64,000 nucleotides of DNA from Candidatus Obscuribacteraceae bacterium. Its GTDB lineage: Bacteria; Cyanobacteriota; Vampirovibrionia; Obscuribacterales; Obscuribacteraceae. Within the stretch, counting starts at the first letter, position 1; each line of letters begins with the position of its first letter. A program made the position numbers and the translations under genes. The notes under the pieces are model-generated. The model had not been told where the DNA came from, did not search any database, and saw only the letters and a program-made list of their open reading frames with translations. Positions 1 through 64,000 of this stretch are shown here, one piece after another. The stretch spans positions 224,001 to 288,000 of the forward strand of contig JBGASG010000004.1 of NCBI GenBank assembly GCA_044229845.1, written 5' to 3'.

Positions 1-76
1 ACCTGGGCCGCCACTCAGACCCAGCCCTGTGATGTCCTGGATCTACAGGTGGAGCCGAAAGGATTGAGCGTCTCTT

Positions 77-1336
77 ATGAATAACTCGATGGGCAACCAA
101 CCGCCGGCGGTCGTTAAATTCGGCGGCACCTCGGTGAAGAGCATCGGTCGTATCCAGCATGTAGCGCAGATTCTCGACCAAACCCGCAAATCCCAGAGCG
201 TCCTGGTGGTGGTCTCTGCCATGGGCGACACCACTGACTATCTCTTGAAACTGGCCCATCAATGTGCGCCCTCCCCCGACAAGCGCGAACTTGATTCCCT
301 CTTATCCACGGGCGAGCAAATTTCGATAGCGCTCTTGTCTATGACCCTGCGTTCGATGGGTATCAAAGCCAAGTCCTTCACCGGACCTCAGGTAGGCATC
401 GTTACCGAAAACGTCCACAGCAAGGCGCGCATCGTCGACATCAACCGAGAGTTTCTTCAAAAAGCTCTCTCGGAAAATGAGATTGTGGTGGTGGCCGGAT
501 TTCAGGGCACCTCTCCCGAGGGCGACATCACGACCCTGGGCCGGGGCGGCTCGGACACGACCGCGGTCGCTCTCGCCGCTGCCGTCAACGCCCCCATATG
601 CGATATCTACACTGATGTCGACGGCATTTACACAGCCGACCCCAACCTGATTGCCAGTGCCCGCCTCTTGCAACGCATCTCATATGACGAAGTACTGGAG
701 ATGGCTCGCCTGGGCGCACAGGTGCTGCATCCCCGAGCTGTGGAACTTGCGCGCCAATACAACATCAAACTAAGGGTAAGAAACACTTTTAAACCCGGTC
801 ATCAGGGCACCACGATCGATGGAGGAAAAGACATGGAGTTGTTCAGCACCGTCAGTGGTGTGGCCGTCGACCGGGATCAGGCGTGCGTCGCCATCATGGA
901 TGTCCCCGATCAGCCGGGCATCGCCGCCAAAATTACGCAGGCGCTGGCCGATGAAAATATCGTGCTCGATATGATCATGCAGTCATTTCACCCGAGTATC
1001 GGATTGAACAACATCACCTTCACGGTGCAGGCTACCGACCTGGATCACACAATCTCGGCCCTCAGCGGCATCAAGGAAACACTCGGTGCCAAAGAAGTAA
1101 TTGCCGACCCCGATATCGCCAAAGTATCGTTGATTGGCGCGGGACTTGTAGGGCGCCCCGGCGTGGCGGCACGCCTCTTCGCAGTTTTGGGCGGCGCTGG
1201 TATCAACATCAAAATGATCTCGTCGAGCGAGATGAAGATTACCTGCGTGGTTGGACGCGATGAGGCGGACCAAGCCGTCAAGCTCATTCACGACGCCTTC
1301 CAGCTGGACAAAGAACCCGAGCCCGCTCGCAGCTGA
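77..1336 (+). CDS. lysC: Aspartate kinase (alpha subunit, alpha2beta2 type, two ACT domains)
   Basis: VVKFGGTSV, VVVSAMGDTTD, TTLGRGGSDTTA and DVDGIYTADP motifs; C-terminal ACT domains (VPDQPGIAA, AKVSLIGAGL). Confidence 0.97.
   Translation: MNNSMGNQPPAVVKFGGTSVKSIGRIQHVAQILDQTRKSQSVLVVVSAMGDTTDYLLKLAHQCAPSPDKRELDSLLSTGEQISIALLSMTLRSMGIKAKSFTGPQVGIVTENVHSKARIVDINREFLQKALSENEIVVVAGFQGTSPEGDITTLGRGGSDTTAVALAAAVNAPICDIYTDVDGIYTADPNLIASARLLQRISYDEVLEMARLGAQVLHPRAVELARQYNIKLRVRNTFKPGHQGTTIDGGKDMELFSTVSGVAVDRDQACVAIMDVPDQPGIAAKITQALADENIVLDMIMQSFHPSIGLNNITFTVQATDLDHTISALSGIKETLGAKEVIADPDIAKVSLIGAGLVGRPGVAARLFAVLGGAGINIKMISSSEMKITCVVGRDEADQAVKLIHDAFQLDKEPEPARS
833..1336 (+). CDS. Aspartate kinase beta (regulatory) subunit from an in-frame internal start
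   Basis: GGAGG at 821-825, 7 nt before in-frame ATG 833 (Met253, MELFSTVSGVAVD), at the position where beta subunits of alpha2beta2 aspartokinases begin. Confidence 0.75.
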   Translation: MELFSTVSGVAVDRDQACVAIMDVPDQPGIAAKITQALADENIVLDMIMQSFHPSIGLNNITFTVQATDLDHTISALSGIKETLGAKEVIADPDIAKVSLIGAGLVGRPGVAARLFAVLGGAGINIKMISSSEMKITCVVGRDEADQAVKLIHDAFQLDKEPEPARS

Positions 1337-1350
1337 ACGCGAATGTCGGA

Positions 1351-2292
1351 CTAAGTTTCCTGGGGAGCCATGTATTTGGCTTTGTATTCTTCGACCGTTT
1401 TCTTAGTTTCTTCGCTGTCTTGCGGCAGAAGCGGGAAGCCCATTTCGATGCGCTGCTCTAAATAAGCGCGCGCCACCCGGCGAGCCAGCACGGCGATTTT
1501 CTTGATGGTGGCCATACGCTCGTCGCGACCGAGAATGCCGCGAGCATCCATCAAGTTGAAGTTATGGGAGCACTTCAGAACTTGCTCGTAGGCAGGCATA
1601 ATCAGCTTCTCGTCCATCAAGCGCGCCGCTTCTTTCTCGTGCATGCGGAACATCGCCTGTAAAACTTCCGGGTCGGATTTTTCGAAGTTGTAGGTGGACT
1701 GCTCGATTTCGTTGCGCAAATACATCTCGCGGTAGGTGACTTTGTCGTTCCACTTGAGGTCGTAAACGCTTTCCACATTTTGCAAATACATGCTGATGCG
1801 CTCGAGACCGTAAGTGATTTCAGCGGCAATCGGCTTCAGGTCTATGCCGCCGGCTTGCTGGAAGTAGGTGAATTGCGTGATTTCCAGTCCGTCCAGCCAG
1901 ACTTCCCAGCCGACTCCCCAGGCGCCCAGAGTCGGCGACTCCCAGTTGTCTTCGACGAATCGAATGTCGTGATCTTGCGGGTTGATACCAAGTGCCTTCA
2001 GGCTCTCGATATAGACATCAAGCACGTCGTCGGGGGACGGCTTCAAAATTACCTGGTACTGGAAGTAGTGCTGCAGGCGGTTGGGGTTCTCGCCATAACG
2101 CCCATCGGTGGGGCGCCGGCAGGGATCCGCGGTTGCCATATTCCAGGGCTCCGGTCCGAGCACCCGCAAAAATGTGCCCGTACTCATCGTCGAGGCGCCC
2201 TTTTCCAGGTCGAACGGCTGCATTACAACACAGCCATACTTATCCCAGAAACCGTTAAGGGCGTGAATCACCTGCTGAAACGTCAGTGACAT
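1351..2292 (-). CDS. glyQ: Glycine--tRNA ligase alpha subunit
   Basis: [45 protein letters not shown] and EITYGLER motifs; start moved to ATG 2292 with AGGA upstream. Confidence 0.97.
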
Positions 2293-2545
2293 GAGCTTTT
2301 TCCTGTAGCGAGGACCCGAACCTTTGAGTTTACCACCACCTTTTTCTCTTAGGGCAGTGGTCAGGTGGAGCAATTCAGGTCAAAATAGAGACGGGATTAC
2401 CGTTACGTCCCATTGCCAAGCGCTTAGTTCATATATGTTCTTGGCACAATAAAGTCATATAATGGGCGGGTTCGCCTCGAAACGGGCTTCCATACTTACT
2501 CATCTCAATTTTTCCGATTTTTGATCTTACGAGGAAGGAAAGGCA

Positions 2546-3835
2546 ATGGTGCAACAACTAAGGACCGGACAACAGGCTCAACAGCAGGATTTCGTTCCTC
2601 CTTTCCCCAAGACCATCGAGGAAACTGGGCTGAAAGAAGGATTTCTTGAAGAGCTCATTCTGAAGGACATCTACCTGGTCAACTTCGCGCTCGGTCGTGA
2701 AGTCGCCCAGCGGACGCTGCTTCCCTTCAAAATCGTCGAGACCGTTCTCGAGTCGCTCAAGAAGCAAATGTTGCTTGAAGTGCGTGCATCCGGCGGTATC
2801 GCCGACTACGAATACACACCGACAGATAAAGGTCGCGACCGCGCCAGAGCTTATTTCGACCACAACACCTACGTGGGCGCCTGCCCGGTGCCGTGGACGA
2901 CCTACGTCGAGTCGCTCAAGTATCAAACCATTCGGAAAGAATCCGTTACACCGCGTGACCTGGAAGTCGCCTTCTCGGACATCATGGTCAACCGCAAAAC
3001 CATCAACACCGTCGGCCCAGCCATCAACTCCGGACGGGGGATGTTCTTGTTCGGTGATGCAGGCAACGGCAAAACTTCCATCGCAGAGCGTATCGCTCGG
3101 TCGTTCCGCGGTCACGTCTTCATTCCGTACGCCGTAGAAATCGATGGACAGATTGTCCGCGTCTACGACGGTCACAACCACCAGCAAGTCGCTGCCTCGG
3201 CTTATCCGCGTGATTACGACCATCGCTGGGTTCGCATTCAGCGTCCCTGCGTAGTCGTAGGCGGTGAGTTGACCATCGACATGCTGGAATTGCAATACGA
3301 CTATTCAGCCAAACTCTATGAAGCACCGTTGCAGCTCAAGTCCAATTGCGGACTGCTGCTGATCGACGACTTTGGCCGTCAGCGTATCGACCACAAATCC
3401 CTGTTGAACAGATGGATCGTTCCTCTGGAAAAACGTGTGGACTACCTGACACTGCACACCGGTAAGAAACTGGAAGTGCCGTTCGAACAACTGATCGTAT
3501 TCTCGACCAACCTCAACCCATCAGACCTGGTCGACGAAGCGTTCCTTCGCCGTATTCCGTACAAGATTCACATCACCAGCCCGACTGAAGAAGAATTCAA
3601 ATGGATCTTCCTGCAGTACTGCCAGCGCGCCGGTGTGCCGTACAACGAAGAAGCGGTCAACTACTTGATCGAAACCCAATATCGCAGCGGTCGCCGCGCC
3701 ATGCGTTGCTGCCACCCGCGCGACATCATCGATCAGGTCACCAACCTCTGCAAATTCCTGCAGGCCGAGCCGCGCTTGACCAGAGAATACCTGGATCACG
3801 CCTGCTCCGTTTACTTCGCCGCCATGGGCAAGTAA
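2546..3835 (+). CDS. AAA+ ATPase with N-terminal winged-helix-like region, function unknown
   Basis: Walker A GDAGNGKT, Walker B LLIDDFGRQ, FSTN sensor, DEAFLRR arginine finger; AGGA-type RBS upstream. Confidence 0.85.
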   Translation: MVQQLRTGQQAQQQDFVPPFPKTIEETGLKEGFLEELILKDIYLVNFALGREVAQRTLLPFKIVETVLESLKKQMLLEVRASGGIADYEYTPTDKGRDRARAYFDHNTYVGACPVPWTTYVESLKYQTIRKESVTPRDLEVAFSDIMVNRKTINTVGPAINSGRGMFLFGDAGNGKTSIAERIARSFRGHVFIPYAVEIDGQIVRVYDGHNHQQVAASAYPRDYDHRWVRIQRPCVVVGGELTIDMLELQYDYSAKLYEAPLQLKSNCGLLLIDDFGRQRIDHKSLLNRWIVPLEKRVDYLTLHTGKKLEVPFEQLIVFSTNLNPSDLVDEAFLRRIPYKIHITSPTEEEFKWIFLQYCQRAGVPYNEEAVNYLIETQYRSGRRAMRCCHPRDIIDQVTNLCKFLQAEPRLTREYLDHACSVYFAAMGK

Positions 3836-3868
3836 GCGCCCCACAGGTTCTTCAGAAATAAGTACAAG

Positions 3869-3900
3869 AAACGAGCGAGGCGTTCCGTCTCGCTCGTTTT
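3869..3900 (+). terminator. Rho-independent terminator after the AAA+ gene
   Basis: AAACGAGCGAGGCG-TTC-CGTCTCGCTCGTTTT hairpin with T tract. Confidence 0.8.
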
Positions 3901-4085
3901 GTCACCACATGCGGTGCCGCCTCAGGAGCGCCGGTCGAACCCGCTCTCATACGTGATTACCCCACTCGGTGACTTCCACTGCCGTCGACTTAGGGTTATA
4001 TTGGCGGAGCTCCTTTGCCCGCAGCCGTCCGCTTGGCGTTGAATCTCGAAATAGCTGCGCACAAAACAGAACCGAGGATTCAACG

Positions 4086-4673
4086 ATGCCAACACTCCCA
4101 ATTGGCCGTATGGTCACGCCCGTTTTTGCCCTTTCCTTACTAATCAGTTCATTTCTAAATACATCTGTCTGCTCGCCCTGCGCGAGCGCACAGCAAGCCG
4201 GCTCGACAAGCCAGACCGGCGGCAACAGCAGCGGCGCTGGTGGAGCGCCGACTTTCACTTTGCCGAATTTCATCGGTGACGCGCGCGCCGGCGACTTATA
4301 TGAATACATGCATCCCACTCAAAAGCCGTCCTGGGACACATATCGCAAGTATCTGGAGGGGATCAACGCACCGACCGTAAGCCAGCAACCGCTGCGCAAA
4401 AGCCCGGATCCCTCGACGGCCACCAATACCGGCACCATCGGTACGACCATGCAGGCAGCTGCCGGCAGCGCCGTTTCGTCACTGAGCGGCAACAACGGTG
4501 GCAGCGGCGGCTCCACGGCGCCAGCTCAATCCAGCCAACCACTGGTCGAAACCACAACGCCTCCAGAAGCGACAGCCAGCAACTTCGATCTGCCTGGGGC
4601 AGGCGCCTCAACCAACGTCAGCGGCATGGTCGTCGGACCCGGGTCGGATCTGGTGCCTGGACTTTTGCCTTAG
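4086..4673 (+). CDS. Hypothetical exported Ser/Thr/Gly-rich protein
   Basis: GAGGA at 4074-4078 before ATG 4086; hydrophobic signal ending near ASA; low-complexity S/T/G/P body. Confidence 0.65.
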   Translation: MPTLPIGRMVTPVFALSLLISSFLNTSVCSPCASAQQAGSTSQTGGNSSGAGGAPTFTLPNFIGDARAGDLYEYMHPTQKPSWDTYRKYLEGINAPTVSQQPLRKSPDPSTATNTGTIGTTMQAAAGSAVSSLSGNNGGSGGSTAPAQSSQPLVETTTPPEATASNFDLPGAGASTNVSGMVVGPGSDLVPGLLP

Positions 4674-4852
4674 CCTCCTCAGGATCGATCGCGCGCGCTG
4701 GGCTGTTCACCATATCTGGTGGCAGTCAGCCGCGCTCGCCGGATGCCGCGGCAAATGTCGCAAACCTGAGACAAAGCACAGCCGAAACGCCGCCCCGGGC
4801 GCCCTTTTGAGATATGTTATCATGAGGCGTTTTCAGGCATGGCGTCCGGCAT

Positions 4853-6130
4853 TTGTTAGGCACTTCTAATCGTTCGAATTCGAGTACGGGCAGCAAGCAA
4901 CTGCTCGCAGAAGGCACTGGCACTATGGCACCAGATATGGTGCTGGCGGCGAGCAGCGATTCCGGACAGCGCTGGCGCCCGGTGCTCAGCGCCGGGCTGG
5001 CGGCCGTCGGCTGCGTCTTCTTCTGCCTGACGCTCAGCAAAATGAATGCCGGGCTGCAGGCGCTGCCCTGGTATGTCACCCTGGGAGCGCTGGCGGTTCT
5101 GGCGCTGGGCTCCGTCCGCCGCTCAGGAGGTTTCTTCAATTGCACGGATGCGGTGCACATCACCGGATTTCGTGATCGTGAACCGCTGAACATTCTGGAG
5201 TCGCTGGCAGCCAGCTATCTGGTGGCGGCGCTCATTCTCTACAGCTTCGCCTGCCTCTCGCTCTGGTTGCCGAAAAAACCCGTCTTGACCAGGCACGTGG
5301 TCGACATCGAGTTCACATCGCTCACCGACCGAGTCGACAATCAGGAAGTTTTGCCGGGCGAGATACAGCCGGAAGAAGTACGCAAGCGTACGGGCGACCT
5401 GGTCACGGCGCAAGGCTCGCTGCAACCGACTGCCGCACCGCAAGCCGCTGCCGAGCGCCAGGAGCCGGAGAAGAAGATCCTCGAGAAACACGAAACTTAC
5501 TCCAAGCCGGAAACGGCTACCAAACCCTTAGCACCACCTGCGGTATCGTCGGCACCACTGATTCCGCCCGTCGCCACTCCGCTCGGCTTTCAGCCGCCGG
5601 CGAAGTCGCAACCGCTCTCCATGCCCTCCAGCTGGTCGACGCAGGTCGTAAAAAACCTGCCGCCGCGACCCCGCACTGCGGTAAAAGACGGACCCATGTT
5701 CGAGGAAGTGCAACCACCTGAACTGGTCGAGATGGTAGACAACGAAGGCAGCGTGGACGCCACCAAGGTCACTCAGATGGGCGGTCGGTCATCAGGCGGA
5801 ACGGGCGCCAAAAGCGATCTCAACACCTATCTGAAAGAGCTGCACAAGAAAATCAAAACAGCCTGGGCGCCGCCTCGGGGACAGTCGCGGCGCGCTGAAA
5901 TTCTGTTTCGCATTGCCAAGCCGGGTCGTCTGACTTCGCTGCGCCTGGTGAAATCATCCGGAGACGGCGAAACCGACGAGGCAGCCATGCATGCCGTAGC
6001 CGAAGCGGTGAAAGGACAACCCGATCTGCCTCCCGCCTACGCCATGCCTTATCTGGATGTGCTCTACACCTTCAATTACACTGCCGATGAGCTGCAGGAA
6101 GTCGGAAAACCCGGCAACGGCGACCGCTAG
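4853..6130 (+). CDS. TonB/TolA C-terminal domain membrane protein
   Basis: Three N-terminal hydrophobic segments, Pro-rich linker, C-terminal YLKELHKKIKTAW...FRIAKPG...SSG...DEAAMHAV pattern; start uncertain. Confidence 0.75.
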   Translation: MLGTSNRSNSSTGSKQLLAEGTGTMAPDMVLAASSDSGQRWRPVLSAGLAAVGCVFFCLTLSKMNAGLQALPWYVTLGALAVLALGSVRRSGGFFNCTDAVHITGFRDREPLNILESLAASYLVAALILYSFACLSLWLPKKPVLTRHVVDIEFTSLTDRVDNQEVLPGEIQPEEVRKRTGDLVTAQGSLQPTAAPQAAAERQEPEKKILEKHETYSKPETATKPLAPPAVSSAPLIPPVATPLGFQPPAKSQPLSMPSSWSTQVVKNLPPRPRTAVKDGPMFEEVQPPELVEMVDNEGSVDATKVTQMGGRSSGGTGAKSDLNTYLKELHKKIKTAWAPPRGQSRRAEILFRIAKPGRLTSLRLVKSSGDGETDEAAMHAVAEAVKGQPDLPPAYAMPYLDVLYTFNYTADELQEVGKPGNGDR

Positions 6131-6166
6131 GCGCTTGAGCCCGGTCCGGCAGGGCATATATAGGTT

Positions 6167-7960
6167 GTGAAACCGACAAAAACCTCTGAAAGCCAGCTAG
6201 CCGAATTTATCTGCTCGACCTGCCAGAAGCCGATCAGCTTGAAGGCGCGCAGCGACGTGACGCGCTTTCTCTCTTTTGAAAGCCGCTGCATGTGCGGCGA
6301 CGCTCCGGAAGACTCAACGGCGGCTCCACAGCTGGTGGAGGTGCCGGATGAATCCGCCGTACTGACGCTCTTACAGGGGGCGCAAGAAGCTCTCGGTGAC
6401 GGCTATGAAGTACTCGAGCTTTTGCGCTCCGGACTGACGGGCGACGTTTTTAAAGTGCGCGAAAAGGGGCTCGATAAGCTGTTTGCGGTAAAGATTTTGC
6501 ACCCGGACCTGGCTGCCGACATTAATCTGGTCAAGATGTTTCAGCAGCAAGCGCAGGCGGCTCAGGACCTGACCCATGTCAATCTGGCTGCGGTTTACCA
6601 GTTTCAGCGCGGTGGCGCCGGCGCACCATACATCATCATGGATTACCTGGATGGTCAGACGCTCGACGAAGAGTTAGCCAACCACGGGTTTCTTGACGTA
6701 CCGCGCGCCCTGGATATTTTCATCCAGGCTGCAGAGGCACTGGCACACGCTCACAACAAAGGTGTCGTTCACCACGACTTGAAGCCGTCCAACCTGGTGC
6801 TCTGCCACGGAGACAGCGGACAAGAGCTGGTGAAGCTGGTCGACTTCGGCATCGCCCGCTCATTGCCGTCTGCACCGAGCGACGGCACTACCACCGGTGG
6901 CACAACCACTGCCGGCAAACGCTCCTCCGGTCACCCCACGAAGCCGGTCGCCGGCAGCCCACGCCATATGTCGCCGGAGCAATGTCTGTCGCGTCCTCTC
7001 GATGCCCGTTCGGACATCTACTCCTTCGGTTGCATCATGTATGAGGCATTGACAAATGTCCCCGTCTTCACAGACAAAAACCCACTGAGAGTGATGGTCA
7101 AGCAGGTGGGTACCAAGCCGCGTGCCTTTGCGGAACTGAAATACGAATATCAGGTGCCGGCACCCCTCGAGCAGGTTGTGTTTCGTTGTCTGGAGAAGAA
7201 TCCCAGCGGGCGTTACCAGAGCGCGCAAGCTCTTCTCGATGATCTGCAGCGCGTCAAAGCCGGCGAACCATTGGCACCGCCCCCGCCACCACCACCATGG
7301 TGGCAATTTTTCAATGAGAACCCGCTGGTCACAGGCGGTGTGGCAATAGTTATGCTGGCGACTTTGCTCGTCGTCTGGGCATTCGGCGCTTTCATGCTGC
7401 GCACGCACTTTCACAATCTGGCCGAGAACGACCAGTCGATAACAAAGCGGGCTGTGGTCGCCCTGCCGCGACCGGCCGTCCAATCGACTAAAAAGAGCGT
7501 TACCCCAGCCAAGCCAAAAATCCAGGATAAAAGCGCCTTCGACTGGAACAATGACGGACTCAACGGCACCGCCGATCACGATTCGCGCGTTCTCGAAGAC
7601 TGGGCCGACACTTATTATGCAGACGGTGACTACAAACGCGCCGCTTCGTTATTGGAGTTCATCGTCAGCTCCTACAACGACGGCCTTGTCGAATACGATG
7701 ACAGCGACAGAGAAAAGGCGCTGCTCGCTGAAAAATGCCAACGCCTGGCTCATTGTTATGTCGAATTGAAAGAGCCGCAGAAAGCCGTTGAACACTTCCG
7801 CGAAGCGATCTCTCTATCGCAGGAAACGGCGGATTCCAAAAACCTGGCCAAGCTGATCTATGATTACTCCAAGGTGCTCGAGTCACTGGGCAAAACGAAA
7901 GTCGCGCACCAGATGGTCAACGAGTATAAGAACAACGGGCGCCTGGCAGTCATTCCTTAG
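6167..7960 (+). CDS. Hanks-type Ser/Thr protein kinase with TM helix and extracellular TPR-like domain
   Basis: FAVK, HHDLKPSN, DFG, MSPEQ and SDIYSFG motifs; TM after PPPPPPPWW; helical TPR-like C-terminus. Confidence 0.9.
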   Translation: MKPTKTSESQLAEFICSTCQKPISLKARSDVTRFLSFESRCMCGDAPEDSTAAPQLVEVPDESAVLTLLQGAQEALGDGYEVLELLRSGLTGDVFKVREKGLDKLFAVKILHPDLAADINLVKMFQQQAQAAQDLTHVNLAAVYQFQRGGAGAPYIIMDYLDGQTLDEELANHGFLDVPRALDIFIQAAEALAHAHNKGVVHHDLKPSNLVLCHGDSGQELVKLVDFGIARSLPSAPSDGTTTGGTTTAGKRSSGHPTKPVAGSPRHMSPEQCLSRPLDARSDIYSFGCIMYEALTNVPVFTDKNPLRVMVKQVGTKPRAFAELKYEYQVPAPLEQVVFRCLEKNPSGRYQSAQALLDDLQRVKAGEPLAPPPPPPPWWQFFNENPLVTGGVAIVMLATLLVVWAFGAFMLRTHFHNLAENDQSITKRAVVALPRPAVQSTKKSVTPAKPKIQDKSAFDWNNDGLNGTADHDSRVLEDWADTYYADGDYKRAASLLEFIVSSYNDGLVEYDDSDREKALLAEKCQRLAHCYVELKEPQKAVEHFREAISLSQETADSKNLAKLIYDYSKVLESLGKTKVAHQMVNEYKNNGRLAVIP

Positions 7961-9878
7961 ACGGCGCAATCTTCAGGTTTCTTTTGACGTCGACACCCAT
8001 GTAAGTCAGATAGCGCACGATGCGCGGCGTCAGGCGCCCGTTCAGAACGGCATGGTGATCGGCTGTCAGCGTTATGGTACCGGTGGCGAACCGGGTTACC
8101 GTCACAGCCGGGAGCGGCGCTCGCCAGAATAAGAACAGCAGCGTGGCGACAAACACCACAGCGGCCGGCAGCCGATGGCGCCGCAAGCGCGCCGATAAAG
8201 CAGCCAGCAGAAAAGCCGCATAGTAAAGCGCGATAGATAGTGTGGTTGGCGGTCCGATCACCAGCCGATTAGCGCCGTCGGCGGCAAAAAAGCGCGCCAC
8301 CACAATCAAGAATTCCAGAGGCAGTCGGCAGATGAGATCGCACAGCCACGTCAGGTGAGCGAAGGCGGGCACAACCGGCTCCAGACTGGCGGTCAGAGAA
8401 GAAACAAAACCGACGACCGTCAGCGGTGCCACCGCTGGCGCCACCAGCAGATTGGTCACCAGAAACATCGTGCCGACTTGCCAGAAGTGGTAGAGGAGCA
8501 CTGGCAAAACCGCCAGCTGCGCCGCCAGAATCACACCAATAGCTGCCGACGGGACTTTATGCAATCGACAGGCGGTCAGCGTTTCTTGCATGCTGCCGCT
8601 GACGAGGACGATGCCGATTGCCGCGCAATATGAAAGCTGCAAACCGATGTCGGTGATGGACAGGGGATCGAGCAGCACGGTGCCCATGAGGGCCAGACTA
8701 ATGATGGCCGGCGTGTGGGGACTGCGGTACAACGCCCTGCACAAGAGCGTCAAAGTGCACATGACTGCGGCGCGATTCACCGAAGGAGACGCGCCGGACA
8801 GCAAACAAAATGCCAGAATACCGCTGAGCGACAGGGTGCTGATCAGCCAATCGGAGGAAAGCAGCCGCGCCGCGACGAAATAGAGCGACCCTGAGGCAAT
8901 CGTGAGATTAAATCCGGATGCTGCCAGCAAGTGCGACAAACCGACATTGCGGAAGTCATCGACCAGCTGCTGGGGAGGATTGACGGCGCGGCTGCCGATC
9001 ACGATCGAGGACAGCAAGTCTCCCAGTTGCGTCCCCAGCGTGCGCCGGTGGCTCTCGACTATACCGCTGCGCAACCTGTCGACTTGGGCTCCCAAAAGGT
9101 AGAGGCAGTCGACGAATTGACTGATGCGGTCGGCGGGAAGCTGATCTGCCGGGAGCGGAACGATACTTTGCCCCGATTCGTCTCTCAAGAGCGATAGAAT
9201 GCCGCGCCTTTTCAAATAGCCTCCGTAGTCGAAGTCGTACGGGTGCGCTGCATGTCCTGGTCGCGTCAGCTTGCCTTTGACTACCACCCGGTCGCCGGCT
9301 CGCAGCGTTTCGCCCGCCTGGTGCGAGACCACCAGCACCACACCTTGATATTGACGGGCGCTGGGAAACAATACGGTCGTCACAGCAATTTGCAGTCGCC
9401 TTTGCTGCCGCTTTGCAGAATTGAGATGACCTGCGTCACCTTCGACGGCAATCACTCGCCCTGCAAAAACAATCGCGGGCAACCCGGTCAGAGTGGCTAT
9501 GTCAGATCGTTCCATCAGGCGCAGCCGCCACTGCGCATATCCGAAGGACAGCAGGGTAAAAGCACACAGCAGACAGCCAAATAGAAACGACCGGCGGGCG
9601 ATACCACATACGATACCGATGGCAATTACCGCCAGCAGCAAGCCGTTGGCGGTCAGCACCGCGGCCGCACAACCGCAAAGAACAAAGGCCGACAGCAAGA
9701 CAAACAGCCGCGGATAGACCGCGAAGCAGGCATTGAAGCCTGACTCCAAACCAGCCAGCAAAGCGGCAGGCAGGCGAGCAGGCAAATCGGGTTTGACCGA
9801 CGGCGCGACAACGTCACACCGCCCATTGAGCACGGGCATGCAGCACCTCATCGAGCGATCTTCGCGAGTTGACCTCAT
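7950..9878 (-). CDS. comEC: ComEC/Rec2 competence protein (OB-like + competence domain)
   Basis: FDYGGYLKRRG, GLSHLLAASGFN, SPSVNRA and DIGLQLSY motifs; many TM helices; start uncertain. Confidence 0.88.
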   Translation of the reverse strand: MRSTREDRSMRCCMPVLNGRCDVVAPSVKPDLPARLPAALLAGLESGFNACFAVYPRLFVLLSAFVLCGCAAAVLTANGLLLAVIAIGIVCGIARRSFLFGCLLCAFTLLSFGYAQWRLRLMERSDIATLTGLPAIVFAGRVIAVEGDAGHLNSAKRQQRRLQIAVTTVLFPSARQYQGVVLVVSHQAGETLRAGDRVVVKGKLTRPGHAAHPYDFDYGGYLKRRGILSLLRDESGQSIVPLPADQLPADRISQFVDCLYLLGAQVDRLRSGIVESHRRTLGTQLGDLLSSIVIGSRAVNPPQQLVDDFRNVGLSHLLAASGFNLTIASGSLYFVAARLLSSDWLISTLSLSGILAFCLLSGASPSVNRAAVMCTLTLLCRALYRSPHTPAIISLALMGTVLLDPLSITDIGLQLSYCAAIGIVLVSGSMQETLTACRLHKVPSAAIGVILAAQLAVLPVLLYHFWQVGTMFLVTNLLVAPAVAPLTVVGFVSSLTASLEPVVPAFAHLTWLCDLICRLPLEFLIVVARFFAADGANRLVIGPPTTLSIALYYAAFLLAALSARLRRHRLPAAVVFVATLLFLFWRAPLPAVTVTRFATGTITLTADHHAVLNGRLTPRIVRYLTYMGVDVKRNLKIAPSKE

Positions 9879-9924
9879 CTTATATAACGTTGTTCGCAGT
9901 CAAAAAGTTCAATCTTGAAAGATG

Positions 9925-9953
9925 AAAAAGGCGAGACTTGCGTCTCGCCTTTT
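9925..9953 (-). terminator. Rho-independent (bidirectional-looking) terminator after the 1009-aa gene
   Basis: AAAAA-GGCGAGAC-TTGC-GTCTCGCC-TTTT. Confidence 0.8.
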
Positions 9954-9974
9954 ATGGTTACCATCCACGATTTT

Positions 9975-12900
9975 TCACTTGGGTCGCTGTCCGCCCGGTC
10001 CGGGAATTGCCCAGGGGTTGGTTGCGGAGTTGGTGTACTGCGCATCGACGGCAGCCGGTATGGCCTGTTTGATGCGAGCCATTTCGGTGAGAATCAGCTT
10101 GTTGTTCGGATTATCGCGTTGCAGCGCGGTAGCCAGACGCATAGCTTCAGCAGCCTTAGCATAAGCGATCACTGCACCTTCGCCGTCGCGACCGCTGTTG
10201 GCCTTGACTTCGGCGATAGCGACTGCAGTCATAGCCAGGTCGCGACACAGCTTGGCTTTCCAGGCGGGATCGTTGTCGGGAACGGCATTGATCTTGGCGG
10301 CCAATTTGACCACAAATTCAGCCAGCGGACCCTGGTCACCACCTTTGGTGTCCATGTACTCGATCTGCTTGATAATGCCCGCTACATCTTGCTCGCCGTA
10401 GACTTTGTTCAGCTCAGCCTCGACGCGAGCGCGCAGGTTGGCGGCCTGTTGTGCTTCATCGCCGATCGCCTTCCCGTAGACCTGTTCCGTGGGATGCGCT
10501 TTGGCATATTGTTCCATCTGCCAGAGCGTACCGGCGGCTTCGCGCAAGGCTTGAGTACCTTCGCCACCCAGGTCGACATAAGTGTTCGGGAAGTAGCGTT
10601 TGTTTTGGTCGTGGTTTTTGCCGTCCAGCAAGCGGCTGCCCTGATCCATGCGACCCAGACCCTGACCGGCGGCGAGGATAGCGGCTCCGCGCCAGGCAAT
10701 CATCTGCGGGTCCTTGCTGTCGCCTGATTCTTTGCGGAACCAGTCCCAGCGCATCAATTCAAGAGCACCCTCGTTTTGTTTGCCGATGGAGCGCGCCTTG
10801 TCGACGGCATCCTGGAACGACTGTTCGGTGCGCCCAGTGACGGCGACGTTGAGCGATTCGACGGCGGCATCGCGATCTTGTTTCGGATCATGTCCATCGT
10901 TGCCGGCAATGGCGATCACTTTGCCCAGTCCCCAGCCGACTGTCGCGGCAGCGGCTCGAGCACGCCAATCCGGCAGAGGCAACATGGCGCCGGCGGTGGA
11001 AAGACCGACTTCGGTCCAGCTTGGTCTGCCCAGTTCGGCGAAGCGTCCTGAGGGTTCGCCCACCATTTGACCGAACAAGTTGGAGGCAATGTATGCCGTG
11101 GCGCTGTATGCGATCTTCTTGCCGATTCCCCACTTGGGGTTCAACATGATGAACGGCAGAGCCGCCATTTCAAAGCCCCAGGCGCTCTGTCCTGTGAGTT
11201 TGGGATCTTTACCGAGAGCTTTGCTGATTGCATAGTCTGCGGCTATGTTGATGGCTGTGGTGCCCAGACCGATGGTCACGCCTTCGCCGAGAGCCATACC
11301 ATAGCCCTTCAGCTTTGCCAGTCCGAACCCTTCTTGAGCTGTCGTCTTGGCGCTGTTGAGTGCGGTTTCAGCTGCAGTGAATTCCGCCGTCGCTTTAGTG
11401 ACGGCACCAGTGGCAGCTGTTTTGGCAGCGAGAGCGTCTCTGTATCTTGCCAGAGTCGCGGCTTCAGCCTGTGTGAAGGTAGCAGCTTCTTCGACAGCCT
11501 GCGCCGTCATGCCAGGCACTTTGACGAAGTCCAGTTTGTCCGCAGCATTCGGAGCGGCTTTGACCAGGGTCTCGAAAGTGCTGGCGGCAGTATCACGCGC
11601 AGTGGTGGCAGCGGTAGCCGCTACTTGAGCAGCATCGCGCGTGGCGGTGGCGGTAATTTGATTCGCACCAGATTGTTGCAGGGCTTTCAGAGCCTGTACT
11701 TCAGTGGGATCCAGGTTGAACTTGTTTTTGGCGATCGAGATCATCCGATCGGTGAGTTTGCCGGCGGCGTGAGCTGGGTCTTCTACCCAGGCGCGTTTAG
11801 CGGCGTCGCTGAACAGCGACTTCGGCAGTCCGTCTTGGGCGGCCTTGGTGGCGGCGGTCGCTTGCGTGAGAGCTTGTTCTGCGGTGGCCAGTTCAGTCTG
11901 TTTGACAGCGGCTTCGCTGGCGGCTTGCACGTAGGCTTTAGCCGGTGCAACTTCTGCCGGATCGAGTATCGAACGCGAAGCGATCGCAGCATCGGTCAAG
12001 TTTGAGCCTTGAGCTTTGAAAAATGCATCCTGTGCATCGGCAATCACCGCACCACGCGCAGCATCAGCTCGGGTGGCCGCGATCATGCGCGTGACGGCAT
12101 TTTGTTCGGTCAAGAAAGCAGTGGCGGCCAGACCTTCATTGTGAGTGGCGGAATTGAGAGCCGTCTGCATGGCATCGAAAGTGCCTTGCGTGGTGGCCAG
12201 CGAACGCGTGGTCGGACTCAAATGATCGCCAAAAAACTTGCCGTATTTGCTCTCTTGATAGGGAGCCGGCAAGCGCATGAAGACATCATCGGCGGCCTTC
12301 CAGGCAACGCCGGAAGCGCCCCCGACAACGACGCCGGTATTGAGCAAGTCGTTGAGTTTGGTGCGCAGATAGAGCGAATCTTCGACGGGTCCACGGGCTT
12401 TGGAATAAATGTCGATCAGCTCGCCGTCGACGCCGAATGGCACGAAGGTGTTGCCGAACCGCACGCCCTGACCCGGTCTGGTAGCCACAGAACCGGGACC
12501 GACGACGTTCTGTTCGTTGGGTGTAATGGTTTTGATCCAGTCCGGAACTGTTTCCTGTCCAATCGGTCCGGTCGGACCAGTGCCTTCCGTTCTATATACA
12601 GGAGGTTGGGTGCCGCCGGTGACGACGGGAGCCGGATAAGGAGTAGCGCGACCATCATTAGGTACGCTTGGTGCCACGAAGGGACCGCCGGTGCCGGTCG
12701 CGAATGGATTCTCGCCGTTGCCGCCGACGCCGACAACCGTCGTCGGTTTCGGTCCGATATATGGTGTTTCTCCGCTGCCGGTAGCTTGCTGCGCGCTCGG
12801 AGCCACTTCGCCCCAAGTTCTGCGCCACTGCGGAACGCCGCCTGTGCCGTTGGCGTTGGGATCTTGTCCATAACGCGGGTCGCCTTGTACGTAGCCTTTT

Positions 12901-13004
12901 GGCAGTTGGCTTACTTGTTGATACTCAGTTTGAAAGGGATTCGCACCATTGTCTGTGGTGGTCGTGGTTTTGGTGCTCTGCCCATCGCCAATTGGGGGGG
13001 TCAT
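9975..13004 (-). CDS. Large hypothetical protein (disordered N-terminus, Ala-rich helical repeats, hydrophobic hairpins)
   Basis: 1009-aa ORF, GGAGG/AGGA upstream, own terminator; no family recognised. Confidence 0.8.
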   Translation of the reverse strand: MTPPIGDGQSTKTTTTTDNGANPFQTEYQQVSQLPKGYVQGDPRYGQDPNANGTGGVPQWRRTWGEVAPSAQQATGSGETPYIGPKPTTVVGVGGNGENPFATGTGGPFVAPSVPNDGRATPYPAPVVTGGTQPPVYRTEGTGPTGPIGQETVPDWIKTITPNEQNVVGPGSVATRPGQGVRFGNTFVPFGVDGELIDIYSKARGPVEDSLYLRTKLNDLLNTGVVVGGASGVAWKAADDVFMRLPAPYQESKYGKFFGDHLSPTTRSLATTQGTFDAMQTALNSATHNEGLAATAFLTEQNAVTRMIAATRADAARGAVIADAQDAFFKAQGSNLTDAAIASRSILDPAEVAPAKAYVQAASEAAVKQTELATAEQALTQATAATKAAQDGLPKSLFSDAAKRAWVEDPAHAAGKLTDRMISIAKNKFNLDPTEVQALKALQQSGANQITATATRDAAQVAATAATTARDTAASTFETLVKAAPNAADKLDFVKVPGMTAQAVEEAATFTQAEAATLARYRDALAAKTAATGAVTKATAEFTAAETALNSAKTTAQEGFGLAKLKGYGMALGEGVTIGLGTTAINIAADYAISKALGKDPKLTGQSAWGFEMAALPFIMLNPKWGIGKKIAYSATAYIASNLFGQMVGEPSGRFAELGRPSWTEVGLSTAGAMLPLPDWRARAAAATVGWGLGKVIAIAGNDGHDPKQDRDAAVESLNVAVTGRTEQSFQDAVDKARSIGKQNEGALELMRWDWFRKESGDSKDPQMIAWRGAAILAAGQGLGRMDQGSRLLDGKNHDQNKRYFPNTYVDLGGEGTQALREAAGTLWQMEQYAKAHPTEQVYGKAIGDEAQQAANLRARVEAELNKVYGEQDVAGIIKQIEYMDTKGGDQGPLAEFVVKLAAKINAVPDNDPAWKAKLCRDLAMTAVAIAEVKANSGRDGEGAVIAYAKAAEAMRLATALQRDNPNNKLILTEMARIKQAIPAAVDAQYTNSATNPWAIPGPGGQRPK

Positions 13005-13238
13005 ATTGTCCTAGAAGCCTCCGAATTTATTGTCGGAGAGATGACTTTCGCTGCCTTCCTGCCTGAGCGTCTTTCACTCTCTATTGAACACGGTGCTAGC
13101 GGTGCCCGTAAAACGTATATTAAAGAGTGTTCAGGCTGAGGGTAAATCCGTAGATTCCCCTCCAGCATGGGAATCTTCCCACAAGCTGCTTGAAACGCAC
13201 TGCAGTGCCGAAAAATTTGAGCCGAAGCGAGATTAGAA

Positions 13239-13805
13239 CTAGTTCGACTTGTTCATGTAATAGCGGCTATGGGCGGCAGCCGGCTGACCGTTATATTTGG
13301 CGCCGGGCTTTTCGTTGTAAGCGACCTGGCATTCCGCAGTGCGGGTGAAGACCATTTGTCCGATCGGCATACCGGCATGCAGGCGCACGGGACGATTTCC
13401 GACGTTGACTATTTCAAGGGTGATTTGAGCCGGCGGATGGCTGAAGCCGGCATCGATAAAGCCGGCGGTCACGTGCACCATCACGCCCAGGCGGGCCAGA
13501 CTCGATTTGCCGGTCAACTGCCCGACGATATCGCGCGGCAGGCAAACTTTCTCCAGCGTGGCACCGAGAATAAAAGCTTGCGGAGCTAGCAAGATACTCT
13601 CTTTTTGTTCGTGGACGAGACTCGTGAGAACGCTTTCCGATTGATAGGGATCAATGACTTCGTCCGATTTCTCATGCCACGAAAAGTCATCGGACAGACG
13701 AACGTCGTAGGAGTTCGGCTGTACAAGCGTGTCTTCGTAGGGATCCAGAATAAGACGACCGCGCGCAATTTCGTCGCGGATCTCAAAATCAACCAGAATC
13801 GACAT
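13239..13805 (-). CDS. dcd: dCTP deaminase
   Basis: VQPNSYDVRL, GKSSLARLG, TAGFIDAGF, ITLEIVN and IGQMVF motifs; KYNGQ tail. Confidence 0.95.
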   Translation of the reverse strand: MSILVDFEIRDEIARGRLILDPYEDTLVQPNSYDVRLSDDFSWHEKSDEVIDPYQSESVLTSLVHEQKESILLAPQAFILGATLEKVCLPRDIVGQLTGKSSLARLGVMVHVTAGFIDAGFSHPPAQITLEIVNVGNRPVRLHAGMPIGQMVFTRTAECQVAYNEKPGAKYNGQPAAAHSRYYMNKSN

Positions 13806-13819
13806 GTCTAAAAAGGCCT

Positions 13820-14842
13820 CTAGATGCTCAGGTTCAAGTTCGAGCTGTGTCCAGGGAAAGCCTTCGCTGACGGGTTGAGGTAGACAACGGCAAAGTTGAC
13901 GCCGGTTGCGGCTTCGGCTGCGCCGGTGGCGATCAGCTTCAACTTGGCGGTGTGAGCGGCAATATCACCAGCGGCGAAGATGCCGGGCAAATTGGTTTCC
14001 ATCTTCTCGTTGACTTTGATGGCATTCACTTCCATCTCCAGTCCCCAGGCTTTCAAGAAATCCAGGTTGATGACGAAGCCGATGTTGATCAAGATTGCGT
14101 CTACATCGATCTTCTCTTCTTTGCCGGTGCGATTGTCGAAGATTACGGCGCCTTCGACGTGCCCGTTGCCGACAATTTGCTTCAGCTCATAGAAAGTGCG
14201 CACATCGACTTTGTTCTTGGCCATTTCTTCGACGGAAGTCTGAACGGCGCGGAACTGATCGCGGCGGTGAATGAGCGTTACGTTCTTGGCGATATGCGCA
14301 AATTCATTGGCCCAGTCGACCGCCGAATCGCCACCACCAACAATCAATACATTCTTTTCGCGGAAGCGCTCTTTATTCTTCACCGCATAGAAGATGCATT
14401 CGCTCTCCATGTTGCGGTCGTAATCGATGTCGAGCCGCTTCGGAACGCAAGCTCCGGCGCCCAGGGCCAGCAAAAGCGTTTTGCTGTAGTGCTCTGTGTT
14501 CTTGTCGGTGATGATCTTGTAGATGTTGTCTTCGCCTTTCTCAAGGCTCATCACCTTCTCTCCCAGCGCCATAGTCGCTTTGAACAACTGCGCTTGGGTA
14601 GCAAGGTTTTTCGCTAAGTCTTTAGCGAGAATTTTCGGGTGTCCGGCTACGTCGTAGACGTACTTCTCCGGATAGAGCGCGGTCAGCTGTCCGCCTAATT
14701 CAGGGAGAACATCGATGAGCTTTGTTTTCAGTCCACGCAGCCCAGCGTAAAAGCTTCCGAACAATCCAGTGGGGCCACCACCGATAATCGTTATGTCGTA
14801 AACATCCATCTTTATTTGCTTGAGAGACTCCGGCAATGCCAC
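13820..14842 (-). CDS. Ferredoxin--NADP+ reductase, thioredoxin-reductase-like type 2
   Basis: IIGGGPTGLFG, GGQLTALYPEKYVYDVAG, GGGDSAVDW and GIFAAGDI motifs; PGHSS C-terminus; no CxxC. Confidence 0.92.
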   Translation of the reverse strand: MALPESLKQIKMDVYDITIIGGGPTGLFGSFYAGLRGLKTKLIDVLPELGGQLTALYPEKYVYDVAGHPKILAKDLAKNLATQAQLFKATMALGEKVMSLEKGEDNIYKIITDKNTEHYSKTLLLALGAGACVPKRLDIDYDRNMESECIFYAVKNKERFREKNVLIVGGGDSAVDWANEFAHIAKNVTLIHRRDQFRAVQTSVEEMAKNKVDVRTFYELKQIVGNGHVEGAVIFDNRTGKEEKIDVDAILINIGFVINLDFLKAWGLEMEVNAIKVNEKMETNLPGIFAAGDIAAHTAKLKLIATGAAEAATGVNFAVVYLNPSAKAFPGHSSNLNLSI

Positions 14843-14993
14843 GGGCTATTGTAATACAGGTTAATTCAGATAGTTTCCGCCGCGGGCACAATCGGCATGT
14901 TCTGCGTAACATCTGAGACGACAACCGCGGCTGGTCGGCATCTGCTAGTAAAGAGAAGAAGCAAAGCTGTTCGCCAGGCGATCTCAGCGGTGC

Positions 14994-15761
14994 TCAGCGA
15001 TTGACTACCATCTGAACGCGCCGCCCGCCCTGAGTTTGTCGCGGAACCATATAGACGGAACCGGTTCCCATCGGGACCGTCTGTCCAGCTCCAGGCATTG
15101 CCTGAGGCACTCCACCCTGTGCATAGTAAGGCTGGGACAGCGGCGGCAGAACTGGCGACTGAAGCGGCTGCGCTGTCTGCGGCTCGCCCAGGGGGTTCAA
15201 CACAGGCGCCGGAGCATACTGCGTCGCGGTTGGCGGTTGATTGACAACTACCGGTGCTGCATGAGCTGGTGCAGGCACTCCATAACCATTGTTGGCGGGT
15301 GCAGCCAGAGAGGCCGACTGCGTGGCGGGCTGCCCGAACTGTCCCGTCACTTCGGGCTTGTTGGGCACATATACAAATCCTGTGTCCTTGCTGATCCGCA
15401 CCGGCATGGCGTTTCGCATGCCTTCCAGCATGATGCGATCATCGCGTCCCGTAGAAGAATGTGATGCAGCGGGACCCAGCACATGGTTGGCAAATGGCTC
15501 GTGATGACGGATCCAGTAAACAACAAAGAGCCAGAGGAAAAAACCGACGAAGAGGACCAGCCACATGAAGTTGGAAGTGATGTTGAGTCCCTTGAGAGCG
15601 GTGCTCAACTTGACGCCCTGCATGGCGCTGGCAGTCGCGTGCGCAGACGGCATCGGTCCGGGACGCGGCGTCCCCGCACTTTTCTGCGCTTTGCCCTTAG
15701 CCTGCTGGGGGTCGATGCCGAGCAGCTGGCTCAGTAAATTCTGGCCGGGCAGTTCGCTCAT
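14994..15761 (-). CDS. Hypothetical single-TM protein with Pro/Gln-rich C-terminus
   Basis: AAGGA before ATG 15761; one TM (FMWLVLFVGFFLWLFVVYWI). Confidence 0.7.
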   Translation of the reverse strand: MSELPGQNLLSQLLGIDPQQAKGKAQKSAGTPRPGPMPSAHATASAMQGVKLSTALKGLNITSNFMWLVLFVGFFLWLFVVYWIRHHEPFANHVLGPAASHSSTGRDDRIMLEGMRNAMPVRISKDTGFVYVPNKPEVTGQFGQPATQSASLAAPANNGYGVPAPAHAAPVVVNQPPTATQYAPAPVLNPLGEPQTAQPLQSPVLPPLSQPYYAQGGVPQAMPGAGQTVPMGTGSVYMVPRQTQGGRRVQMVVNR

Positions 15762-15954
15762 GGCAATTTCCTTAGCCGCATGCAGCCTCACGATTGAGGA
15801 TTGACAATGCCTGTTCGGCGGAGTTAGGCCTAAGGCCTCACTTGGCTAAATTATGGGCTTTACGCGCTGCGTGTAAATAGAGAAAGCAGCATCTAGTGGG
15901 AATTACCCCACAAAAGTTTAACTTCTGAACAGATTTTCAGCTTCCGGTCAGCGC

Positions 15955-16347
15955 CTAGTCGATTTCGACGCCTTCCAACTGGATGAGGCGCTGACGCATA
16001 GCTTCCATCATGTGAGGCAGCTCGAAGACCGCCGGCAACTTTTCTTCCATGGTAGTCACGTGGCGTGTCAGTTCGATGGAGCGTTCCATAAGGCGAATCA
16101 AAATCTGTTGGGTCGCCACCAGTTGCCGCTGGTTTTCGATCAGCTGGTTGGAAATGCGTGATGTTTCGACGCGTTGATCGACCGTGAGCGTGATCAATTC
16201 GCCCAGTCTGTCCGTCAGTTTGGACAATTGCGCGTTGGCATAACTCTCACCGGAGTTGGTGGCACCTTGCGAGTCGAATATCTGCTCGAATCCTTCCAGA
16301 CCGAGATCCGATTCTTGCTTCTCCGGTTTGCGATTAGCTTCAGGCAT
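15955..16347 (-). CDS. Hypothetical coiled-coil protein
   Basis: Heptad-like L/I/Q/E-rich sequence; GAGG upstream. Confidence 0.65.
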   Translation of the reverse strand: MPEANRKPEKQESDLGLEGFEQIFDSQGATNSGESYANAQLSKLTDRLGELITLTVDQRVETSRISNQLIENQRQLVATQQILIRLMERSIELTRHVTTMEEKLPAVFELPHMMEAMRQRLIQLEGVEID

Positions 16348-16568
16348 CAACAAAAAACCTCATCTGATATGAGTTGCGTCGCGTATGGTAAAAATCGCCG
16401 CCGCCCGTGGTGGCGTACGAGTGAATTATAACGTCATCGATCGATTACGCAACTGGTATCACGGACAATTTCATCTTTTGTGCACCAAATATGGGGCGAG
16501 CAAATAAATGTCCGCCCTATATACACCGTGCTCAAAACGCATGCGCAAGTGCCTGCGCACTGGATCTT

Positions 16569-17921
16569 CTAGCGCGCACCAGCAGCTACGATACGTCCTC
16601 GTTTTATAACTTGTTCAACCGGATTTGCGCCCAGGTTATACGGCACTTCTTCGAGCGTTTTCACATCCATCACCACTATGTCTGCCTGATAATTCGGCGC
16701 TATCTGTCCGACTTTCCGTCCCAGTCCCACAGCATGAGCAGCATTGATAGTCAAGGCGGTCAGCGCCTCTTCAGCGGTCATTTTCAAATGCAAGCAGGCC
16801 AAGCCGAAGATCAGCGGCAAAGAAAAGATGTGACAGCTGCCCGGGTTAAAGTCGCTGCCCAAGCCAACGGCCACGCCCTGCTCGATCATTTTGCGGGCTG
16901 GTGCGTGCTCCTTCAAGTTGAGGAAAAACGAAGTGCCCGGCAAGAGAACTGCCACCGTATTTGATTTCGCTAAGAGTCGCATCTCTTCGTCGCTGACATT
17001 GAGAAGATGGTCGGCACTGGCTGCTTGTATATCCACTGCCAGCCTGGTGGCACCCAGATTGGCAAACTCATCGGCATGCACCTTCGGTCGCAGTCCCAGG
17101 TTGGAACCAGCCTCGAGAATCGCTTTCGTTTGCGCCAGGGTGAAGTAGCCCTCATCGCAGAAGACATCATTGAAGGACTGCGCTTCGGTGCCCCCGGACA
17201 ATCTCTTTACCATATCTGCCGCTTTCGGCAACATAGATCTGATAATCGCATCTACATAGGCTTCTCTATCGATGCCGGGCGGGAAGGCGTGCGCCGGCAT
17301 GAACGTCGGCACCAGTTCGACAGGCTGCATACGTCGCAAAGTCAAAATGGCTTCCAGCATGCGGCACTCGCTATCTTCATCGAGTCCGTAGCCGGTCTTT
17401 ACTTCGCAAGTAGTCGTACCAGCGGCCAGCATTTTTGCCAACCGGTGCAAACCGCTTTGCACCAGTTCTTCGATCGTGGCATGGCGCGTGGCCGTCATGC
17501 TGGCGACGATGCCACCACCTGCCGCGGCAATTTCCTGGTAGCTTTTGCCCTGGCAGCGCATGATGAATTCGTTGGCCCGATTGCCGGAGAAAATCAAATG
17601 CGTATGAGGATCGACAAATCCCGGCACCACCAGTCTGTCTCCGGCATCAACGCGCAGTGTTTTTTCGTCGACATGCACCGCACCAAGCACCGCGGCTGCC
17701 GGACCGGCCGCCACCACCTTGCCGTCGGCGACTGCGATGGCCGCATCGCGCACTCGCCGCACGCAGGTATGCATGTCCGCGCCGTGCACCGGTTCGTCAG
17801 CCGACCAGATCGGCGTCACCAGCTCGCCAATCGGATGAACGAGCAAATCCACCTGGACTTTTTCGGGACCAGTCACAGCCGATTCTTTGCTCTCTCCGGT
17901 TTTTTTCTTGTCCTTGCTCAT
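16569..17921 (-). CDS. hutI: Imidazolonepropionase
   Basis: PGFVDPHTHL, GGGIVAS, EVKTGYGL, DVFCDEGYF, KVHADEF, SADHL and SDFNPGS motifs. Confidence 0.96.
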   Translation of the reverse strand: MSKDKKKTGESKESAVTGPEKVQVDLLVHPIGELVTPIWSADEPVHGADMHTCVRRVRDAAIAVADGKVVAAGPAAAVLGAVHVDEKTLRVDAGDRLVVPGFVDPHTHLIFSGNRANEFIMRCQGKSYQEIAAAGGGIVASMTATRHATIEELVQSGLHRLAKMLAAGTTTCEVKTGYGLDEDSECRMLEAILTLRRMQPVELVPTFMPAHAFPPGIDREAYVDAIIRSMLPKAADMVKRLSGGTEAQSFNDVFCDEGYFTLAQTKAILEAGSNLGLRPKVHADEFANLGATRLAVDIQAASADHLLNVSDEEMRLLAKSNTVAVLLPGTSFFLNLKEHAPARKMIEQGVAVGLGSDFNPGSCHIFSLPLIFGLACLHLKMTAEEALTALTINAAHAVGLGRKVGQIAPNYQADIVVMDVKTLEEVPYNLGANPVEQVIKRGRIVAAGAR

Positions 17922-17941
17922 CTTGTCTCATCCTAAGGGAA

Positions 17942-17965
17942 AGAGGCGAGGAAGACCTCGCCTCT
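17942..17965 (-). terminator. Hairpin between the ferritin-like gene and hutI (terminator or RNA stabiliser)
   Basis: Perfect 10-bp stem AGAGGCGAGG-AAGA-CCTCGCCTCT; only a short T run follows on the minus strand. Confidence 0.55.
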
Positions 17966-17997
17966 GCGTGAATAAGCGGCTGGCGCTTTGGGCTGGA

Positions 17998-18384
17998 CTA
18001 CTTCTTGCTGGTCACTGGTGACTTTCCAAGATAGAGTTCAAGCTCTTCGACGTGAGCAGTTTCTTCGACAAGAATCTGCTCAAGCATGAGCCGCAGCGCT
18101 GTGTTGTCGGCCACCAGGTCGAGCTGCTGCTCATAAGTATCAAGATGGGCTTTCTCCATCTCGAGGTCTTCGGCGATCATCTCTTCGATTGTTTGCTCGC
18201 CCGGCTCATAGACTTCTTGCACTTTGACGGAAGGATGTCCGCCCAGAGCAACGATCTTTTCGCCCAGCTTGATGGCATGCTGCATCGAGTCTTGAGCTTG
18301 CGAGTGGTGCAAATAGCGAACGATCGCTGCCATTTCGTGTTCGAGATCTTGATTCAGAGCTTCCAACACTTTCTTCTTGTCCAT
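17998..18384 (-). CDS. Bacterioferritin/ferritin-like protein, apparently lacking about 17 internal residues
   Basis: LNQDLEHEMAAIVRY, HAIKLGEKIVALGGHPS, DLEME and ILVEETAH four-helix-bundle motifs. Confidence 0.8.
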   Translation of the reverse strand: MDKKKVLEALNQDLEHEMAAIVRYLHHSQAQDSMQHAIKLGEKIVALGGHPSVKVQEVYEPGEQTIEEMIAEDLEMEKAHLDTYEQQLDLVADNTALRLMLEQILVEETAHVEELELYLGKSPVTSKK

Positions 18385-18750
18385 TTAAGAGCCTCTCCTC
18401 GGGTGCGTATATGAAGAACCGGTACGCTCATCTCAAGCGGGTTTTCAGGGCGTCAATTATATCCACATGACTACTGGTTGCATGGCCGTTATTGCCCACA
18501 GGGCGCGCTTATGCGCCTATCTTTCAATTAGCGATGGCAATCACTCTCAATAGAATGCAACGCGATAATTGCGCAGATATCCATATATGAACCGAACCAC
18601 GCACCGCTGGGCGCATTTGAGCTCTGGACCACAGCCAATCGGTTTTGCCATGGGCCAGCGCTGAACAAATCCCGCAACAAATTGCCGGCGCGCGGCAAGA
18701 AAATTTTTCCGCGCCGCGCTTAACAGCACGCAATCTTCTTAAGTGCTGCC

Positions 18751-19575
18751 TCAAGCGCTGCGACAAACATGTCCGGCGGCAGCTGTATCCTGATCTTTGT
18801 CATCTGCACCGCCCGTACCCATGGCCATACAATCGGCCAAAAAATGGCATTGTTTGCAGGCTTCCGAACGATGCGGCGCAAAATCTTGCGGGTCTTTCAT
18901 TTGTTCGAGCGTGTTGAACAGCGCGGGCCAGTGCAAGCGATAGACACCCTCATCGATATCCACTGAAGTGGTGGTCAGCGATTCTTGTTTTACCTGACAG
19001 AATGTAATCGTCAATTTGTCGAATGGCCAACGAGTGCGCAAGCGCTCGGCCAGGAAATGTTTGACCAGAAACGTTGCCGAAGGCCACGCAGCATCGAACG
19101 GCTTGAGCGGGTGCAAATGGAAATCGACCAGCTCGAGACGCCTTTGGTTGGGGTGCCAGAGAATGAGATCGAAGGAGTCTTCGAGATAGATACGCGTATG
19201 TGGTATGCGTGCCCTGACCCGCAGATTGACGGCACCAACCGTTGCACCATCGGGTTTGTATGGCTTGCCCACGTAATTAGTGAGAGCGCGATATACGAAG
19301 CGAAACGCCTGGATGTTTTCGTGCTGCGCATCATCTGTAGTAACTCCTACATTGAATTTGTCAGCCGGCCAGTGTTGACCGAGAAACTTTTGAGCCTGCT
19401 GGATGCTGACGATGCGACCACGGTTGATCTCACCGAGCGCCTTTATAAGGAAGCGTTTGCAGAGAGCGCTCGTCGTCAACTTTTCGGTGCCCGGCTTTAG
19501 AAACGCCATTTGATAGGCGCGCCGGCAGACGCGAAAGGTCTCGATCATGGGGGGAGTGAAAAGAGTGCGGTCCAT
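18751..19575 (-). CDS. PD-(D/E)XK nuclease-fold protein (AddB/Cas4-like) with 1+3 Cys pattern
   Basis: N-terminal TFRVCRRAY, central FDLILW...LELVDF, C-terminal CKQCHFLADC. Confidence 0.75.
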   Translation of the reverse strand: MDRTLFTPPMIETFRVCRRAYQMAFLKPGTEKLTTSALCKRFLIKALGEINRGRIVSIQQAQKFLGQHWPADKFNVGVTTDDAQHENIQAFRFVYRALTNYVGKPYKPDGATVGAVNLRVRARIPHTRIYLEDSFDLILWHPNQRRLELVDFHLHPLKPFDAAWPSATFLVKHFLAERLRTRWPFDKLTITFCQVKQESLTTTSVDIDEGVYRLHWPALFNTLEQMKDPQDFAPHRSEACKQCHFLADCMAMGTGGADDKDQDTAAAGHVCRSA

Positions 19576-19869
19576 AAATTAAGAACCCCCTTCTTGAAAC
19601 AACCGTACTTTTGTATGTCATACTAATATATAGTACCCAGTTTTTCCGAGTCAATTTAAAAGATCGGGGGCGCCGAAGAAATTCGTATATATAAGAACAA
19701 TTTTTTTGCATCGCGAAGACCTCGCAGATGCCCATTAGCTGAGGCACTACCACGGGCAATCGCAGCAAAAATACTGTATCCTCGCCGTTGTTAAATCTCG
19801 CCGCCCGAGACGAAATCGTTCGAACTAAATACTGGGTCGCAGCGTTCTAGATATAGGAGGCCGGCGACC

Positions 19870-21153
19870 ATGACCAATCCACAGACAACCTCCGTGCAGA
19901 CCCCCAAATCTTCGATGAAACTGTTTCCGGTGCAAGTGCTCACCGTCGGAGCGTTGACCGCTCGCATACGGGCAGTTCTGGAAGAACGTTTCGATCAAGT
20001 TGCAGTCAAAGGCGAGATATCCAACGCACGCATTCATTCATCCGGGCACTGGTATTTCTCGCTCAAAGACGAAGAAGCCTGTATCTCCTGTGTCTGCTAC
20101 CGCTCCACTAACGGCTCAATCAAATTTGCGCTGGAAGATGGGTTGCAGGTAGTAGTCCATGGAAGAGTCAGCGTATATGCACCCAAAGGTGATTATCAGC
20201 TGATTGTCTCAGCGCTGGAGCCGATTGGCGTCGGTGCGGCTCAACTGGCATTCGACCAATTGCGTACCAAGCTGCAGAGCGAAGGACTTTTAGAGCAAGC
20301 AAAGAAACGCTCGATTCCGCCGATACCGCGCAAAGTCGGCATCGTCACAAGTTTGCAGGCAGCTGCCTTGCAGGACATATTGACGGCGATCAAACGACGC
20401 AACCGCAATGTCAGCATCGTGATTGCACCAGCTAAGGTCCAGGGTGAAGGCAGCGCCGAAGAAGTGGCTCGCGCCATCACCGACTTACAGAGCTTGCCTG
20501 ATTTAGATGTCGTCATCGTTGCTCGTGGCGGCGGTTCGATCGAAGATCTGTGGTCGTTCAATACCGAGGTGGTGGCACGCACGGTGGCAGCCTGTCGGGT
20601 GCCGGTAATCTCCGGTGTCGGACACGAGACCGATGTCACCATCTGCGATCTGGTAGCCGACCTGCGGGCGCCGACACCGACTGCGGCGGCCGAACTGGTG
20701 GCAAAAGGGCACGCCGAGATCAAAGAGCGCTGGTCAAATCTTTCACGGCATCTGAACGCCGCAATGGAACAGAAAATGTTGCACGCGCGCCGGCATGTTG
20801 AGCGGCTTTCGCCGCGCAAATCGCTGGGCATGCACGTTGAAAGATTCAACCGGCTGCGCAATCAGTGGCACAGCAAACACGATCGGTTGGTCAGGCAAAT
20901 GTCCACCTTGATTTCCAATGCCACCAACCGGCTGCACAAGCGTCACGAAAAACTCGACGCACTCAGCCCGCTCAAAGTTCTGGAACGAGGCTTCGCCATC
21001 ATTCACAAACAAGACGGCAGCATCGTCCGTGATGCCGCCGACATAGCACCCGGCGAACAGCTGGAGATTCGCCTGCACAAAGGCAGCTTGCAAGTGTGGG
21101 TGACCGGCAACCGAGAACAAAAATCAACCGACACCATGAGGACAGCGAAATGA
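19870..21153 (+). CDS. xseA: Exodeoxyribonuclease VII large subunit
   Basis: GEISN...SGHWYFSLKD, VARGGGSIEDLWSFN, SGVGHETD, DLRAPTPTAAAE and LERGF motifs. Confidence 0.97.
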   Translation: MTNPQTTSVQTPKSSMKLFPVQVLTVGALTARIRAVLEERFDQVAVKGEISNARIHSSGHWYFSLKDEEACISCVCYRSTNGSIKFALEDGLQVVVHGRVSVYAPKGDYQLIVSALEPIGVGAAQLAFDQLRTKLQSEGLLEQAKKRSIPPIPRKVGIVTSLQAAALQDILTAIKRRNRNVSIVIAPAKVQGEGSAEEVARAITDLQSLPDLDVVIVARGGGSIEDLWSFNTEVVARTVAACRVPVISGVGHETDVTICDLVADLRAPTPTAAAELVAKGHAEIKERWSNLSRHLNAAMEQKMLHARRHVERLSPRKSLGMHVERFNRLRNQWHSKHDRLVRQMSTLISNATNRLHKRHEKLDALSPLKVLERGFAIIHKQDGSIVRDAADIAPGEQLEIRLHKGSLQVWVTGNREQKSTDTMRTAK

Positions 21154-21470
21154 CGGAAGTAGTACCAACCGCAACTGCCCCTGATGTGCAAGAAAGCACC
21201 GTTTCTACAGCCCCGGCCTCGAACTGCGCCCAATCGCCGGCAGCCACCGTCGACTTCGAAGCCACGCTCTCAGAGCTGGAAACTATCGTTGTACAGCTGG
21301 AAGGCGAAGTAAAACTGGAAGAAGCACTCAGCCTTTTCGAGCGCGGGATGAAGCTCAGCCACCAGTGCGAACACTTCTTGCACTCTGCCGAACAAAAGAT
21401 CGAAGTGCTGAAGCGCGCTGCCAATGGCAGTCTAGAGACTACATCCTATGCGCCGGAGTCCGACGTATAG
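21150..21470 (+). CDS. xseB: Exodeoxyribonuclease VII small subunit
   Basis: FEATLSELETIVVQLE...LEEALSLFERGMKL...AEQKI; ATGA overlap with the xseA stop. Confidence 0.93.
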   Translation: MTEVVPTATAPDVQESTVSTAPASNCAQSPAATVDFEATLSELETIVVQLEGEVKLEEALSLFERGMKLSHQCEHFLHSAEQKIEVLKRAANGSLETTSYAPESDV

Positions 21471-21522
21471 CTTAAATCTTGCACTGTAGGCGTCATTGAA
21501 GGCTCATGAGACGGCTCTCATC

Positions 21523-21551
21523 TTGACAGGCTCCCGAAATTAACTTAAGCT
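21523..21551 (+). promoter_or_regulatory. Sigma70-type promoter for the TadG-like gene
   Basis: TTGACA (21523-21528), 17-nt spacer, TAAGCT (21546-21551). Confidence 0.6.
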
Positions 21552-21658
21552 AATCTTAGGCAGAATCCCCTGCTTTCGGTACCCCACAATTCAAACTGGC
21601 GGCGCGTATCAAAAGCGCTGTGTGGTGTACCTTGACGCTGATGACCAGGAGTTCCTGC

Positions 21659-24400
21659 ATGCCCAATTCGACCCGCAACTCACGCGGCAATATGCTCGTG
21701 TTGGCTTCGGTCGCTACCCTCGGCATACTGGTGGCGCTTTTGCTCCTGGTTATGAATTTCGGTCGCGTCACCGGCGGGGCAGGTGAGCACCGCACTGCCA
21801 TAGAAGCAGCCGCTCTGGCAGCAGCAACCGACCTGGCTCGGATCGTCATAGACGACCCCAACTACGGCTTCATCTCGCTCGGCGATCACCCGCCGATCGG
21901 CAGACGCACAGTCGCACGCGATGGCGAACCGCTGCCGGTCATGGGCATCAACACAATTCTGGGCACTGCGAGACTCGACTACATCATCGCTCGCGAGATC
22001 AACGATCAGACAATGATCCAGCTCGCCCAGCAAGACATCACCAACGCCAAAGCTGCAGCCACCCGCTTGCAGACAGCTCTCAACGATGCCATCAAACCTG
22101 GTGCGCAAACAGAAGACTTCGACGGCATGCGCGTCACGCCTTACGAAAGAGCTCTGGCGCTTTACGAAAACAATCTCGTAAAAATGACCGGCGGCAAGCT
22201 GGTGACCGGTTCGTTCAAACTCAGCCTTGGCTGGCTGGAAGGCGGTGCTTCCACCGTCACGCCGGTGCCCGATGAAGCGCGCTTGCCGGACGCCGCCAAA
22301 GTGCCTCCAGATAAGCAGTTGGACGGCAACTATAAAGCGTTCGTCAATGTGCCCGCGCATGGCACCAACTTTTATTTCGCCGGCATGGGCAATCGTATTT
22401 CGCTGGTCGACCAGAGCAAATTCAAAGCACCGCAAGCAGAAATCTTTTGTTCGGTGGTGCGAGCCGAAGCGGATCAAACAGTGGAGTCCATCGATGGGCG
22501 CTATCAGGGCGCCGTCACCCATGCCGCCGCCTGCGCACTGCCGCTCGGACACAACGACGTCACTCCAGCCGGTGTGCTCAGTGTCGCCTTCCCGGATGGA
22601 CTCGTGCCCGGCGTCGAACAATTGCGCGACCTGTTTGGCGACAACCAACTCAAATCTCGCACCGGCAAAGCCTGGGTGCCGCAAAACGGTGACTGGCCGC
22701 TCGACCAGGGCAGCAGTTTAACCACCGCCACCAACCTGGCCTCTGGTTCCCCAACCACCACTCAAGCCTGGTCGACCGGCTTTTATCACTGGCTGCGCAC
22801 AGCGCGCACCCGCCCGCGTCCGGCTAGCGTTCTGGCTATGCTTGACAAAGATTTCAATGCCACCATCGTCGATGGCATATCCCAGGTAACGCTCACCTCC
22901 GCAAATCTGATCCCCCCCGCTTACGCAGGCACCATCACGGACGACACGCCTACTGCCATGGTCAATGACCTGCGCATCAACGAGCGCTACAATGCCATTA
23001 TCGCCAACCAACAACCGGCTAAAAACGGCTACTGGCGCTCCGCTCGACAGACTAAGATTCGCCCGCAATTACCGGACAATACTCCATCGGTCAACTGCAA
23101 AAAGACCGGCGAACTGGCATACGCAACAGGCATCATCAATCCGCAAACGATGATCGATTTCCATCAAGCAATCAGCAACACCAATGCAGCCGCCCTCACC
23201 ACTCTTGCTCTTTGCGAACGCATCGAATCCGACATCGCGGCCGGACAACTAACTTTGAGCGCCGGGCAATTGCAAAATCTCAACAACGCTAAGCGCAACG
23301 CTCTCAAGGTTTCTCAGGACAGCAACTACGTGATCAACCACCAGCTCATCCTCACCGCCATGGGACTGAAGCAGATCAATTCCAACTACGAATTGGCCCG
23401 CCAGACGCTGCGCCCCAAACCCAGACCGGCAGCCAACATCAACGAGATACTGACCGGCAACGACTCATCAGGCGGTGATCCCAACGACAAATGGTCGTCT
23501 TCGAATTTTGCTTCTTTCTATGTCGATAACAAGCCTGATCAGGCAGCGGGAGCATTTCTTGTGGACCGCGACGGGTTCGATGGTGCCACGTTCCTGTTTC
23601 GCTTCGACTCGACAGGGCAGGTGGTCGTCAATGACACAGACGGTACGCCTTTCGCCACCGTTCCAGTCTCAGAAAATCAGACCTACTTCGTCAATCTGGA
23701 CGCCATGCAGACCGGCAATCCACAAATACCAGTGACCTGGACTTCTACCATGCGCGATGAGTCAGGCAATATGGGCAATACGCTGGGCGGCAAGCATGCC
23801 GGACAACCCCTGGCCGGCGGCTCCATCGACTGGTGCCAACGCAGCGACCTGGCCGTGCAGGGCGGCAGCGACGGCGTCTCATTCGAATCACCCACTCAGG
23901 GACATCACTCCACCGGGGGTTCCGCAGGCAACCCGGGTGGAGCCAATCCACAGCAAACGCCTCTCGTGAATCAAGTCACGTCAACAGTGGGTCAGCTGTT
24001 CGGGCTGAACGGCACCAACTCCTCCAGCAACAACACACCCTCTCCGGGCGGCAGCGGCACGTGGGGCACCTGGACCGATCAGCAGGGCAATCCGATTAAC
24101 ACCACTATTGGTGGCAAGACCGTGCCCAAATGGTTTATCTGCGGTGGACTGGCAGTCGATTTTCAGCTGCGCGCCCCGCTTATACTAAGACCGGCCAATC
24201 TCAACCCGGGACCCACAGTCAACGTGCGCGAGACTCCCGGCGGCTACGCCGAGGTGACCGGCGTGCGCATGCCCGTGGCCGGGCTGACCGGCGTCAAAGT
24301 GCTGCCGGGAGCACAGAGCGGTCCCACTCGCAAAGTAACGAGCGCGCCTGGCAATCCACCGATGATTGTCGAGCCCGACGTCACCGATGACGTCCAGTAA
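21659..24400 (+). CDS. Large exported protein with TadG/pseudopilin-like N-terminus
   Basis: AGGAG before ATG 21659; RG followed by a hydrophobic helix and AIEAAALAAA motif; long unrecognised ectodomain. Confidence 0.7.
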   Translation: MPNSTRNSRGNMLVLASVATLGILVALLLLVMNFGRVTGGAGEHRTAIEAAALAAATDLARIVIDDPNYGFISLGDHPPIGRRTVARDGEPLPVMGINTILGTARLDYIIAREINDQTMIQLAQQDITNAKAAATRLQTALNDAIKPGAQTEDFDGMRVTPYERALALYENNLVKMTGGKLVTGSFKLSLGWLEGGASTVTPVPDEARLPDAAKVPPDKQLDGNYKAFVNVPAHGTNFYFAGMGNRISLVDQSKFKAPQAEIFCSVVRAEADQTVESIDGRYQGAVTHAAACALPLGHNDVTPAGVLSVAFPDGLVPGVEQLRDLFGDNQLKSRTGKAWVPQNGDWPLDQGSSLTTATNLASGSPTTTQAWSTGFYHWLRTARTRPRPASVLAMLDKDFNATIVDGISQVTLTSANLIPPAYAGTITDDTPTAMVNDLRINERYNAIIANQQPAKNGYWRSARQTKIRPQLPDNTPSVNCKKTGELAYATGIINPQTMIDFHQAISNTNAAALTTLALCERIESDIAAGQLTLSAGQLQNLNNAKRNALKVSQDSNYVINHQLILTAMGLKQINSNYELARQTLRPKPRPAANINEILTGNDSSGGDPNDKWSSSNFASFYVDNKPDQAAGAFLVDRDGFDGATFLFRFDSTGQVVVNDTDGTPFATVPVSENQTYFVNLDAMQTGNPQIPVTWTSTMRDESGNMGNTLGGKHAGQPLAGGSIDWCQRSDLAVQGGSDGVSFESPTQGHHSTGGSAGNPGGANPQQTPLVNQVTSTVGQLFGLNGTNSSSNNTPSPGGSGTWGTWTDQQGNPINTTIGGKTVPKWFICGGLAVDFQLRAPLILRPANLNPGPTVNVRETPGGYAEVTGVRMPVAGLTGVKVLPGAQSGPTRKVTSAPGNPPMIVEPDVTDDVQ

Positions 24401-24408
24401 TCCAGTAA

Positions 24409-24960
24409 CTATTCTTCGGTGTCTTCTTCGTCGTCGGCTTCAGCTTCAACAGATTCAGCGGCGACTTCGGCAGTTTCTTCTTTCTTGGCGGCTTTTTCAG
24501 TCACTACAAAACCGGGCGGATAGACTTCGACCGTTACTTCGACCTGTACTTCCGGAGCCACTTTCACTTGCACTTTGTAGGCGCCGATGGCAGTGATGTC
24601 GTCAGCGGTCTTGATGGTGCGCTTGTCGATTTCTTTGCCAAGCTTTTCTGTGAGCGCTTGCGCGATTTCTTTGTTGGTCACTTTACCGTAAAGTCTGCCG
24701 CCTTCGCCCGCTTTGGCATCGATGCGAACCGAACCGAGAGCCGCGATTGTTTCGCCGAAAGCAACGGCTTCTTGATGGGTCGCTTCGGCTTTCTTGCGCA
24801 GCTGTTCGAGATCTTCTTCCCGTTTCTTCAAAGCGCCCGTCGAGGCGACAACTGCAAATCCGCGCGGCTGCAAATAATTGCGATAGTACCCGGGCGCCGC
24901 TTCGACGACGTCGCCGATTTTGCCGAGCTTATCTACGTTTTTCTGAAGAATGACTTTCAT
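24409..24960 (-). CDS. rplI: 50S ribosomal protein L9
   Basis: MKVILQKNVDKLGKIGDVVEAAPGYYRNYL and GRLYGKVT motifs; acidic C-terminal tail. Confidence 0.96.
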   Translation of the reverse strand: MKVILQKNVDKLGKIGDVVEAAPGYYRNYLQPRGFAVVASTGALKKREEDLEQLRKKAEATHQEAVAFGETIAALGSVRIDAKAGEGGRLYGKVTNKEIAQALTEKLGKEIDKRTIKTADDITAIGAYKVQVKVAPEVQVEVTVEVYPPGFVVTEKAAKKEETAEVAAESVEAEADDEEDTEE

Positions 24961-25096
24961 GTTTTTATCCAGACTGAGAGAGCGATTGATATCAATATGG
25001 GCTGAGTCAGCAAGCGGGGACTCGCCGAAGACAGACTTTACCACGCCCGCCGATGCCCGTATGCGGCAGCCAGGGGCGTTTTAACCAAATTTATAT

Positions 25097-25558
25097 CTAG
25101 TAGCCTCGCTCCCGGAACATGCCCCGGACCCCAGACGGGTCCGTAGAAAAGCCGAATTTGCGGTAAAAAGAGTCGGTTCCCGGGTCGGCATAGAGGGTGA
25201 CAAGAGGTATCTCGAATGTATCCAGATCCTTCAAAAGCTCAATCATCACCAGCCTGCCAAGACCACGCCTTTGATGAGTCGGTCTGACCGCCACATCCCA
25301 GATTGTGGCGTTGAAGACCATGTCGCCGGTTGCCCGCGCAAAACCGACCAGTGTTTGCCCTTCCCAGGCGCTAATTACAGCCAGGCTGTTGAGCAATGCC
25401 CGGGTGATCAGCGCCGGCTCGCGACGACTCCACCCGACGGACGCGCACAGGTCTTGCACGTCAAGCGGCGGCACATTTTTGTCGTGGCTGAACGTAATGC
25501 CGCGCAGGAAGTCATCGCGCGATCCTTCATGACGTTTCCAGATGCTAGAAAGGACCAC
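25097..25558 (-). CDS. GNAT N-acetyltransferase (Ycf52-like)
   Basis: LCASVGWSRR, VGFARATGD.VFNATIWDV, QRRGLG and VTLYADP motifs. Confidence 0.88.
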   Translation of the reverse strand: MVLSSIWKRHEGSRDDFLRGITFSHDKNVPPLDVQDLCASVGWSRREPALITRALLNSLAVISAWEGQTLVGFARATGDMVFNATIWDVAVRPTHQRRGLGRLVMIELLKDLDTFEIPLVTLYADPGTDSFYRKFGFSTDPSGVRGMFRERGY

Positions 25559-25585
25559 GAACAGCTCCTTGGGTTATCTTCGATA

Positions 25586-27046
25586 TTAACATTCCCGCTT
25601 CTGCAATTGAGTTACCGATTCCACGTGAAACGTTTGGGGAAACATGTCGACCGGCTGGACCGATTCGACGTCATAACCACCGTCCACGAGAATGCGCAAA
25701 TCACGCGCCAGCGTCGCTGGATTGCAGCTGACGTAGATGATTTTCTTAGACTGCAAGTTGAGCACAGTGTTCAGGACTTCCGGCGCGACGCCCTTGCGGG
25801 GCGGATCAAGCACGATTATATCGGCGGCAAAAGTATCGTCGGCGGCCAGCGCGGGTAAGACATCTTCGACACGTCCCAACCTGAAATCAATGTTGGTCAG
25901 CCCGTTGAGGACCGCATTGCGGCGCCCGTCCTCGACGGCCGGTTCCACCTCTTCAATCGCCACCACTTGCCGGCACGAAGCAGAGAGCCACTGCGCAATC
26001 GTGCCCACCCCTGCATAAGCGTCAATCACCACCGGCGCGCGCCCCAATTGGTCGGCCCTGGCTTGCACCGATGCCAGCACCACGTCGAGAATTCGAACCG
26101 CCTGCTCGGAGTTTACCTGGAAGAAACTCTGGGAGGACAGCCGAAACTTAAGACCGTTCTCCTGCAGTGCAGGTGGAGCTGACGGCAGTTTTGAACGCAA
26201 TTCTTCAGTGACATGATCGACACCGGCAACGGTCACCGTGGTATCGCCCATGATGCGATTGCCGCGCAGCGCATTGAAGTTGACACACACACCCTTTACT
26301 GCGCGCACCGCTTCCATCACTTCGGCAGCAACCGGTTGCAGTTTTTGTACAAACTCGTCCTGATCAGCTGCCTGTGCGTTTAGAACAATAGTCAAAAGCA
26401 CGTCCGAGCGCGCCGCGCTGACCCGGGCGGCAATGTGCCGAACCAAGCCGCGATGCTCGGCTTCATCGTAGGCGCGAAAGCGATGTTTCTCCAAAGAAAG
26501 TTTGGTCGCCTCCAGCATCTTGTCGAGCACATCCGGCTGGACGGGGCAGTGCTTTATGTTGACCAGTTCATGCGTGCCTTCTTTGTAATAGCCGGCGAGC
26601 AGACGCGATGAACCGTGCGGATTGGCGGTCGGAAATTGCACTTTGTTTCTATAGAAAAGCGGGTTGTCCGCGCCAACCACCGGCAACACCACTTCGGGAT
26701 CCAGTTTGCCGATGTGCTTGATTGCTTGTTTGACAATGTCCTGTTTGGCGCTCAGCTGATGGCGGTAGTCGATGTGCTGCCACTGGCAGCCGCCACAGAC
26801 TTTGAAAATCTTGCATGGTGGCTCGCTGCGCTGGTCGGATGGCTCGTCGATCTGCACGACTTTGCCCCGTGCAAAATTCTTCCTAACATCAAACAATTCT
26901 GCGGTCACCAGATCGCCCGGCGCCACGCGGCTGACAAATACGGGCACGCCCAGGTCTTTGGCGACGCCCTCGCCGCCAGCCGCCAGCGACGATATGCGCA
27001 ATTTGACGCGCATATTCTTCTTGAGTTCAGTCTCGTTTCTCTTCAT
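25586..27046 (-). CDS. rlmD: 23S rRNA (uracil-1939-C5)-methyltransferase, TRAM domain
   Basis: CKIFKVCGGCQWQH Fe-S motif, YRNK, SFFQVN, DAYAGVG, LDPPRKG, YVSCNPATLARD and DMFPQTFHVE. Confidence 0.94.
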   Translation of the reverse strand: MKRNETELKKNMRVKLRISSLAAGGEGVAKDLGVPVFVSRVAPGDLVTAELFDVRKNFARGKVVQIDEPSDQRSEPPCKIFKVCGGCQWQHIDYRHQLSAKQDIVKQAIKHIGKLDPEVVLPVVGADNPLFYRNKVQFPTANPHGSSRLLAGYYKEGTHELVNIKHCPVQPDVLDKMLEATKLSLEKHRFRAYDEAEHRGLVRHIAARVSAARSDVLLTIVLNAQAADQDEFVQKLQPVAAEVMEAVRAVKGVCVNFNALRGNRIMGDTTVTVAGVDHVTEELRSKLPSAPPALQENGLKFRLSSQSFFQVNSEQAVRILDVVLASVQARADQLGRAPVVIDAYAGVGTIAQWLSASCRQVVAIEEVEPAVEDGRRNAVLNGLTNIDFRLGRVEDVLPALAADDTFAADIIVLDPPRKGVAPEVLNTVLNLQSKKIIYVSCNPATLARDLRILVDGGYDVESVQPVDMFPQTFHVESVTQLQKREC

Positions 27047-27114
27047 GCAAGGAGGTCCGCCGGACATTTATACTGGCTGATTGGTGGTCAAGAATACTAT
27101 ATGAACGCACCCGC

Positions 27115-28353
27115 ATGACGCTCCAATTACTCCACGTCTCCGACATTCACTTAGGCTCCGGCGAAACGCACGGGCGCATCAATCCCAAAACGGGGTTGAA
27201 TGTTCGCTTCGAAGATTTCGCGCAAGCGCTTTCCAAGTCGGTCGATTACGCGCTGGAGCATAAAGTAGATGTTTATCTCTTCTCGGGCGACGCATATAAG
27301 AATGCCTCCCCTGAACCCGTTTATCAGAAAGCTTTTGCACGCCAGCTCAAGCGTCTTTCTGATGCCGGCATTCAGACTATATTGCTGGTCGGCAATCATG
27401 ACCAGGTGATGCGCTCGACTGAAAGCCATTCGATGTCGGTCTTCGAGAGCCTGGAGATCGCGAATGTAATCACCATCGATCGGCCGGGACTGCATGTGCT
27501 CGACACGCCGCACGGTAAGCTGCAGGTGATCGGCATCCCGCATGTGACCCGACATCTCCTGATGACGCATGAGAAGTACGCGGATCTTTCAACAGCAGCC
27601 GTCGATAAAGTTCTGGTCAATCACGTCGATGCACTGGTCAGACACTATCTCGACGAGTTGGATGACCAGATCCCCGCAGTCGCCACTGCACACATGATGG
27701 TAGACCGGGCCCGCGCCGGTGCCGAGCAAGATTTGATGATCGGCTATTCGCTGACTTTTCCTCTCGAGATGTTTGTGCATCCAGCCCTCGACTATGTCGC
27801 GCTCGGACATGTGCACGGGCACCAGGTGCTGCGCGCCGGCGAACCGTCCATCGTTTATGCCGGCAGCATGGAACGCGTGGACTTCAGCGAGGAAAACGAA
27901 GACAAAGGTTTTGTGCATGTGCAGTTGACGCGCGGCAATTGTACTTTTCAGTTCGTCTCCATCGCACCACGACGTTTCCTCACAATTGATGCCGATGTCA
28001 CCAACAGCAGCGAGCCCACAGAAGCGTTGCGTCGCCTGATAGCCAAGCAACAACAGCATTTAGATGGGTGCGTTCTGCGTATCCGCTATAAGGTGCTGAC
28101 CGAACAACTGCCCGATATTGACGAAAACGCGCTGCGCGCCGAGTCTGAGGCTGCATTGACCGTCAAATTCAAGCCGGAAGTTGTCGTCAACGAGCGACCC
28201 ACGCGCATGCCCGACTTGCAAGAGAGTGCGGCGGCCAGCCCCCTGACCGCCCTCGATCAGTATCTAGAGCGGTCAGCTCCGGAACGCCGCGAAGACCTGA
28301 TGGCCAGGGCGCGAGCACTGGCTGAGAAACTGCAGGCTGATGCCGCCGAATAG
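27115..28353 (+). CDS. sbcD: SbcD/Mre11 family exonuclease subunit
   Basis: SDIHLG, SGDAY, VGNHD, AH, YVALGHVH and YAGSMERVDFSE motifs; no sbcC adjacent. Confidence 0.92.
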   Translation: MTLQLLHVSDIHLGSGETHGRINPKTGLNVRFEDFAQALSKSVDYALEHKVDVYLFSGDAYKNASPEPVYQKAFARQLKRLSDAGIQTILLVGNHDQVMRSTESHSMSVFESLEIANVITIDRPGLHVLDTPHGKLQVIGIPHVTRHLLMTHEKYADLSTAAVDKVLVNHVDALVRHYLDELDDQIPAVATAHMMVDRARAGAEQDLMIGYSLTFPLEMFVHPALDYVALGHVHGHQVLRAGEPSIVYAGSMERVDFSEENEDKGFVHVQLTRGNCTFQFVSIAPRRFLTIDADVTNSSEPTEALRRLIAKQQQHLDGCVLRIRYKVLTEQLPDIDENALRAESEAALTVKFKPEVVVNERPTRMPDLQESAAASPLTALDQYLERSAPERREDLMARARALAEKLQADAAE

Positions 28354-28541
28354 CGGCAAAACGCAAGTGTGCGTTATCCCGCACGCCGATCTTCGTAGTA
28401 TCCCCATTGTTGACGGCCTGGATTCGCCGTAGATTGGGAATGCTAACAAGCACCCATCCCCCTGCCGTTTATAGCTGTCACCTCCGCCCCGCGCGGACGG
28501 ACTCTCAACGCGTCTTTACCTACCATCCCAGGTTGAATGCA

Positions 28542-29135
28542 ATGACTACTCTTGAACAAGCCGCCCCAGTAGAAAAACAGATCGCTCAAGTTCAGTTGAT
28601 GCCGGACGGTGGTCCCGGACAATCCGACAACGCCGCTCACAACGCAGAGAAGAGTCGCATTCAGGGATCGGCAGGACAAGCGGCAACCGACGCCACAGTC
28701 GGTGCGGACGCCATCACGTTCGGCAAAGCCGGCAGTGACAAAGGTTGGTCGCCGGAAGAGTTCGCCAAAACCGCCATGGGCGTAGCGCTGGAATTGAACA
28801 CTGTCGGCTGGTCCGGTAAGGGCGTACGCATGGCATTAGAGCGCATGGGCGAAGAAGTTGGTCGCGCCAACGCTGCCGATCTCGGTCAGCAACTGTTCGA
28901 CAGCGGCAAGTATGACAAGATTCCGTGGAATCCCAAAGATGCACAGACAGGCGACATTCTGGTTCGTCCGCCGGCTCAAGGCAGCCCGAGCGTCTATGGA
29001 GACATCATGGTAATCACCGGTCGCAACGCCGCGGGCGGACCAATCGGAGTCAACGACCACGTCAATAACAACATTCAGCCTGATAGCAATCGCTTCGAAG
29101 GCAGCTACATCCTGCGCCGTAAGCCGGGCGCTTAG
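28542..29135 (+). CDS. Hypothetical protein with degenerate NlpC/P60/CHAP-like C-terminal domain
   Basis: GWSGKGVRMAL, GDILV and YGDI pattern resembling papain-like amidases; start uncertain. Confidence 0.55.
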   Translation: MTTLEQAAPVEKQIAQVQLMPDGGPGQSDNAAHNAEKSRIQGSAGQAATDATVGADAITFGKAGSDKGWSPEEFAKTAMGVALELNTVGWSGKGVRMALERMGEEVGRANAADLGQQLFDSGKYDKIPWNPKDAQTGDILVRPPAQGSPSVYGDIMVITGRNAAGGPIGVNDHVNNNIQPDSNRFEGSYILRRKPGA

Positions 29136-29202
29136 GATCCAATCAGTCACACGCAATAGTCCAAAGACAGTGTAAAGCAACACATGCACTGATCAAATCA
29201 CC

Positions 29203-29236
29203 AGACGTCGGGCACCTCCACCCGGCGTCTTTTCTT
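29203..29236 (+). terminator. Rho-independent terminator
   Basis: AGACGTCGGG-N8-CCCGGCGTCT followed by TTTCTT, between convergent genes. Confidence 0.6.
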
Positions 29237-29260
29237 CGGCCTCTTTTCTTGGCGTCGTGT

Positions 29261-30172
29261 TCAGCCCGCGCTGGCTTGGCGCAGCAGCTTGCGAGCCGTC
29301 GCTCGCGCAACATCGACTGGAATCGCAAACCCGATGTTCTGCGCGTCACTGCGAATCGCCATGTTGATACCAATCACTTCGCCTTCTATGTTCAATAGCG
29401 GACCACCGGAATTGCCCGGATTGATCGCAGCATCCGTCTGAATCAGCTCGAAATTATTGTTGAGCCCGTTGAGCGAGCGCCCGATCGCACTGACGATGCC
29501 GAGCGTTACGCTGTGCTGCAGTCCCATGGGCGTTCCAATCGCCACTGCATAGTCGCCGGCGCGAATTGAGTTACTGTGGCCGAGCCGCGCCACCGGTAAG
29601 TGCTGCGCGTCGATCTTCACCAGTGCCAAATCCGACACGTTATCGCGTGCCACCACTTGTCCACAGAACGCACGATTGTCGCTGAGGGTCACGCGAATCG
29701 TGTCGGCATTGCGTACTACGTGATTGTTTGTCAGCACGTAACCATCTGATCTAACGACCAGCCCGGAACCCGCTCCGCGAGCTTCAGTAGGTTTGAGCGA
29801 CCGTTTCGACACCGTCGATCCACTCGACCCATTTATCGGACAACCGGGCAAGGGCATGGTGGTGTCTATCGAGACCACGCTAGGCACAGCGGCGGCCGCA
29901 ATGCGAGCAATCGGATTGTGATCAGCTTTTTCAGCGGCGCGAACTTTTGCATCGACAGACACAGTCGAAGAAATCGGCATCGTATTATGTGCCGGCAGCG
30001 TCGCATCAGAAACTGGAATGGTCGTTGCACTGAGCTTTTCATCTGCGCTGCGCATAGACCACCCACCGACAAATGCCAGCGACAGCCCCAACAGCACACA
30101 TGTCAGCTCGACAAAGCGCGGTCGTCCGGGACGGTCGAAATTGTTGCTATCCACTTTGCGAAGGGGGTCCAA
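29261..30172 (-). CDS. HtrA/DegP-like trypsin serine protease without PDZ domain
   Basis: GSG, LTNNHVV, SDLALVKI, IQTDAAINPGNSGGPL and GFAIP motifs; N-terminal TM. Confidence 0.92.
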   Translation of the reverse strand: MDPLRKVDSNNFDRPGRPRFVELTCVLLGLSLAFVGGWSMRSADEKLSATTIPVSDATLPAHNTMPISSTVSVDAKVRAAEKADHNPIARIAAAAVPSVVSIDTTMPLPGCPINGSSGSTVSKRSLKPTEARGAGSGLVVRSDGYVLTNNHVVRNADTIRVTLSDNRAFCGQVVARDNVSDLALVKIDAQHLPVARLGHSNSIRAGDYAVAIGTPMGLQHSVTLGIVSAIGRSLNGLNNNFELIQTDAAINPGNSGGPLLNIEGEVIGINMAIRSDAQNIGFAIPVDVARATARKLLRQASAG

Positions 30173-30254
30173 GATTCACCACCAATGCCCTTTACGTCAC
30201 TGGTAGTCGATTTCAGGCAATGGTTTGTTCCGAACGCAGGTGCTATGGAGTTGC

Positions 30255-30683
30255 TTACTTGGCGGGTGGTTCGCCAAACCTTAGCAAATTGCCGTCGTTG
30301 TCGCAGACGGCGAACTCATGCATTCCCCACTCTTTAATTTCAAGCGGGGTGCGCATCTTGACGCCCTTCTCCGAAAACTCTTTGTGCAGCTCTTCAACAT
30401 TGGCCACGCGTAGATAGCATCCAGAGTTCTCGCAAATCAGCTTTTCTGCGCCGTGCCAGAGATGCAATTCGATGTAGTCGCGTTGCAAGAGCACATAATT
30501 CCCGTAGTCGCCGGTGACGTGAAAACCCAGTTTTTCGACGTAGAACTTCGTCGTTTCTTTAACATCCATAGCCGGCAAAACAGGCACAGCACGAGTCATT
30601 TCCGCCTTGTGTCGGATTTCTTGTTCGGCTGATTCGGTGGGTTCAGTTGTTGTTTGTTGTTGTTCAGTCATTAGCCTGTCCAT
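30255..30683 (-). CDS. VOC/glyoxalase family protein (bleomycin-resistance-like)
   Basis: AVPVLP...FYVEKLGF, CYLRV and WGMHEFAVCDNDGNLLRFGE motifs. Confidence 0.88.
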   Translation of the reverse strand: MDRLMTEQQQTTTEPTESAEQEIRHKAEMTRAVPVLPAMDVKETTKFYVEKLGFHVTGDYGNYVLLQRDYIELHLWHGAEKLICENSGCYLRVANVEELHKEFSEKGVKMRTPLEIKEWGMHEFAVCDNDGNLLRFGEPPAK

Positions 30684-30695
30684 TTGCTCGCTGGC

Positions 30696-32111
30696 TCAGT
30701 GTGGTGGCATCGGAATCCATACAGGCGGTGCGCCGGGGAACTTCATTTTCGTCTCTATGGCCGCATCGTCTGCGTCGTGTGGTTTGAGATAGACGTAATA
30801 GCTGTCATTTCGTTCGATGAGGTCGCTTTTTGGCTGGGCGCTGGGACTGATGAGCATTTCATTGGTGAAACGCACATGCATGTAATAGGGAAGCAGCTGC
30901 TCAAAGTTTTTCACATCGGGCTCGAGCGTATAACGGAAGAGCTTCTCGCCCGTGATCTTCTGAACTTTTTGTGCGCCGGCATCTAGAGGCTTCAGGGGTA
31001 CTTCCTGCCAGCTGGTGCCTACTTGTACGAAGCCTCTGACAGTAGGTCCCATGACATAAACCGGTTTGTCATCACTAGTGGTGTTGCGCAAGAGGACAGT
31101 TAACGTGTATTTGTTGCCTTCGTCCATCGTCAAGTCTTTGACGTCGGCAGAGATTCCGGCGTTGGCCAGATCCTCCAGAGCTCTTTGTTCGGCCGCTTTC
31201 GAATCGACGAGCGATTGTTGATAAGCGGCGACGCCCCAGTGCACACTCCATACCACCGCGAAAATCGGAATCGCCAGCAGGATGAAGCGCCCGATCAGCC
31301 GTTCGATGCCAGCTCCCAGGCTAACTCGCTCGCCGGTGGTGCCGTCAGGAGAGTTTTCGAAGATGCGGCGAATCTTCGCTGCTGCCTCAGGTGATGCGGT
31401 GCGCTCAACTTCATCACCTGCCCCGGCTGCGGTTTGAGACGTGTCCACCGACACGGCGCGCCCACCTTGCATTCGCACAACTGTGTCAGCTCGCGCCGCT
31501 ATGTCCGGATTGTGCGTTACGACAACCAGTGTCAGACCATACGACTTGTGAATACCGATCAAGAGATTGAGGATGTCGCTTTCCGTTTCTTCATCGAGAT
31601 CCGCAGTCGGTTCGTCAGCAAGCAGAATGTCTGGTGAGTTGATCAATGCGCGGGCGATCGCCACACGCCGCTGCTCACCGCCGGACAATTGACCGGGATA
31701 GAATTGTGCGCGCTCGGCCAGCCCGACTTGTTCAAGCAGTCCGCGCGCTCTCGCATACGCTTCCGATTCGCTCAGCGCCCCGCTGATCAGCCCCGGCAAG
31801 GCGACGTTATCAATCGCCCGCAGCGTCGGAAGCAGACTGGCAAACTGAAATACAAATCCGATTTTGCGATTTCTAAGATCAGCGAGGTCTCTATTGTCCA
31901 GCGACCATTGATCGACACCCGCCACCTTAACCACTCCGGATGACGGTCGGCTGATGCCGCCCAGCATCCCCAGGAGAGTAGACTTGCCGGAACCTGAGCG
32001 TCCAACAATAGCAACAAATTGCCCTTGCTCAATCTGCAGGCTAACTTGAGAAACAGCTTCTACAGCGCGTTCGCCACCGAATGTCTTGCTCAACTGATCG
32101 AGGGTCAGCAT
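30696..32111 (-). CDS. LolD/MacB-type ABC ATP-binding protein fused to a TM helix and C-terminal extracytoplasmic domain
   Basis: GRSGSGKST, FVFQF, LSGGEQRR, LADEPT and VVTH motifs; TM LIGRFILLAIPIFAVVW; GGAGG before ATG 32111. Confidence 0.9.
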   Translation of the reverse strand: MLTLDQLSKTFGGERAVEAVSQVSLQIEQGQFVAIVGRSGSGKSTLLGMLGGISRPSSGVVKVAGVDQWSLDNRDLADLRNRKIGFVFQFASLLPTLRAIDNVALPGLISGALSESEAYARARGLLEQVGLAERAQFYPGQLSGGEQRRVAIARALINSPDILLADEPTADLDEETESDILNLLIGIHKSYGLTLVVVTHNPDIAARADTVVRMQGGRAVSVDTSQTAAGAGDEVERTASPEAAAKIRRIFENSPDGTTGERVSLGAGIERLIGRFILLAIPIFAVVWSVHWGVAAYQQSLVDSKAAEQRALEDLANAGISADVKDLTMDEGNKYTLTVLLRNTTSDDKPVYVMGPTVRGFVQVGTSWQEVPLKPLDAGAQKVQKITGEKLFRYTLEPDVKNFEQLLPYYMHVRFTNEMLISPSAQPKSDLIERNDSYYVYLKPHDADDAAIETKMKFPGAPPVWIPMPPH

Positions 32112-32112
32112 G

Positions 32113-33381
32113 TCACTTACCCTCCCCATTGATCAGAACGTATGGCTCTCTGGCGGTTGCTCGCCAGGCGGGCAGCACCGCTCCGAGGGCACCCATGAGA
32201 AACGCTACGCCCAGGCAGCCAACAGCAACGAGGGACATTTCAGCAAGCGAGGGCCAGATGAAATCCACATGCAGAGAGCGCAGCAGATATACCAACGAAT
32301 GCTGAAAGCCCAGCATCAGTGCGCCGCCGATAATCAGTCCCAGCACGCCGCCAATACCGGTGGTCAGTCCGGCTTCAGTCAGCATCATCCAGACTATATT
32401 GCCGCGATGGGCACCGATGGCTTGCAGCACACCAATCTCCCGTCGTCGCTCTTCAATAATTGCTGAGAATAGGAGACTGACCAGAATCATGGATCCCACA
32501 ATCATCATGGCGGCAAAGCCCAGCAGCCCACCCAGCAATGCCGTAATCGTCTGTCTCGTAGACGTCACCAGGCTGGGACCTGTGATTACTTTGATACCTG
32601 GCACTTTGCTGAGCGCAAACCGTACTTGCTCCGGAATTGCTCCGAATGAAAGGCGAATCAGTACAGCCGACACGCGCGACTTGTCGAACTTCGGGGATGG
32701 CGCATTGTCTCCGGTAGCCTCTTTGACGATAGATTCAACGGTTTCGTACGGAGCAAATAACGATTCATCGAAGGGTCCGACCCCGCTTCGTCCGAGCTTT
32801 CCATAGATATTTGCCGGCTTCAGACATGGCTGAATTTCCTGCCCGACGGATTCTATGCGCCGACTACCGGCGATCAGTTCGCCGGGTTTGATGGCACCCG
32901 GTGCGCGCTCGCTCAACCAGTTCATGACTGTGAAATCACGAGCCGGGTCAAATGCAATCAAGTTGGTCTTGCAACCTGGCATGCCTGCCATTACGGGAAC
33001 GCGATATATAGTTTGTGGTGCTACTTGTGCAACGCCGCTCGTACGGGCAATCTCATCCACTTGTTTGAGATCTAAGCCGTCTTCAGTAGGTTGCACAGTC
33101 AGCAAAGCACTGGTGATGTTCACCATCGCCTTGGCAGGGACGACAATCAGGTCTGCGCCCATGCGGGCGAAGCTCTGTTCGGTACTTGCTTCTATGCCTT
33201 TGCCGACCAGAAAGGAAGCGAAGATCGCTGCCGTCCCCAGGGCCACAGCCAGAACCAGCATGCTGGTTCTGGTCGGGCGCCGCAACAGATTTTGGAACGC
33301 CATGCGCGCGAACACTTTGTTAGCCACAGCCCGATGACCATGGCGTGCCTCTGCGACAGCGCGCTTCACTACCGAGACCAT
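32113..33381 (-). CDS. FtsX/MacB/LolE-family ABC permease
   Basis: QNLLRRPTRT + TM1, periplasmic domain, ERRREIGVLQAIGA, GAVLPAWRA. Confidence 0.92.
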   Translation of the reverse strand: MVSVVKRAVAEARHGHRAVANKVFARMAFQNLLRRPTRTSMLVLAVALGTAAIFASFLVGKGIEASTEQSFARMGADLIVVPAKAMVNITSALLTVQPTEDGLDLKQVDEIARTSGVAQVAPQTIYRVPVMAGMPGCKTNLIAFDPARDFTVMNWLSERAPGAIKPGELIAGSRRIESVGQEIQPCLKPANIYGKLGRSGVGPFDESLFAPYETVESIVKEATGDNAPSPKFDKSRVSAVLIRLSFGAIPEQVRFALSKVPGIKVITGPSLVTSTRQTITALLGGLLGFAAMMIVGSMILVSLLFSAIIEERRREIGVLQAIGAHRGNIVWMMLTEAGLTTGIGGVLGLIIGGALMLGFQHSLVYLLRSLHVDFIWPSLAEMSLVAVGCLGVAFLMGALGAVLPAWRATAREPYVLINGEGK

Positions 33382-33389
33382 GGCACCAC

Positions 33390-35126
33390 CTATAGTGTCG
33401 TGCAGCGACTGTTTCTGAGGTGCTCGGCCTTAGTGGGAACGATCACGCAGTCGTGGTGCCCGCCGAAGTTCGGGAGGTAACCATACGGCTCCAGAGTGTC
33501 TTGCCGGAAGATGAACACACCACTTTCATAACGCTGGAATCCGCTGAATATCTGAAAGACAAACTTCCCGTCATACGAGACGGCCATCGTCTGCGCGTCG
33601 TAGCCGATGTCAGGAAACTTGTGCGTGATCTTCCACGTTTTGGTATCAACCACGCAGCAACCGCTGCGCTTCGGATATTTGTCCAGAACGGAGACGAACA
33701 TCTTGCTGCCGTCCATAGAGAAGCACAGGTGGAAGGGACAAGGGAATTCACCGACCCACTTCTCGTCCTTCACATAAGTGATCTTCTTCCAGTTTTTCGG
33801 ATCCGGATCCGACGTATCAAACACAGCCATGTTGTTCTGCTTGATGTTGTTCATCATGGTGAAGAACTTGCCATCGGGCGAGAAACCGGCTTCGTGTCCA
33901 ACGCACTTTATGTCGTCGAACTTCACTTCCCATGTGTCAGGGGCGCCGTGCAGCTTCTTCACTTCAATGTTGCCGGGAGATCCTTCCGGGTTGTGCAAGC
34001 AGGCAACCATTTCCCAGTTGGTACGATCGACGATTACCGCGCACGAAAGCATGCGGATAATCAATGCCGAGTAGCGATTGCCCGGGTGGTGCACAACGGC
34101 ATCAAGACCGGTGAGTTCCTTCACCACCTCTTTGGGCTTATCGCCGGCGCCGGGAAGCCGTCCTGTGTAGACAAAGTTCTCTCCCATCGGCACCATTTCG
34201 TATTTGATCTTGTTTCCTTTGGTTCCTTCGAGATCAAACTTGCCGAGTTCGAGGGGCTGGATTAGTCTCGTTATCCGTAGCGTTCCGCCTTTTGCCCAGA
34301 CATCTTCCAACGGTCCATCCTGATGAGTTCCCTGCCAGTCTGCCTGGAACGCCGCCAGGCAGCTGGTCTTTTTGCCCAGGGAACCGTCGGGCATCAAGGC
34401 CGGTCGATCGAAAAATGCAGCGATGTCTTTCTGCCCGTCCGCCCCGGCAAAGCCGTTGCCATCCGGATAGATTGTCGTGTGAACGCCAAGCCCCATCCCG
34501 GTGGACTCAGCTACGTTCTCTACGAGATTCATTTTCTTGCCGTCAAACCAGACGCGATATATGTTGTTGCCCTGCCCGTATTTGTCGAGCAATCCCTTCT
34601 TCTTAATGTCGGTAGGAATTTCGTAGATCAAAAGGTTGTCGCCGCCCTGAGTGGAGTTGACGAACTCGAAGCCTTTGTATGGATCGGGCGATGGATAAGC
34701 TGCGAGGTGGTGCGAGATCGGGCACGAATCCCCGTAGTTCCAGTAGCTGATCCAGGCTGCGGTTTTCGAAGTTTCAAGATCAACAACGTGCGTGCCGCCG
34801 CCGAGTTTCTCCGGCGTCAAATACATGTATCTGCCAAGATCGGCTTTCGATTGTTTAAACTGCTGCGCATTGATTGACTTGATCGAGTTGGAAACCGTCT
34901 CGACAGCTTTCTCCTTGGCGAACAAATTCAGTCCCCAGCCGAACAGCTTATCGGCTGCAATCGCAGTGGAAGCCGCTCCGCCTGCCACAAGCATGTCGCG
35001 ACGCGACAGCGTCTGCCCGTTCAACAAACGATAAAGCTCGTACTTCACCACTCGATGGAAAGACGGTTTGAACCTCGTCGGATCCGGAAGTTCCTGACGT
35101 TCCGGAAGATCGGGAAAGTCGCTCAC
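33390..35126 (-). CDS. Thiocyanate dehydrogenase-like copper beta-propeller protein, Tat-exported
   Basis: WNYGDSCPISHHLAAYPSPDPYKGFEF, TQGG, GLGVHTTI, DGQKDI, GHEAGFSPDG, FHL and GHHDCVIVP...RNSRCTTL match my recollection of TcDH; SRRDML Tat motif; GTG start with AAGGGG. Confidence 0.88.
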   Translation of the reverse strand: MSDFPDLPERQELPDPTRFKPSFHRVVKYELYRLLNGQTLSRRDMLVAGGAASTAIAADKLFGWGLNLFAKEKAVETVSNSIKSINAQQFKQSKADLGRYMYLTPEKLGGGTHVVDLETSKTAAWISYWNYGDSCPISHHLAAYPSPDPYKGFEFVNSTQGGDNLLIYEIPTDIKKKGLLDKYGQGNNIYRVWFDGKKMNLVENVAESTGMGLGVHTTIYPDGNGFAGADGQKDIAAFFDRPALMPDGSLGKKTSCLAAFQADWQGTHQDGPLEDVWAKGGTLRITRLIQPLELGKFDLEGTKGNKIKYEMVPMGENFVYTGRLPGAGDKPKEVVKELTGLDAVVHHPGNRYSALIIRMLSCAVIVDRTNWEMVACLHNPEGSPGNIEVKKLHGAPDTWEVKFDDIKCVGHEAGFSPDGKFFTMMNNIKQNNMAVFDTSDPDPKNWKKITYVKDEKWVGEFPCPFHLCFSMDGSKMFVSVLDKYPKRSGCCVVDTKTWKITHKFPDIGYDAQTMAVSYDGKFVFQIFSGFQRYESGVFIFRQDTLEPYGYLPNFGGHHDCVIVPTKAEHLRNSRCTTL

Positions 35127-35202
35127 GGCTGCACCCCTTTGCGTGTGTTGGAAGACGGAGACAACGTCTTCTAGAAGGGTGTGATTCTAAGCCATTGGAA
35201 AC

Positions 35203-36501
35203 TTACTCAGATGCAACCGCAGGGCCTTTTCCGTGCTCGTCGAAATTCCACTCTTTGTCCGCTTCGACCGTGCTCAATCCAAGATGCTCGTAAATGAGCC
35301 CAGCGCCGCCCTTGCTGACGAACACCGACAGTCTCGTGTCGTCAATCTCCCAGGTGTAATTCTGGTTGTTGGGGAATATCGATGCATGCGGCTCACCATA
35401 AATTCGGCGTGCCTGCTCAAGCATGTGCTCTACGTCACCTTTCACAAAAGCCTGCACCGAGCGAAGTCTGAAAACCCCTTCGTCCATGCAAAACTTCGCT
35501 GTCGGCTGCCCTCGCTCTATATAGGTGACGCCCGGCCACGGCGGTTGCGCATTGGCAAGCTGAAACTCCCTTGTTATGCCAGGGTAGCGTGAGGCGAGTT
35601 CGATCCACCTGATTTCTTGTGCATCCATGATGTCGCGCGTGCGCCGCGCCGATGCACCCAGCGGCACCTCGCCAAAAGCGACACCGTCGTGTTGTTCGTA
35701 ATCGTGCGGACATTCGTTGATCATTGCCGCATCTCCGCGGACGACCCAGCTCGGCGAGCTGGCACTGCATACGGTGGCATCGGTCCGCAGCGCCACTGCT
35801 TCCCATTCGCCAGCGGCCGCCACCAACTGCTGGACGTAGAGATTGCGTAATGGTTTGTATTCCCAGACCACCTCAGCGGTGTTGGCATCGATGGTCCGCA
35901 GAGTGACGTCTGTACATCCCTTGCACCAACGACTGACGGACCCCTCCTGTTGCGGCTTACCGAAATCATAGGTGAATGACCAGATAGCATGAGAGATGTC
36001 GCCTCGAATCAATCCGGAAATTTTGTAGAGGCGAAACACGTTTGCGTCATTGACGAAGTGCTCGCGAGGAGGCGCGGTCCATTGACACGTGCCGCCGGTC
36101 GGTGATGGGAAATAAGGCAAGGTCACTTCTCTGAGAACGCGCGGAAAGGGCACGTTCTCCACCGGCATCCAGCCGGTTTCGTGCACGCCGGACATTACCT
36201 TGGTCTGCGCCGCCGAACACCCCAACTGAATTCCAATAACTCGAATGCCGTCGTAGTTTTCGTCGTAGTCATCGGTGCGAGTCTTCTGCATCGCACTGTC
36301 GGTCGACAGGCGTGCCTTTCGCAACAGCTCCCGGCGCCAGGGCGGCGTGTTTTCATCGACCGCAAACGTTTGCGGATTGCGCACTGCCGCCGCCACCGAT
36401 TTAGCTGATAGGTCGGCATCGCCGGCACTGCAAGCGCCAAGCAATGACGTCGAAATGACAAACGCGAGCAAGTAGATGCCCGGGCGCAAGTTCCACGGCA
36501 T
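35203..36501 (-). CDS. Hypothetical lipoprotein with two tandem homologous domains
   Basis: Lipobox LGA|C; internal duplication (YDGIRVIGIQLG..FRLYKI..GD vs HDGVAFGEVPLG..FRLRSV..GD). Confidence 0.65.
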   Translation of the reverse strand: MPWNLRPGIYLLAFVISTSLLGACSAGDADLSAKSVAAAVRNPQTFAVDENTPPWRRELLRKARLSTDSAMQKTRTDDYDENYDGIRVIGIQLGCSAAQTKVMSGVHETGWMPVENVPFPRVLREVTLPYFPSPTGGTCQWTAPPREHFVNDANVFRLYKISGLIRGDISHAIWSFTYDFGKPQQEGSVSRWCKGCTDVTLRTIDANTAEVVWEYKPLRNLYVQQLVAAAGEWEAVALRTDATVCSASSPSWVVRGDAAMINECPHDYEQHDGVAFGEVPLGASARRTRDIMDAQEIRWIELASRYPGITREFQLANAQPPWPGVTYIERGQPTAKFCMDEGVFRLRSVQAFVKGDVEHMLEQARRIYGEPHASIFPNNQNYTWEIDDTRLSVFVSKGGAGLIYEHLGLSTVEADKEWNFDEHGKGPAVASE

Positions 36502-36648
36502 AAGCAATTCCTGACTGTCGGTCTAGTTAGTAAAGCAACGCGAGAAAGTGCATTGCACTGCCAGATTACAGGAAGCCGCCACATCGGGGACAGCACATCA
36601 TCCCGACAGACTTCCAGTGTTTCCCCCAGGTTTCAGGTGCAAGCAACC

Positions 36649-38028
36649 TCAGTGCGGCAGTCCGAATGCGTAGTAGACCAGACAGAGAAGCGCCAGCACA
36701 TAAGCTCCCGACTTCACTTCTCGAACCCTGCCGACCAACAGTTTGAACAGTGGGTGCAGGATCAGTCCAGCGGTCAATCCGTTGGCGATGTTGTAGCTGA
36801 AAATCATGACGATGATGGTGGCAAAAGCCGGCACAGCCTCCGACAAGTCGTCGAAGTCGACTTTGCGAATCGACTGCAACATCAATAATCCGACTGCCAT
36901 CAATGCTGGTGCATAGGCAAATTTCAAACTCTGCAGCGGCTCGAAAAGCGGAATGAAAAATATCGAGAGGAGAAACAAGAGCCCCACCACAACGGCGCAC
37001 AAACCGGTGCGCGCCCCTTCCTGAATGCCTGCAGCCGACTCGATGAAAGCGCCGCTGGTCGATGATCCAATCAACGCGCTCAACATGCAGGAAGCCGAAT
37101 CGACAACCATCGGTTTTTCAATCTCAGGAAAGTTTCCTTCCTCATCCAGCATGTTGGCGGCAGAACCCAGCCCCACCAGCGTTCCCAACGTGTCGAGGAA
37201 AGACATCAGAAACAGCGTCAGCAATATCGGCAAAAAGGAAACTTGCAAAACGCCTGCAATGTCCAGCTTTCCGGCAATCGGCTCTAATGTGTAGACACCC
37301 TTGAATGGCAGGTCGACCACCGCAGTTGGTGCCTTCGCGTAACCAAGCAAAACGCCGATTACCGCATTAACCACAATGCCGATTAAGATTGCGCCCCGCA
37401 CTTTCTTGTAGAGCAGCACGCTCATCAGCAAGAAACCAAAAACGGCCAGCAAAACTTCGGGGCTGTGGAAATTGCCGATCTTGAGCGGTACATCCGGCGC
37501 CCGCAGAAATTCGCTGTTGGGCAACATCAATGCGGCAGCAGGCATGCCGGCAGCGGCACTGGTGACGATGCCGGTTTCGTACAGTCCGATAAAAGTGAGA
37601 AACAAGCCGATGCCCGCGCCAAAAGAATGCTTCATGCTTTGCGAAACGGCATTAGCAAGCCATGGTCGCAGTCGCAATACCGAGAGCAAAAGAAACAGAA
37701 CACCGCTCACGAACACCGCACCCAGTCGCTGCTGCCAGCTGATGTGCATGGCAGCAAGCCCGAAAGCGATGAAGGCGTTCTCCCCCATATATGGTGCCAC
37801 CGCAATCGGACGATTGGCATAGAATCCCATCAGCAAACAACCAAATACCGCGGTGCAAATGGTTGCCACCGTCGACGGTCCGACCGGGATGCCGGCAAAA
37901 CTGAGAATGGCCGGATTGACAACGATGATGTACGCCATGGTGACGAACGTCGTCAGACCGCCCAGAATCTCTGTTTTGACGGTGGAGTTGTTGACGGAAA
38001 TCTTGAACAGCTTCTCGAGGAGATTCAC
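36649..38028 (-). CDS. NCS2/AzgA-family purine permease
   Basis: TEILGGLTTFVTMAYIIVVNP, APYMGENAF, FLDTLGTL and IESAAGIQEGARTG motifs. Confidence 0.94.
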   Translation of the reverse strand: MNLLEKLFKISVNNSTVKTEILGGLTTFVTMAYIIVVNPAILSFAGIPVGPSTVATICTAVFGCLLMGFYANRPIAVAPYMGENAFIAFGLAAMHISWQQRLGAVFVSGVLFLLLSVLRLRPWLANAVSQSMKHSFGAGIGLFLTFIGLYETGIVTSAAAGMPAAALMLPNSEFLRAPDVPLKIGNFHSPEVLLAVFGFLLMSVLLYKKVRGAILIGIVVNAVIGVLLGYAKAPTAVVDLPFKGVYTLEPIAGKLDIAGVLQVSFLPILLTLFLMSFLDTLGTLVGLGSAANMLDEEGNFPEIEKPMVVDSASCMLSALIGSSTSGAFIESAAGIQEGARTGLCAVVVGLLFLLSIFFIPLFEPLQSLKFAYAPALMAVGLLMLQSIRKVDFDDLSEAVPAFATIIVMIFSYNIANGLTAGLILHPLFKLLVGRVREVKSGAYVLALLCLVYYAFGLPH

Positions 38029-38465
38029 CGCAAGTTCATCTCGAGCCGATCCAGAGCCTGATTGATGATGCTCAGCAACTCGTCCAGTTCTTCCGGCACG
38101 TTCAAAGCTTCGTAGATGGCTTCGGCTGCATTGGTGTCTGATTCAGGCTGGGACGCCCAGTAGACACAGGAAGCCGCGCGAGCTTGACTGAAATACACAG
38201 CCGATTGTTCGGGGTCGGCTTCGCGAGTCTGGAAGTATTGTTCGTCCAACGAATCGGCAACGCCACGCAGCCAATCGCGATCTTCGTCGCTGAATTCCTG
38301 ACGCATGACCAGCAACTCAAAAGACTGCATAATCGCCAGGTCTTCGATTCCGCTCACACGCACCGCATACTCGCAGGCATGCAAAACAGCCGCCCAACGT
38401 GCATCCGAAGTTGCTATCTGCAACTTTTCCCAGAGCCTTGGTTCGCTTTGCTGTAGCCTGTTCAT
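38025..38465 (-). CDS. Hypothetical all-helical protein
   Basis: 146-aa ORF overlapping the permease start by 4 nt; LDEQYF, FSQARAA and AAEAIYEA segments. Confidence 0.7.
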   Translation of the reverse strand: MNRLQQSEPRLWEKLQIATSDARWAAVLHACEYAVRVSGIEDLAIMQSFELLVMRQEFSDEDRDWLRGVADSLDEQYFQTREADPEQSAVYFSQARAASCVYWASQPESDTNAAEAIYEALNVPEELDELLSIINQALDRLEMNLR

Positions 38466-38491
38466 GATTGTGGGCGCGTTAGTGCTGATTA

Positions 38492-39586
38492 CTAACCAAT
38501 GATCTCAGCCGCAATTTCCGTGCTGCCTGGAACAGCGGCAATTCTATCAACATTCTGACTATCTACGGCCGGAACTTGAAAATCATGTTGCTGCGCCTGT
38601 TCGGCAAGCGTCCGCTGCGCCTGTGATTGCTGCGCTTTCCAGCGTTTGAAAGCCGCACCCAGTGTCTCAGCGACTACATAAGTGGGGCGAGCCCGCACTT
38701 CATCGAGCACCTTGGACAGATAGGCGGCGATGCACCCCATGCAAAGGATCTGCAATCCGGCGAAAGCGCCCACAGAGAGGGCAAGAGCGATATTGTCAAA
38801 AGCCGGTCTGCCGGCCTGGGTCTGCAAAACCACCCAACTCACCAGGGCGAAAACGCAAACCGCCAGTAGCGTCGAGCCGATGGTGGAAATTAGATAGAGG
38901 GGCGAGCTGCTGAAGCCAAGCAGTCCATCCAGCGCCAGGGTGAAGAGCTTGCGGAGGGTGTAAGTGCTTTCTCCTACTTCGCGCGCACCGCGGTCGATAG
39001 GAATACCGATCTGTTTGAAGCCGAGCCAGGGAATCTGTCCGCGCAAGAAGCGGGTCTTCTCCGGCATGCTCTGCAGCGCTTGCACCACTTTGCGGTCTAT
39101 CAAGCGAAAATCGCCTGTGTCCCACGGAATGCGCACCGACGAGAATGCGCCGAGAACACGATAGAAAAGAAAGGCCGAAAACCGCTTCATGAACCGATCG
39201 CGGCGAGCCAGACGTTGCGCATAGACGACATCGTAGCCTTCCTGCCACTTCTGCACCATTTCCGGTATCAGCTCGGGCGGGTCTTGCAGATCGGAGTCGA
39301 TGTTGACGACGGCAGCGCCTTCGGCATAATCGAAGCCGGCAGAGATGGCGGCTTGCTGCCCGAAGTTGCGAGACAGCACAACCAGTTTGACATGGTCTAC
39401 CTGGCGAGCCAGCTGGACCAGCGCATCGCTGGTTTTGTCGCGACTGCCATCATTGACGAAAATTACTTCGTAAGACAGGCGCAGCGGGGACAGCACCTTC
39501 CAGAGGCGCTCCAGCATTGCTACTAAATTGCGCGGGTCCTCGTTGTAGACCGCAACGACAATGGACAGGTCAACAGTCATAACCAA
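38492..39586 (-). CDS. GT2 polyprenyl-phosphate glycosyltransferase (GtrB/YkoT-like)
   Basis: VNDGSRD, SRNFGQQAA, DSDLQDPPELI, DTGDFRL and RPTYVV motifs; two C-terminal TMs. Confidence 0.93.
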   Translation of the reverse strand: MVMTVDLSIVVAVYNEDPRNLVAMLERLWKVLSPLRLSYEVIFVNDGSRDKTSDALVQLARQVDHVKLVVLSRNFGQQAAISAGFDYAEGAAVVNIDSDLQDPPELIPEMVQKWQEGYDVVYAQRLARRDRFMKRFSAFLFYRVLGAFSSVRIPWDTGDFRLIDRKVVQALQSMPEKTRFLRGQIPWLGFKQIGIPIDRGAREVGESTYTLRKLFTLALDGLLGFSSSPLYLISTIGSTLLAVCVFALVSWVVLQTQAGRPAFDNIALALSVGAFAGLQILCMGCIAAYLSKVLDEVRARPTYVVAETLGAAFKRWKAQQSQAQRTLAEQAQQHDFQVPAVDSQNVDRIAAVPGSTEIAAEIIG

Positions 39587-39680
39587 TCTGGTCTTAACAT
39601 CTCAACAACCCCGCCATTGTCCTTGGTGATCGAGACAAAGATCAACATGACAATCCTAATTCTTAGACTAACGTTATCCG

Positions 39681-40619
39681 CTAAGTGAGAACTTTTTCGA
39701 GTGACTTGATCCAGCCCCACGTGTCGCGCAGTCCGTCCTTCAGATCGACTTGCGGCTCCCACTGCAAATAAGTTTTCGCGCGGGTGATATCGAGCACGTT
39801 GGCCGGCACATCCAGCGCGCGCGCCGGCGTGTATTGCACCTCCACCGGTACGTCCACGACTTCTTTGATGCGGGCGATGATGTCGTTAAGTGTGTACCCG
39901 ATGCCCGATCCGATGTTAAAAACGCGCGGCTCGTCAACCTTTGGCTTGTATTCGCCGGCTTTGACCAGCGCCCGGGCGGCATCTCTTATATATAGATAAT
40001 CTCTGACAGCACCACCGTCACCCCAGATAGTGATCGGTTTGCCCTGGGCGACATTGCCCAGAAACACGCCGACGGCGCCCTGCTTCGCATTCGGGTTCTG
40101 CCCCTCTCCATAAGGATTGGAAATGCGCGCCACCACAAACTCCAGTCCATGCAGGTGGTGGAAAAGACTGAGGTACTTCTCGATGGTCAGCTTGCTGATT
40201 CCATAAGAGCAGATGGGATCAGTCGGGTGCTCTTCTTTGATGGGCGTCGTTTGCGGTACACCATATATGGTGCCACCGGAAGAGATGAAGATCACTTTCT
40301 TGACGGCTGAAGCTACGCAGCATTGCAAGAGTTGCAGCGTATCTATGACGTTGGAACGCACGTCGTAGGTCGGGTCTTCATTGGAAGTCTGCGGCAAGGT
40401 CGTATAAGCGAGATGATAAATCCAGTCCATGCCGCGCACCGCTTCTTCCACTTCGCCGTGATTGGCGAAATCGCCGGTGAGGTATTCGACGCGAGCATCG
40501 GGCTGCCGGTAGCGGCTGGGATATCGGTCGAAGACGCGCACGCTGTGTCCAGCTTGCAACAACTCATCTACGAGATTGATGCCGATAAATCCGTTGCCGC
40601 CAATGACCAGCGCTTTCAT
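39681..40619 (-). CDS. NAD-dependent nucleotide-sugar epimerase/dehydratase
   Basis: GGNGFIG, SSGGTIYG, YGISK and NPYG motifs; GAGGTG before ATG 40619. Confidence 0.94.
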   Translation of the reverse strand: MKALVIGGNGFIGINLVDELLQAGHSVRVFDRYPSRYRQPDARVEYLTGDFANHGEVEEAVRGMDWIYHLAYTTLPQTSNEDPTYDVRSNVIDTLQLLQCCVASAVKKVIFISSGGTIYGVPQTTPIKEEHPTDPICSYGISKLTIEKYLSLFHHLHGLEFVVARISNPYGEGQNPNAKQGAVGVFLGNVAQGKPITIWGDGGAVRDYLYIRDAARALVKAGEYKPKVDEPRVFNIGSGIGYTLNDIIARIKEVVDVPVEVQYTPARALDVPANVLDITRAKTYLQWEPQVDLKDGLRDTWGWIKSLEKVLT

Positions 40620-40636
40620 GTCACCTCTTCGGACCT

Positions 40637-42073
40637 TTAGACTCGAGCTTGGGCTTGGTCGCAAGACGCGCCCATCGGCTTTTCGGTGCAGCGTTCGCGA
40701 TATACCTTCTCGATATCGTCGACCATCTCAGCCGTAGTGCGCTCGGGGGGAATATTATCCGACAAGCGCTTCGCCAGGGAAGGGTCATCAAGCAAGCTTT
40801 GCAATTGCACTTTCAGCGACTCGACGTCGTTGAGGGTAAACAGAAGCCCGTTTTCCCCGTGCTTGACGATCTCGGACATGCCGCCCAGATCCGTCACCAG
40901 AAGTGGAGTTCTGGTCGCCAGCGACGATTGGATGACCAGCGGCGTATTCTCGTACCAGCGCGATGGCACGACCAGAATATCCAGATTGGCTAAGACTTCG
41001 CCCAGTTGCTCGTTCGGGAAGGTGCCCAGGAATTCGATTTGCTCCCTGTGCCTGCCCTCCGCCGCCAGTTTCTTTAACAGCGAACCGTATTCAGGAAACT
41101 GATTGGGGTCGCCGTAAATCTTCAAGACAGCCGGCGCATCGGCTGGGAGCTGATGGAAAGCCTTGATTAGCAGGTCGGTGCCTTTGTGCTCAAAAAGAGT
41201 CCCGATAAACCCAATCCGCAACACATTGGACGGCACCTTCTTCTGATAAGGAATTAAGGGCGCCGTATCGATGCCGAAAGGGACATGTTCGATTAAATCG
41301 GCACGGATGCCGTTTTCGACGAATATGTCACGCATGAGTTTCGTCGGCACCATGATCGCGCGGGTCCGGTTGGCCGCGTCGCGCAGCACGCCCGGGCGCT
41401 TCAATGTCGCGTCTTCAGCCTGCGGTCTCTTCTTAGTTTTGTAGGTCTCGAACAAAAACCGCGAAATCGGCTTGGCCGCCGAGAGAGCCGATGCCAGCCC
41501 CGGATAGCGTTTCGCCAGGGCCTCATCGAACTGACTCTGGGGCGGAAACAAGTTTGGTGTATAGCAGGTCAAACAGTTACGGCCGCCGGGTCCTGGACCA
41601 CGGCAGACACTGCCGTCGGGGCGCTTGAGTTGCACAATCGGGCAGACAAACCAGAAGTCGGTGGTCGAACAAACCACCGGTACGCCCCGCTCACAGGCTT
41701 CATCGATGATCGATGAGGAGAGATTTTGCGCATGGAATATATGCAAGATATCCGGTTTGAATCGCTCCATCACTTCCCCGAAGTGCGTTTTCACGCCGGG
41801 GTGAAAATATTCATGATGAAAGGTATATCCACGCAACCGCAAAGGCTCGCCGATTACGTGCACCGGAACGTCCTGAAATACGTAATCTTCCGTTTCATTG
41901 CCGACCGCGTGACGCGCATCGAGATCGGGCGGATTAGCCGTGACTACTAAAACTTCGTAGCCTCGAGCCATCAGTTCGCGAGCTACTTTCAACGTCAAAA
42001 CTTCAGTACCGGCGCGGTGTTCGGGGAAGAACTTGTGCACCGTTAATAAGATACGTTTCATTCCGAATGTCAT
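40637..42073 (-). CDS. GT4 (GT-B) glycosyltransferase with Cys-rich insert
   Basis: HKFFPEHRAGTE, DFWFVCP...CRGP...NCLTC, IGTLFEHKG and PSRWYENTPLV motifs. Confidence 0.92.
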   Translation of the reverse strand: MTFGMKRILLTVHKFFPEHRAGTEVLTLKVARELMARGYEVLVVTANPPDLDARHAVGNETEDYVFQDVPVHVIGEPLRLRGYTFHHEYFHPGVKTHFGEVMERFKPDILHIFHAQNLSSSIIDEACERGVPVVCSTTDFWFVCPIVQLKRPDGSVCRGPGPGGRNCLTCYTPNLFPPQSQFDEALAKRYPGLASALSAAKPISRFLFETYKTKKRPQAEDATLKRPGVLRDAANRTRAIMVPTKLMRDIFVENGIRADLIEHVPFGIDTAPLIPYQKKVPSNVLRIGFIGTLFEHKGTDLLIKAFHQLPADAPAVLKIYGDPNQFPEYGSLLKKLAAEGRHREQIEFLGTFPNEQLGEVLANLDILVVPSRWYENTPLVIQSSLATRTPLLVTDLGGMSEIVKHGENGLLFTLNDVESLKVQLQSLLDDPSLAKRLSDNIPPERTTAEMVDDIEKVYRERCTEKPMGASCDQAQARV

Positions 42074-42177
42074 GAAGAGACACCAATCATATCAGCCTGA
42101 GAGAGGTTTCAATAAATGATGCACTGACAACCGTAAAATATAGGCTGCACAGGCGTGTTACCCGCCGGGAGAAAGTT

Positions 42178-44901
42178 TTGCAATTGCAGTCGCAACTGAC
42201 GCCGCAGTCTGAACAAGAAGTTCAAGAAGTTCGGATCAGCGTCGAACGCAAACCCGAGCGCACCACCTCCCACCTGACCAATGTGTCGTTGGCAGCCGGA
42301 GTCTTTGTGGTGGCACTGGCACTGCGCCTGGCGTTCAACTTCGCCGGCGACCACTACAATGCCTTCGCCATTGGCGACGCGGCAGAATATTTGCGCAATG
42401 CGCAGGTGCTGTGCACATTCTCACAACATGCCGGCGCCGCTGATTTCGCGCAGCTGAAATGCCTGGGCATGTCCGGTCCGATCTTTCCCGGCTTCCTGGC
42501 TGCCTGCCATCTGATCTGCGGTGCGCCGGTTACAGCGGAGAACTGGGCGATTGCAGTGGTGCCGCAATGCATCGTCTCGGCGCTCACCAGTGTGTTGATC
42601 ATGCTGACTGCGTGGACTGCATACAATCGCAGAACCGCCATCGCTGCAGGCATCTTCGCGGCTTTCTATCCCGCCTTCATCGTCAACAGCGGTCGGCTGT
42701 GCAGCGAAACCTTCGCTGCGTTTTTGCTGGCCGCGATCTCGCTGCTGGTGGTGCGCGGATTTTGCGCTTCCGCTGCAGATAAGGGACCATCACTTTTGTC
42801 GGTGTTCGTCACCGGAGCTCTGACCGCCGCATTGCAGCTGACTCGCTCGGCGCTGATCGTCGTCTCACCACTGGTAGTGGCAGCAGCGTTTTATCAACGC
42901 TCAAGGAAGAAACTTCCGGCGGCCATCGTCGCCATGGTGCTCGGCTTCGCTTCCATACTTATGCCCTGGGCGACGGTGCAAAAGCTCGCTACCGGCGTAG
43001 CCAGCCCCTTTGTAGATCGGGTCGGCAACTACAACTTCTACACCGGCAACAGCACAGACGGGCTGGGATGGCTATCCTTTCCCTATCCCGACAGCCACGG
43101 CATGAACGAGAAATCGCTTTTGCAACTGGGCAAGGAAGCGATTGCTCCAAGTCCCGTCCGCTGGCTGCGGCTGATGCAGGACAAGCCGGCCAGACTCTTC
43201 AAATTTCCGTGGAACGACTTCCGCGTATCAATCGGACCGGTCAACTTTCAAATGCAGGTGTTCGCTCACCAGCTGCTGGTGCTTCTGGCAGCACTGGGCA
43301 TTTGTCTGACTCTCGGCGGCACTGCAACTGCCGGCAGCAGTAGCCACAGGGGTGCGCGCGCACTGTTTTTGGCTCGCCTGTTCCTGCTGACGGTCGTCGC
43401 CCTGCACTTGCCGTACTTCCTCTTTATCACCTTGCCGCGCTACAACCTGACTGCTATGCCGGCGCTTCTGGTCTTCGCGGCGGCCGGCGCTTTGTGCCTC
43501 TACAACCTGGTGACCAACCGGGCAACACGCGCCACTGGCTTGTTCGTGTTAAGCGGCGCATTGTTGTTTTTCTGCGCGCAACAGATCAACTGGTTTGCAA
43601 TCACCGAAAGTGTTTTGCTCGGCAAACACACCAATCTGTCGCTGGCTCTGGTGTCCCTTTTAAAAGCAGGCACCATCCTGGCATTCGTGTTTGCGCTCTG
43701 GAAAGCGGCCCCTTTCCAAGCCGGTCATAAAGTCGCCAGCCGCGCGCTCATAGTCGTCATGGCAATCGGCACCCTTGCCGTCGCCACAATTCCGGTGCGC
43801 GCCAATGGTCGTTGTTTCGAATGGACCTGCCCCTTAACGGCCGGATCGACAGTCACGCAGACAATCGTCCTCGACCCGGCAGTGCGACAAACTCTGCCCG
43901 GTCGGCAGGCATTCATCGCAGTCGATACCAATGGCGCTTCCGACCTGTCCAATCTATCCGTGAGCGTCAACGGCAAACCGCTGGACGTGGCCGGCATACC
44001 CGTCATGTCGTTGCATCAGTATTGCGGCAGCTGGGTCAATTCATCGCCGCAGATAATTTTGCGAGAGTGCGAATGGATCTTCGATTGCCTGGCCAAACCA
44101 GCCTCCACCAGCAACCGCGAACTAAGACAATGGTTCTTGCTGCCGGTGCCGCTGGATACGATGCGTGCCGGCTTGCAATCCGGAAAACTGGATGTAGTCA
44201 TTACGGCCAAAGGCCCCGCCACCTTATATGGTGCGTATGCGTCGCGCAAGACACACGCGCACTTGCCTGACTTTACCTATTACTCGTGGGAGAAAGCGTT
44301 CTACGGAGTCGAGAGCGACCGTGGATTGGGCGATGCGCGTTACGACACCCAGGTCGAAACCAGGGCAGTCGCGCCACGTTACACTGACCTCTCAGGCGAA
44401 CCCGGCGCTCAGACAGGCGCATACAACGTCAGACTTTTCGTGGGCTCCAATCTAGAGCTGACACACAATAAGATAGTACCGACCGAAGCCGATCAATCAT
44501 TTGCAGTACAGTCCCAACAGAACCAAGCAGCTGTCGCCATCGCCGAGCCTTTGACGCTGTCCTTCAAGGACTTCCCGAAAGGGAACGGACACGAAGTCTG
44601 GGTACTGCGGGTCTCAGGTGTGGCGATCGGCAAGCAACCGACACACATGAATGTTGCCGTCAGTGCCAACATGCCTGCTACACGCTACGACTCGCCATGG
44701 GGCGGGCGCGGCATCGAAGTCACCACCACACCAGAACCTTTTGATATTGCGGTGCCGCTCAATTCGGCGCCGCTGCCCGCCAATTTGCAGTCAATAGAGT
44801 CGGTGATTAGCGCCGACCAGCCCATCGAAATCAGGAATCTCAGAGCACAGTTAGTCAAGCTGCCCTGCAACCCCCTCTGGGGCGGGCACCACATATGGTG
44901 A
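42178..44901 (+). CDS. GT-C (ArnT/PMT_2-like) glycosyltransferase with large C-terminal ectodomain, paralog 1
   Basis: TM1-D..EY loop, YP, SET and PRY motifs; many TM helices; start uncertain. Confidence 0.8.
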   Translation: MQLQSQLTPQSEQEVQEVRISVERKPERTTSHLTNVSLAAGVFVVALALRLAFNFAGDHYNAFAIGDAAEYLRNAQVLCTFSQHAGAADFAQLKCLGMSGPIFPGFLAACHLICGAPVTAENWAIAVVPQCIVSALTSVLIMLTAWTAYNRRTAIAAGIFAAFYPAFIVNSGRLCSETFAAFLLAAISLLVVRGFCASAADKGPSLLSVFVTGALTAALQLTRSALIVVSPLVVAAAFYQRSRKKLPAAIVAMVLGFASILMPWATVQKLATGVASPFVDRVGNYNFYTGNSTDGLGWLSFPYPDSHGMNEKSLLQLGKEAIAPSPVRWLRLMQDKPARLFKFPWNDFRVSIGPVNFQMQVFAHQLLVLLAALGICLTLGGTATAGSSSHRGARALFLARLFLLTVVALHLPYFLFITLPRYNLTAMPALLVFAAAGALCLYNLVTNRATRATGLFVLSGALLFFCAQQINWFAITESVLLGKHTNLSLALVSLLKAGTILAFVFALWKAAPFQAGHKVASRALIVVMAIGTLAVATIPVRANGRCFEWTCPLTAGSTVTQTIVLDPAVRQTLPGRQAFIAVDTNGASDLSNLSVSVNGKPLDVAGIPVMSLHQYCGSWVNSSPQIILRECEWIFDCLAKPASTSNRELRQWFLLPVPLDTMRAGLQSGKLDVVITAKGPATLYGAYASRKTHAHLPDFTYYSWEKAFYGVESDRGLGDARYDTQVETRAVAPRYTDLSGEPGAQTGAYNVRLFVGSNLELTHNKIVPTEADQSFAVQSQQNQAAVAIAEPLTLSFKDFPKGNGHEVWVLRVSGVAIGKQPTHMNVAVSANMPATRYDSPWGGRGIEVTTTPEPFDIAVPLNSAPLPANLQSIESVISADQPIEIRNLRAQLVKLPCNPLWGGHHIW

Positions 44902-44904
44902 AGA

Positions 44905-47742
44905 ATGATAAGTCAAACCGTCAGCGCTAAAATCGACCGCAAATGGGGACAAGGTGAGGCTCAGAAGCCCTTCCCAGTGCTGGAGATACTCGCCCTGGGG
45001 GTTGTCTTCCTGATTGCGCTGGGGCTGCGGGTGTGGTTCGTGTTTCTGGAACCGCACATCAACATTGCTTCGGTATCTGATGCGTCGGAGTTTCTCCGCA
45101 ACGCACAGGCTATGCTCGACCTGCCGAAGCTGCCGACCGAGTTCGGCTGGCAGTGCTGGCAAGCATTGACCAGCGGCACAACGTCGCCGGAGTCGCTCGC
45201 CCAGATCAAGCAGACACTGTCTCCGTTAAAAGGACTGTACATCAGCGGTCCTATCATTCCGCTCTTCTTCGCATTCACATACGCCGTCTCGCTGACGCCG
45301 TTCAGCTTCGCCAACTGCACGCCTCCACTGGTCGGCAATGTCATCCTGTCCGCGCTTACCTGCGTCTTCTTCGCTCTGACAGCCACTTACGCCTTCGACA
45401 AGAAAACGGGTTTCTTAGCCGGCATCGGCTGCGCGCTCTATCCCGCCTTCATCATCAATAGTTCTCGCTTGTACTGCGAGACGCTGGCAGCGTTTCTTCT
45501 CAGCGTCGTCTGCTTCCTCACCGTGCGCGGTTTCGCCAAAGAACTGTCGATTAAGGACACGGTCTTCTCGGCTTTCGTGAACGGCATATTCGCTGCGTCC
45601 CTGCAATTCACCCGTTCGATAACTGTATTTATCTCGCTGGCGTTGTTGCCGGTTGTGTTTACGCAGCAGGGCTGGCGCAAGGGTCTTCTGGCATTGCCGG
45701 CGTTTCTTTTTGGATTTGCATTGGTTGCCTTGCCCTGGTTGGGCTTGCAGCAACTGACGTTCGGCTCAGCCGGACTGGTCGTCGACCGGGTCGGCAACTA
45801 CAACTTCTTCATGGGCAACCATGTAGACGGTGCCGGTTTCGTGACCTTCCCTTATGAAGACGGCACCGACATCGAAAAACGTCCGATGGCACAACTGGCG
45901 AAAGAAGCCATTTCGCGCAGCCCGTCGCGCTGGGCGCATCTGATGGTGCAGGACAAGCCGCTCCGGCTCTTCAAAATGCCGTGGAACGACTTCCGCATGC
46001 CACTCGGTCCCGTTTCTTTTTACTGGCAGACCATAATTCATCAGGCACTGCTACTGCTCGCCGCCGTCGGTGCTGCGCTCTGCTTCACGGTCGACTTCAC
46101 TAACCCTGACCGCAGCCGCCAGCCTCAATTGCGCCGCGTCAATCCGGTGACGCCCGCGAAAGTGTTTTTGCTTTCAATCTTTGTACTGCATTGCGCCTAC
46201 ATGCTCTTCATCACGGTGCCTCGCTACAACCTGACAGTCATGCCGATCGTGATCGTGTTCGCGGCCGCCGGCATCAGCTCGCTGGTGGCACTGTGCCGCG
46301 AGCGTGGCGGTTTCACAACCATCACGGGTTTAGGCATGAGCAGCCTGTTTCTCTTCGCCATCGCCAATATTCCGCTCGCCGCCTTCGTGCAAGTGGTCGG
46401 TGCAAAACAGGCAGCGATCGCGCTCACAGTGCAATGCACGCTCAAGTTTCTCGCTTTCACCAGTCTGGCATTCTGCCTCTGGCAAGCACTGATGATATTC
46501 GCCGGTGCCGCCAAACGCGGCTCCACTGCCGCCCCTCAGGGCGGGGCGATTTTAGGACGCGCAGCAGTGGCGATGCTCTTCGTGGCAGCGGTTTTGACGA
46601 TGGTGATTCCAGCGCGCGGCAATGGTCGCTGGGACGAATGGCAGGCGCCGGTCACCGCCGATCGTGCCAATTTAGAGCAGCAGCTCGTCCTGCCTAAGCG
46701 CGTCGTCAACGACCTCGCCCACGGCCGCCGTTCTGCCTATTTGTTGATCGACACCACCGATGCCGACGCGGCGCAGTCGCTGCGCGTGGCAGTCAACGGA
46801 CAGACTGTGCAGGCACCAGTGATCGCCGGCAACGCATTCGTGGACCAGAATGACTTCACCATGTTCGCCAAGCTTCCGGAAGGCGGTTTCATGCGCGAAG
46901 GCGAATGGGTCTTCCGATGCCTGACGGAACCGGCAGGCATCAGCAACGCCGACTTGCGTCAGTGGTTCATGGTGCCCTTGCCGGCAGAGTTAATCAGCGG
47001 CAAGCCGGAGGTCAAAGTTTCGCTCGCCAACAATCGCCCGGAAGACGCCGTACCGGTCGTCTTCGGCAGCTACAGCACGCGACGGGGCAAGTCCATCATT
47101 CCCGGACTGACACCATACTCTTGGGAGAAGACTTTCTTCGGCGTCGAAAACGACCGCGGATTCTGTGACACCAGATATGATACCAAGCTGGCCGAAGATT
47201 TGAGCGTTCCTCAATATAAGGATATGAGCCCGGCGCTCGGACTGCAGAGCGGACGCTACAACGTGCGCCTGTTGATGGACACGCCGGACGACGGGTCTAA
47301 GACAACTCTGGCACCGACTCCGGTGTGCACGGTGGACGTCGGCGAGGTGCGTTTGAGCAAAGCGCTGGCGCCGTTCAAAGTGTCGAGCGGCGAGTTGCCG
47401 GCTATCGGTGCCAATGACTGGTGGCTGGTGCGCGTACGCGGCAGCGTGCGCAGGCTGGGCGGCGAAGGCAAGGTAAATCTGGATGTGCGCGCCGCATCTG
47501 CCGACAACTTCTACCGCTCGCCATGGGCTGGTACGCTCTCTGCCGGCGAAAACTGGCGGACGTTCGACACAGCAGTACCTTTGATGCCGGGCAAGTTGCG
47601 CGACATCATGCCCAATGCAATCACGTGCCAGTTCAGTGCCACCGACAAAGATCGGGCGGCAGACACCGAATTCAAAAATGTCCAGTTCGAAATTCTGCAT
47701 ATCCCGGGCAATCCGTTAGCTCGCGGATATGAAGTCTTCTAA
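44905..47742 (+). CDS. GT-C (ArnT/PMT_2-like) glycosyltransferase with large C-terminal ectodomain, paralog 2
   Basis: Colinear with paralog 1 (DRVGNYNF, QDKP.RLFK.PWNDFR, LRQWF, YSWEK.F.GVE.DRG). Confidence 0.8.
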   Translation: MISQTVSAKIDRKWGQGEAQKPFPVLEILALGVVFLIALGLRVWFVFLEPHINIASVSDASEFLRNAQAMLDLPKLPTEFGWQCWQALTSGTTSPESLAQIKQTLSPLKGLYISGPIIPLFFAFTYAVSLTPFSFANCTPPLVGNVILSALTCVFFALTATYAFDKKTGFLAGIGCALYPAFIINSSRLYCETLAAFLLSVVCFLTVRGFAKELSIKDTVFSAFVNGIFAASLQFTRSITVFISLALLPVVFTQQGWRKGLLALPAFLFGFALVALPWLGLQQLTFGSAGLVVDRVGNYNFFMGNHVDGAGFVTFPYEDGTDIEKRPMAQLAKEAISRSPSRWAHLMVQDKPLRLFKMPWNDFRMPLGPVSFYWQTIIHQALLLLAAVGAALCFTVDFTNPDRSRQPQLRRVNPVTPAKVFLLSIFVLHCAYMLFITVPRYNLTVMPIVIVFAAAGISSLVALCRERGGFTTITGLGMSSLFLFAIANIPLAAFVQVVGAKQAAIALTVQCTLKFLAFTSLAFCLWQALMIFAGAAKRGSTAAPQGGAILGRAAVAMLFVAAVLTMVIPARGNGRWDEWQAPVTADRANLEQQLVLPKRVVNDLAHGRRSAYLLIDTTDADAAQSLRVAVNGQTVQAPVIAGNAFVDQNDFTMFAKLPEGGFMREGEWVFRCLTEPAGISNADLRQWFMVPLPAELISGKPEVKVSLANNRPEDAVPVVFGSYSTRRGKSIIPGLTPYSWEKTFFGVENDRGFCDTRYDTKLAEDLSVPQYKDMSPALGLQSGRYNVRLLMDTPDDGSKTTLAPTPVCTVDVGEVRLSKALAPFKVSSGELPAIGANDWWLVRVRGSVRRLGGEGKVNLDVRAASADNFYRSPWAGTLSAGENWRTFDTAVPLMPGKLRDIMPNAITCQFSATDKDRAADTEFKNVQFEILHIPGNPLARGYEVF

Positions 47743-50257
47743 GGAGAAACTTTTGGTCGCCGTCCCTCAAAGCAGCAACGCCAGCACGACGCCGGATGAC
47801 AGCGCCGTCATCAGTGGCCATCCTGCCGTTGAAACCAAGCCGGTCCGCTGGCAACTGGTGACGGCGGTGCTCTGTTTTGTGCTGGTGGCAATGGTTGCCT
47901 TTTGCTATCGCAACACGCTCAATAGTTATTTCCTGGCCGATGACTTCGGCGAAGTCTTCTACATGAGTCGCATCTGGAACGGCGAGTGGAATCTCTACTT
48001 GTCAGACTGGATGTCCAACACCATGAACAATCCGGGCATGGCTGTGTACCGTCCCTGGTTCATCACCACGCTGGTGATTGATTATTTCTTCTTCCACGGC
48101 AACGCCGCCGGCTACTACGCAAGCAACATAGCCTACTTCGCCGCCGATGTGGTTTTGTTCTTCTTTGTCGTGCGGCAGTTGACGAGCACCTGGACGCCTG
48201 CGCGTTCGCTGGCATGCAGTTTTACCGCCGCAGCGTTGTTCGGCCTCAGTCCGCTGCATTGCGAGAGCATCTCGTGGGTGGGCGGGCGCACCGACACCGT
48301 TTGCGCAACCTTTTTCCTGGCTGGTTTGCTGTGCTTCTTGCTGGCACGAGCGCGCAATTCGTGGCTTCTGACTGCGGGCGCCGTTCTGGCATACACGCTG
48401 GGAATACTGACCAAAGAGATGGCTATCGGATTACCGGTGGTCGCCGCCGGCATCGCATTTATCTATCCCAAGAACGCGCCGCACCCAGAAACGCCGTTGC
48501 TGAGCAGCGTCTGGCAACGAGCTGCCGGCGCACTCAAAGAAACCAGCGGTCTCTGGATCGCCACCACGATCTATTTTGTTGCTCGCTACCTGGCGCTCGG
48601 CACCATGCTCGGTGGCTACACCGCCGGATTGGGAGCAGCACAATCGATGGGCGCGCTGAGCGCCTGGATGGATCTGGACAGCTATCGCCGTTTCATCCTG
48701 CCGTTCGGCATCGATATCGTCTCCCCCACGGGCTCGCTGGCATACATGCTGATCGCCGCTTATGCGGTCGCGACATTCTTATTGATATTGCGGCTGGGGC
48801 GCGGCGAGATTTCCGGTAAGAACCTGCTGCTCCTTGGCGTCTGGATTATCGCCAGCATCCTGCCGATCTACAAATTGTGGGGCATCGGTCCCAATCTCGA
48901 AGGTGCACGTTACTGTTTCTTCCTGACCATTCCGTGCAGTTTAGTCTTGCCCTTTTTACTCTTCTCGCCGCCCAAGTCTGCCGAGACGGAGAAATCCAAA
49001 TTCACAATCATGACCACGATTGTCGCGGTGCTGGCATTGGGGCTGATGCTTTTCGTGAATGCACGAGCGTTGATGCGAACCAACCGCGAGTGGGTGGCAG
49101 CCGGGCAACAAGTGCACGCCATTACCAATGGTGTCGTGCGGTTGGTTGAGAAACTGCCGCAGGGCAAAGAACGCGCGTTGATTTTCAGCGTGCCCAAAAC
49201 GCATATGGGTGCCCACATGATCTACAACGGTCCGACTCTGATGACGGCACTAAAACCGCCTTTCAGACAACAGGACTACGAAAGCAAAGTCGAATCTGCC
49301 GATCATCTGTTCTTCGGACTGGATCGGTTCATCAACGCGACCCGATTTAAACAACGGCTTGCCTCAGGTCGCGTCGATGGACCCTATGCCTGGGATTTGC
49401 GCAAACACAACTTCATCAAGATGAGCTATGGTGCCGTTTCTTCAACAGATGGCACGCGCGTGCTGCCTTTGAACGTCGCGACCACATCGGTGCAGGTGTA
49501 CACCAATGGCGGTGCCGAAGTGGCAGCCTCACCGGACGGGCAAACAGTGCACCTGAGCAAAGTCCGTCCCAACGAGGGACTTCGCTTTGGCGGTCTCAAT
49601 CTGAATCCGCTCGATGTTGATTTTGTCGAAATCCAGTACCGCTTTCCTAAAGAATCCCCGACTGGTGCCACTGCCTTCGAAGCGCGCTGGCAGGGCAGTG
49701 AGAAAGCCGCCAGCCTTCCTGAAGATCTGCGAGCCACCAGGGAAATCGACGCCGCTACGTCACCGGTACCGGGCGATTGGCAGACGGTGCGCATTCCACT
49801 TTCTCACTATTGGCGCTGGTATGGTTGCGGCAGAATTGATTCCGTATCGGTCTTTCCGCCGTCGGGATATGACGTGGAGATTCGCAAAATTGCTCTTCTC
49901 TCGGATAGCAGGGTGAGACCGCGCGTCAGTGTCGTCGGAGCAAAAGTCGATGGCTCGGGCGTTCACTACGTCAACAAAGACTGCACCATCACCTTCGATG
50001 CCAGCAAGATTCCAGGCGCCGCCGCACTGCGCATCGAGAACACGAAACAAGACTTCTTCTTCGACCAGGGAGCGAGCGCTAAGACCGGTTTGCACAGCAC
50101 TCAGAACACGCCGTCCGTGCAGGTAACGCTGCCATTCTCCTCTACCCTGTCTCCACGCAACTGTTTCTCCGAGATTCGCGCGCAAGCGCTGGACAGCCAG
50201 GGTCGCCCGATCGGTGAGCCCTCCGACGCCCAGGTCATCTTCGCCCAGGTCCAATAG
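47729..50257 (+). CDS. GT-C glycosyltransferase (TMTC-like motifs) with beta-rich ectodomain
   Basis: ADDF, YRP, HCESISWVGGRTD, TKE and RY motifs. Confidence 0.75.
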   Translation: MKSSKEKLLVAVPQSSNASTTPDDSAVISGHPAVETKPVRWQLVTAVLCFVLVAMVAFCYRNTLNSYFLADDFGEVFYMSRIWNGEWNLYLSDWMSNTMNNPGMAVYRPWFITTLVIDYFFFHGNAAGYYASNIAYFAADVVLFFFVVRQLTSTWTPARSLACSFTAAALFGLSPLHCESISWVGGRTDTVCATFFLAGLLCFLLARARNSWLLTAGAVLAYTLGILTKEMAIGLPVVAAGIAFIYPKNAPHPETPLLSSVWQRAAGALKETSGLWIATTIYFVARYLALGTMLGGYTAGLGAAQSMGALSAWMDLDSYRRFILPFGIDIVSPTGSLAYMLIAAYAVATFLLILRLGRGEISGKNLLLLGVWIIASILPIYKLWGIGPNLEGARYCFFLTIPCSLVLPFLLFSPPKSAETEKSKFTIMTTIVAVLALGLMLFVNARALMRTNREWVAAGQQVHAITNGVVRLVEKLPQGKERALIFSVPKTHMGAHMIYNGPTLMTALKPPFRQQDYESKVESADHLFFGLDRFINATRFKQRLASGRVDGPYAWDLRKHNFIKMSYGAVSSTDGTRVLPLNVATTSVQVYTNGGAEVAASPDGQTVHLSKVRPNEGLRFGGLNLNPLDVDFVEIQYRFPKESPTGATAFEARWQGSEKAASLPEDLRATREIDAATSPVPGDWQTVRIPLSHYWRWYGCGRIDSVSVFPPSGYDVEIRKIALLSDSRVRPRVSVVGAKVDGSGVHYVNKDCTITFDASKIPGAAALRIENTKQDFFFDQGASAKTGLHSTQNTPSVQVTLPFSSTLSPRNCFSEIRAQALDSQGRPIGEPSDAQVIFAQVQ

Positions 50258-50329
50258 CCACTCAGCTAGTGCGGGGAGTCAGAGCCGCAATCGGCGATAA
50301 TCCAGACCTGTAGAGTGAGACGGTTTGCC

Positions 50330-50357
50330 TTGCGGCGCGCGCAGAGCGGCTTATAAT
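50330..50357 (+). promoter_or_regulatory. Possible sigma70 promoter for the GT2 gene
   Basis: TTGCGG-N16-TATAAT. Confidence 0.4.
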
Positions 50358-50414
50358 ATGGCTTGCGCGGTCGGTCAGGGCTGCCGCTGTCAAGGCTGTA
50401 TGAGGAAGTGACTG

Positions 50415-51578
50415 GTGCAAGACGAACACACCAACGCCCAGCAACCCGAGATTTCGATCTGTTTGCCCGTTTACAACGGCGCCAAGTATCTGCGGCAGGC
50501 GATTGAAAGCGCACTGAGCCAGACTTACGCTGACTTCGAATTACTGATTTCAGATGACGGATCCAGCGACGATAGCGTTTCGATAGCACAAGAATATGCC
50601 GACAAAGACAAGCGCGTGATCGCCTGGCGCAACGAACAGAATCTTGGTTTGTTCGAGAACTACAACCTCTGCATGGAGAGGGCACGCGGCAAATTTATCA
50701 AGCTGTTCGCGCAAGACGATGTTTTCGCGCCCAAGCTGCTCGAAAAGATGCGCGATGCACTGCTTGAAGAAGAAGGCGTCAGCCTGGTGGTTTCAGGCAG
50801 AAAATGGATCGATGCCGAAGGCAAAGAGTACGAACCCAAGCATGAGTGTCTGCGCAGAATCTGGAAACCGTTTCCTTGCGTCACTCGCTTGCCGGGCAAG
50901 GATGTCATTGCAGAAACTCTGCGCACGCTCACTAACTGGATTGGCGAGCCGAGCACCGTCATGTTCCGCAAAGAACATCAGGGCGAGGGATTCGACTGTA
51001 ACTTCCGGCAGATTGGTGATCTGGAGTTGTGGTATCGCATTCTTCAACAGGGTGATTATTTCTATCTGTCAGAGCAGCTGTGCCATTTCAGACAGCACCC
51101 GGAGAGCACGACCAACAAGAACAAGAAGACGCTGATTGCGTGGTGCGATGCGTTTTTGATCGGCGAGAAACACAAAGCGTACTTCGAAACCATCGGAGAG
51201 TCCGAAGAGACTTATGCGGACAAGGTGACACAATTCCTGGGGACGTGGCTGGAATTCGATGTGCGCGATCAAGATGACTTGCTGTGGAGATTTCTGGGAG
51301 TGCCCGAAGAAGAGCGCGGCAAGCACGCGTCAGTATTGGCTTACATGGCCAACCTGCATCGCGACCGCGGTTCGGTGAATCAGACCAACCTGGCACTGGC
51401 AGTTTTGGCGCTGCGCGAAATCGGAAAACTGGTGGCGGCACGAGATGAAAACATCGCGCTGAAAAATGAAGTTGAAGAATTACGAGACGAATTAACCTTG
51501 ATGGGCGAGAGCACGTCATGGCGTATAACCGCGCCCCTGCGCGAGGTCTCGAAGATCCTCACCTCTCAGCGCACCTAA
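50415..51578 (+). CDS. GT2 glycosyltransferase with C-terminal coiled coil
   Basis: ISICLPVYNG, SDDGSSD, AQDD, NWIGEPS and DLELW motifs; STSWRITAPLR tail; GAGG RBS. Confidence 0.92.
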   Translation: MQDEHTNAQQPEISICLPVYNGAKYLRQAIESALSQTYADFELLISDDGSSDDSVSIAQEYADKDKRVIAWRNEQNLGLFENYNLCMERARGKFIKLFAQDDVFAPKLLEKMRDALLEEEGVSLVVSGRKWIDAEGKEYEPKHECLRRIWKPFPCVTRLPGKDVIAETLRTLTNWIGEPSTVMFRKEHQGEGFDCNFRQIGDLELWYRILQQGDYFYLSEQLCHFRQHPESTTNKNKKTLIAWCDAFLIGEKHKAYFETIGESEETYADKVTQFLGTWLEFDVRDQDDLLWRFLGVPEEERGKHASVLAYMANLHRDRGSVNQTNLALAVLALREIGKLVAARDENIALKNEVEELRDELTLMGESTSWRITAPLREVSKILTSQRT

Positions 51579-51604
51579 TTTACAACAGAGCAATTTCCTA
51601 AACA

Positions 51605-51636
51605 TTGACTGCCGATTTATTTTGTTGGCATATAAT
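51605..51636 (+). promoter_or_regulatory. Promoter with overlong 20-bp spacer and dyad (MerR-family-like)
   Basis: TTGACT 51605-51610, TATAAT 51631-51636; TGCCGA-N9-TTGGCA inverted repeat 51610-51630. Confidence 0.55.
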
Positions 51637-51663
51637 GAATTGCATAGGGGGAATTGCCGGCAA

Positions 51664-52044
51664 ATGCTGAACCGCATCCTGAGCACGATATTCATGTTGG
51701 CGCTGTGCCTGTGCACCGGCTGCCCGACTGCGGATGCGTTCCCTGAGCTGCAGGCTGTTGCCCAACATGCTTGCTGCTGCGATGAGGAAGTCGCACAAGC
51801 TTGTTCAGTCTCGGATACCTGTTGCTGCACCATCTCCGATGCCGGTCATTCACTGCCGGTCAATTCAGAGTCGCCGTCAGTCCAAAGCGCTGACCAGCAG
51901 CCAATTGCGCCCCGCGACGTCGTAGCATTTCTCAGTCAGAATGTGCGCGTTTTAGACGCCGGCACCATCAGAGGTGCACAACGCAAACCGTTGCACCTGG
52001 CAAGCAATAAAGTCTATCTCTACAATCGATCTCTCCTGATTTAA
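51664..52044 (+). CDS. Exported Cys-rich small protein (two CCC motifs)
   Basis: Signal-like N-terminus; HACCCD, CSVSDTCCCT; C-terminal KVYLYNRSLLI; GGGGG upstream of ATG. Confidence 0.7.
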   Translation: MLNRILSTIFMLALCLCTGCPTADAFPELQAVAQHACCCDEEVAQACSVSDTCCCTISDAGHSLPVNSESPSVQSADQQPIAPRDVVAFLSQNVRVLDAGTIRGAQRKPLHLASNKVYLYNRSLLI

Positions 52045-52098
52045 AGCCGGTCTGCGAGCGTTTTTTAAATCAATTCAATTTCAATCAGGAGTAAAGTC

Positions 52099-52404
52099 AT
52101 GAAGAACTTTTTGACTCTAGTGGCCCTTGTCGTGTCTTTTATCGGAGCGCTCGCAGCCGCGCCCGCATTCGCTCAGCAATCCAGCAACGCAGCCAGCTGC
52201 TGCGCTGTCAGTGAGCCCTGCTGCGATAGCGGAGCCCCGTGCTGCCTTGGTGCAGTAGAAGGGCTGCAACAAGCAGCTGTCGGCGCATCGGGTCTGGCGG
52301 CAGCAGCCGTCAGCAAAGCAAGCAGTGCCACCGCTGACACGAAAGCGGCTGCCGAATGCTGCCCCGGAGCGTGCTGCGAAACCGCCGCGCCCTGCTGCGG
52401 CTAA
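52099..52404 (+). CDS. Exported metallothionein-like peptide with six CC pairs
   Basis: AGGAG RBS; signal peptide ending AFA; CCAVSEPCCDSGAPCC and CCPGACCETAAPCCG. Confidence 0.8.
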   Translation: MKNFLTLVALVVSFIGALAAAPAFAQQSSNAASCCAVSEPCCDSGAPCCLGAVEGLQQAAVGASGLAAAAVSKASSATADTKAAAECCPGACCETAAPCCG

Positions 52405-52429
52405 CAAGTAGCGAGTTCTACGGAACCAT

Positions 52430-52455
52430 GGAGGCACCGCGTACGCGGTGCCTCC
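52430..52455. repeat. Perfect 26-bp palindrome (terminator-like)
   Basis: GGAGGCACCGCGT|ACGCGGTGCCTCC followed by GTTT. Confidence 0.85.
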
Positions 52456-52574
52456 GTTTCGCGCCCGCACACACGGACGACCTGTCCAATTGCACATTCA
52501 ATTCGCGAACTGCAAATCATATAGTCATACAGGTGCCCCTGTGATTGCCACTCCTTTGCCAGAAGGACAGCGCT

Positions 52575-54386
52575 ATGACAGAACTCGAGACGTCCCCATT
52601 TAAGACGCAACAACGTCCAATCGGTGTTGAGCCCAGACTGGGCATAGACTCGTCTGATGAAGAAGGAGACGAGCCCATCGATCCGCAAGGCGGACTTGCC
52701 GACCTCTCGCACTCGCTCTTCGTCGCCCTCGACCAGAGCCTGCAAGGGCGACGCACCGCCTCAACGCGTACTGGCGCAGCTGAGGCTGAGTCAACGCCCC
52801 GAAGCGGCGCTGAGTCCCCGCCGGAAGCGGCACCGCACAAGCCGGAAGTTAAAGAGCAAACGCTCAATTTCCGCGACAGCAAAATTACCATCAAGACCAC
52901 CAACGGTGTCGCTACATACGTCAACGACGGCTCAAGCGAATGGGATAGTACCGACGGCAAGGTATGGACTCGCCGCGGATCTAACGGAGTGCACACCTGG
53001 CGCGGCACGATCCGATTTGACGAAAACAACAACTACATCGAAGAGGGCACCACCCACGGCGTGACGCGCATCAGCCGCCCGGACGGCAGCACCACCACGT
53101 CTATCAAGACCAAGGCAGGTAAGGAAATCAGCCTCACCGAGTCCAAAGACGGCAAACTGGAATATACCGGAACCGAGAAAAAGTGGCAAAGCAACGACGG
53201 CGGCAAGACCTGGACGAGCGGCACCAGCACCTGGAAAGGGCAGCTGGGCATCGACAGCATGGGTCGGATGTGGCGCGAGCCCGAAGGCGGCAAGCGCGAA
53301 ATCGGCGAGGTTTCTGAAAAGACTCAGGCGATCAACGAGCGCGTTGCCGCTCTGGAGAAGAAGTACAACATCTCAATCGGCGAAGCAGGCAAGCAAATCA
53401 AATACGACTACAGCGATCCGGAGACAGACACCACCAAGTCGGTGAACGTGGCGCTGCGTCTGCCTACCATGGATGAGCTGGACACGCTGGACAAATGCCT
53501 GGCGCAATACCAGCATCTGGCGCCGAAGACAGCCGACGGTTTCGACTTCAAAGGCATGAAGTTCAGTTTCGTCTCTGGGGCTGGCGATGGTGAGAAGGTA
53601 ACCCTCTGGGGCTGGTACAACGCCCAGAAAGAAGGATTGCCGCAGATATTCTTCGGTCCGCGCAACGCGGCTAATGCCCACGGCTGGGAGGGTTTCGAAG
53701 GAACTGTACTGCATGAAACAGCGCATCACCTGCAGTCCCAAAGATGGACTAAGGACGGCGGCAGAGAAGTTCCGAAAGACGTGATGGACACGCTTGGATG
53801 GCGCTACGACAAGGCAAGCGGCAACTATCAGCTGCGCGACAAAGACGGCAAGTACTGGGAAAACCACTCGGTGCGCCTCAAAGATAAGGACAGCGGCAAG
53901 TGGTACTACTCCAATCGCTGGTATCCAGTGGTTGACGGCACCGTGGTCAAAGAAGACTCGCGCGCTCGCACTACACGGCAAATGTTCGACAGCATTCCTG
54001 AGAAAAATCGCCCGTCCACTCAATACTTCACATACCCCACCGAGGCGCATGCGGAGGCACTGGCGATGCTCTTGCAGAATCCGGAGATGCTCTACAAGCG
54101 CAATGCCAACCTGTATCAAGCGACGCGCCGCTGGGATCAAGGCGACATCACCCAGCGGTATGGACTGAATGCGGACAAGCAACCAGCGATGATTCGGGGC
54201 GCCGACGGCAATATCATCGCCAACACGCCCGAAAATCGCAAGAAAGTCGCCGACATGGAAGCCAAATGGCGTCCCGCAGGCGACAACAAGGTCTCTGCGA
54301 CCAGCTGGGAAGAGATGACCGGTAGCGGCAATCGAGAAGAGCATCGTCCTGGGTGCGAGCACTGCCGCCCGCGCCGCGAGGCTTAG
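52575..54386 (+). CDS. Hypothetical protein with zincin (HExxH...E) metallopeptidase domain
   Basis: AAGGA before ATG 52575; VLHETAHH, later EAHAEA; W.S.DG..W repeats. Confidence 0.75.
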   Translation: MTELETSPFKTQQRPIGVEPRLGIDSSDEEGDEPIDPQGGLADLSHSLFVALDQSLQGRRTASTRTGAAEAESTPRSGAESPPEAAPHKPEVKEQTLNFRDSKITIKTTNGVATYVNDGSSEWDSTDGKVWTRRGSNGVHTWRGTIRFDENNNYIEEGTTHGVTRISRPDGSTTTSIKTKAGKEISLTESKDGKLEYTGTEKKWQSNDGGKTWTSGTSTWKGQLGIDSMGRMWREPEGGKREIGEVSEKTQAINERVAALEKKYNISIGEAGKQIKYDYSDPETDTTKSVNVALRLPTMDELDTLDKCLAQYQHLAPKTADGFDFKGMKFSFVSGAGDGEKVTLWGWYNAQKEGLPQIFFGPRNAANAHGWEGFEGTVLHETAHHLQSQRWTKDGGREVPKDVMDTLGWRYDKASGNYQLRDKDGKYWENHSVRLKDKDSGKWYYSNRWYPVVDGTVVKEDSRARTTRQMFDSIPEKNRPSTQYFTYPTEAHAEALAMLLQNPEMLYKRNANLYQATRRWDQGDITQRYGLNADKQPAMIRGADGNIIANTPENRKKVADMEAKWRPAGDNKVSATSWEEMTGSGNREEHRPGCEHCRPRREA

Positions 54387-54705
54387 CTGAAGCAGGCTTC
54401 ACATTTGGTCAAGGCTGGGCGAGAGGCACGCGGCGAGGCGCGCTCTCCCGTGAGCCACCGAATCTAGCCTGGCCTTGTTCGCGGCCGAAATACGATTATC
54501 CGGCCCGGCACCGGGCCGCGAAAGCTCGATTCAGCGGTGATAGCGGTTGACGCGGCCCGGTACGTGGCCACCATCGCGGCAGAATCAACTCCGTGGTGTC
54601 CATTTTTGGTCCCCAACCCGACCGATCGTCGCACCACTGGGGTTTGCTGCACATCCGTCCTGCTGACAACCGCTCGCGCGTCCGCACCCTTGTGAACGGG
54701 GGATA

Positions 54706-56427
54706 ATGCCCGCAGACTGGGCGATGGCGTATCATCCGGGCATGAGCATATCGGTAGTAGAGCGACCTTCGGCGGCAGGCGTTGAGCTTGCGTCTTCGCA
54801 GCATCATGGTCAGTCCGGCACGGCGTTTGGCTGGAAGCCGGCGGTGCTATTCTCGCTCGCCTGCGCCTCGTTGATCTTCGTATGGTTCGGCATCCACCGA
54901 CTGCAGCCACCCTGGGACGAAGCCGGACATATTCTCAACAGCTTGGCGGTCTGTGACTTGCTGCATCACACCAAGCTCTTCCGCCCGTCCTGGTGGCAAG
55001 AGTTATTGAGCGTCAATCACCTCTATCCGCCGTTTGTCTATCTCGTCAACGGATTCGCCAAACTGCTCTTCGGCGAATCAAGACTCGTCGACACCGCGGT
55101 CCTCGCACTCTTCGACTTCGTCCTCTCACTTTCCGTATTCGCTTCCACCCGCAAACTGAGCGGCTCCGTGGGCGCAGGTCTGGCCGCCCTGGTCGCCATC
55201 AACACCATCCCCCTGGTCACCTGGCTCAGCCATTCTTATTTGCTCGACTTTCCACTTATAGCCATGGTCTCCCTGGCTGTGTGGTGCCTCATCCAGTGGA
55301 GCGGCGCACCGACATGGCGCAATGCGCTCTTTGCCGGGGCTGCCGCATCAGCATGTTGCGCCACCAAGCACTTCGGTTTCCTCTATCTGGCACTACCGGC
55401 GGTGGCGTGCTTGCTGCGCACACCTACCCCGCTGCGTAAGCAAGTCGCCGCTCAGACAGCGTCTATGTGCGCGATTGTAGCAGCCGGCATTCTTCCGTGG
55501 CTGCTCGTCAACAAGGCAGCCATGGGCAACATTGCCGACGCCAATGTCACTCAAATGGGTTCGCGCTCTTTCGCTCAGCTCGCCTGGGAAAACCTGCTGC
55601 AATACACAAGTCATTTGCCCAACATGCTGTCGCCCCTGCTGTTGACGGCTGCGGCAATCTCGCTACTGATCATCTCGCGCAAAGAGCACCGCCAGCTCCT
55701 GCCTCTGTCCGCCCTCGCTGTAGGCGGTCTGATCGGTATCAGTTGCGTCACCGTCACTCCTGCACTGGACCGATATGCGGCACCACTTATGGTGGCAGCA
55801 GCCGCCTACCTGGGCATCGCCTTCAAAAACATTTGCCGAAACGCTTCGACCCCGATGCTCATAGCTGCCGTAGGCGCCGCCACTCTGGTCGTCTTGCAAT
55901 GCATTTCTTTCAACTGGACTCCGACGCCGATCAACGCACCACCTGGCATCGTCAGCCTCAGTAATGACCTGGGCGTCTGCCTGCTTGAATACCGCGGGCA
56001 ACGCATCGAGAAAGCCAGTCCTGTCGCCACATCCAGCTGGGGGCACGAGTGGGTTATGAAAACCGTCGGCGCCACCGACCCGGGCAAACCGGTATGGGTG
56101 CACATCACCCCCAATTCGCCGATTTTCAACGTTCACACATTTGAACTGATCGGCAGAGAGCAGGGCGTCAAGGCGCGCCCGACTACCTCTCGCGCCTGGT
56201 CTCTGAATGGGGATACGGTTGAGTTCAGTCCAAAGACTGCGCTTTATTACGACTGGTATGTAATCGTCACGGGCGACCAGCACCAGGGAAATATCTTCGT
56301 CACACCGGAGTCCGAGCGAGCCTACAAGGCACTCATTGACTTCGTCAGCACTGGCGGCAAGTTCCGTAAAGTGGGAGACTACCGCCTGCCCGACAACAAC
56401 GTATTGCAACTGTACCGGCAGAAGTAG
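54706..56427 (+). CDS. GT-C (ArnT/PMT_2-like) glycosyltransferase
   Basis: PPWDEAGH, YPP, YLLDFP, TKH, PW and DRY motifs; many TMs. Confidence 0.85.
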   Translation: MPADWAMAYHPGMSISVVERPSAAGVELASSQHHGQSGTAFGWKPAVLFSLACASLIFVWFGIHRLQPPWDEAGHILNSLAVCDLLHHTKLFRPSWWQELLSVNHLYPPFVYLVNGFAKLLFGESRLVDTAVLALFDFVLSLSVFASTRKLSGSVGAGLAALVAINTIPLVTWLSHSYLLDFPLIAMVSLAVWCLIQWSGAPTWRNALFAGAAASACCATKHFGFLYLALPAVACLLRTPTPLRKQVAAQTASMCAIVAAGILPWLLVNKAAMGNIADANVTQMGSRSFAQLAWENLLQYTSHLPNMLSPLLLTAAAISLLIISRKEHRQLLPLSALAVGGLIGISCVTVTPALDRYAAPLMVAAAAYLGIAFKNICRNASTPMLIAAVGAATLVVLQCISFNWTPTPINAPPGIVSLSNDLGVCLLEYRGQRIEKASPVATSSWGHEWVMKTVGATDPGKPVWVHITPNSPIFNVHTFELIGREQGVKARPTTSRAWSLNGDTVEFSPKTALYYDWYVIVTGDQHQGNIFVTPESERAYKALIDFVSTGGKFRKVGDYRLPDNNVLQLYRQK

Positions 56428-56438
56428 GAAGGTCTCCA

Positions 56439-57155
56439 GTGATTACGCAATCAAAGCGCCTCGCGGGTTTAGCGTCGTTGCCAATCGCCGCAGCGATTTT
56501 ATTAGCCACTTGCTGCACTGTCGCCGGTGCCGCGGACGATTCCGAAAAGCAGCTGGCCACCGCTTCTACAGCCACCACTCTGCAACTGACGGATGAACAG
56601 TTCGACATGATGCATAAAATGGTTGATGATATCCATCGCGACCTTGGGCATATTGACGAAGAGATGAACCGGCACGAAGAGATTGCAAACTATCCCTGGT
56701 ATAGCGATATGGGCTACGGATGGTACCCCGGACTCTACGACTCGTTTGGCGGCATGGGATACGGCGGTTTCATCGGCGACCCCTACACCGAAGGTCCTTC
56801 TTTGCCACCGCGCCAAGATGTGCTACAACGCTGGATGGGCTCACTCAACGGCAGCATCCAGGCGCTCTCGCAACACGTCCAAGCTGTGCAATTACCAACA
56901 GGCACCCCCGACGACATCACCGTGCAAATGAGAGTGTTGCAGGGCATCGTGCCGTCTCTCCAGGGCGACTACACGAAACTGACCGCTCTGCTCAATCCAC
57001 CGGCAAACTCTGCCTCGAACAACTCCAGCAACAACGGCAACAACAACTATGACCGTCAAGCGATTGCCCGCGAAACAGAACGTATCAAGGACGACCTGGG
57101 CGGCATCGACATTCTGCGCAAACGTATTCACCGCCTGCTAAAAGACGACAAGTAA
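56439..57155 (+). CDS. Hypothetical exported helical protein
   Basis: Signal peptide ending AGA; Tyr/Gly-rich loop; AGGAAGG RBS. Confidence 0.7.
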   Translation: MITQSKRLAGLASLPIAAAILLATCCTVAGAADDSEKQLATASTATTLQLTDEQFDMMHKMVDDIHRDLGHIDEEMNRHEEIANYPWYSDMGYGWYPGLYDSFGGMGYGGFIGDPYTEGPSLPPRQDVLQRWMGSLNGSIQALSQHVQAVQLPTGTPDDITVQMRVLQGIVPSLQGDYTKLTALLNPPANSASNNSSNNGNNNYDRQAIARETERIKDDLGGIDILRKRIHRLLKDDK

Positions 57156-57177
57156 CCTGAGAGGAATTCGCGAAACC

Positions 57178-58005
57178 ATGCTTGGATTTGGATTTGGACA
57201 ACGCCGCCAACACGTTCTCGTCAGCCTGCTCTTGCTGATCGGCTTCGCAGCGGAACCGGCGCTGGCAGCCTACAGACCGGATACAATGCCACGCAACGCA
57301 CAAATTGAACAAGACATCAGTGACGGTGAAGCCGCTGAACGCGCAAATCAATTGGACGTCGCCGAAGGGCACTACAAATCCGCTGAAATCAAGTTGACCG
57401 ACATGGTTGGTGCCAACGACAACCAGCTGGCTGATGTGTACATGCTCTTGCGAGGCTTGCTCCGCAAAGAAGGCAAGTACACCGAAGCTGTCGACTATGG
57501 CGCTAAGCTGGTTCAGCTCGAACAGCGCCTCTACGGTCCCGATCACGTTTATGTCGCCGACGACACCAAACAGCTCGCCGATGTGCAGACGGATGCTCAA
57601 CAATTCGACGATGCGCGCGCCAACTACACTCGCGCCGCCGCCAGCCCTGCCCGCGGTGCGGTCGAGGATTACGCGATGACGAACTATCGCCCCGCCGTCA
57701 AAATCAGCCGCAAAGACCTGGTGCTCTCCTGCTATGACGGCATCGCTAAAACCTACGAAGCAGAGAACAATCTGAAAGCCGCGGTTGACACTTACAAGCG
57801 CGCGATGACTCAGTACTCCAAGTACTCCCACGGAGACAAGTACAGAGCACAGATGCAATCGTCGCTCTTCTCCCGCTATCGCAATTACATCGCCAAGCTC
57901 AACGAGCAAGCCGCGGCGGCGGACGCCGATCCAAACGTGACAGAAGTGCGTCGGCAAGAGTACGGCAATCAAGAATATCCGCCGGGCGTGTTGCCTCCGT
58001 TCTAA
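57178..58005 (+). CDS. Exported tetratricopeptide-repeat protein
   Basis: Signal peptide ending ALA; GKYTEA...LYGPDH TPR pattern. Confidence 0.75.
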   Translation: MLGFGFGQRRQHVLVSLLLLIGFAAEPALAAYRPDTMPRNAQIEQDISDGEAAERANQLDVAEGHYKSAEIKLTDMVGANDNQLADVYMLLRGLLRKEGKYTEAVDYGAKLVQLEQRLYGPDHVYVADDTKQLADVQTDAQQFDDARANYTRAAASPARGAVEDYAMTNYRPAVKISRKDLVLSCYDGIAKTYEAENNLKAAVDTYKRAMTQYSKYSHGDKYRAQMQSSLFSRYRNYIAKLNEQAAAADADPNVTEVRRQEYGNQEYPPGVLPPF

Positions 58006-58044
58006 GCCGGCTTCTTAAGTCCGCCTTACGGGAATAATTCCCAC

Positions 58045-60201
58045 ATGGCAGAGCTTGATGAAAACACTCCGCAACTAAACGAAGAACTGGACGACACGGT
58101 GCTCACGGTCGGCACCGTCATCGAGGAGCGCTATCGGATTAGCGAGTTTCTCGGCATGGGCGGCATGGGTTCCGTCTATCGAGCCAAGCATCTGGAATTC
58201 GGGCGCGATGCCGCCATCAAGATTTTGCATGCCAGATACACATCGGACATCGCTGCCGTCAAACGGTTTCAGCGCGAAGCCCGGATTATCTCGGGACTCA
58301 ATCACACAAACATACTCTCCGTCTACGCATTCGGCGGCTACAAGGGTTTCGTCTATCTGGCGATGGAATTTGTCGAGGGCAAGTCCCTCGCCAAATTGAT
58401 CGCCGAGAAAGGCACACTCATACCCGACGAAGCTCTACCGCTGCTGCTGCAAATCTGTGAAGGCATGGCGCACGCGCACAAAAACGAAGTTCTGCACCGC
58501 GATCTCAAACCCGACAACGTGATGATCGTCATCGAAGACAACGGCGCGCAGTGCGCGAAAGTCGTGGACTTCGGACTGGCGAAATTACAGGATACTCCAG
58601 ACGGGCAGCGCCTGACAAAGACCGGTGAAGTAGTCGGCGACCCGCGCTACATGGCGCCGGAACAGTGTCGAGGGCTGCCTCTCGATGCGCGCTCCGACCT
58701 ATATTCATTCGGTTGCCTGATGTACGAAGTCTTCACAGGCCTCTCGCCATTTGAATCCGACGATCCAGTCAGCATTATGCAGAAGCAAGTCGGCATGGAC
58801 CCGGAGCCGTTTGCGCAAAGTCTGGGACTGCCACCAGCCCTGGAGGCAATCACATTCAATTGCATGGCCAAAGATCGCGACGAACGCTACGATTCTTTCG
58901 ATGAAGTGGGCAAACTGCTACGCCAGGTGGCTGCCGATCCCAACGTAAAAATTGCAGCCACCGCTACACGCCACTCAGGGAAGAAACCACTTGAACGCCG
59001 GCTACTGGCCACGGTCATTGCCGTCGTCTGCGTCGGAGCCCTGGCTTTGACAGTCGCTCTCTCGACTGACTTGTCGGTGCTGCCGATGAAATTGAAAATG
59101 CAGTCCGGCAGCGATCAAGAAAAGATGATTGCAGCATTGTCTCTAGCCGAACATTACGAGCTAAAGAAAGACCAGGACCAGGCGCTGATCTGGTATGACA
59201 AGGCAAGCCAACTGGCAGCTGCTGCCAAAGATCAAAAATCGATATTGATCAGTTTTGGCGGCAAGGGCAGAATTTTGTGTGCGAAGCAACGGCGTCACGA
59301 AGCCATTCCACTCTTGCAGCAAGCCGCCATGGCAGCGCGCGACCTGGTTATGCACGGCAACACCGATCCACAGGTCTACGATGCAACCCGCGCTGCGCTG
59401 CTGGACTATGAGGGCATGGATGCCGTGGCGCCGATTGTCACCCATGAAATTGCCGCCGGCTACCTCAACTCGCACAAGAAAGACTGGGCGGTCGGGATAC
59501 TGAAGACGGTGCCCGACAGTGCACCGAAAGCGGTGCGCTCCACCACGCAATTCATTCTGGGCGAGCTATGCCTGGAAGAAGGAAACAAGAAAGAAGCTCT
59601 TCAATACTTCGAGCGCGCCATTGAAATTGCCGATGTCCGCTACAATCGCTTCTGCGGCATGCGCACCATCGCCGGCGCCTGCATCAAGAATCACGAGAAT
59701 CAACTCGCTCTCGAATATCGCAAACGTGCGCTCAAAGAAGTGGAACAGACCACCCAATACGATTTGATTGCGTTGATTTATCAGGAAGTCGCTGAAGCGG
59801 AACTTCTGGTCAAAGACATCAAAGCAGCTAACGCTGAGTATGTACTGGCAGTTGCCGCAGCCAGAAAGGTTCAACCCAGTGCTCAGAATAACGCAGTCCT
59901 GGCCAAAAGCTTGCACGGACTGGCCCATACGCAGTATCACAGCGGCGACAGGACCGGGGCAGAGAAGACCTATCGCGAAGAAATCGCGCTGCTGAAGAAA
60001 CAGCCGCAGCTCGACAAGCCGGCTCTGGCTCAGGCGCTGATTTTGCTTGGAGATACACTGACTTTGGAGAATCGCGTTCCCGAAGCGGCCGTCTCATTGC
60101 AACAGGCAGTGGATGTCATCGATAGCGCGGGTCACCTGACTCCCGAGTTGCAGGAAGCCCGCCGCACCGCCGCGCAAAAGCTCAGCCAGATGCACATCTG
60201 A
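58045..60201 (+). CDS. Hanks-type Ser/Thr kinase with TM and TPR ectodomain
   Basis: LGMGGMGSVY, AIK, HRDLKPDN, DFG, YMAPEQ and SDLYSFG motifs; TM then TPRs. Confidence 0.94.
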   Translation: MAELDENTPQLNEELDDTVLTVGTVIEERYRISEFLGMGGMGSVYRAKHLEFGRDAAIKILHARYTSDIAAVKRFQREARIISGLNHTNILSVYAFGGYKGFVYLAMEFVEGKSLAKLIAEKGTLIPDEALPLLLQICEGMAHAHKNEVLHRDLKPDNVMIVIEDNGAQCAKVVDFGLAKLQDTPDGQRLTKTGEVVGDPRYMAPEQCRGLPLDARSDLYSFGCLMYEVFTGLSPFESDDPVSIMQKQVGMDPEPFAQSLGLPPALEAITFNCMAKDRDERYDSFDEVGKLLRQVAADPNVKIAATATRHSGKKPLERRLLATVIAVVCVGALALTVALSTDLSVLPMKLKMQSGSDQEKMIAALSLAEHYELKKDQDQALIWYDKASQLAAAAKDQKSILISFGGKGRILCAKQRRHEAIPLLQQAAMAARDLVMHGNTDPQVYDATRAALLDYEGMDAVAPIVTHEIAAGYLNSHKKDWAVGILKTVPDSAPKAVRSTTQFILGELCLEEGNKKEALQYFERAIEIADVRYNRFCGMRTIAGACIKNHENQLALEYRKRALKEVEQTTQYDLIALIYQEVAEAELLVKDIKAANAEYVLAVAAARKVQPSAQNNAVLAKSLHGLAHTQYHSGDRTGAEKTYREEIALLKKQPQLDKPALAQALILLGDTLTLENRVPEAAVSLQQAVDVIDSAGHLTPELQEARRTAAQKLSQMHI

Positions 60202-60246
60202 CTCCCGAGAGCCGGCGCACTGCCGCCTTTCCAAGTTATCTCAACC

Positions 60247-60359
60247 TGACCGCCGTGACGGCCAGGACTTCTCGAATTTGACCGCCATGGCGGCCAATCC
60301 ATGTCGTGCTGGCCGCAGTCGCGGTCAAATCCAGCATTTCATGGCCGCCATGGCGGTCA
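60247..60359. repeat. Array of four 18-bp quasi-palindromes
   Basis: Copies start at 60247, 60279, 60310 and 60342; consensus TG(A/G)CCGCCATGGCGG(C/T)CA. Confidence 0.9.
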
Positions 60360-60461
60360 AAAGCAAACTGCGATGCGGGGCGCTTTACAGTAGCCGTCAA
60401 TAGAGACTGAAACCGCGTATCATATTGGCTCCCAGTCCATCAAAAATCAGGATCGGCACCT

Positions 60462-62045
60462 ATGAACCGTACGCAAATGCTGGAACGTCTCCGGGCACGC
60501 AAGACTGCCTGGGACATGGTGATCATCGGCGGCGGCGCCACCGGTGTCGGCGTGGCGGTCGATGCCGCCTCCCGCGGATATCAGGTATTGCTCCTCGAAC
60601 AGCATGACTTCGGTAAAGGCACCTCGAGCCGCAGCACCAAGCTCGTGCACGGTGGTGTGCGTTATCTGGAACAGGGAAATATCCCGCTCGTCATGGAAGC
60701 GCTCAAAGAGCGCGGACTGCTGCGGCAAAATGCACCGCACCTGGTACACGATCTCTCGTTCATCGTGCCGAACTATGACTGGTGGGAAGCACCCTTCTAC
60801 GGCATGGGATTGAAGGTCTATGATTTGCTGGCGGGCAAGTTCGGGTTTGGCAAGTCGCGCATTTTGTCGCGCGATGAGATTACAGAGAAGATTCCCACGA
60901 TCAAGCAAGAGGGGCTGCGTGGCGGCGTCATCTATTACGATGGACAATTCGACGATTCGCGATTGCTGATCAACCTGGTGACTACCGCAGTCGAGCAGGG
61001 TGCCACCATGCTCAACTACCTGCCGGTCACTGGTATCACCAAAGATGCCGAAGATTATGTGGATGGTGTCATCGCTCGCGATGAAGAAACCGGCGAGTCC
61101 TTCACCATCAAAACAAAAGTATTGATCAACGCCACCGGTGCCTTCACCGACAACGTGCGCCGGCTTGCGGATGCAGAGGTGAAACCGATGATCGCCCCCA
61201 GCCAGGGCATTCACCTGGTGTTCGAGCGCTCGCTGATGCCGGGAGACAGCGCAATTATGGTGCCGCACACGAGTGACGGACGCGTCATGTTTGCGATTCC
61301 CTGGCACGACCATGTGCTGGTCGGGACTACGGATACGCCAATCGATCAGCCGACGCTGGAACCGCTGGCTATGGAGCACGAGATTGAATTTATTCTGGAA
61401 ACGGCCGGTAAGTACTTGAGCCGCCCACCATCGCGCGCGGACGTGCTGAGCGTCTTCGCCGGCATTCGCCCCCTGGTGAAAGCCGATGGCGCCGGCAGCA
61501 CCGCGGCTTTGTCGCGCGACCACACGATTCACATCGATAACTCAGGGCTGCTCACCATATGTGGTGGCAAGTGGACGACCTATCGCCGAATGGCAAAGGA
61601 CTGCGTCGATCATGCACTGACGCTGGCAAAACTGGACGAAGTAGAATCAGCCACCGAAAGCCTGCGCATTCACGGCTATCACGCCCAGCCTGAGTCATTC
61701 GGCGAACTGTCAATCTACGGTTCCGACGCCCATCGCATCGAGGATCTGATCAGACAAGACAAGAAATTAGGCGAACGTCTGCACGCCGACCTGCCCTACA
61801 CTCGCGCCGAAGTTGTTTGGGCCGTGCGCAACGAAATGGCGCAGACAGTCGAAGACTTTCTCGCTCGGCGCGTGCGGGCGCTGTTTCTCAACTCGCACGC
61901 AGCTCTAGAAATGGCGCCCCAAGTCGCCGACATCATGGCTGCCGAATTGAAAAAAGACGACGCCTGGAAACAAGACCAGCTCCACAAATTCGAAGCCGTC
62001 GCCCGGGTTTATAAACTGCCAGCCACGGTCACCGCCAGCAACTAA
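60462..62045 (+). CDS. glpD: FAD-dependent glycerol-3-phosphate dehydrogenase/oxidase
   Basis: IIGGGATG, GTSSRSTKLVHGGVRYL, DGQFDDSR, GIRPL and GGKWTTYR motifs. Confidence 0.96.
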   Translation: MNRTQMLERLRARKTAWDMVIIGGGATGVGVAVDAASRGYQVLLLEQHDFGKGTSSRSTKLVHGGVRYLEQGNIPLVMEALKERGLLRQNAPHLVHDLSFIVPNYDWWEAPFYGMGLKVYDLLAGKFGFGKSRILSRDEITEKIPTIKQEGLRGGVIYYDGQFDDSRLLINLVTTAVEQGATMLNYLPVTGITKDAEDYVDGVIARDEETGESFTIKTKVLINATGAFTDNVRRLADAEVKPMIAPSQGIHLVFERSLMPGDSAIMVPHTSDGRVMFAIPWHDHVLVGTTDTPIDQPTLEPLAMEHEIEFILETAGKYLSRPPSRADVLSVFAGIRPLVKADGAGSTAALSRDHTIHIDNSGLLTICGGKWTTYRRMAKDCVDHALTLAKLDEVESATESLRIHGYHAQPESFGELSIYGSDAHRIEDLIRQDKKLGERLHADLPYTRAEVVWAVRNEMAQTVEDFLARRVRALFLNSHAALEMAPQVADIMAAELKKDDAWKQDQLHKFEAVARVYKLPATVTASN

Positions 62046-62056
62046 ATTCACCCTGG

Positions 62057-63301
62057 CTACCTATTAGTGCCCCACACCGCCGACACTGGAATAGCCTGAA
62101 AGTGCTGCTCGAATGTGAGCGTGTGATTTCCAAGATACAGTACAAATCCGCGATGGAATTTTTTTCCTGCAATCTCCCGCAAGGACTTGAGTCCTTTTAG
62201 CGTGTCACTCCCTACGCGCTTTCCGCTCTTGCACTCGATGCCCACTATTCGGCCATCTGGTGCTTCAAGCACAATGTCAACCTCATGCCCCGCTTCAGTT
62301 CGAAGATGATAAAGTTTCGGTCTAACGCGACTCCATGAGAGTTGTTTGACTAACTCCATCATCACAAAGTTTTCAAATACCGCGCCCATCAAGCCAGGAT
62401 CAGCGAGCAGTGCTTGCGCATCGCAGCCGAGCAAGTGACACAGAAGTCCAGAGTCGTTCAAATGAATCTTCGACGACTTGATTAGTCGTTTGCCCCTGTT
62501 GGAAAACCACGGCGAAATAGGCACAAAGACAAACAGCAACTGCAGCAAAGACAGATAGGTTTTCAGCGTAGTTTGTCCAATCTCTAAAGACCTCGCTAGA
62601 TCCGCATTGTTCAGCAAATTTCCAGATCGTGAGGCGACTAACTTGAGCAGCTTTGGCATGACCGTCAATTGCTCTACGTTCCGCAGTTCCCGTACCTCTC
62701 TCTCTATGAGAGTTGTAATGTAACTCGCGAACCAGTCCTGCCGTCGTTCAAATGATTCGCGCTGGACGACATCCGGGTACCCACCAGTCACCAGAATATT
62801 GACCAAGTCATCGAAGTCCACCGGCGTTTCGACAGCGATCAATCCATCACCAAAAGCGGTGTCTACGAACGATTCGCGAACGCCCCGTAGCTCACCCTGC
62901 GACAGAGGCCACAATGAATGAATCTCGATGCGTCCAACCAGAGTGTCAGCAATTTTTGGAAGGGCAAGAACATCAGCCGAGCCAGTGAGAATAAATCTCC
63001 CAGGTTGCCTATTTTGATCGACCGAATACTTAATGGGTAACATCACCTCGGGCGCACGTTGAATCTCATCAAGAATGACCCTCTCGGGCAGACTCTCAAC
63101 AAAACCCTGCGGGTCGCTGCGCGCCGAATCAAGTATCGCAAGATTGTCGAACGAGAAGTACGGATATGAATTCTTTGGTCCGGCAAAAAGTTCCTTAACC
63201 AACGTGCTCTTACCTGTCTGCCGCGCACCATTGATCAAGATCACCGGAGTATCTCCGGACGCCTGCAAAATCTTCTCTTTCAGATGTCTGGGGTAGAGCA
63301 T
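62057..63301 (-). CDS. AAA+ ATPase with C-terminal DUF4143 (wHTH + PD-(D/E)XK-like) region
   Basis: GARQTGKST, LDEIQ, LTGS, LVGR, GGYP, FENFV and EVDIV...IECK motifs. Confidence 0.92.
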   Translation of the reverse strand: MLYPRHLKEKILQASGDTPVILINGARQTGKSTLVKELFAGPKNSYPYFSFDNLAILDSARSDPQGFVESLPERVILDEIQRAPEVMLPIKYSVDQNRQPGRFILTGSADVLALPKIADTLVGRIEIHSLWPLSQGELRGVRESFVDTAFGDGLIAVETPVDFDDLVNILVTGGYPDVVQRESFERRQDWFASYITTLIEREVRELRNVEQLTVMPKLLKLVASRSGNLLNNADLARSLEIGQTTLKTYLSLLQLLFVFVPISPWFSNRGKRLIKSSKIHLNDSGLLCHLLGCDAQALLADPGLMGAVFENFVMMELVKQLSWSRVRPKLYHLRTEAGHEVDIVLEAPDGRIVGIECKSGKRVGSDTLKGLKSLREIAGKKFHRGFVLYLGNHTLTFEQHFQAIPVSAVWGTNR

Positions 63302-63307
63302 ACGGGA

Positions 63308-63316
63308 ATTATAGCA
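63308..63316 (-). promoter_or_regulatory. Extended -10 promoter, probably leaderless
   Basis: TGCTATAAT on the minus strand, then 6 nt (TCCCGT), then ATG 63301. Confidence 0.65.
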
Positions 63317-63420
63317 CTAGGGTGTCGGATTCCAGCACTTAAAGTGATGATTTCCAGCTTTTAACTCAAAACGCTCTCTCAGTGGGGCATAGAGGCTCCA
63401 AGGCTCCCAACCCACGCTGC

Positions 63421-64000
63421 CTAGCTACCAGTCACTCGGGTAACAGTGCCCGAATCGGCGTCCAGCAGGAGGCTGTCGCCATCGCGAAAGCCTTGAGTGG
63501 CGCCTTGCACATTGGTAATCGCCGGCAGTCCAATCTCGCGCAGAATAATCGAGCCGTGCGACAGGTCCCCGCCGATTTCGACGACCACGCCTTTGACTTG
63601 CGAAAACACAGGTATCCACCCGGCATCGACAGAACGCGCGACGAGAACAATCGGTTTGCCGTCTAACTCAGGGGGAAGTGCGCGCGGCGGCTCCCGCAAA
63701 ACAAGCGCGATACCGCTGACCCGTCCCGATGTCAGACTGACGCCCTTCAATCTCTCGGTGCCCGACAAATCTGTCAGCGCATTCCGGTTTCTTCCAAACT
63801 GCTCGAGATCATCAAAGCGAATCAGACCGGGATCGACTGCATTCAGACCATCCAGCGAACGCGCTTCATCAATCGACAGCAGCCAGAGATCATCGGGCTG
63901 CGAGAGCTTGTCTCTCGTGATGCGCAGCAAGTTTTGCCGGATGCGTCCCATCGCCTTCATCGACTGATAGCGCACTTGCTCGCGTCCGGTGATGGCACGC
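63421..64000 (-). CDS. C-terminal part of a PEP-utilising enzyme (swivelling phospho-His domain; PEP synthase/rifampin phosphotransferase-like), cut by window edge
   Basis: LVARSVDAGWIP...VVEIGGDLSHGSIILREIGLPA...DADSGTV. Confidence 0.85.
   Translation of the reverse strand, partial: RAITGREQVRYQSMKAMGRIRQNLLRITRDKLSQPDDLWLLSIDEARSLDGLNAVDPGLIRFDDLEQFGRNRNALTDLSGTERLKGVSLTSGRVSGIALVLREPPRALPPELDGKPIVLVARSVDAGWIPVFSQVKGVVVEIGGDLSHGSIILREIGLPAITNVQGATQGFRDGDSLLLDADSGTVTRVTGS

Follow-up and report, generated by a model that had tools for sequence, protein, structure and literature searches.

Thiocyanate dehydrogenase (TcDH; EC 1.8.2.7) oxidises SCN- to cyanate and S0 with cytochrome c as acceptor and has an unusual three-copper centre that is known from a few sulfur oxidisers. 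According to PMC9456337, the substrate is held with its nitrogen on Cu1 and its sulfur bridging Cu2 and Cu3 while the carbon is attacked by water, and the sulfur is afterwards oxidised by Cu2 or Cu3. The closest described systems are those of Pelomicrobium methylotrophicum (PDB 8Q9X and 8Z75), Thioalkalivibrio paradoxus (PDB 5F75) and the Thiohalobacter type (BAZ92945.1, P0517 in our numbering). In Thioalkalivibrio, genes for ABC permeases and ATPases lie directly downstream of tcdh as two pairs accompanied by separate hypothetical genes (PMC5328954), and these ABC genes are co-induced by thiocyanate, their function being not known according to PMC5328954 and PMC5744179. In the Thiohalobacter operon, a gene for a thioredoxin-like protein accompanies Cus genes (PMC6504805), and the isolated Thiohalobacter protein had no in vitro activity according to PMC6934394. 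A TcDH-like protein of Afipia has also been described, in the portions of PMC8061750 and the accompanying preprint that were consulted, with no statement of the residue at position 482.

That position matters here because a natural protein has been found with Gln in place of the expected His. The same change has been made in the laboratory, as recorded in PDB titles ('His 482 replaced by Gln' for 6SJI, from Thioalkalivibrio, and 'H447Q' for 8YU5/8YU6, from Pelomicrobium). No description of natural Gln-type TcDH homologs came up in the literature searched, which lay outside the primary TcDH papers and the later Pelomicrobium structural papers; the choice of Gln for the laboratory mutants suggests that specialists are aware of the natural variant.

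The enzyme gene and its active-site residues

The window analysed here, a stretch of 64,000 nucleotides, carries on its minus strand (33390..35126) a gene that runs from a GTG start at 35126 down to 33390 in an uninterrupted frame with no internal stop and encodes a protein of 578 aa. Its homology to TcDH cannot be due to chance, since E values of 2.4e-118 to 4.4e-139 were obtained against the PDB, where the phmmer matches were TcDH chains only (9 sequences, E 4e-139 to 2e-116). The protein is 47% identical to Pelomicrobium TcDH over 490 columns, 41% identical to Thioalkalivibrio TcDH, and 31% is the figure for the Thiohalobacter type. A fold of the TcDH kind had been expected by an earlier reading made from the sequence alone, and superposition bears this out: the AlphaFold2 model of residues 90-578 (pLDDT 90.4) matches Pelomicrobium TcDH with a Foldseek TM of 0.90 and an rmsd of 2.1 Å and Thioalkalivibrio TcDH with a TM of 0.89, the best 20 Foldseek rows are all TcDH (TM 0.89-0.90), and the next fold follows only at E 1e-11. 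With homology to the seven-bladed TcDH beta-propeller over its whole length, and with PDB searches, alignments and model in agreement, the protein is assigned to the TcDH structural family and, within it, to the Gln/Glu/Met branch described below.

Most of the active site is recognisable in the alignment with the full-length 5F75 chain (548 aa), in which K107, H139/H140, Q160 and H216 correspond to TcDH K103, H135/H136, Q156 and H206, while E310, D342, H411, F465/H466 and H557/H558 correspond to E288, D314, H381, F436/H437 and H527/H528, and D559 and R574 to D529 and R544. The residues named by the sequence-only reading (all of these but D559 and R574) stand where that reading had placed them, the equivalences that it gave were correct, and the twin-arginine motif that it saw is present as S41-R-R-D-M-L46 (34989..35006, minus strand). 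The published list of TcDH active-site residues (K103, H135, H136, Q156, H206, E288, D314, H381, H437, H482, H528, D529 and R544; PMC6504805, Fig. 4 legend) is retained at 12 of 13 positions, the sole difference being His482. Here the Thioalkalivibrio motif DMHTLA reads DAQTMA, and the residue opposite His482, which is also opposite His447 of the Pelomicrobium enzyme, is Q512, encoded by CAG at 33591..33593 on the minus strand; both alignments give Gln and not His, just as had been claimed. Judged by its sequence, the protein is thus a member of the TcDH structural family that lacks one defining residue of EC 1.8.2.7, and the name thiocyanate dehydrogenase should be withheld from it because His482 belongs to the definition of that enzyme.

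The idea of a remodelled site was sound as far as the Q512 swap goes, but it was incomplete, having missed two further changes. E412 (33891..33893, minus strand) aligns with TcDH Gln382, which adjoins the ligand His381, and M314 (34185..34187, minus strand) aligns with Gly292, which follows Pro291. The protein therefore resembles Pelomicrobium TcDH in its twin-arginine motif and in all listed site residues but one, and differs from it at three positions: His447 is replaced by Gln, the Gln that follows the His381 equivalent by Glu, and the Gly that comes after the loop Pro by Met. Thiohalobacter-type TcDH likewise has Glu after His381 but, unlike the enzyme here, keeps both His482 and Gly292. 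TatC was found by family search in the host genome, which is 88% complete, and the product is likely exported to the periplasm through the Tat pathway, as its signal motif predicts.

The Q512 codon is covered without differences by a contig from an RNA library (33422-33632) and by a second contig (33115-33646) whose run kind is unrecorded and which may come from the source sample. The RNA-library contigs over the gene are sparse, may be DNA and are not taken as evidence of expression.

A branch with Gln, Glu and Met

The sequence-only reading had described the exchange in this one protein; alignments and trees show that it is not peculiar to it. The nearest-homolog alignment, made up of the query and the 120 best of 591 matches, has Gln at the His482 position in each of its 121 rows, and this Gln is directly preceded by Cys in 112 of the 121, the window protein having Ala. 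A larger pool was seeded with the window protein, a divergent member and Pelomicrobium TcDH (P0244), the searches with the last two adding His types, and came to 498 sequences, 460 of them near full length and 430 unique. Gln is found at position 482 in 343 of these 430, or in 342 natural sequences once the laboratory mutant is set aside; the ratio of Gln to His in the pool is no census, because Gln types supplied two of its three seeds. At TcDH positions 482/382/292, the combinations are Q/E/M in 320, H/Q/G in 86 and Q/E/G in 21, with Q/K/G, H/E/G and Q/Q/G occurring once each. Natural Gln482 is thus paired with Glu382 in 341 of 342 cases, and Met292 is found in 320 of the 342 natural Gln types and in none of the 87 His types. 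The single Q/Q/G row is the Pelomicrobium laboratory mutant, in which only the Gln was introduced, and the mutants 6SJI and 8YU5/8YU6 are no copy of the natural site because there Gln is accompanied by Glu382 and mostly by Met292. Glu382 was considered as the sole decisive compensating change and rejected, since Thiohalobacter TcDH has it together with His482.

In two quick trees built from a hand-picked subset with the three signature columns removed, the Q/E/M sequences form one branch, with an SH-aLRT of 96 on 39 rows and of 93 after the two longest outgroups were dropped, and the Pelomicrobium-like His types form a separate branch (99 and 95 in the same trees). The Gln types may or may not share a single origin, which has support 0 at the base of the second of these trees, and FastTree rooting nests the His enzymes within the Gln types with a support of only 0.38. 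Every complete copy among 79 genome loci has Gln, and a DNA motif that permits either His or Gln at the codon recovered 56 metagenome loci, all 56 with Gln, although these are not independent because they comprise only 11 distinct local peptides from one alphaproteobacterial-type lineage. On these sequences, the His-to-Gln swap is a fixed mark of a large branch and not a peculiarity of the source genome. Q160, E310, F465, P313 and R574, which are not metal ligands, are nearly invariant. In ten pairs of related Gln-type genes, none of which includes the window's own gene, dN/dS was 0.008-0.062 in nine and saturated in the tenth; strong purifying selection acts on these genes.

Among the carriers are Obscuribacterales, planctomycetes, verrucomicrobia, soil alphaproteobacteria, methanotrophs and picocyanobacteria, and the titles of the 79 genome loci name Obscuribacterales, Planctomycetota, Verrucomicrobia, Methylococcaceae and Alphaproteobacteria. 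Distribution is patchy, with the gene in 9 of 61 genomes searched, the window's included, and picocyanobacterial members (under the names Cyanobium and Vulcanococcus) come from 6 of the 401 genomes searched in their family. The host of the window is likely an Obscuribacterales itself, to judge from its nearest named homologs. Cultured carriers include Singulisphaera and Methylocella tundrae, the latter with the gene on a plasmid; the Methylocella tundrae protein WP_134492792.1 is a distant Gln-type member.

The gathered sequences show further variety. Ten Gln-type members are long, at 719-750 aa, with some 180 aa extra (P0076, P0083, P0086, P0094-P0096, P0099, P0102, P0109 and P0118), and other Gln-type members have a PF01527 helix-turn-helix match. 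A cyanobacterial homolog (L141:9361-11034, minus strand) reads DVES, with Glu opposite His482, and has Ser at 292; the genes for its permease and ATPase lie about 5 kb downstream, past several small inserted toxin-antitoxin-like ORFs. In a His-type subgroup (P0315-P0333, one of them named Nitrospirota), the His527 equivalent is often Ser, Ala or Pro. Three distant TcDH-fold proteins (P0392, P0475 and P0477; 25-34% identity) keep most histidines and are changed at Lys103, His527, Asp529 or Arg544, and they represent additional unstudied branches.

The ABC cassette and its surroundings

Eight bases downstream of the enzyme gene and on the same strand lies a gene for a MacB/FtsX-type ABC permease of 422 aa (32113..33381), followed, with an overlap of 17 bases, by one for a LolD-like ABC ATPase of 477 aa (30696..32129) that likely has a membrane segment in addition to a C-terminal domain. 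The arrangement is like that of the Thioalkalivibrio operon (PMC5328954), except that a single ABC pair, to which an extra domain is fused, stands here in place of two pairs with separate hypothetical genes. The fused part (30696..31232, minus strand) is an Ig-like domain with an invariant Y-x-H and a terminal M-P-x-H, here ending MPPH, from which we call it the MPPH domain. It is single-copy in the host genome and has no Pfam family match, and its model (pLDDT 94.6) is an Ig-like sandwich of a generic type. A fold search, judged against the known copper chaperone folds CopC and PCuAC, returned generic Ig-like matches only among solved structures, the best at Z 8.5 (TMEM106B) and none over background; Atlas feature matches were all below 0.9, and a search of viral contigs with a picocyanobacterial query found no relative. 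On the Methylocella tundrae plasmid, a gene of its own, placed after that for the ATPase, encodes the MPPH domain.

Among the 59 of 143 loci with full flanks (at least 3.5 kb either side), the MPPH domain is encoded on the same strand in 56, the permease is present in 55 and a CxC redoxin adjoins in 19; the ABC pair and the CxC redoxin are the only flank genes that recur across distant taxa. The redoxin-like protein (L023:7055-7879, with similar proteins in about 40 loci) is membrane-anchored and has C-x-C and a C-terminal GC(P/A) motif; its gene adjoins that of the enzyme in planctomycetes and verrucomicrobia, and the host genome has no close counterpart. Two Methylococcaceae copies (L020 and L022) and one from Tautonia (L068) have flanks without ABC genes, and L020 lies near genes that by sequence resemble nif accessory genes. 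We infer that the MacB-type ABC pair and the MPPH domain may form a dedicated maturation or copper-loading machine for the enzyme, because the genes are linked and Met and His residues are conserved, which is the sole basis for this role. The ABC partners are no pointer to a new reaction, because they are common to true TcDH operons (PMC5328954 and PMC5744179).

Unlike the Thioalkalivibrio cluster, the cassette is without copCD, tatA, fccAB, a cytochrome and a sigma-54 regulator, and copCD, fccAB and the sigma-54 regulator are not among the scanned ORFs that flank it. The sequence-only reading had noted a window free of sulfur-oxidation genes, and this holds, again unlike Thioalkalivibrio, for the 88%-complete host genome, where family searches gave no match to SoxY, FccB or DsrA, nor to CopC or cyanase. 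The same genome has three matches over cut-off to heme-copper oxidase subunit I and also c-type cytochrome motifs. Across 40 carrier genomes, many of them incomplete and some probably the same genome counted twice, SoxY was found in 6 (absent in 34) and cyanase in 11 (absent in 29).

The neighbourhood offers little in the way of a substrate: no neighbour that would reveal one is conserved across the flanks of the loci, and no Rfam riboswitch was found in eight loci or in positions 28000-40000 of the window. Neither a purine-type permease upstream (36649-38028) nor a 434-aa ORF (35203-36507, minus strand), both considered for clues to the substrate, is among the genes that recur in other loci. 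That ORF and one of 926 aa (21620-24400, plus strand) have no Pfam match. In the six picocyanobacterial loci (L140 and L147-L151), the cassette lies in varied flanks; narB and moaA are near one and absent from the other five. Two of the six have a multicopper oxidase nearby, two have DUF411, one has an AcrB-family RND transporter, and SMR transporters with a metallo-beta-lactamase-fold gene are near one picocyanobacterial locus.

Candidate reactions and their significance

We take Cu3 in TcDH to be held by His437 and His482, and the H482Q mutant has reportedly lost activity. If both points are right, the sulfur-oxidising half of the site is altered in the Gln types and the half that activates the C≡N group is kept. 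The protein likely binds copper and is likely an exported copper enzyme that acts on a small molecule other than thiocyanate. The sequence-only reading, partly borne out by these results, took it to be probably a Cu oxidoreductase and not a true SCN- dehydrogenase; it may instead be hydrolytic, and may yet oxidise thiocyanate. More specifically, and still tentatively, we favour a periplasmic copper enzyme in which the machinery for water attack would be kept and the sulfur-binding copper site rebuilt for a reaction other than thiocyanate oxidation. With the residues that activate the C≡N group and the attacking water retained, loss of His482 would weaken the redox Cu3 or leave it re-liganded by His466 with Gln512 and perhaps Met314 or Glu412, and the Lys/His/Glu relay would remain along with Cu1 and Cu2. 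The outcome would be a two-copper or altered three-copper centre that hydrates a small C≡N compound in place of oxidising thiocyanate to elemental sulfur. That the reaction is hydration or non-oxidative cleavage of such a compound is a proposal in which we have a little less than even confidence, made because the C≡N half is kept and sulfur-oxidation genes are scarce in carriers. Candidate substrates are cyanate, cyanamide-type compounds, cyanide, or thiocyanate itself if split to cyanate and sulfide, and the purpose may be nitrogen scavenging or detoxification.

It is somewhat unlikely, though a serious alternative, that the protein is still a thiocyanate dehydrogenase, with its third copper on His466 together with Gln512, Met314 or Glu412, and that the branch is a common low-flux form that detoxifies or scavenges trace thiocyanate in soil and water. 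The retention of 12 of 13 site residues would fit this, as would ABC partners of the same type as in true TcDH operons, and the enzyme is nearer to Pelomicrobium TcDH (47%) than to Thiohalobacter TcDH (31%). The co-fixed Met and Glu could serve as compensating ligands, and the host's heme-copper oxidases and c-type cytochrome motifs offer candidates to take up the electrons. All of the characterised or proteome-supported enzymes compared, however, retain His482, the cassette is without copCD, fccAB and sigma-54 genes, and in most of the carriers searched neither product could be used by way of SoxY or cyanase, which were not found. The argument from cyanase is weakened because this enzyme is uncommon in true TcDH hosts as well, according to PMC6934394.

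Less probable again is a periplasmic copper oxidoreductase or copper-handling protein with no C≡N chemistry at all, which would act on a thiol, a thiourea-type or other organosulfur substrate, or would buffer copper. The CxC redoxin gene beside 19 of the 59 full-flank loci and the multicopper oxidase, DUF411 and RND transporter genes near some picocyanobacterial loci would suit such a role, but the metal-related genes among these neighbours fail to recur across distant taxa, and the near invariance of the non-ligand residues Q160, E310, F465, P313 and R574 fits a conserved pocket for a small substrate. A sequencing error or a dead, drifting TcDH copy, for which the patchy presence of the gene and the sparse RNA-library contigs might speak, is excluded by the fixation of Gln in 342 natural sequences and a dN/dS below 0.07, the frames being intact and the codon matched in two other contigs.

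Returning to the favoured hydration or cleavage of a C≡N compound, its broadest form, which we put forward as a possibility that we would not yet expect to hold in full, is that the form of the TcDH family commonest in the environment is no thiocyanate dehydrogenase but an undescribed periplasmic copper enzyme with a rebuilt His/Gln/Met centre. Bacteria of soil, fresh water and the sea, among them picocyanobacteria, would use it to turn over, without cyanase, a C≡N compound that is ubiquitous, for example cyanate, cyanamide or cyanide, and an undescribed copper-loading machine driven by ABC proteins would mature it. The natural triple change offers a direct test of the role of the third copper that single laboratory mutants cannot give, and the question can be put to the test because cultured carriers exist. 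The Gln branch outnumbers the His form among the sequences gathered (with two of three seeds of the Gln type), and several of its members have been labelled 'thiocyanate desulfurase' by JGI. If Gln types do carry out another reaction, such metagenome annotations would be wrong, and a common copper enzyme would be awaiting its function.
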